Assembly (NCBI GenBank): GCA_951406725.2
Contig: OX597837.1
Location: 11,594,001 to 11,658,000 of the forward strand
Reading direction: 5' to 3'
Source of the DNA: Octopus vulgaris
Lineage: Eukaryota
DNA: 64,000 nucleotides
Part shown: piece after piece, positions 1-64,000 of the stretch
Position numbering within the stretch: position 1 is the first letter of the stretch
Layout: every line of letters starts with the position of its first letter
Program-made: the position numbers and the translations under genes
Notes under the pieces: model-generated
Databases searched by the model: none
What the model was told of the DNA's origin: nothing
What the model saw: the letters and a program-made list of their open reading frames with translations, nothing else

Positions 1-327
1 TCTTTGGTTGTTTTTCTTATTGTTTTTTTTTTGTCTCTTCACGTGACTATTGCTTCTATTTTGTGATGCAGTGTGCTGTGTGCTTTAAAATGCTAGCATC
101 CAAACTGAGTTATAATTTTAGGGAGAAACGCATCTCAAAATCCGTACCTATGGGATTGCGTGATATGCTTGAAAAAAGATTTTTAGGGTGTACATTTTTA
201 TGAACTCATAAGCAACTACTGACCGGTTATATATACATATAAAGTTAATCCAAACAAGAAAGCACAAAAAAACACAACAACGCAAGGACGTGGAACAAAT
301 ATAGTATTATTGGACGCTCAGGAAAGA

Positions 328-407
<80 letters not shown>

Positions 408-560
408 TTTCAACAATTGAGGGTAAAATTAATTAATTATTAATCAATTTCACCAAGTATTCAGTATGTAAAGGGACCATTTAAGGCGAATTCAAAATAT
501 TACATTATATAAAATTACATTATATAAAATATTACGTTATATAAAATATTTACTAAGCCC

Positions 561-633
<73 letters not shown>

Positions 634-655
634 CACACACACATATATATATATA

Positions 656-834
656 CCGGAGTAAACACATAAATGTGAAACAAGGTGGAAAAAGAGTACT
701 CAAATACCAGTGGTAGAGTAATATGCTTTATTTAAAGCAGCAGAGAATTCAACAAAACCTGTTACTCAGAGTTTTACGTGAAACTCAGAGTAACAGGTTT
801 TGTTGAATTTTCTGCTGCTTTAAATAAAGTATAT
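656..834 (-). mobile_element. Penelope-like element end fragment in (TA)n, with fold-back inversion
   Basis: Flanked by (TA)n; 656-728 recurs at 2046-2119; contains hammerhead 3' half GAAAC-TCAGA-GTA; 721-834 is a palindrome. Confidence 0.55.
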
Positions 835-847
835 ATATATATATATT

Positions 848-984
848 TGGTCAAGACTATTGAAAAGTTGCAAGACGCAACGAAAATTTTAGGAAAATAA
901 AAATAAGAAATAAATGGAAATTATACCGGTGAGTGTGTTACATTATAAGGCACAAAAAGAAAATGACTCTCCCCAGACACAACA

Positions 985-985
<1 letters not shown>
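848..985. repeat. Dispersed repeat fragment between (TA)n tracts
   Basis: Reverse-complement copy at about 40768-40875 (ttgtgccttat...caatagtcttgac). Confidence 0.7.
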
Positions 986-1053
<68 letters not shown>

Positions 1054-1391
1054 TATACACATACACATACATGGATATTTATATATTACATATATACATG
1101 CATGCATACATTCATACATACATGCATACATACATACATACATACATACATACATACATACATACATACATACATACATACATACATACATACATGCATA
1201 CATACATGCATACATACATACACACACATGCATACATACATACATATACATACAACGTAATTAACTGTGCCTGAAAGATTGCTTGGAGATACATGTTATC
1301 TAAATCTGTCAATTTAATGTACCTTAATGCATGGAACTATTAGTAGCTCTTTTCTAATAGTTTATATGCGTATTTGAGTTTTGAGTGTATG

Positions 1392-1451
<60 letters not shown>

Positions 1452-1452
1452 C

Positions 1453-1530
<78 letters not shown>

Positions 1531-2045
1531 GAAGGCATTTATGTGTCTACTTGTGATTAAGGTCTCACATTTTCTGTCAACTTGTATTTGCCCCGCCGCC
1601 TGTTTTTATATGTGTGTATGCATATGCATTTGTGTACATGAGTTCGTGTGTATGCGTTTGTGTCTTTGTGTGAGTGTGTGTGGGCGTAGATAAACAAGAA
1701 ATGCGTGTGTCGAGTAGATAAGCTGGCAGCCTTTCTAAATATGAAGTCTGGAATCATTACTTTTAATGCTGAGAGTATTGATTCGAGATTTAATCAACGA
1801 CCGTTAATGGCAAATGTGTGGAGGAATTTCCGTAAAATTTGTTACTAAATTTTCTCATTAAGATTTATTAGACGTTATATATTTGAATGCATATAGGCGG
1901 CTATGTGTGTATGGGTGTGGGTGTGCGTATATATATATATATATATATATATACTGTATATATTTCTATGTATATATATATATATAACTGTATATATATC
2001 TATGTGCAATATATATATATATAAATCTTTATATATATATATATA

Positions 2046-2210
2046 CCGGAGTAAACACATAAATGTGAAACAAGGTGGAAAAAAGAGTACTCAAATACCA
2101 GTGGTAGAGTAATATGCTTACGAAACACAGTTCCGGGTTCAGTCCCACTCTGAGTTTCCTGTTGGCAAGTTCATCAGACAGTTGAACGGGCAACGACTCA
2201 GAGTAACAGA
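2046..2210 (-). mobile_element. Second Penelope-like end fragment, scrambled with SINE-A pieces; degenerate hammerhead
   Basis: 2046-2119 matches 656-728; minus strand 2147-2182 reads ctgt-CTGATGA-acttgccaacag-GAAAC-tcaga-gt. Confidence 0.5.
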
Positions 2211-2243
2211 TTTTGAGTGGATTTGGTAGACGGAAAGTATATA

Positions 2244-2284
<41 letters not shown>

Positions 2285-2285
2285 A

Positions 2286-2329
<44 letters not shown>

Positions 2330-2331
2330 TT

Positions 2332-2454
2332 GCAGGAGTGCTTACGAATCACTTGGTTCCGGGTTCGTCCCACTGCGTGGCACCTTTGGCAGGTGTCTTC
2401 GCTTAGCCCGGGCCGACCAATGCCTTGTGAGCATTTTGAAAGAAGCCTGTCGTA

Positions 2455-2490
<36 letters not shown>

Positions 2491-2700
2491 TATATGTATG
2501 TGTGTGTTTGTGTCTGTGTTTGTCCCTAGCATTGCTTGACCGATGCTGGTGTGTTTACGTCCCCGTCATTGCGGTTCGGCAAAAGAGACCGATAGAAGAA
2601 GTACTGGGCTTACAAAGAATAAGTCCCGGGGTCGATTTGCTCGACTATAGGCGGTGCTCCAGCATGGCCGCAGTCAAATGACTGAGACAAGTAAAAGAGA
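2332..2700 (+). mobile_element. SINE family A (tRNA-derived)
   Basis: Matches copies at 27600, 31325, 33787 and 62039: B-box-like ggttcagtccc, internal (TA/TG)n, tail gactgaaacaagtaaaagag. Confidence 0.85.
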
Positions 2701-2708
2701 GAGAGAGA

Positions 2709-2761
<53 letters not shown>

Positions 2762-2835
2762 GCATATATATATATATCAATCTTTATATATATATATATA
2801 TATATATACATAAAATATATATATCTTTATATAAT

Positions 2836-3225
2836 CTTTTACTCTTTTACTTGTTTCAGTCGTTTGACTGCGGTCATGCTGAAGCACCGCCTTTAACCGA
2901 GCAAATCGACCCCAGGATGTAAGCCTAGTACTTATTCTATCGTCCTCTTTTGCCGAACCGCTAAGGTACGGGGACGTAAACACACCAGCATCGGTTGTCA
3001 AGCAATGTTGGGGGGACAAACACAGACACACAAACACACACATATATACATATACATATATACGATGGGGTTCTTTCAGTATCCGTCTACCAAATCTACT
3101 CACAGGGCTTTGGTCGGCCCGAGGCTATAGTAGAAGACACTTACCCAAGGTACCACGCAGAGGGACTGAACCCGGAACCATGTGGTTGGTAAGCAAGCTA
3201 CTTAACACACTGCCACTCCTGCGCC
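2836..3225 (-). mobile_element. SINE family A
   Basis: Full-length reverse-complement copy. Confidence 0.9.
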
Positions 3226-3239
3226 TATCTATCTATCTA

Positions 3240-3319
<80 letters not shown>

Positions 3320-3612
3320 CATATATATATATACACACACACACACACATATATGTCACTTTCTCTCTATAAATATTTGTGCGGTGCATGTCTGTGTGTG
3401 TACTTATATATGTGTATATACAAATATATCAAAAACGCACTAGACAAAGAGAGAGTGGCAGAGAGACAGACAGACAGACAGAAAGACAGACGGAGAGATT
3501 GAGAGAGAGAAACAGAGATAGTGAGGGGCAAAAAAAACAAGAAGACTTGTGTATGCAAGCGTATATATTCTGCTAGTGTATGTATAAATTTAATTATTTC
3601 TACTCACACACA

Positions 3613-3733
<121 letters not shown>

Positions 3734-3959
3734 CAAACATGCATACATACACATATACTTGTGTATATATGTATGTTTGTATTTGTGTGTGTACATGTTT
3801 GTATGTATGTGTGTATGAAAGTACGCAGGCATGCACGCATAAGCAGATGAAATATATAAACATACGCTATAAATATGGATAGACTGATTACGAACATACA
3901 ATATTTCAAAAGCAATTAATTTCCTCGCATTTAGTCAAATATTTACTTAAGCACTCTCG

Positions 3960-4306
<347 letters not shown>

Positions 4307-4814
4307 GGGTGAGAGAGCAGTGCATGACATCAAAGTGACACCGGGGTAAAATGTACGAATCCCATTATACCCATCATGACTACCCCTCAGATAAGAGTAC
4401 ACCAGGCACATGCATAACAACCATATGTTCGCAACATGCTGATCTCATATCAAAATATACAGCGCATTACTTTGCAGGTGGGGCTCGCTTTGGATTTTCG
4501 TCAGGTCGAGTGGCCCATCTCTCTCAGAAGTTCCCTTAATAAGGGTTGTTTGAGGATGATGAATTATCCAAACCCCAAAGGTGAATTATCCAAACCCCAA
4601 AGAATTCCTCTCAAGACATGGCTATGATGCTCCCCCACTACTTCTGCTCGTGGTCAGAGATGCACATATCGTCAGCCACCAAGGGAATGCTCAACTGGTT
4701 AAGGTCAACCGACTGATACGCAAATCTGTGGTATTGAGCAGAATATTTGCTGTAGCCCATATTTTATATCGAGACAGAACAATGTACATGATAGCACTTC
4801 CAATCAGTTAAGAT
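4307..4814 (-). mobile_element. Family C TAA-associated non-coding retroposon, 5'-truncated
   Basis: Diverged reverse complement of about 20230-20746; 3' end abuts the ATT/ATC tract. Confidence 0.8.
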
Positions 4815-4845
4815 ATTTTTTTTTTAAATCCTCATTATTATTATT

Positions 4846-5060
4846 AAGGCGGCGAGCTGGCAGAAGCACGCTGGACGAAATGCATAGCATTATTTCGTCC
4901 GTCGCTACGTTGTGAGTTCAAATTTCGCCGAGGTCGACTTTGCCTTTCATCCTTTCGGGGTCGATTAAACAAGCACCAGTTACGCACTGGGGTCGATGTA
5001 ATCGACTTAATCCCTTCCCCCAAATTTGAGGCCTAGTACTTCCAGTAGAAAGGATTATTA
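4846..5060 (+). mobile_element. SINE family B (tRNA-like head ggcggcgagctggcagaa, core gcctttcatcctttcggggtcgat)
   Basis: About 15 related copies in the window; ATT/GTT tail. Confidence 0.88.
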
Positions 5061-5107
5061 TTGTTGTTGTTGTTGTTGTTGTTGCTGCTGATGCTGCTGT
5101 TGTTGTT

Positions 5108-5172
<65 letters not shown>

Positions 5173-5811
5173 ATTTGACTCTTGGAGTGCGAAGATGTCT
5201 TTCTGATTCTTCTTTACTGCGAAACACTTTCCAAGATCAAACTACGCCTACATAACAACCTTTTAGCACACAAGCGCTGAAGGGCGGCCAACCAAGAGAA
5301 ATTTTCGGCAGAAATGCGGACACTTTTTGACTTCTCCTCGTAAAAAGTGGGTGGGGGACAATAAAAACACAGAAATAAATGTACACGAGGAGGGGGAAAA
5401 GATATACTTTAACGATCAATTAATAGAAGAAAATGTCCAAAATATTCGAAAAAAATATTTGGAAGACGGCAACAGATAACAAAGACAATAGGAGAAAGTC
5501 TTACACAATTCCAGAAACTATGGCCCGTTCATATAACAGTTGTGTGAAGACAAACCATCTCTCAATGCTAAATGATCAGATAGAATTTTTACAACTATCA
5601 CAATTGCGAGAAATGAAATGTGGACGAGGGGAATTTTTAAATACCCAACAGGAACCTTTTTACATTTTCTCTAGCCACCAAATTTTTTTTCAAGTTTTCT
5701 AAACTAGTGTAGGTTTGCATGCTGATGGTGGAAATTCTATTTATTTTCGCTAAGAATTAATATTTCTTTCTTTTGGTAAATTCCTGCAATTCTGAGTGGA
5801 AGTGAGAGCCT

Positions 5812-6012
5812 ATTACATCGACCCCAGTGATCAACTAACACTAATTAAAATAACTAACTTATTAAAATAACTAACTAACGCTTATTTCAATTCGAAAGGA
5901 TGAAAGGCGAAGTCGACCTAGACGGCATTTGAACTCAGAACTTAAAGAGCCGGAAGACATATCCCTAAGCATTTACTCCGACACGCCAACTATTTTACCA
6001 GTTCGCCACCTT
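5812..6012 (-). mobile_element. SINE family B, diverged
   Basis: gaaaggatgaaaggcgaagtcgacc...ttgaactcagaac...gttcgccacc. Confidence 0.75.
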
Positions 6013-7006
6013 ACTCTAGAAATTAATAGCAAAATAAGTTACAGGCTTTTAAATTTATGTATTTTTAACCAAGCGTCCATTGCTGACAGACCGGATGTCA
6101 CGACTGTCTGTTTCCATAGGAACCGTATTAACATTATTACATTTTGTCTTATGTTTATATTATTCTGCTTTTGTATTCCTGCATGAAAGAACTGGTCATT
6201 GTCCATTCCTGTGTGATGAAGCCAAGAATCAGCAGTAGTACGGCTGTTGACTACAATAGTTATTTACATGAATGTGTGCAGAGCATTTGCTCCGTAACCC
6301 AAAAGCATCTCTTTGCCACAGGAAGTACCAGCTGAAAACGAAAAACAAAATTGAATAAGTACTAAACTTTAAAAATATAAACACGGGAGTTTTAGTAAAC
6401 CCATCGATGCAGTTCCCCCCCTACCCTAAGCATGGCCTCTGTTCAGTTATTAAAACAAGTCAAGAAAAAGGACAATGAAATCCCGCCTCAAGAAAATAAC
6501 GTAAACTACACAGAGGATGAAAGCCAGACAAGCAGTTAATAGATAAAATATTGCATTACCGATGCCACAGAATTTCAAAAGAAGTCATTTCGATGCATAA
6601 AGAATTAGGTTCGGAGTATAAACCGCATTCAAAAAGTAGACTGCTAGTAAAAATAAATAAATTAAGACATTACATTGAATTGAAAAAGAATAGAGGCAAA
6701 ATATTGGAGTGTTTGAATATCGAACACTTCGAAAAATGCCAAAGAGTGCATTCGGTTGCACTCAAACACAATTTGAAAAATGATTAAGAGGAAGAGGTCA
6801 TGAAGTATCCAATTCATCCTAAACAGTAAACTTTCATGTTTGGGGGGGTTTTCAATTTTATTTTATTGTATTCATTAGGTGTTTTATATCGTGTCTGCTT
6901 GAGTTATGTGCACTTTTAAAATTCAAATTAATTTCTTCCATATTTGCATAACTTCATTCACCACCAATACCATCCTCCTTTCTGCTATTTTAAAATACTC
7001 TACTTT

Positions 7007-7110
7007 ATCTTTTTTTATGTTTGCTTAACCCTCCCATCTGAGAGATACCTATTTTTCGCATCGCTTCGAGAACAAGCGACAGAGAAAGAGAAGGCCATGA
7101 GCGTCAGCAT
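7007..7110. repeat. About 100-bp dispersed repeat beside ATC/ATT tracts
   Basis: Second copy at about 10722-10820 (aaccc..atctga.agatacctatttttcg..tcgctt.gagaac.agcg.caga). Confidence 0.7.
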
Positions 7111-7121
7111 CATCACCGACG

Positions 7122-7179
<58 letters not shown>

Positions 7180-7213
7180 CATTATTATTATTATCATCAT
7201 CATCATCATCATC

Positions 7214-7290
<77 letters not shown>

Positions 7291-7353
7291 CATTATTATC
7301 ATCATAATCATCATCTATTATTATTATCATCATCATCATCATTATTATTATTA

Positions 7354-7395
<42 letters not shown>

Positions 7396-7560
7396 CATAT
7401 TATTATTATTATTATTATCATTACTATTATCATTATTATTATCATTATTATTATCATCATCATCATTATCATTATTATTATCATTATTATTATTATTATC
7501 ATTATTATTATTATCATCATTATCATCATCATCATCATCATCATTATTATTATTATTATT

Positions 7561-7781
7561 CAGTAGTTTTATTTTTATAGCGTGCTTTCACTTCACTACC
7601 GAGCGCAGCTCTGTGTGCCTTAGGTATGTGCTGTGATTTGTTGTGATGCTCTGATGGTTATTGTATGGAAAGTGTTCTGCGTAGGATGTGTGCAGTGCCT
7701 AGTAGTGCAATTTTCTGTATGTTATATATGTTTGTAAGTCCTGGTGTTTTTGTTATGTATTTGTCTGAATTTTTTTTTTCA

Positions 7782-7842
<61 letters not shown>

Positions 7843-8134
7843 CATTATTATTATCATTATTATTATTATCATCATTATCATCATCATCATCATCATCATT
7901 ATTATTATTATTATTCAGTAGTTTTATTTTTATAGCGTGCTTTCACTTCACTACCGAGCGCAGCTCTGTGTGCCTTAGGTATGTGCTGTGATTTGTTGTG
8001 ATGCTCTGATGGTTATTGTATGGAAAGTGTTCTGCGTAGGATGTGTGCAGTGCCTAGTAGTGCAATTTTCTGTATGTTATATATGTTTGTAAGTCCTGGT
8101 GTTTTTGTTATGTATTTGTCTGAATTTTTTTTCA

Positions 8135-8210
<76 letters not shown>

Positions 8211-8492
8211 CATTATTATTATTATCATCATTATCATCATCATCATCATCATCATTATTATTATTATTATTCAGTAGTTTTATTTTTATAGCGTGCTTTC
8301 ACTTCACTACCGAGCGCAGCTCTGTGTGCCTTAGGTATGTGCTGTGATTTGTTGTGATGCTCTGATGGTTATTGTATGGAAAGTGTTCTGCGTAGGATGT
8401 GTGCAGTGCCTAGTAGTGCAATTTTCTGTATGTTATATATGTTTGTAAGTCCTGGTGTTTTTGTTATGTATTTGTCTGAATATTTTTTTTCA

Positions 8493-8495
<3 letters not shown>
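7561..8495 (-). mobile_element. Three tandem 3'-end fragments of an R4/Dong-like RLE non-LTR retrotransposon (7561-7784, 7916-8137, 8272-8495)
   Basis: Minus strand encodes KKNSDKYITKTPGLTNIYNIQKIALLGTAHILRRTLSIQ*, then a short 3'UTR ending in (TAA)n; period 355-356 bp. Confidence 0.85.
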
Positions 8496-8562
<67 letters not shown>

Positions 8563-8580
8563 CATTATTATCATCATTAT

Positions 8581-8795
8581 GGAGCTAGCAGAATCGTTAG
8601 CACGCCGGGGAAAATGCTTAGCGGTATTTCGTCCGTCTTTACTTTCTGAGTTCAAATTCCACCGAGTTCGACTTTGCCTTTTATCCTTTCGGGGGTCGAT
8701 AAAATAAGTACCAGTTGGCCACTGGGGGGATGTCGATATAATCGACTTACCCCTCCCAGCAAAAAAGTTTTTGCCCTTGTGCCAGGATTTAAGAC
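8581..8795 (+). mobile_element. SINE family B
   Basis: Head gagctagcagaatcgttagcacgccggg and family core. Confidence 0.85.
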
Positions 8796-8892
8796 CATAA
8801 TTATTAACATCATCATTGTCATCATCATCATCATCGTCATCGTAACCAATAATATCATCGCTTTATGTTGTAGCAGCAACTGCAGCAGCTGC

Positions 8893-8965
<73 letters not shown>

Positions 8966-8968
8966 ATG

Positions 8969-9005
<37 letters not shown>

Positions 9006-9417
9006 CAGCAGCAGCAGCAGCAGCATTCATCATATGCGTTGTTTCTTTAATTACTTTTTTCTATGGTAGACAAATATTTCGATTAAATATTGAGCGATAG
9101 TTATGATTATTAGATCATGTGACTCACGTGATTTTTTTGTGGTATGCTTTCGTTTTTTTTTTCTTTCTTGTGTTTTCTTTTCATCTGTTGCTGGATGCAT
9201 TTCTAAGCAATTTTCTTAAATGCTCCCCCATAACTTCCCGTCCCCCACCCTTTCCCATTCCGCTAATTATTCGTTTATTTAATCATTTATTTATATTCCG
9301 AATCGTGTATAATTAGCTATTAGACTTTATGGTAATACCAGCGTCGTTTTGCGGGCTTTTTTTCTTTGTTTTTTACCTCTCCACAATTCGTATTGGTGGT
9401 ACAGCTTTTATATATAT

Positions 9418-9647
9418 TTCTTTATTGCCCACAAGGGGCTATACATAGAGAGGACAAACAAGCACAGACAAACGGATTAAGTCGATTACATCGACCCCAT
9501 TGCGTAACTGGTACTTAATTTATCGACCCCGAAAGGATGAAAGGCAAAGTCGATCTCGGCGGAATTTGAACTCAGAACGTAGCGACAGACGAAATACCGC
9601 TAAGCATTTCACCCGGCGCGCTACCGTGTCTGCTAGCTCGCCGCCTT
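9418..9647 (-). mobile_element. SINE family B (subtype with ccccttgtgggcaataaagaaa tail)
   Basis: Full-length reverse-complement copy. Confidence 0.88.
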
Positions 9648-9769
9648 CAGAGCTTTTATATATTTTAGTGGATGGTGGAGAGAAGGCACAGAGGGGTTAA
9701 ATCTTGACCCTACCTTGTTAGGAACACTTGATCTGTAAGACAAGAAGTTAGTTAATATATGGCGGTCCG

Positions 9770-9985
9770 AAGGCGGCGAGCTGGCAAAAACGTTAGCACA
9801 CCGGGCGAAATGCTTAGCGGTATTTCATCTGTCTTTACATTCTGAGTTCAAATTCTGCCGAGGTCGACTTTGCCTTTCATCCTTTCGGGGTCGATAAATT
9901 AAGTACCAATTGCGTACTGTGGTCGATCTAATCGACTGGCTCCTCCCCCAAATTTTCAGGCCTTGTGCCTATAGTATAAAGGATT
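9770..9985 (+). mobile_element. SINE family B
   Basis: Full-length; head-to-head with 9418-9647. Confidence 0.88.
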
Positions 9986-10002
9986 ATTGTTGTTGTTGTT
10001 GT

Positions 10003-10122
10003 TGTCTGTATTATCAGACAATTGCAAAAAAAAATTCTTTAAAAAAAATTTCAAAACTCTGCAAAAATCTGGCACAAATTCTTCATGGTTCAAAACGTTG
10101 CTTAATTTTTACTCGACCTAAT
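10003..10122 (-). mobile_element. Solo 5' end (TIR plus leader) of the mariner family at 25232
   Basis: Reverse complement of about 25232-25348; TIR ttaggtcgagtaaaaattaagcaacgtttt. Confidence 0.8.
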
Positions 10123-10501
10123 TATTTCAGTAAAATGCTATTTACCAATTACCATCTTTTGAATAAATCCGTGTTTTCTTTAATATTCTGCATTATTATT
10201 TTCATAGCAGCAGTAATATATTTTCGGTATTTTCTCGTCATTGTCTTCATATTTCTATTTTTCTTATTCTTTTCGTTTTTCCTTTTCATATTTCCATTTT
10301 CATTTTTCATTCCTGTTTGTTTTTGTTTTTGTTTTGTTTTTTGTTTTTTGCCTTTCGTATTTGCTGAGGCGAAATTAAAACCATAATTTAGAAAAACTAC
10401 TCGAGTCTAATGAATTTCAACGAAATTCAATAAAATTTGATGAAAAAAATAATGGAATAAATAATTTATGAGGACCCAATCACACTTTATTATTATTATT
10501 A

Positions 10502-10550
<49 letters not shown>

Positions 10551-10552
10551 TA

Positions 10553-10593
<41 letters not shown>

Positions 10594-10852
10594 ATCATTA
10601 CTACTACTATATCATTAATATTATCATTATTATTATTATTTTCGTCATCAACATCATCCTCATTACTATCCTCATCATCATCATCATCACCATTATTAGT
10701 TTTTTTTCCTCACCCTACTTTATCTTTTTCTTTTCTCTTAACCCTTCCGTCTGAAAGATACCTATTTTTCGTATCGCTTGGAGAACGAGCGGCAGAAAAA
10801 GAAAAGACCCTGATCTTCATCATCATCTTCGTCGACATTATTATCTTTTTTT

Positions 10853-11420
10853 TATGTTTGACTTTTGCTTTACATTTGTACAAGTTGACTCCCAAATCTC
10901 ACCCAGAGACCTCAAGAGACAACAAGTTGGAGTTCATGTTGGTGTTATGCCTAGGGTGCCATATATTTGGTTTTGTACATAGCATTGTCCTAGAGAATGT
11001 TTAGGAAACCACAAACTATTGTCCATGACCCGTCTTTTGATAGCTTCGAGCTCTACTTCTGTAAACCAAGAATTTTTTTTATTGCTCTATCTAGCTTGAT
11101 CACATAGTCTCTGTTCTCCAATGATGTTACATACGTTGTCGGTAACCCCTAATCTGCTCAGGTTGTAAACACTCCATGACCACAGCATTAAATTGTTTTC
11201 TCCATTTACGCCGTGTGTGGTGGACCCTTTCTGGATATCGACAGGCTGGAGCCGGGCCAGAATCTCTGAGCCTACCGGGTGTAACACTGTCACCATCATT
11301 GGCTTCAGTTTCATTACCACCGTTATTCACAATATTTTGTTTTTTCATTGTCACTCATATGCGGTAGCGATTATCAGGTTGCGCAATTACCAGTGTTTGT
11401 ATTGTGACAATAAATTTATT
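10853..11420 (-). mobile_element. Internally deleted R4/Dong-like element (ORF N-terminus fused to 3'UTR)
   Basis: Frameshifted RRKWRKQFNAVVMEC..GYRQRM..GEQRLCDQAR..WFTEVELEAIKRRV (about 11020-11354), followed by a 3'UTR homologous to about 19975-20112. Confidence 0.72.
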
Positions 11421-11423
11421 GTG

Positions 11424-11476
<53 letters not shown>

Positions 11477-11523
11477 TACTATTATTATCATTATCATTAT
11501 CATTATTATTATCATTATCATTG

Positions 11524-11628
<105 letters not shown>

Positions 11629-11638
11629 CATTATTATT

Positions 11639-11980
11639 GAGTGAGAGAGCAGTGCATGCCATCAAAGTGACACTGGGGTAAAATATACGAAGCCCAGTAT
11701 ACCCATCATGACTACCCGTCTGATAAGGGTACACCAGGCACATGCATCACAACCATATGTGCGCGACATGGTGATCTCACATCAAGATAAACAGCACATG
11801 ACCTTGCAGGTGGGCCCAGTTAGAATTTTCTTCTGGTCGAGTAACCCATCCCACTCAAAAGGTCCTTGAATAAGGGTTATTTAAGGATGTTAAATGAAAC
11901 ACCCATGTTTCCAGAGGTGAATTATTTAAACCCCAAATAATCCCTCTCAACACATGGCTATGATGCTCCCCCACTACTAC

Positions 11981-11981
<1 letters not shown>
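11639..11981 (-). mobile_element. Family C retroposon, 5'-truncated
   Basis: Reverse complement of about 20405-20746; (ATT)n on both sides. Confidence 0.85.
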
Positions 11982-12071
<90 letters not shown>

Positions 12072-12707
12072 CATCATTATTATTATTATATTAAGACCAG
12101 AGTATACATATATAATAACTATTTCAATATTTCCATTCAATATTTTCACACTCGTATTTGATTCTATTTTACACTATTCTGCATTCGCAATAATTCGTTA
12201 TATTTTTATACACAATAATTTTACGCTATTTTACATTCACACAACATTTTTAACATTATAGATTTTTTTTTCTTTCATCATTATTACATTTCTTTTGCAC
12301 TGATTTCATTTTACTCTATTTCGTCGTATTATATTTTTACTGACTGAATTTCAACAGTATCTTACCGTCTGTTGCTTTACTTTATTATTACACCGACTGG
12401 CCAATAGAGTTATCATTGTGAGTGCCACGTTTCTAACAAGAATCGATTTCTTTGTACTTTTAAGTCCATCGTGTATTGATGAGCCAGAAACGGCAACGAT
12501 TCGGTATTTTGTGTTCTTGCCTTCTGTTTTAAAGAGATCTGTATATGTTGTTTTAGTTACGAGAGGAGAATTAAAAGGGTGTCCAACGCCTTTCTGTAAA
12601 TTGGTCATGTATTTTAAGTTCACAAAACCTGAGTTCAAAGTGTTGCCTTTTCTTCCGTTGTGAAAGGTTTTGTAGAAACCGGTTCGAAAGCCAGTTTCTG
12701 ATATTTT

Positions 12708-13090
12708 GGGAGGAGGGGAGGGGAGGAGGGAAGGGGGGATTAGAAAGAGGAGGGGAGGAAGAAGAGGAGGAAGGGAGGAAGAAGAGACGAAGGGAGGAAG
12801 AAGAATAGGAGGAGAGGAAGAAGAGGAGGAGGGGATCAAGTAGAGGAGGAGGGGAGGGAGAAGTGGAGGAGAGGAAGAAGAGGAAGAGAGGAAGAAGAGG
12901 AGGAGGGGGAAAGGGGAGAAGGGGAGAAGAGGAGGAGGGGAGGAAGATGAGGAGGAGGGGAGGAAGATGAGGAGGAGGGGAGGAAGAAGATGAAGAAGGG
13001 GAGGAAGAAGAGGAAGAGGTGAGGAAGAAGAGGAAGAGGTGAGGAAGAAGAGGAGGAGGGAGGAGGGGAGGAGGCGGAGAAGGTAGGAGG
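12708..13090. repeat. Polypurine (GGA/GAA) low-complexity tract
   Basis: Direct reading. Confidence 0.9.
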
Positions 13091-13117
13091 ATGTTGTTGC
13101 TCCACATCTTAACCACT

Positions 13118-13270
13118 AGGCACATTGCCTATTAGTTAAGATGTTAGGCGCACGGTTACAAGGTCGCGGGTTCGATTCCTGCCGGGAGGAGCGGGCAGTG
13201 TGTGTGTGTGGTATTCTTGAGCAAAACGCTTCGTTCCATCTTACTCTAATCAGCTCACCTGAAAATGAGT
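13118..13270 (+). mobile_element. Old tRNA-headed SINE (family F-like) 5' part
   Basis: ggttcgattcc B-box followed by ttcttgagcaaaacgctt. Confidence 0.55.
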
Positions 13271-13849
13271 GCCAGCAGCATTCTTGGGTTTCAGCCCCCC
13301 TCCAGCTTCCACCCCCATCAATGTTCCACTGAATAAAGGGCTGGGAATGGCTAAGATGATATCCATTTCTGCTTGCTACGATACAGATACCTAAAACAGT
13401 TTGCGAAAGCTCGGCACACTTGCCAGTCGGCCATATTCGCTGGCGGACGTCGACTGTTTTTTTTCTTTGTTGTTTGCCTCAGCGACAGACGTGATTGAGC
13501 AGACAGCAGACCTATGATCAAAAGCGTTGCATTCGTGACCATCTCAGTCGAATGTGTGCGTGTGTATTTGTATATTTATTTTCTTGTGTCTTTGTGTTCC
13601 GTTTCTTTATTGTGTTTGTGTGTGTGTATGTGTGCGTGTGAATGTGTGTGTGTGTGTGTTTGTCTAGTCTTTATACCAGTATGTGAAGTATATGTGTGCA
13701 TATGTGAGAGCAAAACAAGAGAGAGTGTGTATGTGTGAAAGAAGGAAAGGAAGGAAGGAAGAAAGACAGAAATAATAAAGAAAGAAGAAAGAAAGAAAGA
13801 AGGAAAGAAGGGAGAAATGCGTGTATCTAATTTATGTATCGTTATATTC

Positions 13850-14040
13850 TCTCTCTCTCACTCTTTATATATATCTATCTGTCTGTCTATCTCCTTCTCT
13901 CCCTCTCTCTTTATATATATATCTGTCTGTCTATCTCCCTCTCTCCCTCTCTCTTTATATATATATCTGTCTGTCTATCTCCCTCTCTCCCTCTCGCATT
14001 ATATATCTGTCTGTCTGTCTATTTTCCCTCTCTCCCTCTC
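13850..14040. repeat. About 40-bp minisatellite (ctctctttatatatatctgtctgtctatctccct)
   Basis: 4-5 imperfect units. Confidence 0.75.
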
Positions 14041-14371
14041 TTTTCTGCCACGCTTAGCATACCTACCGCTGACACCTTCCACATTTCTACAGCAAGACAG
14101 AAAGTGTGGGAAAACAAACAAAGACGTGACGTTTGACTTGGCCTTTCATATCGAGAGAAGCTACCATTAATGATAATTCCAGTATTATCAGCTAGAACTC
14201 ATGTTCAAAGCCAAATACAGACAAAACATCAATGCTCTCTGTTGCTATTGTGGTTTGTGGTTTGCAGCAGTGTTGGTGGCGGTGATGATGATGACAATGA
14301 TGGGGTTAGTTTTTGGTCTGATAATGCGTTCGAATTCCGCCGAGGTCGACTTCGACTTTCATCCTTTCGGT

Positions 14372-14845
14372 TATGTGCAAACCCTTCTGAAGTTCCAGGT
14401 GTTATGCATACAAAATTTCTTGCACCTGTCATGGTTTTAGGAGTTGTCAGCAATGAAGGGCATAAGATGCCTCCTTATTTCTTTCCACAAGGCCATAGAG
14501 TTAACTCTGCCGCCTACATTGAGGCCCTGGAAATAATTGTTATTCCCTGGGTAGATAGTGAATGCGATAGAAGGTCATAGGTGTTTCAGTAAGACTCCGC
14601 ATTATCACACATGGCCCTAGTAACACAGGAATGGATGGCTGAAAAGTTTCAGGATCACATAACCCCTAACATTTGCCCTCCTACTTCCTCAGATCTCAAT
14701 TCATTGGACTATTACATGTGGAGCGATGTTGAGAGAGAGGTCAATGAACACGCCCATAACACCAAAGATTCTTTGAAAGTTGCCATAGTCAGAGTAATGT
14801 CCAAAATGAACCAGGACCACTTGATTCGAGCATGTAGATGATTTA
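14372..14845 (+). pseudogene. maT (DD37D) Tc1/mariner transposase C-terminal fragment
   Basis: VMVLGVVSNEG..FPQGHRVNSAAYIEAL..VFQ*DSALSH..PPTSSDLNSLDYY; 37 residues between the 2nd and 3rd catalytic Asp; in-frame stops. Confidence 0.85.
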
Positions 14846-14877
14846 AAAAATATATATGTACTGGGATCGAATGTGAT

Positions 14878-15130
14878 GGGGCATGGGTGATGGACGCATG
14901 ATCGTAAGATGGTGGTTTCGATTCCTAGACTAGGTGACGCGTTGTGTTCTTGAGCAAAACACTTCATTTCATGTTCCTCCAGCCCACTCAGCCGGTAAAC
15001 ATGAGTAATCCTGCGACGGGCCCTCGTCCTATCCTGACAGGAGTCTATATTCGCCAGGGAAACCAGGAAACCAGCTCTGTGCTCCTTACGAAGAAATGTG
15101 AACTAACCATTGGGGTGCATTTGTTCGTCC
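14878..15130 (+). mobile_element. SINE family F (CORE-like ttgagcaagacact..ccactcagc)
   Basis: Similar to copies at 30974 and 62474. Confidence 0.6.
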
Positions 15131-15376
15131 AAACATTTTAATCCGCTGCTCCAATGACTGAAACAAGTAAACTATAAGATGTATGTGTATAAATATATAT
15201 GGTCCTGGTAGGATGTAAAGTCAGGGTGTTTCCAGAGAAGGAGTCGACCCGAATACTGGGATATCAACACTGTCGGGTTCCAGGCCAAAGCCGGAATTCC
15301 TCAGGTGTAGAAAATCCAAGTTTCCCGACGATTCCGCCGTAAAGTGGGTTTGCCGAAGAGTAAATAATCTAAATTA

Positions 15377-16286
15377 TAAGAAGAAAAGAAAGAAAATTCT
15401 TTAACACACCTTTAATGACTCGTTACAATTGTTTTGGCACCGACTCTGTACGCGTAAATTTTTGTGTAAATTTTTGTGTAAATTTTTTGTATAAATTCTT
15501 GTGTAAATTTTTGCGTAAATTTTTTGTGTAAATTTTTTGTATAAATTTTTGTGTAAATTTTTGCGCAAATTTTTGTGTAAATTTTTGTGTAAATTTTTTG
15601 TATAAATTCTTGTGTAAATTTTTGCGTAAATTTTTTGTGTAAATTTTTTGTATAAATTTTTGGGTAAATTTTTGCGCATATTTTTGTGTAAATTTTTGTG
15701 TAAATTTTTTGTGTAAATTTTTTGTGTAAATTTTTTGTATAAATTTTTGAGTAAATTTTTGCGCAAATTTTTGTGTAAATTTTTGTGTAAATTTTTTGTG
15801 TAAATTTTTGTGTAAATTTTTGTGTAAATTTTTTGTGTAAATTTTTGTGTAAATTTTTGTGTAAATTTTTTGTGTAAATTTTTGTGTAAATTTTTGTGTA
15901 AATTTTTTGTGTAAATTTTGACGCAAATTTTTGTGTCAATTTTTGTGTAAATTTTCGTGTAAATTTTTGCGTAAATCTTTGTGTAAATTTTTGTGCAAAT
16001 CTTTGTGTAAATTTTATGTGTAAATTTTCGTGTAAATTTTTGTGTAAATTTTTGTGTAAATTTTTGTGTAAATTTTTGTGTAAATTTTATGTGTAAATTT
16101 TCGTGTAAATTTTTGTGTAAATTTTTGTGTAAATTTTTGTGTAAATTTTTGTGTAAATTTTTTGTTGAAATTTTTGTCAAATTTTTATGTAAATTTTTGT
16201 GTAGATTTTTGTGTAAATTTTTGCGTAAATTTTTGCGTGAACTGGCGTCATTAAGGATATGTTAAAGTATTTTCTTTGTCTTCTTA
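15377..16286. mobile_element. TIR-flanked element with internal 12-13-bp minisatellite (aaatttttgtgt)n
   Basis: Left aaagaaaattctttaacacacctttaatgac (about 15389-15419) is the near reverse complement of right gtcattaaggatatgttaaagtattttcttt (16247-16277); array spans about 15454-16238. Confidence 0.7.
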
Positions 16287-16847
16287 GCATTTATATTAAA
16301 ATATATATAGTGGCGAGAATATATTATTTTGGTCGATCCTGTCTCTTGCTACTTCGAGTTCCAACCGAGGGTCACATGGTTTTCATTGACTAACTGGTTG
16401 ATGTTGTTTCAAATGTCAATGAAGAAATCTTGTTTGCTGAGATGTGCACCAGTTCTTTGTCGAGTGGAGAATATTAAAGGGGAAATATTAAACCAGAAGA
16501 ATATCGATGCATATTTCGTGAATTTGGTGTGAGTATATGCACATGTATGCGTATGTGTGTGTGTTTTTGTGAGTATGTGTGTGTGTGCTTTTGTGTGTAT
16601 GTGCATACTTATGCATGTGAGCTTCGGTGTGTCTTTATAATTTCTTTTAATAGTAAGGCCATCAGGATCAGGATAGTGACATTTTGCAGATAACCTTTAA
16701 ACAAAAATGCAAAACAGCCACAGTGAACCGGCATCAAACGAAATAAACTGGAAGAATAAGAAGGAATGAAAGAAAGGAATTTAAGATTCCATTCCGGTTA
16801 TTGAATTATAATGGCTAATTCATTGACAAAACTGTCATTGTTATTGC

Positions 16848-17945
<1,098 letters not shown>

Positions 17946-18086
17946 ATTGAAGTATTTCGTTTATGTAGAATGCATTGACTAAAATGCAATAATAAGAGCT
18001 AAATAATACCTTCATAGAACTTGTTGCTCTCTATTATATTATGTTGTATTATATTGTATTATATTATATCATTTTATGTTATGTAA

Positions 18087-18250
18087 TGGGGCGTGGCCAA
18101 GTGTTTAGAGTGTGGCACTCGAGTTCGTGGTTTCGATCCCCATACTAGTGGTGCCTTGTTTTTCTTGAGAAAACTCTCCATTTCGAATTGCTCCAGTCCA
18201 CTCAGCTGTCAATGCGTTATCCTGCCATGGGCTGGTATTCCATTGCCACA
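18087..18250 (+). mobile_element. SINE family F-like fragment
   Basis: ggggcgtggccaagtg..ggtttcgatccc..ttcttgagaaaact..ccagtccactcagctg. Confidence 0.55.
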
Positions 18251-19324
18251 TGAGTCGACGACACGGCAAAATATCGAAATAAGAACTCTGCTCAGCAGTG
18301 TCCTGCTGAACGCTAATTCGTCGAAGCAATGAGAGATTCCAAGAACATTCTTCGGAATAAGAGAGAATGCCTCGCTTCCCAGTGCGCACGAATACGTAAC
18401 CGTTTTAAGATGTCATTCCTGGGATATACTCTTAAATACAGGAATGATGGTCACGGCTGTAAGGCAAAACGGTTTTCAGTGTGTACAAATATGCTGTAAC
18501 CTTTTTCCTATTCGTAACTTTTCTAACTTATTATTTCTTCGATGTATTATTCTGATAGGAGAGACTGCCTTGCTCGGGAAACGAAACGGCTTCTCCTACT
18601 CCGAAATTATCTCAGACTCTTCCCTTTCGTGTGATTCTAGTTGTGTCCAGATTTTTTCCCTTTCTGTTCCACTTGTTATTTTTGACAAAACTGGTCATTT
18701 CTAAAACTAGTTTTGTTTACATTTCCCCTGATGCGTGCGTTTCAATGCCGTCGCCGTTTCTACTTACAAAAGTTGCATACATCTTGCGATATCTCGATAT
18801 TGATAGTGTCCTTAAGAGAATTGATTTTTCATTTCATTTCGCATGAATTGTGCGTGTTTGTGCATTTAACTCTGTGGATGTTTCTTGTAATTTTGTTTGT
18901 AAAAAGTGTTATGTTTAATGTTATTTTTACTGGATGGCGATAGAGCGTGTTTCTATACCTTGTATTTGTCACAAACGCCATTTTTGTTACGTGTATGTCG
19001 AAAAAATACAAATACGTGTATATACAAAAGAAGCAAACGATCTTAAAGCAATAATCGGTACGGAAAATAAGCCTCAGGCTTTACCAACTAAAACTCCTTG
19101 TAGAATAAGCTGAAAAGGGACAACTTTCATTCATTCGTTATTGTTTGCGTTCGATAAGAATGTAGTAACATTCCAAGTTTTTTGGGTCGTGTACAAAGAA
19201 TTCTTGCTAAAAGCAAGATACAAGGATAACAACAAAATAACAAAAATCAACTACACTGGTGATGATGATGATGATGATGATGACGATGATGATGACGACG
19301 ACGACGACGACGACGATAGGAAGG

Positions 19325-19390
<66 letters not shown>

Positions 19391-19394
19391 CTTT

Positions 19395-19588
19395 CAAATC
19401 TTGACACATGACCAGAAATATTTTGTAGTGGACAAGTCGATTACCTTTGCCTCAGCGCTCAACTCGTACTCAGTAAGGATGAAAGATAAAGAATTCCTCG
19501 ATGGAATTTGAACTCAGAACGTAGCGACGGGCGAAATACCGCTGAGCATTTTGTCCAACGTCCTAACGATTCTGTCATCTCGCCTCCT
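19395..19588 (-). mobile_element. SINE family B, diverged
   Basis: ggaatttgaactcagaacgtagcgacgggcgaaatacc. Confidence 0.75.
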
Positions 19589-19596
19589 GAATGATG

Positions 19597-19668
<72 letters not shown>

Positions 19669-19671
<3 letters not shown>

Positions 19672-20111
19672 CTAAGCAAATATAAAGATCTTGAAATAGA
19701 AATCAGCAAAATGTGGAAACTGAAGACTAAAACAATACCTGTTGTCATAGGTGCCCTGGGAATGATAGCGAAAGGGGCTGATTGCTACCTAACTCAGATA
19801 CCAGGAAACCCCAAAATGGCAGAAATTCAAAAGATAGTGCTCATGGGAACTGTTCATATCCTACACAAAATACCCTCTATGTAATCCCAATGTTTAAAAC
19901 AAACTTTTTTTTTCTTTTTTTATTTATTTATCTATTTATTTTATTTATTTTTTTTTAAATTTTATTTTTATGTATTAGACATTCACTAGTACAACACCAA
20001 AAAAAAAAAAACCCAAATATATGTCACAGAACTTCCAACCTGTTGTCTCTTGAGGTCTCTGGGTGAGACTTGGAGCCAACTTGTACAGACATAAAGCAAA
20101 AGTCAAACATA

Positions 20112-20112
<1 letters not shown>
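19669..20112 (+). mobile_element. 5'-truncated R4/Dong-like retrotransposon (RLE C-terminus plus 3'UTR) in (TAA)n
   Basis: KLSKYKDLEIEISKMWKLKTKTIPVVIGALGMI..IQKIVLMGTVHILHKIPSM* (stop at 19884); (TAA)n on both sides. Confidence 0.88.
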
Positions 20113-20153
<41 letters not shown>

Positions 20154-20155
<2 letters not shown>

Positions 20156-20746
20156 GCCCTGATGCAGTACCAGGTAGTGGCTCTCATGGATGCCCTGATG
20201 CAGTACTAGGCAGTGGCTCTCATGGCTTCTGATCTTAACTGATTGGAAGTGTTATCATGTACATTGTTTTGTCTTGGTATAAAAGATGGGCTACGGCAAA
20301 TATTCTGCTCAGTACCACAGATTTGCTTGTCAGTTGTTTGACCTTAACCAGTTGAGCATGTCCCTTAGTGGCTGACGATATGTGCATCTCTGATCACGAG
20401 CAGAAGTAGTGGGGGAGCATCATAGCCATGTGTTGAGAGGGATTCTTTGGGGGTTTGAATAATTCACCTCTGGAAACATGGGTGGTTCTTTCAACATCCT
20501 TAAACAACTCTTATTCAGGGACCTTTTGAGCGGGATGGGCTACTCAACCTGAAGAAAATTCTAACTGGGCCCCACCTGCAAGGTCATGTGCTGTTTATCT
20601 TGATATGAGATCACCATGTCGCGCACATATGGTTGTGATGCATGTGCCTGGTGTACGCTTATCAGACGGGTAGTCATGATGGGTATATTGGGCTTCGTAT
20701 ATTTTACCCCAGTGTCACTTTGATGGCATGAACTGCTCTCTCACTC
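20154..20746 (+). mobile_element. Family C retroposon, longest copy (593 bp, 36-bp 5' duplication)
   Basis: (TAA)n on both sides; copies at 4307 and 11639 share the same 3' end. Confidence 0.85.
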
Positions 20747-20802
<56 letters not shown>

Positions 20803-20805
<3 letters not shown>

Positions 20806-21257
20806 CGTACTTTTGCCATTTCAATATGGCTAACCCCTAAGGGTGGATGCTACTGTAGTTTTTAGCCCCAGGAGGACACACTCCTCCAGCTGGCCATAGA
20901 CACACTTTCTGTGTCCTGTCAGTATTTGCAAAGGGAAGTCATCCTTCCCGTCTTCAACTTATGATACACACGGACTCGAGTTTCGAGGTATTGACCTCTC
21001 GTCAGCGTGTGACAATCATAGTTGTCGGCGAGAATTAGATTCCTTCACAAATACTTATACTTTTTCCAGCGTCCACTGTCGCTGAAATTGAAAAAGTGAA
21101 ATCAAACAATGATAAATATCAAAGTGAGTTATATACAGTAGCGGTAACACATCGTGACGTATTTTTGCCATTTCAATATGGCTAACCCCTAAGGGTGGAT
21201 GCTACTGTAGTTTTTAGCCCCAGGAGGACACACTCCTCCAGCTGGCCATAGACACAC
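20803..21257 (-). mobile_element. Candidate non-LTR retrozyme: 1.3 tandem copies of a 352-bp hammerhead-containing unit
   Basis: 20803-20905 is repeated at 21155-21257; hammerhead inside; (TAA)n flanks; second copy at 56051. Confidence 0.78.
20955..21024 (-). ncRNA. Type I hammerhead ribozyme, canonical core
   Basis: caacuaugau-UGU-cacacg CUGACGA GAGG-UCAAUA-CCUC GAAAC-UCGA-GUC cgugug-U-aucauaaguug; predicted cleavage between 20973 and 20972. Confidence 0.9.
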
Positions 21258-21294
21258 AATAATAATAATAATAATAATAATAGAAATAAACATT

Positions 21295-21502
21295 TCTATT
21301 AAAGCACAAGGCCTGAAATTTTGAGGGAGGGGGCTAGTCGATTAGATCGACCCCAGTGTTTCACTGGTACTCAATTTATCGACCCCGAAAGGTTGAAAGG
21401 CAAAGTTGACCTCGGCTGAATTTGAACTCACAACGTAGCGACGGGCGAAATACCGCTTATCATTTCGTCCAGCATGTTAACGATTCTGCCAGCTCGCCGC
21501 CC
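21295..21502 (-). mobile_element. SINE family B
   Basis: Reverse-complement copy. Confidence 0.85.
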
Positions 21503-21544
21503 CAATAATAATAATAACAACAACAACAATACATGTATATATAT

Positions 21545-21546
21545 AC

Positions 21547-21590
<44 letters not shown>

Positions 21591-21867
21591 ATGTATGTAT
21601 GTATGTACGTACGTACGTACGTATGTATGTATGTATGTATGTACGTATGTATGTATGTATGTATGTATGTATGTATGTATGTATGTACGTATGCATGCAT
21701 GTATGTACGTACGTATGTATGTATGTATGTATGTATGTATGTATGTATGTATGTATGTACGTACGTATGTATGTATGTATGTATGTATGTATGTATGTAC
21801 GTACGTATGTATGTATGTATGTATGTATGTATGTATGTATGTATGTATGTATGTATGTATGCATGTA

Positions 21868-21902
<35 letters not shown>

Positions 21903-21940
21903 ATATGTATTGTGTTGTATGTGTGCGTGTGTGTGTGTGT
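21545..21940. repeat. (TG)n/(TATG)n microsatellite
   Basis: Direct reading. Confidence 0.95.
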
Positions 21941-22064
21941 GGCGACGAATTCGCAGAATGGTTTGAGTGCTGGATAGAACGTGCTACGGTATTTATTCCG
22001 GTTATCTGAGTTAAAAATCCTTCCATGTCAGCTTTATCTTTCATCTCTCCGGGGTCGCTAAATA

Positions 22065-22097
<33 letters not shown>

Positions 22098-23525
22098 GCT
22101 TTCCTCTCTTTCTACCTCTCTTTCTTAGTATCGTCCATCGTCTAATGTGTATAATCGAACAGTGTTTGCTAACATGGTTAATAATCTCTCAAACCATTAA
22201 TGCAAAAAAATACCAAAACTGTATATTTGACTTCAAATATTTTTTTAAATATTATACATTTATTGGTGCTTTTTGTTTGCATGCTTGTTTTTCGTTTTCG
22301 ATTTGATATTATTTACTTAATTGATTTTACTGATTTGGTAGACGGTGTCTTCGATCTTTCATCGATTTCTATGAATGTGATTTCCCTTGGTTGATTAATT
22401 CTCCATTTGGCTGAGGCTGCAATTCGTGTTTCCACTCATATAGATTGATAGGAAGAAAATAAGCTGAGAAAATTGTTTTTAAATAAATGATTCGCTTGTT
22501 TATTCAATGACTAAGATGGTACAAAATTATTGAAAAACTGTTATAGTGTCACTGATGCTACTGCTGATGATGATGCTGCTGCTGTCGTTGTTGTAGTTGT
22601 AGTTGTTGTTGTTGTTCGGCTTCAGGTCCACCATTATCTAGTTTGACCTATGTTCAAAGACGTCACAAGCACTGACCGTTCTGTCCATCATTTCTCATTA
22701 TGAAGCACTCGATTCAAATAGTAAGCAATTATTTAAGGAGACGTTTGTTGCTCAATAAATTAAGTCATGACTTTATCAGGAAAAGGTCTGTTTTGTAAAT
22801 AACAGCGAAACAAACTAAGAAATATAGGGCTAACAGAAAATCCTTTAAAAAAAATATTCTAGCAACATATGTAAGCAATCAGAAACACTGAAAGAGGTCT
22901 CACCACAAATATATCTGTGTCTTACAGGACGATAATATTAGCAATTATAAAATCGAGTGTTTTATTAAAGTAAACGTGTGTACACTCAAATTAATTGGTC
23001 TAGAAAATATGAGGTTTGTTTTTGGGAGAAGTATAATACTGTATTACTATCATTTGCTATTTTTCACAAAAGTTCGGAACTGGGAACGTTCTTCTGACAC
23101 TGCCATCTATATTTCTTGAGGAATTCTCAAGTAACAGCTCGTAACAATATTTTATTTCCCACATGTTGTATTGTCGATAACCTCAGAAATGTTCCTGTCG
23201 AAGGACAAAACCATTCAGTTATTTGTCATTGCTATAACAGCAGCGCCATAGTTGCCGTCCTTCTCTTTGCATATTTTGTACATGTGATACTGAAACCACG
23301 AAAATGCAATTTCTTTTCTTTTTACATATATATACATATATATATAAACGAACACACACACACACACACACAAGCACAACCTTACACAGATATACTCACA
23401 AATCTCTGCAACTCTCTTCACGCAGACAAGAAGAGAGCCTAACCACTAAGTAAATAATTGGTTTAAATTCTACAAAACAAAATTAATTAAATCTGAAAGA
23501 GAAACATCAATACTTACATACGCGC

Positions 23526-23630
<105 letters not shown>

Positions 23631-23662
23631 TGTGCGTGTGCGTATATACAGTATATATATAT

Positions 23663-24620
23663 ATAATAAAATATTAGGGAATAAATCCAAACTTACAGGG
23701 AAAAATCAGATTTAGGATTGAATCAAATTTTATAGTAAAATATTATATTATATTAAATTAGAGATAAAACCACTATTAGGCAAATCAAACAATGAAAAAC
23801 TTAAGCCAATACATAAAATTAATTAATTTATATTATTTTAAATATATATCAAAAGTATTAAAAGTTTAATAAAAGATAAGGAGTAAAACACTACGATCGT
23901 TTCATGGCTGTCCAATTCGTAATAATTCGAGTTATGGTTACAGTCAATCTTCAGGTAATTGAAATATCTAAAATATAATCAGAAATATTTAAACAATATT
24001 TTTAAGATATAAATAATATAATAATTTTACTTATAATAAACTCTATTATCAAACTAGAAACATAGAACTTAACAATTATGATTATATAAAAATCGACTAT
24101 AATGTTAAATATTAATTTTAATTTATAAGGTAGGAAACCCACCCATAATCTAATATCGGTATTAGTCTATATCTAATTACATAAATATTTAAAAATGACT
24201 AATATATATAAATTATCAATGAAAAAATATAAATGTATATAGATATTATAATTAAGATCTAAAATAATCTCTATAAATAAATGTATATGCACATATAATA
24301 AAAACCTAATTAATTTATATGTAAAGATGAAATAGCTAATTTCAAAATACAAATAAACAAACTTAAACGAACTTTCAGAAATCTTATGTAAAATACTTTT
24401 AGAAATAATCAATTCGTAGTAATATAATATCGAATAAATACTATAAATACTATAAATATAATTATCAATGGGAAAAACTAGCGAATATCAATTTAAAGAA
24501 ATAACTAAGTTATGCTATTAAATTTGACATATATATATATACAATATATTAGAATTAAAAATACAAAATCGTTACAGTATGAAATACTGTATTCAATATT
24601 TGAAAAATATACTTAATAAA
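23663..24620 (-). mobile_element. AT-rich Penelope-like end region adjoining (TA)n
   Basis: Contains the hammerhead-like motif at 23889-23958; far boundary uncertain. Confidence 0.45.
23889..23958 (-). ncRNA. Penelope-type hammerhead-like motif
   Basis: uuac CUGAAGA [long stem II ugacugu..acagcca] GAAAC-GAUC-GUA gug; palindromic stem III. Confidence 0.6.
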
Positions 24621-24809
24621 CACACACACACACACACATATATGTGTATGTATGTATGTACATGCTATATATAAACAATGATTTATTAACATCTAATTAT
24701 TAAAGTGGAGAATATTATCAGAAAAGTAATTCCTATTAATTTTTTTCAGATACATGCATGTGTGTGTGCGTGCGTGCGTGCGTGTGTGTGTGTGTGCGTG
24801 CGTGCGTGC

Positions 24810-24840
<31 letters not shown>

Positions 24841-25231
24841 TGTGTTTGTGCGTGCGTGTGTTGTATGTATGTGTGTTTATATATGCTTACATGATATGAA
24901 GATGATGGTAGTCTCTCGCAGTGTGAGAAAGACAGTTATGCAATTTCTTGCCCAACGACCTGCACAAATGATTTGTTTATAGTGATCAAATGTCTGCGCC
25001 GCCCATTAGCACACTCCCTGCATCGAATCGACCTGATCAGGTACCCGGTTTGCTACGCGTCGGGTGGCGAAATGATCGCAACGTGAGATGAAGTGTTTTG
25101 CTCAAGAACACAACACACCGCCCGGTCCAGAAACTGAACCTTCGATCTCATGATCGTCAGTGCAACATCCTAACCATTTGGTCATGCACCTTCACCGTGC
25201 TCACTTACCTACAGATATCTAGACATAATTA

Positions 25232-26514
25232 TCAGGTTCTGTAAAAGGTAAGAAACGTTTTGAACCATGAAGAATTTGTACCAGATTTTTGCAGAGTTTT
25301 GAATTTTTTTTAAATATTTTTTTTTTGCAAATGTCTGATAATACAGACATAGACTTGCCCAAATGCATTAATAAGTTAACATTGATGTTTTTTCGCCGTT
25401 GTTACAATTATCTGAAATGGAAGTGTCAAAGCGCGATATTCGAGCAATTTTGCTATTCAACTTCAAACAAGGACGTAAAGCAGTTGAAACTGCGCGCGAT
25501 AACAATGAAATGTTTGGTGAGGAAATGATCAGTGAGTGGTCAGCTCGAAAATGGCAGTAGAGACCTGAGCCTTGAAGAACGTGAGCGTAATGGACACCCA
25601 TCTGTCATCGATGACGGTCAATTAATGACCGTCATTGAGAAATATCCACGTAAAACCACTCGAGAACTGGCAAAAGAACTTCATGTTAGCCAGAAAACTG
25701 CCTGCAACCACTTGCATGCGATCGGAAAATCAAAAAGGCTCGACAATTGTGTGCCATACTATTTGAATAAAAAATCAGAAAATGCGCAGATACGAAATTT
25801 GTTCATCGCTTCTTCTCCATAACCAGACCGATCCATTTCTCGACCGTATTGTAACTTGCGATGAAAAGTGGATCCTGTACAATAATAGAAAACGTTCTTC
25901 GCAGTGGTTGGACCAAAATAAAGCACCGAAAACCTTCCCAAAACCCGAGTTCTTCAAAAACAAGGTTATGGTGACTGTTTGGTAGTGAACTGCTACACTC
26001 ATCCACTATAATTTCATAAAACCCGGAAAAACTATTACTGAAGAAATATATTGCCATGAAATATATTGCCAAAATGACCGAAAAACTGCATCTCCTCCGT
26101 CCCAGACTGGTCAACAGAAGAGGATCAGTCATTCTTCATGACAACGTTCGACCACAAGTTTCATTAATGACACTCCAAAAATTGAGGGAACTTGGCTACG
26201 AAGTTCTTCCTCACCCAGCATATTCCCCAAACCTTTCTCCTACCTACTACCACTTTTTCATGCACCTTGATGGTTTCCTGCGACAGAAGGAGTTCAAAAA
26301 TCAACCCATTGCTGAAAGTGTGTTCAAAGAGTTCATCAGCTCCAGAACTCCAGATTTTTATGTTACCGCAATAAACAAACTTGTAACTCGCTGGCAAAAA
26401 TGTGTTGATTGTAATGGTACTTACTTCGATGAATAAAATTTCCACATTTTAAAATTTCATGTGATGAATTTCATGTTTCAAAACGTTGCTTAGTTTTTTT
26501 TCCCCCCAGCATGA
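25232..26514 (+). mobile_element. Full-length defective mariner (DD34D, Hsmar1/cecropia-like)
   Basis: About 1.28 kb; degenerate 30-bp TIRs with flanking TA (25230-31, 26515-16). Confidence 0.9.
25417..26436 (+). pseudogene. Mariner transposase pseudogene
   Basis: MEVSKRDIRAILLFNFKQG.. / RIVTCDEKWILYNN / LHDNVRP / HPAYSPNLSPTYYHFF..GTYFDE*; frameshifts and stops; third catalytic D reads Y. Confidence 0.92.
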
Positions 26515-26803
26515 TATATGTGTTCAGTTAGACAATGCAAATATACTCAAAATGATTAATAAATTTTATTTCACGCCATTAGTAACACTTTCGATAAATT
26601 AAGCGATATCGAATGATAAATGCGCGTAATTGTGTGTGTGTGTGTCTGTGTGTGTTCATGTCTGGGAGCAAAATATACTTAGTATTCACCCACATACACA
26701 CATGCACGAGAACACAAACACACACACACACACACGCATATACGGTTTCTAAGCGAATGATTTGTAAGCATCTAATTATCTATGTATGTAAATATATATA
26801 TTA

Positions 26804-26901
<98 letters not shown>

Positions 26902-27076
26902 GTATAATATATATATATATATTTATATATGTGTGTGTATGCATATATTTATGTATGTATGTGTATATGTATGTATGCAATTTATTGTTACTAGTTTTAA
27001 TCATGGTTGAAATTGGGTGTGTGCGAGTGAATGTTTTTTAAGTACGCCTCTGGTAATTCTAACTACGTGTGTGTGC

Positions 27077-27169
<93 letters not shown>

Positions 27170-27209
27170 TATGTAAACATATATATATGCGTGTATATAC
27201 ACATACACA

Positions 27210-27257
<48 letters not shown>

Positions 27258-27311
27258 AATATGTTCATATATATATATCTGTGTATATATATATATATAT
27301 ATATTCTTCTT

Positions 27312-27355
<44 letters not shown>

Positions 27356-27552
27356 AAGAAGAATATATATATATATCACTTGATTTTACCATGTTGAATC
27401 GTATCACTTGATTTTACCATGTTGAATTGGTGAATCTATTGGTGCCAATTAATCTTGCACGCATTACATATACATTACACACGCGCGCCAACAGCTCTAC
27501 GCGCGCGCGCACATGCGTATCTATGTATCTGTGCATGTATACACCCGTATAC

Positions 27553-27599
<47 letters not shown>

Positions 27600-27601
<2 letters not shown>

Positions 27602-28006
27602 CGCAGGAGTGGCTGTGTGGTAAGTAGCTTGTTTACCAACCACATGGTTCAGGGTTCAGTCCCACTGCGTGGCACCCTGGGCAAGTGTCTTCTACTATAG
27701 CCTCGGGCCGACCAAAGTTTTGTGAGTTGATTTGGTAGACGGAAACTGAAAGAAGCCCGTCGTATATATGTATATATATATGCGTTTGTGTGTTTGTGTA
27801 TCTGTGTTTGTCCCCCTAGCATTGCTTGACAACCGATGCTGGTGTGTTTACGTCCCCGTCACTTAGCGGTTCGGCAAAAAGAGACCGATAGAATAAGTAC
27901 TGGGCTTACAAAAAAGAAAAAGTCCCGGGGTCGAGTTGCCCGATTAAAGGCGGTGCTCCAGCATGGCTGCAGTCAAATGACTGAAACAAGTCAAAGAATA
28001 AAAGAG
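27600..28006 (+). mobile_element. SINE family A
   Basis: Full length. Confidence 0.92.
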
Positions 28007-28157
28007 TATATATAAATAAATATATATATATATACATATATATGTATATATGTGTGTATATGTATACACGTGTGTGCGTGGATGTATATATATATATATA
28101 TATATATATGAGTGCTGTGCGTGTATACACATACATGCATATATACATACATACACA

Positions 28158-28236
28158 TTTGCATACTTTATCTAAAGAACATTTGTCTGTTATTCTGCAC
28201 GAACATACTGTGTCTATAAGAGCGTGTTTGGAGATG
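28158..28236 (-). pseudogene. Penelope-like Cys-rich linker fragment
   Basis: DTVCSCRITDKCSLDKVC, homologous to 32577-32630. Confidence 0.65.
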
Positions 28237-28885
28237 TTTGGATGAAAGAAAGGCGAATACATGTTTTTCTGTACGTGTATGCCTCCATACATGTATGCTT
28301 TTTTGTGTGGGTGTTTGTATTTCAGCAATTCGCTTTGAAATAGCTACGTTCCAAGTTCGATCAAACCATGTGCTCACGGCTGTTTTTTTTTATTTTTTGT
28401 AACATATGCACATGAAACGACATCAGATGAAATACCAGTCTGTATAATATTTTGTTACGTGTGTGTGTGTGTGTCTAAACGTCGATTGCTGTTATGTAAT
28501 ATTCTGTCAGAGACATTTTTGTTTAAAGTTTGGTGCTACAAAATACAGAGTTCGCTCAGAATATCATCGGAACCTTCATCATCGCTGTTTCGATCTCATC
28601 TGGTCCACTTCGTGGCTAATACTCTCGGACATTCGGTGCAAACCCAACAAATATTCTTCCATTAATTAGAACCCTCACTGATTTGTATCAAAGCCGGCCA
28701 GGCTAATATTAAATTAACATAAGTACTTGAAATAATATTAGGTTTAAAATGAGAATATCTATAATATTCATTGTGTACTTTAAACTTTCAAGTACGTGCA
28801 TTAATTTAATCTTAAACAGGCTGACTTTCCCGCAAATCAGTTACTGCTTTGCTGAAAGATTTCTATATCGGAACGAATAATTTTC

Positions 28886-29378
28886 GGCAGGCGTGGCTGT
28901 GTGGTAAGAAACTTGCTTCTCAACCACATGGTTCCGAGTTCAGCCTCATTGCGTGGCCCTTGGGGCAAGTGTCTTCTACTATAACCTTGAGCCGATCAAA
29001 GGTTTGTGAGTGATTTTGGTAGACGGAAACTGAAAAACGCTCGTCGTGTATATATATATATATATATATATATAAAGTAGGTGAATGAATTATCCTATGT
29101 TTATCGTCAGTAAAGGAATTTTGTTAACATCTTCGTTCGACTCCATTCTTTCATTTATTTATATATATATATATATTGGTGTGAGTGCATTTGTCCCACC
29201 ACCACCACTTGGCAACCGATGCTGGTGTGTTTACGTCCCTGTAACTTAGCGTTTCGGCAAAAGAGAACAATAGAATAAGTACTAGGCCTACAAAGGCTAG
29301 GCCCTAGGGTTGATTTGTTCCACTAAATGCGGTGCTCCAGCATTGCCACACTCAAATGACTGAAACAAATAAAAGAAT
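28886..29378 (+). mobile_element. SINE family A, diverged, with internal insertion
   Basis: Head, body and tail motifs present. Confidence 0.8.
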
Positions 29379-29412
29379 ATAAGAATAAGCTAAGAATGTG
29401 TGGATGTATTCG

Positions 29413-29451
29413 TCACTGAGGAGACGAAATATAGTCGAAACGCTGTGTCTG
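29413..29451 (+). ncRNA. Hammerhead core remnant
   Basis: ca CUGAGGA GAC-GAAAUAUA-GUC GAAAC-GCUGU-GUC ug; stem I only about 2 bp because the 3' side runs into (TGTA)n. Confidence 0.55.
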
Positions 29452-29490
29452 TATGTATGTATGTATGTATGTATATGTACGTGCATATAT

Positions 29491-29556
<66 letters not shown>

Positions 29557-29774
29557 ATAGATAGGAAAAAGAATGAATATATATATATACACATATATAT
29601 ATATACATAGTAAGACAGCGCAATACAAACACACACACACACACACTCACATCCCACGCGCACTCGAACACAAACAAACATTCATTAATATTATAATTAC
29701 TCATGTGAACACATCAGGATTACTTAAATACACCCTCGACGCTCAGACATATGTACACAGATAAACATAAATAC

Positions 29775-29816
<42 letters not shown>

Positions 29817-29843
29817 ATATTTCTATTATATATATAATTTTAA

Positions 29844-29900
<57 letters not shown>

Positions 29901-30045
29901 ATGTATGAGTGTATGTATGTGTGTGTGTATGTATGTTCGTGTTCTCGTATGCTTGTGTGAGTGCATAATTCTGGACACGTGTGTACAGAATTATGCGTTC
30001 ACACAAGCAAACGGGAACACGAACATATATAACACACACATACAT

Positions 30046-30080
<35 letters not shown>

Positions 30081-30973
30081 TACATACACACATACATACA
30101 CACATACATACACACACACATACATACACACATACATACATAAATACATACATACATACACATACATACATACATACATACATACATACACACATACACA
30201 CATACACACATACATACATACATACATACATACACACATACACACATACATACATACATACATACATACATACATACATACATACATACATACATACACA
30301 CACACATACATACACACATACACACATACATACACACATACATACATTCATACATACATACATACACACATACACACATACATACATACATACAGACTGG
30401 CACACACACACACCGATGCCTGCGCGCTCAATCGTATTCCTGTGCAGACCATAGCAACACGAACGTATGTCACTGTTAAAGTGCACAAATACGCTCTTAC
30501 ACACACATTCACAAACACACGCACATGCATGATTTCAATCATACAGACGCGCACTTAGGCACACGAACGCAATTAACTCACGTAATTACACAAATACACA
30601 CGCACACGTACGCATACACGCGCCTGTTTACACACATACTCATATTTACACACATCATAAAGAAATTAAATTATTTCGGAATATTTCATAGACACACAAA
30701 ACATCCACCTGGGGCGGAAGGGTTGAATGCCGATGCATAATGATTTGAACACGTGATAGACTGCTGGACACCAACCGTATCAGGTTAGTCATAATCAGAT
30801 CCTCTGATGGCTTCTAAAGGTCTATGAAGGTCTCGGGCACTGCCCCGCCATCCGGAGTGAAATATTAAACTATTAAGAATAAAAAGCTATCGTGGAGTCC
30901 GGTTGTCTGAGTAAATTCCGGATTCTGCTCAGGGTTTTGATAGTTATTATTTAACTTTTAACTGTGGTTTTGT

Positions 30974-31290
30974 GAAGGCGCGTGGTTAAGTGGTGAGGGT
31001 AATCTGCTCGCTATTGTGAGGTCCTGAGTTAGATCTCCGACGGTGCGATGTGTCCTTGAGCAAGACACTTTACTTCACATTGCCCCAGTCCACTCAGCTG
31101 GCAAAAATGAGTAGTACCTGTATTTCAAAGGGCTGGCCTTGTCACACTCTATGTCACGCTGAATCTCCCCGAGAACTACATTAAGGGTACCCGTGTCTGT
31201 GGGGTGCTCAGCCACTTACACGTTAGTTTCACGAGCTGGCTGTTCCGTTGATCAACTGGAACCTTCATCATCGCAACCGACGGAGGGTAG
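30974..31290 (+). mobile_element. SINE family F (CORE-like domain)
   Basis: tRNA-like head, gtccttgagcaagacactt, ccagtccactcagctgg; partial second copy at 31755-32005. Confidence 0.75.
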
Positions 31291-31324
31291 TTCAGGGTAT
31301 TTTGCTCACGATAGTGTGTTAATA

Positions 31325-31741
31325 GGCGTAGGAGTGGCTGTGTGGTAAGTAGCTTGCTCACAAACCACATGGTTCCGGGTTCAGTCCCATTGCGTGGCAC
31401 CTTGGGCAAGTGTCTTCAACTATAGCCTCGGGTCGACCAAAGCTTTGAGTGGATTTGGTAGACGGAAACTGAAAGAAGCCCATCGTATATATGTATATGT
31501 ATCTATATGTGTATGTATATGTTTGTGTGTTTGTGTTTGTCCCCCCAACATCGCTTGACAACCGATGCTGGTGTGTTTACGTCACCGTAACTTAGCGGTT
31601 CGGCTAGAGAGACCGATAGAATAAGTTCTAGGCTTACAAAGAATGCGTCCTGGGGTCGATTTGCTCGACTAAAGGTGGTGCTCCTGCATGGCCACAGTCA
31701 AATGACTGAAACAAGGAAAAGGGTAAAAAGAGTAAAGAGTA
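31325..31741 (+). mobile_element. SINE family A
   Basis: Full length. Confidence 0.92.
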
Positions 31742-31754
31742 AATACCTGATGGC

Positions 31755-32005
31755 AAGTTGTTTCCTTGAGCAAGACACTTTATTTCCCGTTGCTCCTGTC
31801 CCCTCAGCAGGCAAAAATTAGTTTTCTCTGTCATTCAAAGGGGACCAGCCTTGTCCCATTCTTTGCCATGCTGAATCTCCCTGAGAACTATGCTAAACGT
31901 ACACGTGTCTGCGGAGTTCTCAACCACTTGCACGTTAATTTCATGAGCACGCTGTTCCGTTGATCGGATAAACTAGAGCGCTCGTCGTCGAAACCGACGG
32001 AATGG
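31755..32005 (+). mobile_element. SINE family F, headless
   Basis: Matches about 31050-31290. Confidence 0.7.
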
Positions 32006-32576
32006 CAGTTTACTGTGGCTATTGTTAATATTGTTTATTTTAGCAAATCGTGCTATAGTACTTTTTTTTATATATATTTGATGCTTTTTCTATTATATTT
32101 TTTGTTGTGGTTTCTGCTGTCTCTGTTTCATTTGTTGTTTTTCCAGCTGTCGTTGTTGCTGAGTCTGCTGTTGTTTCCCCCAGACCCTCTCTCAACAGAA
32201 AAATCTATAATCAAAGGCGTTCCAATCATGATCCACATATCGGTTTTTCGTTTTTTCGTGTTTGCTTTTAGACAGAGCTTTCTATCAAAGACTACAACGC
32301 TCAGCAAGTCATTCACACTTTTTTAAGAGCGCCGGGTATTATTTTAAAGGAAGCTTCACTGCAGTTTTTAACGCTTCGGATTATCACATAGACGCTTTCT
32401 TTGGGGAAATTTTGTGGGCCAGGGCCGTAACTCTGTAAGAGTACCAGGCTGTATTCACTTTCTGTGTATTATGTATACTTAAAAGAAAAGACCAAAATTT
32501 ATCTGAAAATTCTTCCAGAAATATCTTATGCTCCACACAAGAATCATTAACCACATCTAAAATCGTTACAATTATA

Positions 32577-32790
32577 GACTCAGTATGTTCGTGCAGAATA
32601 AAAGTCAGATGTTCTTTAGACAAAGTATGCAATATTTCGTTAGTTTCCTTCGATGCTGTCACCACAACCTCGCCGAATCAAGTGATAAGTTACATCGGTA
32701 TGATGCAGGGCAGATTTAAGCAAAGATTCTATAACCATTGGTCGTCATCATTCAACTATCCGCAGAAGAGGACACCCACAGTATTGCACA
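32577..32790 (+). pseudogene. Penelope-like element GIY-YIG endonuclease fragment
   Basis: One frame reads DSVCSCRIKVRCSLDKVCNISLVSFDAVTTTSPNQVISYIGMMQGRFKQRFYNHWSSSFNYPQKRTPTVL (CxCR..C..C / YIG..FKxRxxNH..SF pattern); not in the ORF track. Confidence 0.78.
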
Positions 32791-33049
32791 TCTGTGTCTT
32801 TCTACATTTGTATCTTTGTGTGTCTGTGTTTTGATAAGTGTGTCTTGGGGCATTTTGTCTGTAGCAGCGTAAGATAGTCATCAAAAATATTTTATATAAT
32901 TTTTTCATTCTTATAAATTTATCTTGATATTGTGAATTAAAATGTGTTTATAATTTAGATTAATGGCTTTAAACAATGCATTTTGATTAAATTTTTTGGG
33001 TAAATTTTTATTTTATTTTTATTATTGTGTGCTGAGGAGTTGTGAAGTG

Positions 33050-33580
33050 GGGGTCGGTGGTGGTAGTGATGTAGCTGCTGACGGTGGTGGTGTCATTGTT
33101 CTTGTTGGGTATTTTGCTGTTGTTTGAAGTGGTGTTGGTGGTGGCGCTAGTGATGATGCTGCTAACGGTACAGATGGTGCTGGTAGTGGAAGTTCTAGTG
33201 GAGAAGATGCCGGAAGTACTGTTGATGGTAGTGATGGTGCTGATGCTGCTCGTGGTGGTGCGGTGGTGGTAAGGTGGTGGTGGTGGTGGTATGGTGGTGG
33301 TTGGTGGTATGATGGTGGTGGTGGTGGTGGAGGTATAGTAGTGGTGGTGTTGGTATGGTGGTGGTGGAGGTATGGTGGTGTTGGTGGCGGTGGTGTTGGT
33401 GGCGTGGTGGTGGTGGTGGTGGTATGGTACGGTGGTGGTGGTAATAGTAGCTGTGATGCTGCTGCTGCTATTATTGATGTTGCTGTTGGTGATGGTTGTG
33501 CTACTACTGTTGCTGTTGTTGTTGTCGTCGTTGTCATCATTGTTGGTGGTGGGGGAGGTTGTGGTGGTGGTGGTGGGGTG
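33050..33580. repeat. (GGT/GAT/GCT)n low-complexity tract
   Basis: Direct reading. Confidence 0.9.
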
Positions 33581-33786
33581 AGGGTTCCAGCATTGAATGT
33601 ATATATATAAAGGACACTAACTGAATTATTTAAGTGATTCTAAGCTAAAAAATGGCGATGACAAACACCTATTCGGTTGCTTGACATACTAGAAAGAGCA
33701 GTTGAAACCAACCTTGAACAGCTTAAATACTGTAGCTTAAACTGACAGTTGAAACACAATCATACAAACCCCTTTACATATATATA

Positions 33787-34192
33787 GGCGCAGGAATGGC
33801 TGTGTGGTAAGTAGCTTGCTTACCAACCACATGGTTCCGGGTTCAGTCCCACTGCGTGGCACCTTGGGCGAGTGTCTTCTACTATAGCCTCGGGCCGACC
33901 AATGCCTTGTGAGTGGATTTGGTAGATGGAAACTGAAAGAAGCCCGTCGCATATATGTGTATATATATGTGTGTGTGTATGTTTGTGTGTTTGTGTTTGT
34001 CCCCCTAGCATCGCTTGACAACCGATGCTGGTGTGTTTACGTCCCGGTCACTTAGCGGTTCGGCAAAACAGACCGATAGAATAAGTACTGGGCTTACAAA
34101 AGAATAAGTCCCTGGGTCGATCTACTCGACTAAAGGTGGTGCTCCAGCATAGTCGCAGTCAAATGACTGAAACAAGTAAAAGAGTAAAGGAG
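33787..34192 (+). mobile_element. SINE family A
   Basis: Full length. Confidence 0.92.
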
Positions 34193-34204
34193 TATATAAT
34201 AACA

Positions 34205-34448
34205 ATTTAATAAATAAAACATGCATATATACATACATATATGTACATACCTACATCTATATGGATATATACATGCATATATGAGTACAGGACACCACAA
34301 ATAAACGTAGAACACAACGAGAAACGAAAACATAAAATCAAACAAGGAAACGGACTTTTTTTAACAACGAAAAAACAGAGTACAAGACAAACAATACAAG
34401 GAATATTCCCCTTCATCAGCTGCCCGTTTCGACTCAGTGCGTGTTTCC

Positions 34449-34450
<2 letters not shown>
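34205..34450 (-). mobile_element. TA-associated repeat (Penelope-like end) with cagctgatgaagg motif
   Basis: Homologous in reverse to 38930-39240. Confidence 0.55.
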
Positions 34451-34480
<30 letters not shown>

Positions 34481-34510
34481 TATGGGGGGGTGTAGATAGA
34501 TAGATAGATA

Positions 34511-34567
<57 letters not shown>

Positions 34568-34580
34568 GTTGGTTGGTTGG

Positions 34581-34611
<31 letters not shown>

Positions 34612-34612
34612 G

Positions 34613-34643
<31 letters not shown>

Positions 34644-34652
34644 GTTGATTGG

Positions 34653-34696
<44 letters not shown>

Positions 34697-35141
34697 GATT
34701 TAAATCCTTCTTATATTATCTTTTGCATATCGTATTTGTACGTTGAACGGTGAATTTAGTTTCATATTTTCTTAGAGAAAAGAATTCCACATCACATTCA
34801 AATAAATTAATTTAATAACTTCAACGAATATTTATGTAATTATTGTAATTATTATTATGGTAATGTTTTCTAGTGTTACTATGGAAACAAAGGTAAAATA
34901 TGTGAAATTTTTAAATATTCATCAGATCGTTCGTTTCGAATTCTGGTTAATATTCTGCAGCGAACATTGACTTCAGCCATTTTTGAATAATATGTAATAT
35001 TATCCCTCCTATTGCTGTGGCATTGAAATGAAGATACATTAAACTTTAATGACATGGTAAAGAATTAAGCTCTAGAATTCTGAGTGTGTGTGTGTGTGTG
35101 CAATCACCTAAGCAATGATTGTGTGTGTGCGCGCATGCGAA

Positions 35142-35495
35142 TCAAGTCGATTATATCAACCCCAGTGCGTAACTGGTACTTATTTAATCGACCCCGAAAG
35201 GATGAAAGGCAAAGTCGACCTCGGCGGAATTTGAACTCACAACGTAACGGCAGACGAAATACCTATTTCTTTACTACCCACAAGGGGCTAAACACAGAGA
35301 GGACAAACAAGGACAGACAAAGGGATTAAGTCGATTATATCGACCCCAGTGCGTAACTGGTACTTATTTAATCGACCCCGAAAGGATGAAAGGCAAAGTC
35401 GACCTCGGCGGAATTTGAACACAGAACGTAACGGCAAACGAAATACGGCTACGCATTTCGCCCGACGTGCTAACGTTTCTGCCACCCCGCCGCCT
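35142..35495 (-). mobile_element. SINE family B with tandem extra body unit
   Basis: Junction gaaatacctatttc at 35256-35269. Confidence 0.88.
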
Positions 35496-36202
35496 TATAT
35501 TTAAGGTTTATACCTGTAAGTCTACATATACTAATCCAGCATAGAGGAAAGACCTATAGAATCGGTTCAAAGTTTTTAAAAAATGTTTTTTCGTATAATG
35601 TGGGCATTTGAACTTTAGTTTGTCTAATCTATTAATAACCTCGCTCGTGCATTTTAAGACTTCCAACGATTCCATAAAGCAGAAGTGACAACTATGTCTT
35701 TCGCTAACAAGCGGTTTAGCGTATCTTGCGACGCTCCCGGTAGATTGAGAGGCACGTAGGTAGGTAGACAGATAGGTAGGTAGGCAGGTAAGTAGGTAGG
35801 TAGGCAGGTAAGTAGATAGGTAGGTGGGTAGGTAGATAGGTTGGTAGGCAGGCAGGCAGTTAAGTAGGTAGGTAGGTAAGTAGGTAGGTAGGCAGGTAAG
35901 TAGATAGGTAGGTGGGTAGGTAGATAGGTTGGTAGGCAGGCAGGCAGTTAAGTAGGTAGGTAGGTAAGTAGGTAGGTAGGAAGGCAGGTAAGTATGCAGG
36001 TATTTGTTAAGAGTTACTTTTTACCTTCAATCTCAAACTAAATTATATTACTTTGCAGAAAACCACTGAGTAAGCTGTCGTTTTAATGAGATATGTTTTA
36101 GATACTGCTATACGTAAAAGCAAACAGTTTACAAGCATAGATACGTGTTGTTCATCTTGAAATAAAACTGCTCAATGACATACATACATATACATACTTA
36201 AG

Positions 36203-36241
<39 letters not shown>

Positions 36242-37067
36242 TTTGTGTGTGCGTATGTGTGTGTGTGCGTGTGTGTGTATGTGGTTAAACAGGTATACAT
36301 ATATGCATACGTACATAAAAATGTTTGCTTTCATGCAATATATAATGACAAACATTAACTTGAAGGCCTACTTAATTACACATGCACGCACACACACACA
36401 TGCACGCACACACACACTCACGCACACACGCATACACATAGCGATAAAATGAGAGAGAGAGAGTGGTAAAATGACATAAACCGAAATAAGAATTCAAAAA
36501 TTCAAACAAATTCTAATTTCCGTTTATTAAAAGAATTAAGAGAACTAGTGTCATGGTGAAAAACAAAACAAGCAGATGCATATAACATCGCTGAACGTTA
36601 TGGTAGTAGTATGGCTAAATGGAAGGGAAAAGTTTGCTTCGGTTAGAACATTTTAAATAAATTAAATTACAATTAACCGCAGGTGGCATATTTCAAAAAC
36701 ACGTATTTACATAAAAATTCGATCGAGTTGCAGGTTTTGCTTGTGGTGGATGTATGTGAGAAGGATAAATTTAGAATATCGGCTTTAAAAAATAGTTCAT
36801 TATGTTCAGAAAAATATTACACAAATAAATATATCGTGAGCACAGCTTGAATAAGTAGATTTTAAAAGAATGTTGCTCTTTGAGGGGAAAAAAAATCTTA
36901 CATATGCTGAGATCTACAAAAGCGATAACCACAAATATATATTTAGATTTTTAGATATCTGTATTCATTATATAATGTAGTTCAATGGAGAGGAAAAAAA
37001 GACACCGCATCGGCGCAAGCATGGTTGTGTAATACAGGAGTTCAATTTAAATAAATACATTTCATGT

Positions 37068-37580
37068 AGGAACATGGAACGACGAGGAACATGGAGCGAC
37101 GAGGAACATGGAATGACAAGGAACATGGAACGACGAGGAACATGGAACGACGAGGAACATGGAACGACGAGGAACACGGAACGACGAGGAACATGGAATA
37201 CGAGGAACATGCAACGAAGAACATGGAACATGGAACGACGAGGAACATAGAGCGACGAGGAACATGGAGCGACGAGGAACATGGAACGACGAGGAACATG
37301 GAGCGACGCAGAACATGGAACATAGAGCGACGAGGAACATGGAACATGGAACAAGGAACATGGAACGACGAAGAACATGGAGCGACGAAGAACATGGAAC
37401 ATGGAACGACGAAGAACATGGAGCGACGAAGAACATGGAACATGGAACGACAAGGAACATAGAACGACGAAGAACATGGAGCGACGAAGAACGTGGAGCG
37501 ACGAGGAACATGGAACGACGAGGAACATGGAACGACGAGGTACATGGAACGACGAGGAACATGGAACGACGAGGAACATG
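37068..37580. repeat. 17-bp minisatellite (ggaacatggaacgacga)n with 7-bp subunit
   Basis: About 30 imperfect units. Confidence 0.92.
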
Positions 37581-37914
37581 TAATCAGCCTCAAGGATGTC
37601 TGATGAATCGTGTGATGGCTTTGTGCACCGTCGAGCTCACTTTCTTGTCCGTAACAATCCAAATCTCAAGATCAGGTCAAGACGGCTGAGAGTGGAGACG
37701 GATGCATTGCTGTCTCACTCGCCTCTTCATGCTCTCTACACTCCACAGTTGCAGCAGCCGCCTTACTCTCCGTTGAGCCATGAAGGTTTCTTCCGCAGAG
37801 TTTGCTGGAATTAGAAGTCACGTACATTGGTGGGAGAGCTAATTAACCAATAGCTGGGACACTGACAGCTGCCGCTACTCCGGAACCGTGTGCAGATAAT
37901 TTGCTGACAGACAA

Positions 37915-37983
37915 TTCCCACACGGCCTCAGACTCAACACGGAGGCCTACATCAAATTCCTGGAGGAGGTTGTGCTGCCCTGG
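37915..37983 (+). pseudogene. maT transposase micro-fragment
   Basis: FPHGLRLNTEAYIKFLEEVVLPW aligns with FPQGHRVNSAAYIEALEIIVIPW at about 14482-14550. Confidence 0.7.
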
Positions 37984-37984
37984 T

Positions 37985-38196
37985 CTTTATTGCTCACAAG
38001 GGGCTAAACATAGAGGGGACAAACAAGGACAGATAAACGGATTAAGTCGATTATATCCACCCCAGTGCGTAACTGGTACTTATTTAATCGACCCCGGAAG
38101 GATGAAAGGCAAAATTTGAACTCAGAACGTAACGGCAGACGAAATACGGCTACGCATTTCGCCCGGCGTGCTAACGTTTCTGCCACCTCGCCGCCT
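37985..38196 (-). mobile_element. SINE family B
   Basis: Reverse-complement copy with a small internal deletion. Confidence 0.85.
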
Positions 38197-38764
38197 TTCT
38201 GCATAATTACATATAACGACTCGAGAAGTATATGAAAATAAAATACAGAAAGAATATACGTAGTTTACAAGCTTGAATAAGAGTGTGTGAAGAAAAACAA
38301 ACTAACATCGATATGACGAAGGATGCTATTGTATTTAAAGGAAGTGTGTGACCGAATACATTAGGATGAAAAATTGAATATTAATCATTATACGGTGGCA
38401 TAAAGTTCGTTGAAATGCAATTAAAATAAAGCAGAAATAAAAAGAAAAATGAGGGGGTGTAGTCTAGTCTAGACATTTTTCAATTTATAAAGAATTAACC
38501 TAAATCCGCTTTTGTTTACTTTACAAATAATTATTTTAAACCCGCTTATGTAGATTATTTTTTTTATTACATATTCTTTTGCGGCTTAACTCTTTGATCG
38601 TCTTGAAGTGCTTAGTCAACCAATTCGACACAAACGCGTATTCTTTATTTTGGAGTATGATAATTATACTGTTGCTCTATCGGACTTTTTGGCCGAACCG
38701 CTAAGTTACGAATGCGTAAACTAGCCGAATGTTATGCGGTGTAGTGAAATGCACAGACACATAC

Positions 38765-38813
<49 letters not shown>

Positions 38814-38929
38814 ATTTTTTTCTTGTATTTTATTGTGCAGTTCTTTATTACGTCCCTTTTTGTGTTACATTTTTCTTGCTTGTTTTACCCCTCTGCGAGG
38901 TTATTTTATTTTAATTCTCTCGTAGGAAG

Positions 38930-39340
38930 GCTTAGCATGGCCAGACGTGTCCTGTCTTGCCTTCGAAACACGCTATGTCTGCTAGTGACAGCTGATGAAG
39001 GTGATTTTTCCTTGTGTAGCATGTCCTGTACCTCGTTTTCAAGTTGTACTTAATGTTTTTCCTGTTTTCGTTCTCGTCCTTCTGTTGTAACAAAATGGCT
39101 TTTCCGTTTTCGTTTCTGTTGAGTTTTACGTCTTTTTGTGGTGTCCTGTACATACATATATTTATATATGCATGTATATATACATGTAGATGTCGGTACG
39201 TACATATATGTTTGTATGTATGCATATATTTTATTTATTACACTATATACAATTGTATGTTTGTAATTCACCTGCCTTCGCCTTTTGTTTATTTCCGTAA
39301 ACCTGCCTTCGTCTTTTGTCTATTTTCATAAAGCTTCCCG
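38930..39340 (+). mobile_element. TA-associated repeat (Penelope-like end)
   Basis: Homologous to 34205-34450; ends at (TA)n. Confidence 0.55.
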
Positions 39341-39391
<51 letters not shown>

Positions 39392-39407
39392 AAGAGAGAG
39401 GGGAGCG

Positions 39408-39570
39408 GGCGCAGACGTGGCTGTGTGGTAGGAAGGTTGCTTCCCAACCACATGGTTCCGGGTTCGGGCCCACTGCATGGCACCTTGGGCAAGTGTCTCA
39501 GAACGTAAGGACGGGCGAAATCCCGCTAAGCATTTTGCCCGGTGCGCTAACGATTCTGCCAGCTCGCCAC
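39408..39570. mobile_element. SINE A 5' fragment (+) fused to SINE B 5' fragment (-)
   Basis: Switch at about 39497 (gggcaagtgtct|cagaacgtaagg). Confidence 0.75.
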
Positions 39571-40479
39571 CATATACAACAATAATAATAAATAATAATA
39601 CCTTCTTTATTGGCCACCAGGGCCGAAAGAAGAAGAAGAAGAAGAAGAAGAAGAAGAAGAAGAAGAAGAAGAAGAAGAAGAAGGGGAGGGGGAGGAGGAG
39701 GAGGAGAAAAATAAGAAGAAGAAGGAGAAGAAGAAGAAGAAGAAGAAGAAGAAGAAGAAGAAGAAGAAGAAGAAGAAGAAGGAATGACACTGCTTTTGTT
39801 AAGCTGGACACGTAGAAAATGTTTTGTCCGATAATTTCTGTTGTCGCTGTGTTTGTTGTAATTGTTATTGCTGTTGCTGCTTAGCCACAAGTTATCTCTG
39901 ATCGAGCAGACTTATGATCAGAAATAGTTCCAGCCTTGACCATCACGTCATTTGAAGGGAGATCTAGAACTACATTATCTATTGTCTCTTTTCTGAGCAT
40001 TCTTTTTATTTAAAAACAGTGAGCGTGAAGTGATATTAGAGGAGGATTTGGCTGCTATTTCTAACATATCCAGTGACTATACAGAGTCCACCCTTTTCCC
40101 TCATTACCACATCCTTGTCGATGCTTTATCTGTCTGGTTGTCATCGAAGTTCAAGTAATGTGTCAACTTTCATTTTATTGAATAATCATCTTGCCGAGAA
40201 GATCTTTATGGCTTCTAATTGCTGTTGCTATTGTAATCAAGGTTAATTAGAAATCAAATACTAAACTATAATTGTCATTATCTCCGTGTCACCTTTAATA
40301 TTCTTGCTATATGTAAACTGATAGAGTACCACAACTAAAAAGGAAATTGGAAATAATTGCCGAAGCCTTTAATATAAACCAGCGTAAGAGAGAGAAGCTG
40401 TTATGTACAGGTTAGCAGAAACGTTTGAGTTGTGCGTAAAAAAAAAAGTGCCTTGTGGTATCTGTTCAAACTCTTGAAG

Positions 40480-40756
40480 AGCAAGGAGCTTTCTCTATTA
40501 ACCAAAATGCGGTTCTACAACACGAACGTGCTTTCCTCCATTTTATATGATTGTGAACCATGACACTTGAAAACTAACTGAGAGAAGAAACGTTTGATTT
40601 TGAGAGTAGAAACCTCCAGAAAATACTAGAAAATGAAAAGGTTTTATCAGTAACGAGGTGGTTAGAAGAAGAGCGGAGATCAGTGTCCATCCAGTGTCCG
40701 TCACAATCCGCAAGCGCCGAGGGTGTTGGCTGGAACATGTTGTAAGGCTCTCCAAC
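40480..40756 (+). pseudogene. RTE-clade LINE reverse transcriptase C-terminal fragment
   Basis: TKMRFYNTNVLSSILYDCEP*..FESRNLQKIL..ISNEVVRRR..IRKRRGCWLEHVVR. Confidence 0.75.
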
Positions 40757-40917
40757 ATACTCGCCAATTGTGCCTTATATTTTAACACACTCACCGGTAA
40801 AATTTCCACTTATTTCTTATCTTTATTTTCCTAAAATTTTCGTTGTGTCTTGCAACCTTTTCAATAGTCTTGACTCTGTCCGTTATTTACACTGCGTTCC
40901 TTAAAATTAAGATGGAG

Positions 40918-40958
<41 letters not shown>

Positions 40959-41057
40959 GTATATGTGAGTGCGTGTATGATGTGTGCATGTAAGCATATA
41001 TGTATGTGTGAATGTGTGTGCATCTGTGTGCGTGTGCATGTATGTGTATATGTGCAT

Positions 41058-41240
41058 ATACGACGGGCTTCTGCGCAGTTTCCCCTCTACCAAATTCACT
41101 CACACAAACACATTCAGAAGGCATTGCTAATTCCGGGACTTTTGTAGAAGACACTTGTCCAAGGAGCCGCGCGCAACGGAACTGAACGAGAAACCTCGTG
41201 GCTGGAATGCGAGATTCTGAACCACACAGCCGTGTCTGCG
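41058..41240 (-). mobile_element. SINE family A 5' part, diverged
   Basis: tacgacgggcttc..ctaccaaattcactcac..accacacagcc. Confidence 0.7.
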
Positions 41241-41262
41241 CTTCCCTATAAAAACCTTTATT

Positions 41263-41572
41263 TATGCGCCCTTTTCAAGCCTAGCCAGGCTCAAGGGGCC
41301 CGATCTCCTGGTTTCTATGGCGCATGTGTTCCCCCCAGCTGGACGGACGGGACGCCAGTCCATCGCAGCGTTACTCAAGAAACAGGAAGAAAAAGTGAGA
41401 GAAAGTTGGGGCGAAAAGAGTACAACAGGGGTCGCAACACCCCCTGCCGGAGCCTCGTGGAGCTTTGGGCGTTTTCGCTCAATAAACACACACAACACCC
41501 GGTCTGGGAATTGAAACCGCGATCCTCCGACCGCGTGTCCGCTGCCCTAACCACTGGGCCATTGCACCTCCA
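41263..41572 (-). mobile_element. SINE family E (tRNA head plus V-domain-like ctgcgatggactggcgtcccgtccag)
   Basis: Related to 59484-59640 and 59688-59992. Confidence 0.8.
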
Positions 41573-41916
41573 CTTATAAAAACCTATAGATCCTTTAAAC
41601 TTTAAAATTGTGCGAGAGGAAAATTATTCTAGTAAAAATAGTTTTTGAGACTTAAATTTTCATTATTTTCCATTTTTTTCAGTTTCCATTTTATTTTTTA
41701 TTTTCACAGTTTTTTTGGTTTCCCATTTTCGTTTCCGTTTTTCCGCCATTTTAGGAATATTTTATTTTTATTTTTGTTTTCGTTTCTGTTTGTGTATTTT
41801 TAATCTTTGATCTTCAAGATCTTATTTTTGGGTTTCGCCATAAAACTTTCATCTTAAGCTAAAACCTCCAGTTTACATCTATTTTCTGATTTTATGCATG
41901 TGTGTGTCTGTGTGTC

Positions 41917-41950
<34 letters not shown>

Positions 41951-42019
41951 CAACCTTTTAGATATATATAAACGTTTATATATGCGTGCACATACAAACA
42001 CACACACATACACACATAC

Positions 42020-42088
<69 letters not shown>

Positions 42089-42158
42089 TATGAACTTATA
42101 TATATATATATGTGTGTGTGGGTGTGTGTATGTACATATATATATCCCTCTCTCTCTT

Positions 42159-42207
<49 letters not shown>

Positions 42208-42291
42208 GTGTGTGTATGTATATATATATATATATATATATACATATATGCATGCATATATGTAAGTATATGTATACACACATACATAAAC

Positions 42292-42349
<58 letters not shown>

Positions 42350-43032
42350 GTGTCTCTAAATATATGTGCGTGTGTGTGTGTGTGTGCACCATATACATAA
42401 GAACACACGCCTAAATATATGTGTACGTTTATCTGCTTGTTTCATTGTTCGTGAGTGAGTCTTTGTATTCTGTAAATGTATAAATGCAATTATGGCGGAG
42501 CAATTACAATAGCAGACATATATACAAGCGATACCTACATTTAAATATTCCCATATATACATATACATACATATATATATATATATACATATATACACGT
42601 GCTTGTATAGATGTATATATGTATGTATATATATATATGTATGCATATATGTATATGCATATATATATATGTAAAAATGTATATATATATATATATATAT
42701 GCATATATGCATATATATATATGTATTCATGTATATATACTCATATATATATACTCACTCATAAGTTGCACGCAATACTACCTCAAGTGCATGTCGAGCA
42801 ACGTTTTAATTTGAACAATCTTAAGAGCAGACAGAGCCATTACACGCATGCGCACATCACATCACATCACATATATATATATACACACACACACATATAT
42901 ATATACATATATATATATGTATGTATATATATATGTATATATATATATATGTATATATATATGTATATATATATATGTATATATATATGTATATATATAT
43001 ATATATATATGTATATTATATATATGTATATG

Positions 43033-43063
<31 letters not shown>

Positions 43064-43064
43064 T

Positions 43065-43115
<51 letters not shown>

Positions 43116-43130
43116 ATGTATATATATATA

Positions 43131-43237
<107 letters not shown>

Positions 43238-43535
43238 ACTGGTTGTATCAATGTCACAAGATGTCTTTCCTGATTATATCAAAGTACAACTTCACCTTTT
43301 GTCTAACCAAACTCCATCAACTTATTCTAACGTTGATGTCTTGTAGCAATTCTTATTGATCTGTATTGAATATTGGTTCTTTTTTTTCTGGAGAGTGTTG
43401 TCGCTGCTGCTGCTGTCTTTGTTATTGCTCTTGTTGGTGTTGTTGTCGTCGTCAAATCTTGTTTTATGGCACAAGGACATCGATCCATGTATGCACCATT
43501 ATCTATTTTGGTGTTCCTGTATGAATTAGTAAGTA

Positions 43536-43570
<35 letters not shown>

Positions 43571-43625
43571 GTACGTACGTATGTATGTGTATATATATAT
43601 ATATACATACATATATATATACACG

Positions 43626-43657
<32 letters not shown>

Positions 43658-43910
43658 CACGTATATATATATACATGCTTATATATATGCATGCATATAT
43701 ATGTATACATATATATGCATACCTATATATGTATATAAATACACACACACACATACACATATGTGCGGTATGTATAATAGATGTGTACATATTTGATTTA
43801 TGCATGCGTGTAGACGTGGGTGTATATAACTCTGAGCGTTTATACGTATGTGCGTATATGTGTGTGTGCACTGCATGTATACACACACACATATATATAT
43901 ATGTATATAC

Positions 43911-43964
<54 letters not shown>

Positions 43965-44294
43965 TTGTATCTATGTGTGTACTAATGTACGTATGTATAT
44001 ATTCACGTATGTATGTATGTATGTATGTATGTATGTATGTATGTATGTATGTATGTATGTATGTATGTATGTATGTATGTATGTATGCATGTATGTATGT
44101 ATGTGAGTAAGTGCGTATTTATTGATAGGTTAAACAAACAGTCTGGGTTTAACAAGGAAAAGGCATTAAAAAGATCAATAGGTGCATTTGAGGGAAACCG
44201 CCAAGTAGGTATTATGTCTTATATATGAACGTCTCCCTTATTATATCTATCTTTTGTGAACGAGAAACTGTACGTGGTTTCCACTACCGCTAAT

Positions 44295-44357
<63 letters not shown>

Positions 44358-44640
44358 TATATATAGATATATATATATATATATATACTAGATGTTTAGT
44401 TTTGCTACTATTTCAGTACAAAGCGCTATCATTTTGATAGTTTACTCTAAAGCTATATTCTTCTAATGACTTCGACATTAGGAAGATACACTCTTGGAGT
44501 TGTTACACATATTTGCCGGAAGATGTTAGGAAAATAATGACACATAATGTTTGAGAAATAATGGTTTTTGATGTATGGAATCCGATACTTAGCGTTCAAT
44601 ATATAGTTAATTGTAATTTTGTCAGTACTTGCCTATGATC

Positions 44641-44702
<62 letters not shown>

Positions 44703-44770
44703 TTAAATAAAATGATATAACAAAGCCGAGGCAGGGTGATATTTCTAGATCATCTATAAACTGAAAGGTA

Positions 44771-44806
44771 GTCTTACAGCTGTTTCGGGGATATAAAAGA
44801 TATATC
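44771..44806 (-). ncRNA. Truncated hammerhead 3' half
   Basis: ..uauaucccc GAAAC-AGCU-GUA agac; CUGANGA half missing. Confidence 0.4.
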
Positions 44807-45418
44807 GTGTGTGTGTGCGTGTATATGTGTGTGTGTATTGCTCATTTGTATATCTTTTCAATCCCACAAAAGTACAATACCCTTAGGCAAGATTGATTAT
44901 TTAAATTCCATTATTATTTCTCTTTTGATAATTTTCTCTTTTTTTTTTGTTTATACTTTATCTAATAAGAATTATATAATGCACCTAATAATAATGATTC
45001 CGTTGTATGCATATACATATGTATATATGGATATGTATTTATGCATATATATATGTGTATATGTAAAAGTGTGTATATATGTATGCCTTTATATTTATAG
45101 CTTAACCTTATGAACTTTCTAAACTTGTTGACGAAGCCCAGAGGCGCACCCAAATACCTTAATCTTATCTACAAAATACTTCAGTTTACTGAAGGGATGG
45201 AAGTAAAGTGGGGGTACTGTGACCTCTTGGTTGAAACAGGTGTAGGAAACTATTCTACTTTCTATGTTCTACGTTATATATTTTAATAATTACTGGTATT
45301 TTTATATGTGTAAAACATAATATGTTATACATGTATGTATATTATTATAATTGTTTTTTAATAAATAAATAAATAGACATAATATAATGTCTAAAAGTTG
45401 ATAGATAGATTGACAGAC

Positions 45419-45489
<71 letters not shown>

Positions 45490-45584
45490 GAGTGAGAGAC
45501 AAACAGACAGATAGACAGACAGACAGATAGACAGACAGAGAGACAGACAGACAGACAGACAGACAGGCAGGCAGACAGACAGAC

Positions 45585-45668
<84 letters not shown>

Positions 45669-45681
45669 GTATCATCTATAT

Positions 45682-45745
<64 letters not shown>

Positions 45746-45749
<4 letters not shown>

Positions 45750-45875
45750 TTCAAATTTACAGAAAACTAAACATGAAAACAGGTGTGTGAACAACAAACA
45801 AATGTGTTAGTTTGACTTGCGCGAATAATGTAAAAGTCTTTGACGTTTCGAGCCCACGCTCTTCGACAGAAACAG
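45746..45875 (-). mobile_element. Penelope-like end with minimal hammerhead variant
   Basis: uuu CUGUCGA-A GAGC-GUGG-GCUC GAAAC-GUC aaa (45836-45873); 3' end abuts (TA)n. Confidence 0.65.
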
Positions 45876-45959
45876 GTGAGAAGAAGAAAAAAACTGGAGA
45901 GAGAGAGAGAGAAATGTTTAAGGATTAACAGGTTAACGTGATGAAATGTCATACACACA

Positions 45960-46005
<46 letters not shown>

Positions 46006-46226
46006 AAAAAGAGGTCGCCAGAATTTTGGAAGAACTTTTTTTATTTACTCATTATTATTATTGGCGCTTTTGTTCGTTTTTCGAACTTAGCAAATGAAAT
46101 TGTGTATGGGCAAACAGTTTGTTCATTTATATATAAAACAGTTGTTTTTTTGTTGTTTAGTTTAGAAGAGGAGAACAATGTTTTTGTTTTGTTTTGGTGT
46201 TGAGGTTCCAGGACAATAGAGATAAG

Positions 46227-46450
46227 TTTCTTTATTGGCCACACAGGGCTGCACACAGATGGGACAAGTTACAAGGTAGAGCTTTTCTTTTGGGGGATGA
46301 AAAGAACAAAAAACAAGAGAAACAAAAGAAACAAAAAAAAAGGTGGCGTAGGTTTTCGATCAAAAGGGATCGTAAAGGGAAAAAAGAACAAAAAAAAAAA
46401 AAGAAAAAGGAAAAGGAACAAAAGAAAAGAAGAGGAAAAAAAGATCAATA
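46227..46450 (-). mobile_element. LINE-like 3' end (gccctgtgtggccaataaagaaa) at (GATA)n
   Basis: Homologous to 47153-47350. Confidence 0.6.
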
Positions 46451-46451
46451 G

Positions 46452-46514
<63 letters not shown>

Positions 46515-46525
46515 CAGAGAGACAG

Positions 46526-46580
<55 letters not shown>

Positions 46581-46591
46581 CAGAGAGACAG

Positions 46592-46650
<59 letters not shown>

Positions 46651-46661
46651 CAGAGAGACAG

Positions 46662-46728
<67 letters not shown>

Positions 46729-46737
46729 CAGAGAGAC

Positions 46738-46812
<75 letters not shown>

Positions 46813-46823
46813 CAGAGAGACAG

Positions 46824-46882
<59 letters not shown>

Positions 46883-46893
46883 CAGAGAGACAG

Positions 46894-46940
<47 letters not shown>

Positions 46941-46951
46941 CAGAGAGACAG

Positions 46952-47006
<55 letters not shown>

Positions 47007-47009
47007 CAG

Positions 47010-47056
<47 letters not shown>

Positions 47057-47067
47057 CAGAGAGACAG

Positions 47068-47110
<43 letters not shown>

Positions 47111-47150
47111 CAGAGAGACAGAGATAGATAGATAGATAGATAGATAGATA
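46450..47150. repeat. (GATA)n with periodic gacagagagaca interruptions
   Basis: Direct reading. Confidence 0.95.
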
Positions 47151-47152
47151 TG

Positions 47153-47221
47153 TTTCTTTATTAGCCACACAGGGCTGCACACAGATAGAACAAATTACAA
47201 GGTAGAGCTTTTCTTTTGAAG

Positions 47222-47257
<36 letters not shown>

Positions 47258-47480
47258 AAGGGGAGTTTCGATCAAAAGGGATCGTAAAAGGAGAGAAGAG
47301 GACAAAAAAAGGGGGTTAAAAAAAAGGGAGAGGAAAAAAATTGATCAATAGGGATCGTTATCACAGAAATGTCAATATGAAGTGTAAAGGGGAGGACAGG
47401 TGAGGTTTACCCGTGGAAAGAAAAGCCTACGGAAAAGACCACGGTAACCTCGGTCAATGAAGTCACATTTTATATTTCTT
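47153..47480 (-). mobile_element. LINE-like 3' end in (GATA)n
   Basis: (GATA)n on both sides; same terminus as the 46227 copy. Confidence 0.6.
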
Positions 47481-47518
<38 letters not shown>

Positions 47519-47533
47519 CAGAGAGACAGAGAT

Positions 47534-47606
<73 letters not shown>

Positions 47607-47625
47607 TGGATAGATAGATAGATAG

Positions 47626-47735
<110 letters not shown>

Positions 47736-48024
47736 TCAAAGGGAGGAGGGGGGGACTTCTATTCCTTTTGACATGTATTTACCATGTATTTAGTTATTTA
47801 CCATTGCATTGACATGATTTCAAAGATGGTGACCTCCCTAGGATGTCAGTTTAAGGATTTGGGGAAATAATGAAAAAGGGTGGAGTGTGGTCATCACTGA
47901 AAGCATTTTTGTCTTTTTCTTCTTTTTCTTAAGGGGCCAGAAGAAAGATAAGAGGTTCTATGAAAAATTAAATATATATATATATATATACGTATGTATA
48001 GATGTGTGTGTGCGCCTGTACGCG

Positions 48025-48500
48025 TGTGTCTGTCTGTCTGTCTATCTGAGTGTCTATCTGTCTGTCTATCTGAGTGTCTGTCTGTCTGTCTATCTGAGTG
48101 TCTGTCTGTCTATCTGAGTGTCTGTCTGTCTGTCTATCTGAGTGTCTGTCTGTCTGTCTGTCTATCTGAGTGTCTGTTTGTCTGTCTATCTGAGTGTCTG
48201 TCTGTCTGTCTATCTGAGTGTCTGTCTGTCTGTCTGTCTATCTGAGTGTCTGTATGTCTGTCTGTCTGTCTATCTAAGTGTCTGTCTGTCTGTCTGTCTG
48301 CCTATCTGAGTGTCTGTTTGTCTGTCTATCTGAGTGTCTGTCTGTCTGTCTATCTGAATCTCTGTCTGTCTGTCTGTCTATCTTAGTGTCTGTCTGTCTG
48401 TCTATCTGAGTGTCTGTCTGTCTGTCTGTCTGCCTATCTGAGTGTCTGTTTGTCTGTCTATCTTAGTGTCTGTCTGTCTGTCTATCTGAGTGTCTGTCTG
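48025..48500. repeat. (gtct)n-atctgagt minisatellite
   Basis: Direct reading. Confidence 0.9.
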
Positions 48501-48816
48501 TGAGTTCATGTGTTTGGAAATATGTTTGGAAATATGTCGATGACTACACTGTGTAATTTCGATGTTTCGCAATGAAAAATAAAGTCTGGATTCTTCTAAT
48601 TTCCTGTTTTTTTGCATGAAAAAACATTAGTACAATATTTACAAATTAGAAAAATAAAACCCAATGTTATGGAGATGAGTATCGTGTTATAGATATTGGA
48701 GCAGAAACGACAGTAATGGTGTGTTTTATTCTTTCCTCAAAGTGTCTTTCGATTTCATGTTTTGCATGAACAAACATTATTTACAAACTAGAAAAACACG
48801 TAATATTAGAATATCG

Positions 48817-48866
<50 letters not shown>

Positions 48867-48868
<2 letters not shown>

Positions 48869-49050
48869 TCTCTTTTACTTGTTTGAGTCATTTGGCCAAG
48901 ACGATGCTGGAGCACCGCCTTTAGTCGAGAAAATCGAACCCCGGGACTTATTCTATCGGTCTCTTTTTTGCCGAACCGCTAAGTTACGGGGGCGTAAACA
49001 CAGCAGCATCGGTTGTCAAGCAATGTTGGAGGGTCAAACACACACACTGA
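48867..49050 (-). mobile_element. SINE family A 3' part
   Basis: ctcttttacttgttt..gccgaaccgctaag. Confidence 0.8.
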
Positions 49051-49227
49051 CTCACACACACACACACATACACACACGCGCGCATACACGCAACAAAATG
49101 CCCACATAACCCGACACACATCGCCACGTTCACACACACACATATACACACGATCCATGAAAACCGGGAAACCGGCCCTTATGGGCCAGGCATGGCTCGA
49201 GAAGGAACAAACAAAAAAAAACTATTA

Positions 49228-49991
49228 AAAGCACAAGCCTGAAATCTGACAGGAGGGGATTCCTCGATTATACCGACCCCAGAGTTTCACTGGTACTTAT
49301 TTAATCGGCCCCGAAAGAGTGACAGGCAAAATCAACCTCGGCGGAATTTGAACTCAGAATGTAAAGACGGACGAAATACCTATTTCTATTCCTTTACAAC
49401 CCACAAGGGGCTAAACACAGAGAGGACAAACAAGGACAGACAAAGGGATTAAGTCGATTATATCGACCCAGTACGTAACTGGTACTTATCTAATCGACCA
49501 CGAAAGGATGAAAGGCAAAGTCGACCTCGGCGGAATTTGAACTCAGAACGTAAAGACAGACGAAATACCAATTTCTATTCCTTTACAACCCACAAGGGGC
49601 TAAACATTGAGAGGACAAACAAGGACAGGCAAATGGATTAAGTCGATTATATCGACCCCAGATCGTAACTGGTACTTAATTTATCGACCCCGAAAGGATG
49701 GAAGGTAAAGTCGAACTCGGCGGAATTTGAACTCAGAACGTAAAGACAGACGAAATACCTATTTCTTTACTACCCACAAGGGGCTAAACATTGAGAGGAC
49801 AAACAAGGACAGGCAAATGGATTAAGTCGATTATATCGACCCCAGTGTGTAACTGGTACTTAATTTAATAACCCCGAAAGGATGAAAGGCAGAGTCAATC
49901 TCGGCGGAATTTGAACTCAGAACGTAGCGGCAGATGAAATAGCGCTAAGCATTTCGCCCGGCGTGCTAACGATTCTGCCAGCTCGCCGCCT
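49228..49991 (-). mobile_element. SINE family B head plus tandem body units (4 units, 184-190 bp)
   Basis: cgaaatacc junctions at 49372, 49561 and 49751. Confidence 0.9.
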
Positions 49992-50402
49992 TACTCTTTA
50001 CTCTTTTACTCTTTTACTTGTTTCAGTCATTTGACTGCTGCCATGCTGGAGCACCATCTTTAGTCGAGCAAATCGACCCCAGGACTTATTCTTTGTAAGC
50101 CCAGTACTTATTCTATCGGTCTCTTTTGCCGAACCGCTAAGTGACGGGGACGTAAACACACCAGCATCGGTTGTCAAGCAATGCTAGGGGAACAAACAGA
50201 GACACACAAACACATACACACACACACACATATATATACATATATACGACAGGCTTCTTTCAGTTTCTGTCTACCAAATCCACTCACAAGGCATTGGTCG
50301 GCCCGGGGCTATAGCAGAAGACACTTGCCCAAGATGCCACGCAGCGGGACTGAACCCGGAACCATGTGGTTGGTTAGCAAGCTACTTACCACACAGCCAC
50401 TC
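49992..50402 (-). mobile_element. SINE family A
   Basis: Near full length. Confidence 0.9.
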
Positions 50403-50458
50403 AGTAGAAGCGCAAAGGCCTGAAATGGTTGCTGATATCACATAAGAGACGGGAAATT

Positions 50459-50513
<55 letters not shown>

Positions 50514-51274
50514 TGATGATTTCTAACATTGGTAGAGAAGTATAATCAATTACATTTATTAAAACTATATACTTACCAGACTGCTTTTAGTGACACCCCA
50601 CCACGACCACCAGCACGACCACCACTACTGCCACCTGCTCCAGAGACTAAAAACCAATTTCAAACTACGGTAGGAGCGAAACTAAGAAATTAAAGACGCG
50701 TAGCTAAACGCCGTTGGGATATCAGTCTACCATTTTATCGTCATACTATTCTAATTGCTTAATATCGTGCTAATATCATGTTTCTGTCGATTGTTTGCAC
50801 AAAAGAGCAAAAGGGATAAATGCGCGTGACTATAGATTACGCGCTTTTGCGCCTGTATATCCGTCACTCGATTATTATAATTATCAACACTATTATAACC
50901 ATTCACCTGGCCATCGCAACCTTGGAGATTGGAAAGTACAGAAGTGGGAGAATGCGGTGAGGTGGGGAACGGATATTATGAGAAATCCTGATGTTTAGTT
51001 TGTTTTTCATTTGAGCTCAGATGGTGGCAATTTGACCGTTGAAGAAAATATATCAATTTTCTGGTCGTTAAACAAGCAAAATATTCGAAACCCCATCCTA
51101 GGTGTTTTGAAATTATTTACAGAAATTCCTTCAGGTGCGGGTATATGGTTTTGGGTTGAGTTCCACTGCGTAACACCTTGGGCAAGTGTTTTCTACTCTA
51201 GCTCTGAGCGAACCAAAGACTCGCTAGCGGAATTGGTAGACGGAAACTAAAAGAAGCATGTAGTGTCTATTTAT

Positions 51275-51320
<46 letters not shown>

Positions 51321-51374
51321 TAAAACAGTTTGATTCGGTTCTGTGTTACTTCAAGTTTCGCTGGCCCCTAACAG

Positions 51375-51540
51375 CCTTTACATTCTGAGTTCAAATTCCA
51401 CCGAGGTCGACTTCGCATTTCATCTTTTTGGGGTCGATAATTAAGTACCAGTTGTGTACTGGAGTCGATGTAATTAACTAGCACCTTCCTTCAAATTTCA
51501 GGCCTTGTGCCTAAAGTAGAAAGGATTATTATTATTATTA
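51375..51540 (+). mobile_element. SINE family B 3' part with ATT tail
   Basis: ttctgagttcaaattccaccgaggtcgac..gccttgtgcctaaagtagaaaggattattatt. Confidence 0.8.
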
Positions 51541-53584
51541 CTATTGAAGACGTAGCACAGTATCCAATATCTTCATGTTGTGGATTGAAGATATTGTGTT
51601 TGCCAACTCACAAGTACTTTACGCAATATGAATGTAGTTCCCGTACTTTACAGACAGTACTTTACGCAATATGCGTGCAGTTCCCGTACTTTACAGACAG
51701 TACTTTACGCAATATGCGTGCAGTTCCCGTACTTTACAGACAGTACTTTACGCAATATACGTGCAGTTCCCGTACTTTACAGACAGTACTTTACGCAATA
51801 TGCGTGCAGTTCTCGTACTTTACAGACAGTACTTTACGCAATATGCGTGCAGTTCCCGTACTTTACAGACAGTACTTTACGCAATATGCGTGCAGTTCCC
51901 GTACTTTACAGACAGTACTTTACGCAATATGCGTGCAGTTCCCGTACTTTACAGACAGTACTTTACGCAATATGCGTGCAGTCCCCGTACTTTACAGACA
52001 GTACTTTACGCAATATGCGTACAGTTCTCGTACTTTACAGACAGTACTTTGCGCAATATGCGTGCAGTTCCCGTACTTTACAGACAGTACTTTACGCAAT
52101 ATGCGTGCAGTTCCCGTACTTTACAGACAGTACTTTACGCAATATGCGTGCAGTTCCCGTACTTTACAGACAGTACTTTACGCAATATGCGTGCAGTTCC
52201 CGTACTTTACAGACAGTACTTTACGCAATATGCGTGCAGTTCCCGTACTTTACAGACAGTACTTTACGCAATATGCGTGCAGTTCTCGTACTTTACAGAC
52301 AGTACTTTACGCAATATGCGTGCAGTTCCCGTACTTTACAGACAGTACTTTGCGCAATATGCGTGCAGTTCCCGTACTTTACAGACAGTACTTTACGCAA
52401 TATGCGTGCAGTTCCCGTACTTTACAGACAGTACTTTACGCAATATGCGTGCAGTTCCCGTACTTTACAGACAGTACTTTACGCAATATGCGTGCAGTTC
52501 CCGTACTTTACAGACAGTACTTTACGCAATATGCGTGCAGTTCCCGTACTTTACAGACAGTACTTTGCGCAATATGCGTACAGTTCCCGTACTTTACAGA
52601 CAGTACTTTACGCAATATGCGTACAGTTCTCGTACTTTACAGACAGTACTTTACGCAATATGCGTACAGTTCCCGTACTTTACAGACAGTACTTTACGCA
52701 ATATGCGTGCAGTCCCCGTACTTTACAGACAGTACTTTACGCAATATGCATGCAGTCCCCGTACTTTACAGACAGTACTTTACGCAATATGCGTGCAGTT
52801 CCCGTAATTTACAGACAGTACTATACGCAATATGCGTGCAGTTCCCGTACTTTACAGACAGTACTTTACGCAATATGCGTGCAGTCCCCGTACTTTACAG
52901 ACAGTACTTTACGCAATATGCGTGCAGTTCTCGTACTTTACAGACAGTACTTTACGCAATATGCGTGCAGTCCCCGTACTTTACAGACAGTACTTTACGC
53001 AATATGCGTGCAGTTCTCGTACTTTACAGACAGTACTTACGCAATATGCGTGCAGTTCTCGTACTTTACAGACAGTACTTTACGAATATGCGTGCAGTTC
53101 CGTACTTTACAGACAGTACTTTACGCAATATGCGTGCAGTTCTTACACAGACAGTACTTTACGCGTACTTTACAGACAGTACTTTACGCAATATGCGTGC
53201 AGTTCCCGTACTTTACAGACAGATGCAGTACTTTTACGCAATATGCGGCAGTCCCCGTACTTTACAGACAGTACTTTACGCAATAGGTGCAGTTCTCGTA
53301 CTTTACAGCTCGTGCTGACAGTACTTTACGCAATATGCGTGCAGTCCGTACTTTACAGACAGTACTTTACGCAATATGCGTGCAGTTCTCGTACTTTACA
53401 GACAGTACTTTGCAGTTCTCGTACTTTACAGACAGTACTTTACGCAATATGCGTGCAGTTCTCGTACTTTACAGACAGTACTTTACGCAATATGCGTGCA
53501 GTTCCCGTACTTTACAGACAGTACTTTACGCAATATGCGTGCAGTTCCAAGAAAAACCGAAATTTGCAATACACTTAGACTGTA

Positions 53585-53586
<2 letters not shown>
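51541..53586 (-). mobile_element. 5'-truncated R4/Dong-like 3' end containing the 43-bp satellite
   Basis: Minus strand from 53586 reads NYSLSVLQISVFLGTARILRKVLSV; (TAA)n on both sides. Confidence 0.72.
51612..53548. repeat. 43-bp satellite cagtactttacgcaatatgcgtgcagttcccgtactttacaga, about 45 copies
   Basis: Highly homogeneous; degrades after about 53030. Confidence 0.97.
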
Positions 53587-53656
<70 letters not shown>

Positions 53657-54139
53657 TAACCGAAGTTATATCAGAAGACATTAGGCCAAGGTTCCACTGC
53701 TGCTAGTGGGGGACGAAACCGAAACCACATAGTTGTGACTAAAACTTCAATATAGAAACAGTTCAATAGAGGCCTTCAGAAACATTCGATAAGTATCGAA
53801 AACAATATCGATTGGTGAAATGATCGATATTTTGAGACAAATTGCTTTTTTTTCTTTTTCCAAGTCACAAATATTAGGTATTTTGTTCTTAGGAAAAAGA
53901 AATAGAAAAAAGAAATTGCCTAAGCTTCGGATTTGTCACTAAATGACACGTGTACTTAAATGTTCAAAATCAATAATCGATATAAAATATAAAGGTCGAT
54001 AGGTACATATTTCATAATATTATGAAATGATATCCTTTACGTACAAGAAAAACATACAACCATCCAACCACCGCCACTGCCAACACCAACACCACCACCA
54101 CCACCACCATTAGCTGTCATACATCCTGCTTTCTTCGTT

Positions 54140-54526
54140 TATTTCTTCTTTTTCTTCTTCTTCTTCTTCTTCTTCTTCTTCTTCTTCTCCTCCTTCTTTC
54201 TTCTTTTCATCTTTTTTCTTCTTCTTTCTTCTCCCCTTTCTCTTCTCCTCCTCTTTTCTTCTTTTCATCTTTTTTCTTCTTTCTTCTCCCCTTTCTCTTC
54301 TTCTTCTTCTTCTTCTTCTTCTTCTTCTTCTTCTTCTTCTTCTTCTTCTCTTCCTCCTCTCCTTTCTTTCTATCTTTCTTTCTTCTTCTTCTTCATCTCG
54401 TCCTCCTCCTCCTCCCCCTCTTCCTCTTCCTCCTCTTCCTCCTCCTCATCCTCCTCATCCTCCTCCTCCTCCTACTACTACTACTACTAATACTAATACT
54501 AATACTACTACTCCTACTACTACTAC

Positions 54527-54592
<66 letters not shown>
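54140..54592. repeat. (CTT/CCT)n then (ACT)n tracts
   Basis: Direct reading. Confidence 0.9.
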
Positions 54593-55213
54593 AGCACGCC
54601 GGGCGAAATGCCTAGCAGTATTTCGTCTGTCCTTACGTTCTGAGTTCAAATTCCGCGGAGCATTTCGCCTTATATATGTGTGTGTGTCTCTCTGTGTGTG
54701 TGTATGTGTGTGTGTGTATCTGTGTGTGTGTGTCTGTGTGTGTCTGTCTGTGTGTGTGCGCGCGCGTGTGTGCGTGTGCGCGTGTTTGCATCTTAGTGTG
54801 TATGCATGCAAAGAAGCATCTGCCTAACAACTGTGGTTACTGATTACATCCAAATGCCAATAACCAAGCTTTATGGCATGTCGTAAACCTGAGCGACAAT
54901 GGCCAAATGTCGTTTCAAAAGCCGTCTCTTATTTTATTTAAGTTATCGCTAGATTTAACATAAACCCATGACTTAGTACATCTATCGTCTATCGGTGAAC
55001 GGCAGAAATACGGCCAACATTTACATGGCGTCTTTCTTATGGAACAGATTAACGACACATCGTAAATCTGGCCCAGGCTGTCATTATGGAGACAGTATTC
55101 AATAATCTCGGTTAAGTTATACATACATACAGACTTACAAACACACACGCACCTACACATAGATAGAAATTGTGCGCGCGCACAAACACTGGAGCGTACA
55201 GATAGATAGAAAT

Positions 55214-55297
<84 letters not shown>

Positions 55298-55306
55298 GTA
55301 GGTAGG

Positions 55307-55365
<59 letters not shown>

Positions 55366-55374
55366 GTAGGTAGG

Positions 55375-55455
<81 letters not shown>

Positions 55456-55516
55456 TCACGCACACATACATATATATATGTGTTTGTATGCATATACCCA
55501 TATATATGTGTATGTT

Positions 55517-55560
<44 letters not shown>

Positions 55561-56001
55561 CTCCCCTACGACATAACTACGAATCCTTTTTCGGCAGTAC
55601 TATCTTGTGACTTACATGGTAAAAGAATTTTGGAGGGAAATACGAATTCACTCGTCTATATAAATGTGGATATGCTGATTAGCTTTTATATGTTCCGATG
55701 ACGCTTGGTCGGAAATAAAAGGGGTAAGTTTTCCTGGCATTTCTAGATTTATTTATCGGAATATTATGTCGATGAAAGAAATTAATCTTATAATTCTAAT
55801 CCAGAAACGTACGTCCATAATTAACCGAAGACTGTTTGATTTCATTATTTTTCTTCTTTTTTTTTTACCATATGTGAGTTGCAAGTATTGTTGTCTGTGG
55901 AGACATATTTTTGTAGAAAAAGGAAATAGTAGTCCTTTGGCTGCTATTTCTAAAATTTTCGGTATGTGGTTTAGTAACTTGCTGCAAAACCCTTATTGCT
56001 A

Positions 56002-56050
<49 letters not shown>

Positions 56051-56052
<2 letters not shown>

Positions 56053-56383
56053 CAATGATAAATCTCAGAGCGAGTTATAAACAGTAGCAGCAACACATCG
56101 TGACGTATATTTGCCATTTGAATATGGCTAACCCCTAAGGGTGAATGCTACTGTAGTTTGTAGCCCCTGGAGGACACCTCCTCCAGCTGGCTATAGACAC
56201 ACTTTCTGTGCCCTATCAGTATTTGCAAAGGGAAGCCATCCTTCCCGTCTTCAACTTATGATACACACGGACTCGAGTTTCAGAGTATTGACCCGTCATC
56301 GGCGTGTGACAATCATAGTTGTCGACGAGAAGTAAGTTCTCTTCACAATACATATATTTGGCATATATATATCTCAGAGCGAG

Positions 56384-56388
<5 letters not shown>
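56051..56388 (-). mobile_element. Second, circularly permuted and decayed retrozyme copy in (TA)n
   Basis: Begins at sequence equivalent to about 21105 and runs through the equivalent of 20803-21055; hammerhead 56252-56321 has CCGAUGA and a mismatched stem II. Confidence 0.8.
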
Positions 56389-56433
<45 letters not shown>

Positions 56434-57092
56434 AGGACATAATCATTAATATGAGTATGTCAGTGGCAAACGTATAAAAAGTGACCATATCGGTAAAATT
56501 TATTTTCAAGTATATAATTATAAAAATATAATTATATTTAAAGGCACTGGAAGTTAGCGCCTATACGCTTGAAGTAGGTGTCAAATACCTACAATCCACT
56601 CTAAATTTGTTCTCTATTTATAACCCAAGACTGAATGCGAGGAAATGAGCAAGAAAATTTACAAATTTTGGATAATCCTATGTCTTAAGATTTCGTGCTC
56701 TGTAGTGAGATGCAGTTTATATTATTCGTTTCCTACGTATGTTTCAACATTGTGGTTAATTACATCCACTGTAGTGGGTGTTAAATCACAACAGTTTATC
56801 AGGGGAGCATCATATTGCATTATGTTACTCAAATAGTAAAAAAGCGGAAGGTTGCTCCTTCGATGGTAGACTGTCATCTTTATAGAAAATGTGATGACTA
56901 CATATATGCATGCATATATGTAGTATGTAGCCATTATTCTTAGCTTAAACTAATCCGCGATCTATTATTAAATTTAAATTATAGGGAATAAAGATAGTGC
57001 TGCTAGAACTAATTAGTTTTTATAGATTTCGATTTCTGATAGATGCATGACCATGGACCTTGTATATTATATATATATTATGGATACATGTT

Positions 57093-57169
<77 letters not shown>

Positions 57170-57304
57170 TATTATAAATATAGATAGATAGATAGATAGA
57201 TACACACATACATACATACAGATATGTATATATACGTATACATATATGTATGTATATATATATGTGTGTGTGTCTACGAAGATAGAGGCATACATACATA
57301 AATA

Positions 57305-57353
<49 letters not shown>

Positions 57354-57555
57354 AGAGGGGGAGAGAGAAAGAGATAGATAGATAGATAGACATGTATATA
57401 TATGTATACATGTATATATATGTATACATCTATGCACGTATATATGCATGCATATATGTAGTATGTAGATATGTGTGCGTGTCTGTGAGTGCATGTGTGT
57501 GTCTGTGTGCGTACGCGTGTGTACATAAGACGCTCATGAACTATTCCTCAACCCA

Positions 57556-57589
<34 letters not shown>

Positions 57590-58222
57590 TTATGTTTGTA
57601 TATGTATGTGTATCTATATGTTTGTATCTATGCACCAGTGTATCAAAGTATCCTTTTGCTTGTGTTTTGTTATTCCACCATCACCACTTGAGAACCGGTG
57701 TTGGTTTGTACATGTTCCCATAATCTAGCCCTTCACCAAAAGAAACCAATAGCACAATTACTAGACTTTAGACTTTAAAAAGCAAAAAATAAAATCATAT
57801 GCCCCTTGGCTCAATTTGTTCAAGTAAAAAATTTCAAAGCGTTGCCACAGCACGGCCGCAGTCCGATGACTAAAACGAGCCAAAGCGATAAAAAAAAAAA
57901 CAAGTATCTCAATATCACTTTTCAATTACTTGTCCGATAGCAGTCCTATCTCTACCTGTCGAATACGTCATCATATTTTGTTTTACTGAATTTTATTCTG
58001 TCCCGCTAGTGTCCTCTACTTGTTTTATCGTGTAACCATTGGTTGGTTTGAGAGGGGACCAGCCTTTATCTGTCGATTAAGTTGTCACAGTTTGTTCTGA
58101 TAAAGCTGTTTGTTTATTGTATATGAGTGTATATCCTTATTTTTTTCTGACTTACTGGCGGCTGATTGCATCAAAGGAATGACTCGCTGTGTGTGTATGT
58201 GTGTGTGTGTGTGTGTGTGTCT

Positions 58223-58260
<38 letters not shown>

Positions 58261-58263
<3 letters not shown>

Positions 58264-58619
58264 ATACGAGTTAATCCCCTCTAACTTGCAAATGTCATTA
58301 TTTCATTAAGAAAGAAACTTGTAATTCATTATTGAATTTTCGTATTCTTTATCAGTGTCTTTGAGGTTTGGGGAGTTTTTCTATTCAAAAATTTGCTATC
58401 ATGTATAACCAAATTATCAGAAATATCATGTCAGCATCTTGCGTGTGTGTGAATGTGTATGTGTTAATGCATTTGTATGTGTGTCTAGCGTCAGTATACG
58501 TACATATGTATATATGTATGTATATATGTATATATATGTATATATGTATGTATATATATATATATATATATACATTAATAAATAAATGCAAATATATTAT
58601 GTATGTATGTGTATGTATG

Positions 58620-58651
<32 letters not shown>

Positions 58652-58662
58652 TATATATATAC

Positions 58663-58735
<73 letters not shown>

Positions 58736-59065
58736 ATACGAGTTAATCCCCTCTAACTTGCAAATGTCATTATTTCATTAAGAAAGAAACTTGTAATTCA
58801 TTATCGGATTTTCGTATTCTTTATCAGTGTCTTTGAGGTTTGGGGAGTTTTTCTATTCAAAAATTTGCTATCATGTATAACCAAATTATCAGAAATATCA
58901 TGTCAGCATCTTGCGTGTGTGTGAATGTGTATGTGTTAATGCATTTGTATGTGTGTCTAGCGTCAGTATACGTACATATGTATATATGTATGTATATATG
59001 TATATATATGTATATATGTATGTATATATATATATATATATATACATTAATAAATAAATGCAAAT
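58261..59065. repeat. 472-bp tandem duplication
   Basis: atgatacgagttaatcccc at 58261 and 58733; near-identical units. Confidence 0.9.
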
Positions 59066-59109
59066 ATATATATATATATATACATACATACATATATATA
59101 TACATATAT

Positions 59110-59150
<41 letters not shown>

Positions 59151-59428
59151 TTTATTTATTAATGTATTTCTATTTCTATCCAATGTATGTATTATGTATG
59201 CTATTGTGTTTACGTATGTTATCGAATCTACATGCGTAGGCATTTGTGTGTGTGTGTGTATGTATGTGTGTGTATGTGTGAGTGTGTGTGTGTGTATGTG
59301 TGTGTATGTGTGTGTGTATGTGTGTGTGTGTGTGCGGATACATTTTTTAAAGTACATGTATGTATTTATATGTGTTTTTCATGTATTTTATGTACATACA
59401 ATTGTATTTGTATTTCTATCAATTATAG

Positions 59429-59483
<55 letters not shown>

Positions 59484-59489
<6 letters not shown>

Positions 59490-59640
59490 CCTTTTCAAGC
59501 CTAGCCAGGCTCATGGGCCCAGTTTCCCGGTTTCTGTGGCGTATGTGTTCCCCCCAGCTGGACGGGACGCCAGTCCATCGCAGCGTTACTCAAGAAACAG
59601 GAAGAAAGAGTGAGAGAAAGTTGGGGCGAAAGAGTACAAG
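59484..59640 (-). mobile_element. SINE family E 3' part
   Basis: Nearly identical to about 41263-41425. Confidence 0.85.
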
Positions 59641-59687
59641 AGGTTGAATGAGAGCGGCAAATTATGTATAAATATATAATGACAATT

Positions 59688-59992
59688 GGAGGCACATGGC
59701 CTAGTGGCTAGAGCAGCGGACTCGCGGTCGAGGGATCGCGGGTTCCAATCTCAGACCGGGCGATGTGTGTGTTTATGAGCGAAAACACCTAAGCTCTACG
59801 CGGCTCCGGCAGAAGGTAATGGCGAACTTCTGCTGACTCTTTCGCCACAACTTTCTCTCACTCTTTCCTCCTGCATCTTACAGCTCACCTGCGATGGACC
59901 GGCGTCCCGTCCAGGTGGGGAACCTATACGCCAAGGAAACTGAGAAACCGGCCCTTATGAGCCAGGCGTGGCTCGAGAAGGAACAAACAACA
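59688..59992 (+). mobile_element. SINE family E, full length
   Basis: A-box tggcctagtgg, B-box ggttccaatc, V-like domain, aac tail. Confidence 0.85.
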
Positions 59993-60568
59993 CCAATATA
60001 AAGACAAAGAGAAGGAGAAAGAGCAGTTAAAGCCGAACTCCAACGTGTTGAATGGCCGTTGTTTTAAAAATTATAACAAAAATTAGATAGATAGAAACAC
60101 AGACAGACAGACAGACAGACGGTCGCTTCAGTTTGGCAGCTGACCATTGTCTCCATTATTCTACTTTATCCCTCTAATCTCCGTAACGTCTCTTGTGTTC
60201 TGAGACAAATCTTAAGACCAACAGCTGATCTGCACGGCTTTAAACATGCAAGAGATAGAATTTAAAACTTCCACAGGTTTTATATGGCTTACTTACACTT
60301 TCGCGTATCCTTTTAAACTAGGATTATTTCAAAAGATCTTGCCATGTTCAACACAGATGTCGATCCTATAAAATGGCGGAAAATCATATTTAGATGCATC
60401 AGAATTTCACAAATGGCGGTGTTGTTTCTTGTGGTTTATGTAATCAGCTTTCAATATAATCTGTCAGCCACTAAGTCGAAATTTCCAGTTCTTAATCTCA
60501 TCCTGTGCGTTCATGATACATCCTGTTTTAACTGTGATTGGAGCCTTTTGTCTAATTCAAAGTTAGCT

Positions 60569-60720
60569 AGGCGCAGGCGTGGTTGTGTGGTAGGACGGTT
60601 ACGGGTTCAGTCCCACTGCATGGCACCTCGACCTGCAGTATTTTTCAATAGCCCTGGGTCGACCGAAGCCTTTTTAATGGATTTAGTAGGCATAAACTCA
60701 AAGAAGGCTGTCGTGTATGA
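60569..60720 (+). mobile_element. SINE family A 5' part, diverged
   Basis: ggcgcaggcgtggttgtgtggtag..ggttcagtcccactgc. Confidence 0.7.
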
Positions 60721-60827
60721 GTGTATGTATGTGTGTGCGCGCATGTGTGTGTGTGTGCACGTGCGCCTGCATGTGTATGTATGTATGCATGTGTGTGTAT
60801 ATATTTATACATGCATAGATACACATA

Positions 60828-61420
60828 TACACGTTTTCTGATCAATAAATATCCGGACTGTTGCTATAGTAACGAAGCTAAAGCACGCAGAGTAAGGCCA
60901 CTTGGCACAAATTGACCTTGAGCTCTGCTGTGCATGCGCACTAAGTTTTAACGTTCTAGCTCACTTCCGCTGTGTATAGCAATACTTGGAAGGAAGGTGT
61001 GTAGCGTGTGATCATCCCATTAAGTATGGTGGAGGAAGCTGACCAGAGAATCTGCATCAAATTTTGCCAAAAACTTGGCGATACCTGCTCAGGGGCCTAC
61101 GTAAAGTTTTCAAAAGGTTTTCATCATTTTTTACACAATTAAGGAAATCTTGTGCAACTGAAACCCGAGTGTCTTTTTGGTCAGCTGAAAGCAGTTTTGG
61201 CACAAACTTGGTAGAAACGCGTCTCATACCCAAATCTTCAGTGACAATGGATAGAACTGAACTGTAAATCATCTGCACATCCTCTGATAACTCAAGGATG
61301 GTGATTCGATTTTCCCCCCACATCTGGATGCACCTCTGCGATGTTTTTTCTCAGTTCTGCTGGTTGTTGGTCTCCCAGAACGTTCGTCAATATCGACAAT
61401 TTTTAGGCCATCTTGGAAAT
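60828..61420. mobile_element. Rearranged mariner 5' portion
   Basis: + strand MVEEADQRICIKFCQKLGDTCS from 61026; - strand DERSGRPTTSRTE..RITILELSE..DLGMRRVSTKFVPKLLS..KNDENL (about 61115-61420). Confidence 0.78.
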
Positions 61421-61514
61421 ATGGAAATTTTTAGGCCATCAAGTTTATAAGTATCCTCTGATATCGAAATACATATATTCTGCCGCTTGATGTATGAAAT
61501 ATGTAAGAAATACT

Positions 61515-61650
61515 CTTTTCTACTCTAAGCACAAGGCCCGAAATTTGGGGGGAGGGGACTAGTCGATTAGATCGACCCCAGTACGCAATTGGTACTTAAT
61601 TTATCGACCCCCGAAAGGATGAAAGGCAAAATCTACCACGGAGGAATTTG
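61515..61650 (-). mobile_element. SINE family B 3' part
   Basis: gcacaaggcccgaaattt..cgaaaggatgaaaggc. Confidence 0.78.
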
Positions 61651-62038
61651 ATGGCTGACTGGATATTGAGCTTGTTTTGGCGACAGTACAACATTTGCTT
61701 GTCGTAGTTCAATCACTTATCCGGATCGATTTTTTTATTTTGAAATCCGTGGCCTTTACCGAATCCGATAGCCTTTACTCTAGCCGCAACCCGCTCTCGT
61801 AGTGCACAATGTGAAACTCGAGACCGTGACTATAATTCTTAATAATCATGCGCGCCAGCCGCAATGTTCTCAATGAAAATCAGGAACCCAACATTCAAAG
61901 AATTATTATTTCAGGTTCCGAACGACTTGATCACTTTGTGATATGCAATCCTCTTTGGATTTATCAATGGCAATTAAGCTCTAAGCCCTCTGCTAGCATC
62001 AAGAAACCTGGTGGGTTTTAAAAAATTTTTCTTAATAT

Positions 62039-62440
62039 GCCGTAGGAGTGGCTGTGTGGTAAGTAGCTTGTTTACTAACTACATGGTTCTGGGTTCAGTC
62101 CCACTGCGCGGCACCTTGGGCAAGTGTCCTCTACTATAGCCTCGGGTCGACCAAAGCCTTGTGAGTGGATTTGGTAGACGGAAACTGTAAGAAGCCCGTC
62201 GTATATATGTATATATATATATTATATATGCGTGTGTGTGTTTGTGTGTCTGTGTTTGTCCCCCTAGCATTGCTTGACAACCGATGCTGGTGTGTTTATG
62301 TCTCCGTAACTTAGCGGTTCAGCAAAAGAGACCGATAGAATAAGTACTGGGCTTACAAAGAATAAGTCCTGGGGTCGAGTTGCTCGATTAAAGGCGGTGC
62401 TCCAGCATGGTCGCAGTCAAATGGCTGAAACAAGTAAAAA
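62039..62440 (+). mobile_element. SINE family A
   Basis: Full length. Confidence 0.92.
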
Positions 62441-62473
62441 CAAAATGTAACTGCCCCTTTTACTGTAATTGTA

Positions 62474-62700
62474 GAGCATGGCTTAGTTGTTAGGCTGGTT
62501 CACTCGTGATCGTAATATTGATCGTAAGATTGTGGTTTCGATTCATAGACCGAGTTCTGCATTGTGTTCCTGGGCAAAACATTTCATTTCTAGTCCACTC
62601 AGCTGGCAAAAATGGATGACCTTGCGACGGACTAGCTTCCCATCCAGTGGGAACATCTACACCAGAGAAAGTGGGAAACCGGCTCTATGCACCAAACCAG
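62474..62700 (+). mobile_element. SINE family F-like, diverged
   Basis: Similar to 14878-15130. Confidence 0.55.
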
Positions 62701-63249
62701 TCCTCTGCCCTTTACAGAGTAATGTTGACTAACCTTTTACTATAATTGGTGTGTGCCCATCAAAAGCTAAAAAGCTGTATTTTAATGAATTTCAGTTGAG
62801 TTTCGTATATTTTTGGCCATTCGCTGTATCCCAGCACTGTAACCTATTACTTCAGTCACATTTAAAATGAGTTAATTTCCATTGAATTTCAATGAATCTT
62901 TAATTGGTTTCTCTTCATTACGCTTGTCATTATTGATGTAGTAATTCTCACAACTGGATATTTATTCAATATTTCTTTTAAATTACCTTTTTTTGCTTTT
63001 TTTCCGATATTGCTCAGCACTTTCACCTTATTTTAATTTAATCTGAATTCGCAATCCTTCTAAAAATAACTTCTTTTTACGACAAAAATTTGCATTCTGC
63101 ATTTTTTAAAACTAGAACAATTTCCATTTCTTCGATTTGCAGCTTTTATATCTTTAACAAGTGTAGTTTTTATTCCGTGCAATATTTTATTCTTTCTCAG
63201 CCCCTTATCAGCTTCATTGCCTGAATTTGCAACCTTATGCTTTCTTCCC

Positions 63250-63700
63250 AGCAAATTTGAAGAATTTAAATGCCATTGCAAGTTTTCAATGCTATTTCCT
63301 TGTGTTGAAACCTGTTCTTTCATTGATCACAGAACTTGTATCTCCAAGGGTAGAATAAGCAGATTCCTATTTCATTTCTGTCACAAAATCGCCAATTCCT
63401 TTCTTTTGATAGCAATTTTAAAACACAAATTCTTAAGATCACAAGATTTCTTCGTCTTAAAATGTAAAATTAATTTCCCCATTACTTCAAAAATTCACAT
63501 TACTTCGAAAATTTACATATTGAGAGGACATGTAACGTTATTAAAGCATTAACCAATTTAAACAGTTTGCCTTCCCTTCTAATGATAAACTATTATAATT
63601 TTATTTGTTCCTTGGGAATTTTGTTTATTGCCGAATAAGTTTCCATTCTGATCGCAAATTCATTCCAACGAACTTCTCCAAGATAGGATGTGGGGAAAAT
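63250..63700 (-). pseudogene. Degraded Ty3/Gypsy gag-like relic
   Basis: WNEFAIRMETYSAINKIPKEQ..GKLILHFKTKKS..NCYQKKGIGDFVTEMK across stops and frameshifts resembles a gypsy gag N-terminus. Confidence 0.5.
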
Positions 63701-63829
63701 GCTTTTCAACGAAACTAATTTGAACGCATTTGTCCAGATAATTCCTTCTATCATAATTTCCATGTGACTTTAAAAAGAAGAAAGAAAAATTTTGCAAACA
63801 AAGAAAAAATCGCCATCTTTTCTCCCTTT

Positions 63830-64000
63830 TCTCTTTTACTGCTCTTTGATGACTTCAGTCATTGGACTGCGGCCATGCTGGGGCACCGCCTTGAACGGTT
63901 TAGTCGAGCAAACCGACCCCAGTTTTTTTTTCAAAACCAGGTACTTATTCTGTGGTTACCGACCCGCAACGTTACGGGGACGTCAACAAACCAGCACCAG
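63830..64000 (-). mobile_element. SINE family A 3' part (runs off the window)
   Basis: ttcagtcattggactgcggccatgctggggcaccgcc. Confidence 0.8.

Follow-up and report, generated by a model that had tools for sequence, protein, structure and literature searches.

The insertion at the centre of this analysis is a 5'-truncated member of a retrozyme family, probably pasted into its present site by a Penelope-like enzyme that would have used two start sites on a predicted circular RNA of 352-353 nt. It was found in the window, i.e., the whole 64-kb stretch of Octopus vulgaris DNA analysed. Retrozymes are a class that is already known, and the window copy is an example of it rather than a unique element. 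The family to which it belongs is young, non-coding and dispersed, with at least 471 unit copies, nearly all of them in (TA)n. Indeed, an exact 27-mer of the unit occurred 471 times in the genome, against 0 matches for the control, and a genome search gave 2405 candidates, 40 of which, when scored, contained at least 151 matches, mostly 97-100% identical. No cephalopod retrozyme was found described in the literature, although the supplements of PMC7229834 and 10.64898/2026.07.22.740005 could list one; the main text of PMC7229834 contains no cephalopods, and in the giant squid genome paper 235 Hammerhead_1 matches were counted without analysis (PMC6962438).

Table 1. Features of the retrozyme insertion, its surroundings in the window and the putative helper elements (monomer positions are counted from the ribozyme cut site, position 1 being 20972)
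Feature	Coordinates	Strand	Remarks
Whole retrozyme insertion, 1.29 units	20803..21257	-	Monomer positions 68-352, then 1-170; locus L001
Type I hammerhead with extended stem I	20955..21024	-	Predicted cut between 20973 and 20972
Upstream partial unit	21155..21257	-	Positions 68-170; variable 5' truncation at position 68
Insertion 3' end at start site 1	20803..20803	-	Position 170 (family range 170-174); joined to TAA tract
Start site 1, internal copy	21151..21154	-	Positions 171-174; putative reverse-transcription start
Start site 2	21105..21108	-	Positions 217-220; separated from site 1 by 43-46 nt, which correspond to a Penelope-type tail
Predicted multibranch RNA domain holding site 1	21134..21209	-	Positions ~116-191
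TAA tract, used as target	20747..20802	.	Ends a separate interspersed repeat (20226-20746)
TAA tract flanking the opposite end of the insertion	21258..21282	.
Second copy in the window	56051..56359	-	Sister subfamily, ~90% identical; locus L050; in (TA)n; ends at site 2; CCGAUGA core
Decayed Penelope-type nuclease remnants	32439-32834, 27906-28343	+, -	First one matches a young helper (E 6e-6)
Two young autonomous Penelope families	L251-L262, L130-L149

The repeat of 103 bp at an offset of 352 bp, on which the first-pass annotation had based its tandem reading, was recovered as the pair 20803-20905 / 21155-21257 (352 spacing, 99% identity, one difference). This redundancy is the result of a fixed 3' end combined with a variable 5' truncation and represents neither an LTR nor a target duplication. 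The copy differs from the family majority unit at four positions. A unit length of 352 bp holds for the window copy but characterizes only a subtype, the majority unit being 353 bp. Similarly, the (TAA)n tracts seen by the annotation are present on both sides, but they are atypical, occurring at one of 69 loci, whereas the family as a whole targets (TA)n. A single hammerhead is present in the window copy, which therefore cannot release a unit-length RNA or circle by its own self-cleavage. The interspersed repeat at 20226-20746 has two further copies within the 64-kb window. The sister subfamily of the second copy (window 56051-56390 (-), L051-L079) has a 352-bp unit, in which CCGAUGA replaces CUGANGA and the first stem II pair is non-standard.

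The minus strand carries a complete hammerhead of type I, every element of which reads on 21024-20955 as had been claimed. It involves a 6-bp stem I, prolonged past a UGU/U loop by five plus four more pairs, a CUGACGA core sequence, a 4-bp stem II with a UCAAUA loop, GAAA, a stem III of 2 bp with a palindromic UCGA loop, and a GUC triplet with C17 at 20973. Both the profile match and the stem covariation that the annotation had proposed as checks were found. The Rfam Hammerhead_1 profile matched 20967-21011 (-) with 32.2 bits (E 4.2e-6), just below its gathering score of 34, and hence the scan of the whole window at the gathering threshold returned 0 Rfam matches. Genome-wide, the core pattern occurred 915 times versus 0 for the reversed control, and positions 314-352 matched the majority exactly in 109 of 133 units. 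In an alignment of 26 distinct hammerheads, 89.9% of the cells were able to pair, and two-sided changes were present in 8 of the 21 pairs, mainly in the extended stem I, as compared with a control that ignores relatedness. The 81-nt hammerhead region folded better than most shuffled sequences (z -3.06; 2 of 200 shuffles equally good). Two points count against the ribozyme model. Firstly, the minimum-energy fold of this region retains stem I but lacks stem III, which is only 2 bp long. Secondly, stem II starts with a non-standard pair in 21 of the 26 aligned sequences, whereas this first pair is G-C in the type to which the window copy belongs. Other sister families show C-A or U-U at this pair. 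Fixed variants were depleted in the ribozyme core (0 of 20), but not significantly so when compared with the singletons (p 0.13).

More hammerhead families, unrelated to this one, were encountered at L125:3038-3133, L130:1-238 and L243-L248, one of them as an inverted pair; in others, stem II is shorter while stem III has the same palindrome. The window itself holds a second hammerhead-like core at 29416-29448 (+), with a 3-bp stem II and a poor stem I, which runs into a microsatellite and is probably a decayed Penelope terminal repeat.

Family units follow each other head-to-tail with a period of 352-353 bp, in dispersed arrays with arms of up to six units, in agreement with the multimeric arrays that the annotation had expected from a genome-wide search; by manual reading, two complete ribozymes are present on one arm at 18 of 49 loci. 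The unit has a GC content of 42.9% and no coding capacity, its longest stop-free frame being 61 aa and its longest ATG frame 38 aa. The predicted fold of the circular monomer is strongly self-paired (-112.3 kcal/mol versus -83.9 +/- 5.3 for shuffled sequences; z -5.4; 0 of 100 shuffles as good). Together with the canonical type I hammerhead, these features uphold the original retrozyme reading, and the unit fits animal non-LTR retrozymes, not autonomous Penelope elements, on every feature testable here. Animal non-LTR retrozymes are characterized by tandem units of 150-450 bp, a GC content below 45-50%, the lack of an LTR, primer binding site and polypurine tract and, where present, target duplications of more than 4 bp. 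The fold also contains a predicted multibranch domain (positions ~116-191), two hairpins of which are kept in sister families, with two-sided changes in 4 of 13 predicted pairs (14 rows compared, among which L236 was off target). The domain is a candidate protein-binding element.

Several related sequences were noticed besides these arrays. More distant sister families keep the same layout. A decayed family copy in unique DNA was found from a loose contig end of run X7. A segment that is 77% like unit positions 110-158 lies inside another repeat (L139:100-400, L257 and L258), the ends of which resemble those of a non-autonomous Helitron; pieces related to this segment (73-75%) are present at L056 and L230. 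Near-identical insertion pairs on one contig (L183/L190, L025/L026 and L028/L029) are probably segmental or assembly duplications. Finally, of 24 public runs listed (ten studies, organisms A-G; library type guessed or unknown, none given as RNA), 20 contain the stretch, and eight of these were compared as assembled contigs. Two of them, X5 and X6 (one study), each yielded a 383-nt contig consisting of the 353-nt unit plus a 30-nt overlap, i.e., a closed cycle, which was discounted as evidence for circles since tandem DNA or RNA would look identical.

The closest known counterparts are the non-LTR retrozymes of coral, mussel and axolotl (PMC7229834), which have a type I hammerhead in each tandem unit of about 350 bp, a GC content below 45%, no ORF, a self-paired fold and coexisting Penelope elements. 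Their ribozymes resemble the octopus one as well, the 2-bp stem III with a tetraloop being comparable to the invertebrate motifs and HHR_Amex2 (PMC7229834). In those species, however, cleavage and circles were demonstrated and a helper was only proposed, whereas in the octopus family cleavage and circles are predicted and the insertion ends point to Penelope. Animal retrozymes were considered to show no motif revealing their helper in a 2020 review (PMC7761336). More recently, retrozymes have been argued to be non-autonomous Penelope derivatives, and Penelope mobilisation has been proposed for the tandem hammerhead repeats of frogs (10.64898/2026.07.22.740005). The frog case rests on co-occurrence and terminal-repeat homology, and local expansion was suggested for it (10.64898/2026.07.22.740005); in the octopus family, in contrast, homology to the terminal repeats of two coding Penelope families was not found and the arrays look as if written in one step.

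The insertion footprint makes Penelope a well-supported class for the helper enzyme. Two sets of loci were used, namely 69 distinct loci ranked by BLAST score (set 1; 10 of 79 were dropped as repeats of the same place) and 49 loci of C1, C2 and part of C3 that were retrieved with exact patterns and not ranked by length (set 2). The outer 3' ends of set 1 (n=102) were concentrated at two places, with 46 at position 174, 48 at positions 216-224 and eight elsewhere; the terminal letters assign positions 171-174 to site 1 and position 217 or 220 to site 2. A (TA)n tract adjoins 91 of these 102 ends, and only the window copy sits in TAA. In set 2, (TA)n adjoins 61 of 72 outer 3' ends; its 24 direct copies end at site 1 (20 copies), at site 2 (three) or elsewhere (one), and the other 25 of the 49 loci are inverted. 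Among the latter, 22 have one arm ending at site 1 and the other at site 2 (20 scored by script and two by hand, L196 and L230, after a neighbouring copy had been set aside), three have one odd end, and none of the 25 repeats a site, whether site 1 or site 2. For the 22 paired loci out of 22 the probability is p 2.4e-7, with L183 and L190 looking like one duplicated insertion. Target duplication (8-11 bp) was seen at L217, one of five loci inspected, and is unreadable inside microsatellites. Hence, the copies display two fixed 3' ends with a short tail, 5' truncation, an inverted 5' arm and a (TA)n target, as expected of Penelope-type products, and their variable 5' ends exclude a true LTR. 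From this footprint, we infer that the hammerhead strand is the RNA strand.

Truncation, inversion and (TA)n bias are known Penelope traits (PMC8557442). Endonuclease-bearing Penelope clades likewise show partial tandems, an inverted 5' copy and a tail at one end, but they code for a reverse transcriptase and a GIY-YIG nuclease and have a tail of 30-40 bp, whereas the octopus unit is non-coding and its tail measures 43-46 nt (PMC8557442). In the Penelope system, the tail arises from two internal reverse-transcription start sites, with both strands being cut as well as extended by the protein (PMC11167929). This is the case for Poseidon of the green anole, which also has these two start sites downstream of its hammerhead, with the tail between them, and an AT-rich target; unlike the octopus unit, Poseidon is autonomous (PMC11167929).

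The inverted arm could alternatively stem from fold-back self-priming instead of a second priming event, as was proposed for rotifer Penelope elements (PMC3846280). Although the junction at L135 is palindromic and, by manual reading, the inner ends lie at most 7 nt apart in about five of the 25 inverted loci, they are unrelated in about 20 of them, the longer arm may be either one, and both strands were extended by purified Penelope protein (PMC11167929); fold-back as the source of the inverted arm is thus very improbable. Inner ends are nearly equal at the inversion junctions of L199, L203, L212, L015, L224 and L135, several of them at short unit palindromes, and these junctions possibly reflect a minor fold-back route.

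Coding Penelope elements were retrieved from the genome with the decayed nuclease remnant of the window as protein query. They belong to two young families, which we take to be Neptune-like. Both have nuclease motifs at the C-terminus, (TA)n flanks and a terminal repeat that contains minimal hammerhead-like motifs. In one of them, all 150 scored matches were 97-100% identical, and many contained open frames of 727 aa. As a positive control, the inverted loci examined in both families displayed the same strict pairing, of a short with a long end (8/8 and 10/10), with tails of about 70 nt versus 43-46 nt in the retrozyme. The Pfam result for one helper family was limited to a GIY-YIG match below threshold, and five frames of the window had no useful match. 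A CCGAAGA variant of the hammerhead core was observed in one of the Penelope families. The proposal of the first-pass annotation that Penelope-like elements mobilise the retrozyme is therefore upheld by the insertion footprint, but not by the neighbourhood on which it had been based, as the window holds only decayed remnants several kb away.

The copies might also be read as terminal-repeat remnants of a coding Penelope element, a case that the annotation had named as refuting its own reading. Their Penelope-type ends and target would agree with such an origin, the Penelope ribozymes of this genome have a similar palindromic stem III, and frog retrozymes resemble Penelope terminal repeats (10.64898/2026.07.22.740005). 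However, the units are joined head-to-tail at an exact period of 352-353, and their hammerhead is canonical, unlike the minimal Penelope type. No retrozyme-like terminal repeats were found in 40 Penelope loci, and local alignment of the unit with the two Penelope families revealed no homology (33 and 94 of 200 shuffles as good); these comparisons cover two helper families, and a third could be the parent. The tail region of the unit, used as a genome query, retrieved family copies only. In addition, tblastn with the two Penelope proteins against the retrieved retrozyme loci (except L110-L149) and the window returned only decayed fragments of 28-42% identity, at three places and in the window, and no intact ORF attached to a retrozyme locus was found within the same scope. 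The remnant reading is thereby largely refuted and has hardly any probability left.

As to the template, a ligated monomer circle is likely to be the main route. Firstly, 92 crossings of the ribozyme cut site were counted in 80 arms, as opposed to only two stops within its first 10 nt (2.1 expected); 5' ends do not pile up at the cut site, three of 81 lying within 6 nt of it. Copying thus runs through the cut site, so that the cut linear monomer is not the template and a ligated circle or an uncut multimer is left. Secondly, within-insertion variants at 71 loci (L026, L029 and L190, apparent duplicates, and arms below 90% identity omitted) were fixed in all covering units in 65 cases, partial in nine and singletons in 257. 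Of 46 loci, none was mixed for marker 66T (mean of 28 and minimum of 20 after shuffling), and of 31 loci, one was mixed for marker 297C (mean of 18.8 after shuffling). Changes other than the fixed ones being nearly all singletons, the units of an array arose together, not by stepwise duplication. Thirdly, 13 locus-private variants were fixed across units of different index at nine loci, in many cases on the two inverted arms alike. A series of template jumps along one RNA could, however, give the same picture as a circle. With respect to RNA editing, A>G and T>C changes were present at 7:2 in fixed alleles and 11:14 in singletons (p 0.13).

The same counts bear on the idea that single terminal repeats are inserted and that unequal crossing-over afterwards enlarges them in place into a minisatellite, local tandem expansion of this kind having been proposed for frogs (10.64898/2026.07.22.740005). 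A copy of 1.3 units such as that of the window does offer a 103-bp repeat for unequal exchange, and a local duplication was seen at L015. Stepwise growth predicts, however, variants shared between neighbouring units, of which the nine partial ones, several being alignment gaps, are few against 257 singletons; moreover, one haplotype is common to the multi-unit arms on either side of the inversion at L002, L009 and L230. Such local expansion is accordingly a very improbable origin of the arrays.

The same element and the same Penelope helper could also operate with an uncut linear multimer, transcribed across a genomic array, as the usual template, the hammerhead being largely irrelevant to mobility. 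This view finds its clearest case at L230 (G000:C2:54862800-54868200), where the units of one arm carry the loop-II variant 332C>G as G,G,C,G and those of the second arm as C,G, in register when counted from the 3' end; an index-matched variant of this kind in two arms requires a multimeric template there, either linear or a trimer circle. Unit-mixed variants at L015, L196 (position 348) and the older L071 count against a circle as well. Furthermore, the purified Penelope protein of a lizard worked mainly on uncut RNA, and ribozyme mutants left insertion unaffected (PMC11167929), autonomous Penelope copies in the octopus genome likewise form tandems, and the daughters of a uniform source array would be uniform themselves. 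On the other hand, linear copying that is truncated at the 5' end will only make arrays shorter; nevertheless, private variants are fixed over up to five to six units (L044 and L230) and, as mentioned above, across differing unit indices, and despite the 257 singletons a clear index-matched variant on two arms was present at just one of the 71 loci. An uncut multimer as the usual template is thus rather unlikely, without being negligible.

Under the preferred reading of a circle copied by a Penelope enzyme, arrays with at least two ribozymes would be transcribed, as may be supposed from known retrozymes (PMC7229834). The hammerhead would then excise the monomer, perhaps as a dimer via the palindromic stem III, and a host ligase would close it into a circle. 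The Penelope protein would nick both strands of (TA)n, as its footprint suggests, and use site 1 for priming from one strand and site 2 for priming from the other. The enzyme would circle the RNA until it drops off, yielding direct or head-to-head arrays, and the window copy would be a single-arm product of site 1, made in 1.29 turns, that landed in a TAA tract. It counts against this scheme that only one of nine predicted frog retrozymes cleaved in vitro (10.64898/2026.07.22.740005).

A more general proposition, to which we assign a little less than even likelihood, is that Penelope proteins prime the two nicked strands of TA repeats at different, non-interchangeable RNA sites and that circles exploit this through a structural mimic, without homology to the helper, each insertion being a rolling-circle copy of one RNA. 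If true, a single mechanism would account for the Penelope tail, the inverted arms and the retrozyme tandems, and would represent a natural circle-templated gene writer. The step in which a circle serves as template has so far been a model, for which the uniformity within insertions provides a genomic argument in favour of a monomer. Similarly, the match between the insertion ends and those of coding Penelope families of the same genome provides genomic evidence for Penelope mobilisation. The helper and the template questions both become testable in vitro, given a 353-nt RNA whose two starts have been mapped and helpers that have open frames.

Other repeats were present in the window too. A 355-bp tandem with ATT tracts (7432-8580; 3.2 copies) was considered as a relative of the retrozyme and rejected, as it is unrelated and has no hammerhead core; its minus strand resembles the C-terminus of an R4/Dong-type retrotransposon. 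Lastly, the region 25803-26436 contains a remnant that we take to be a Tc1/mariner transposase, albeit without a Pfam match.
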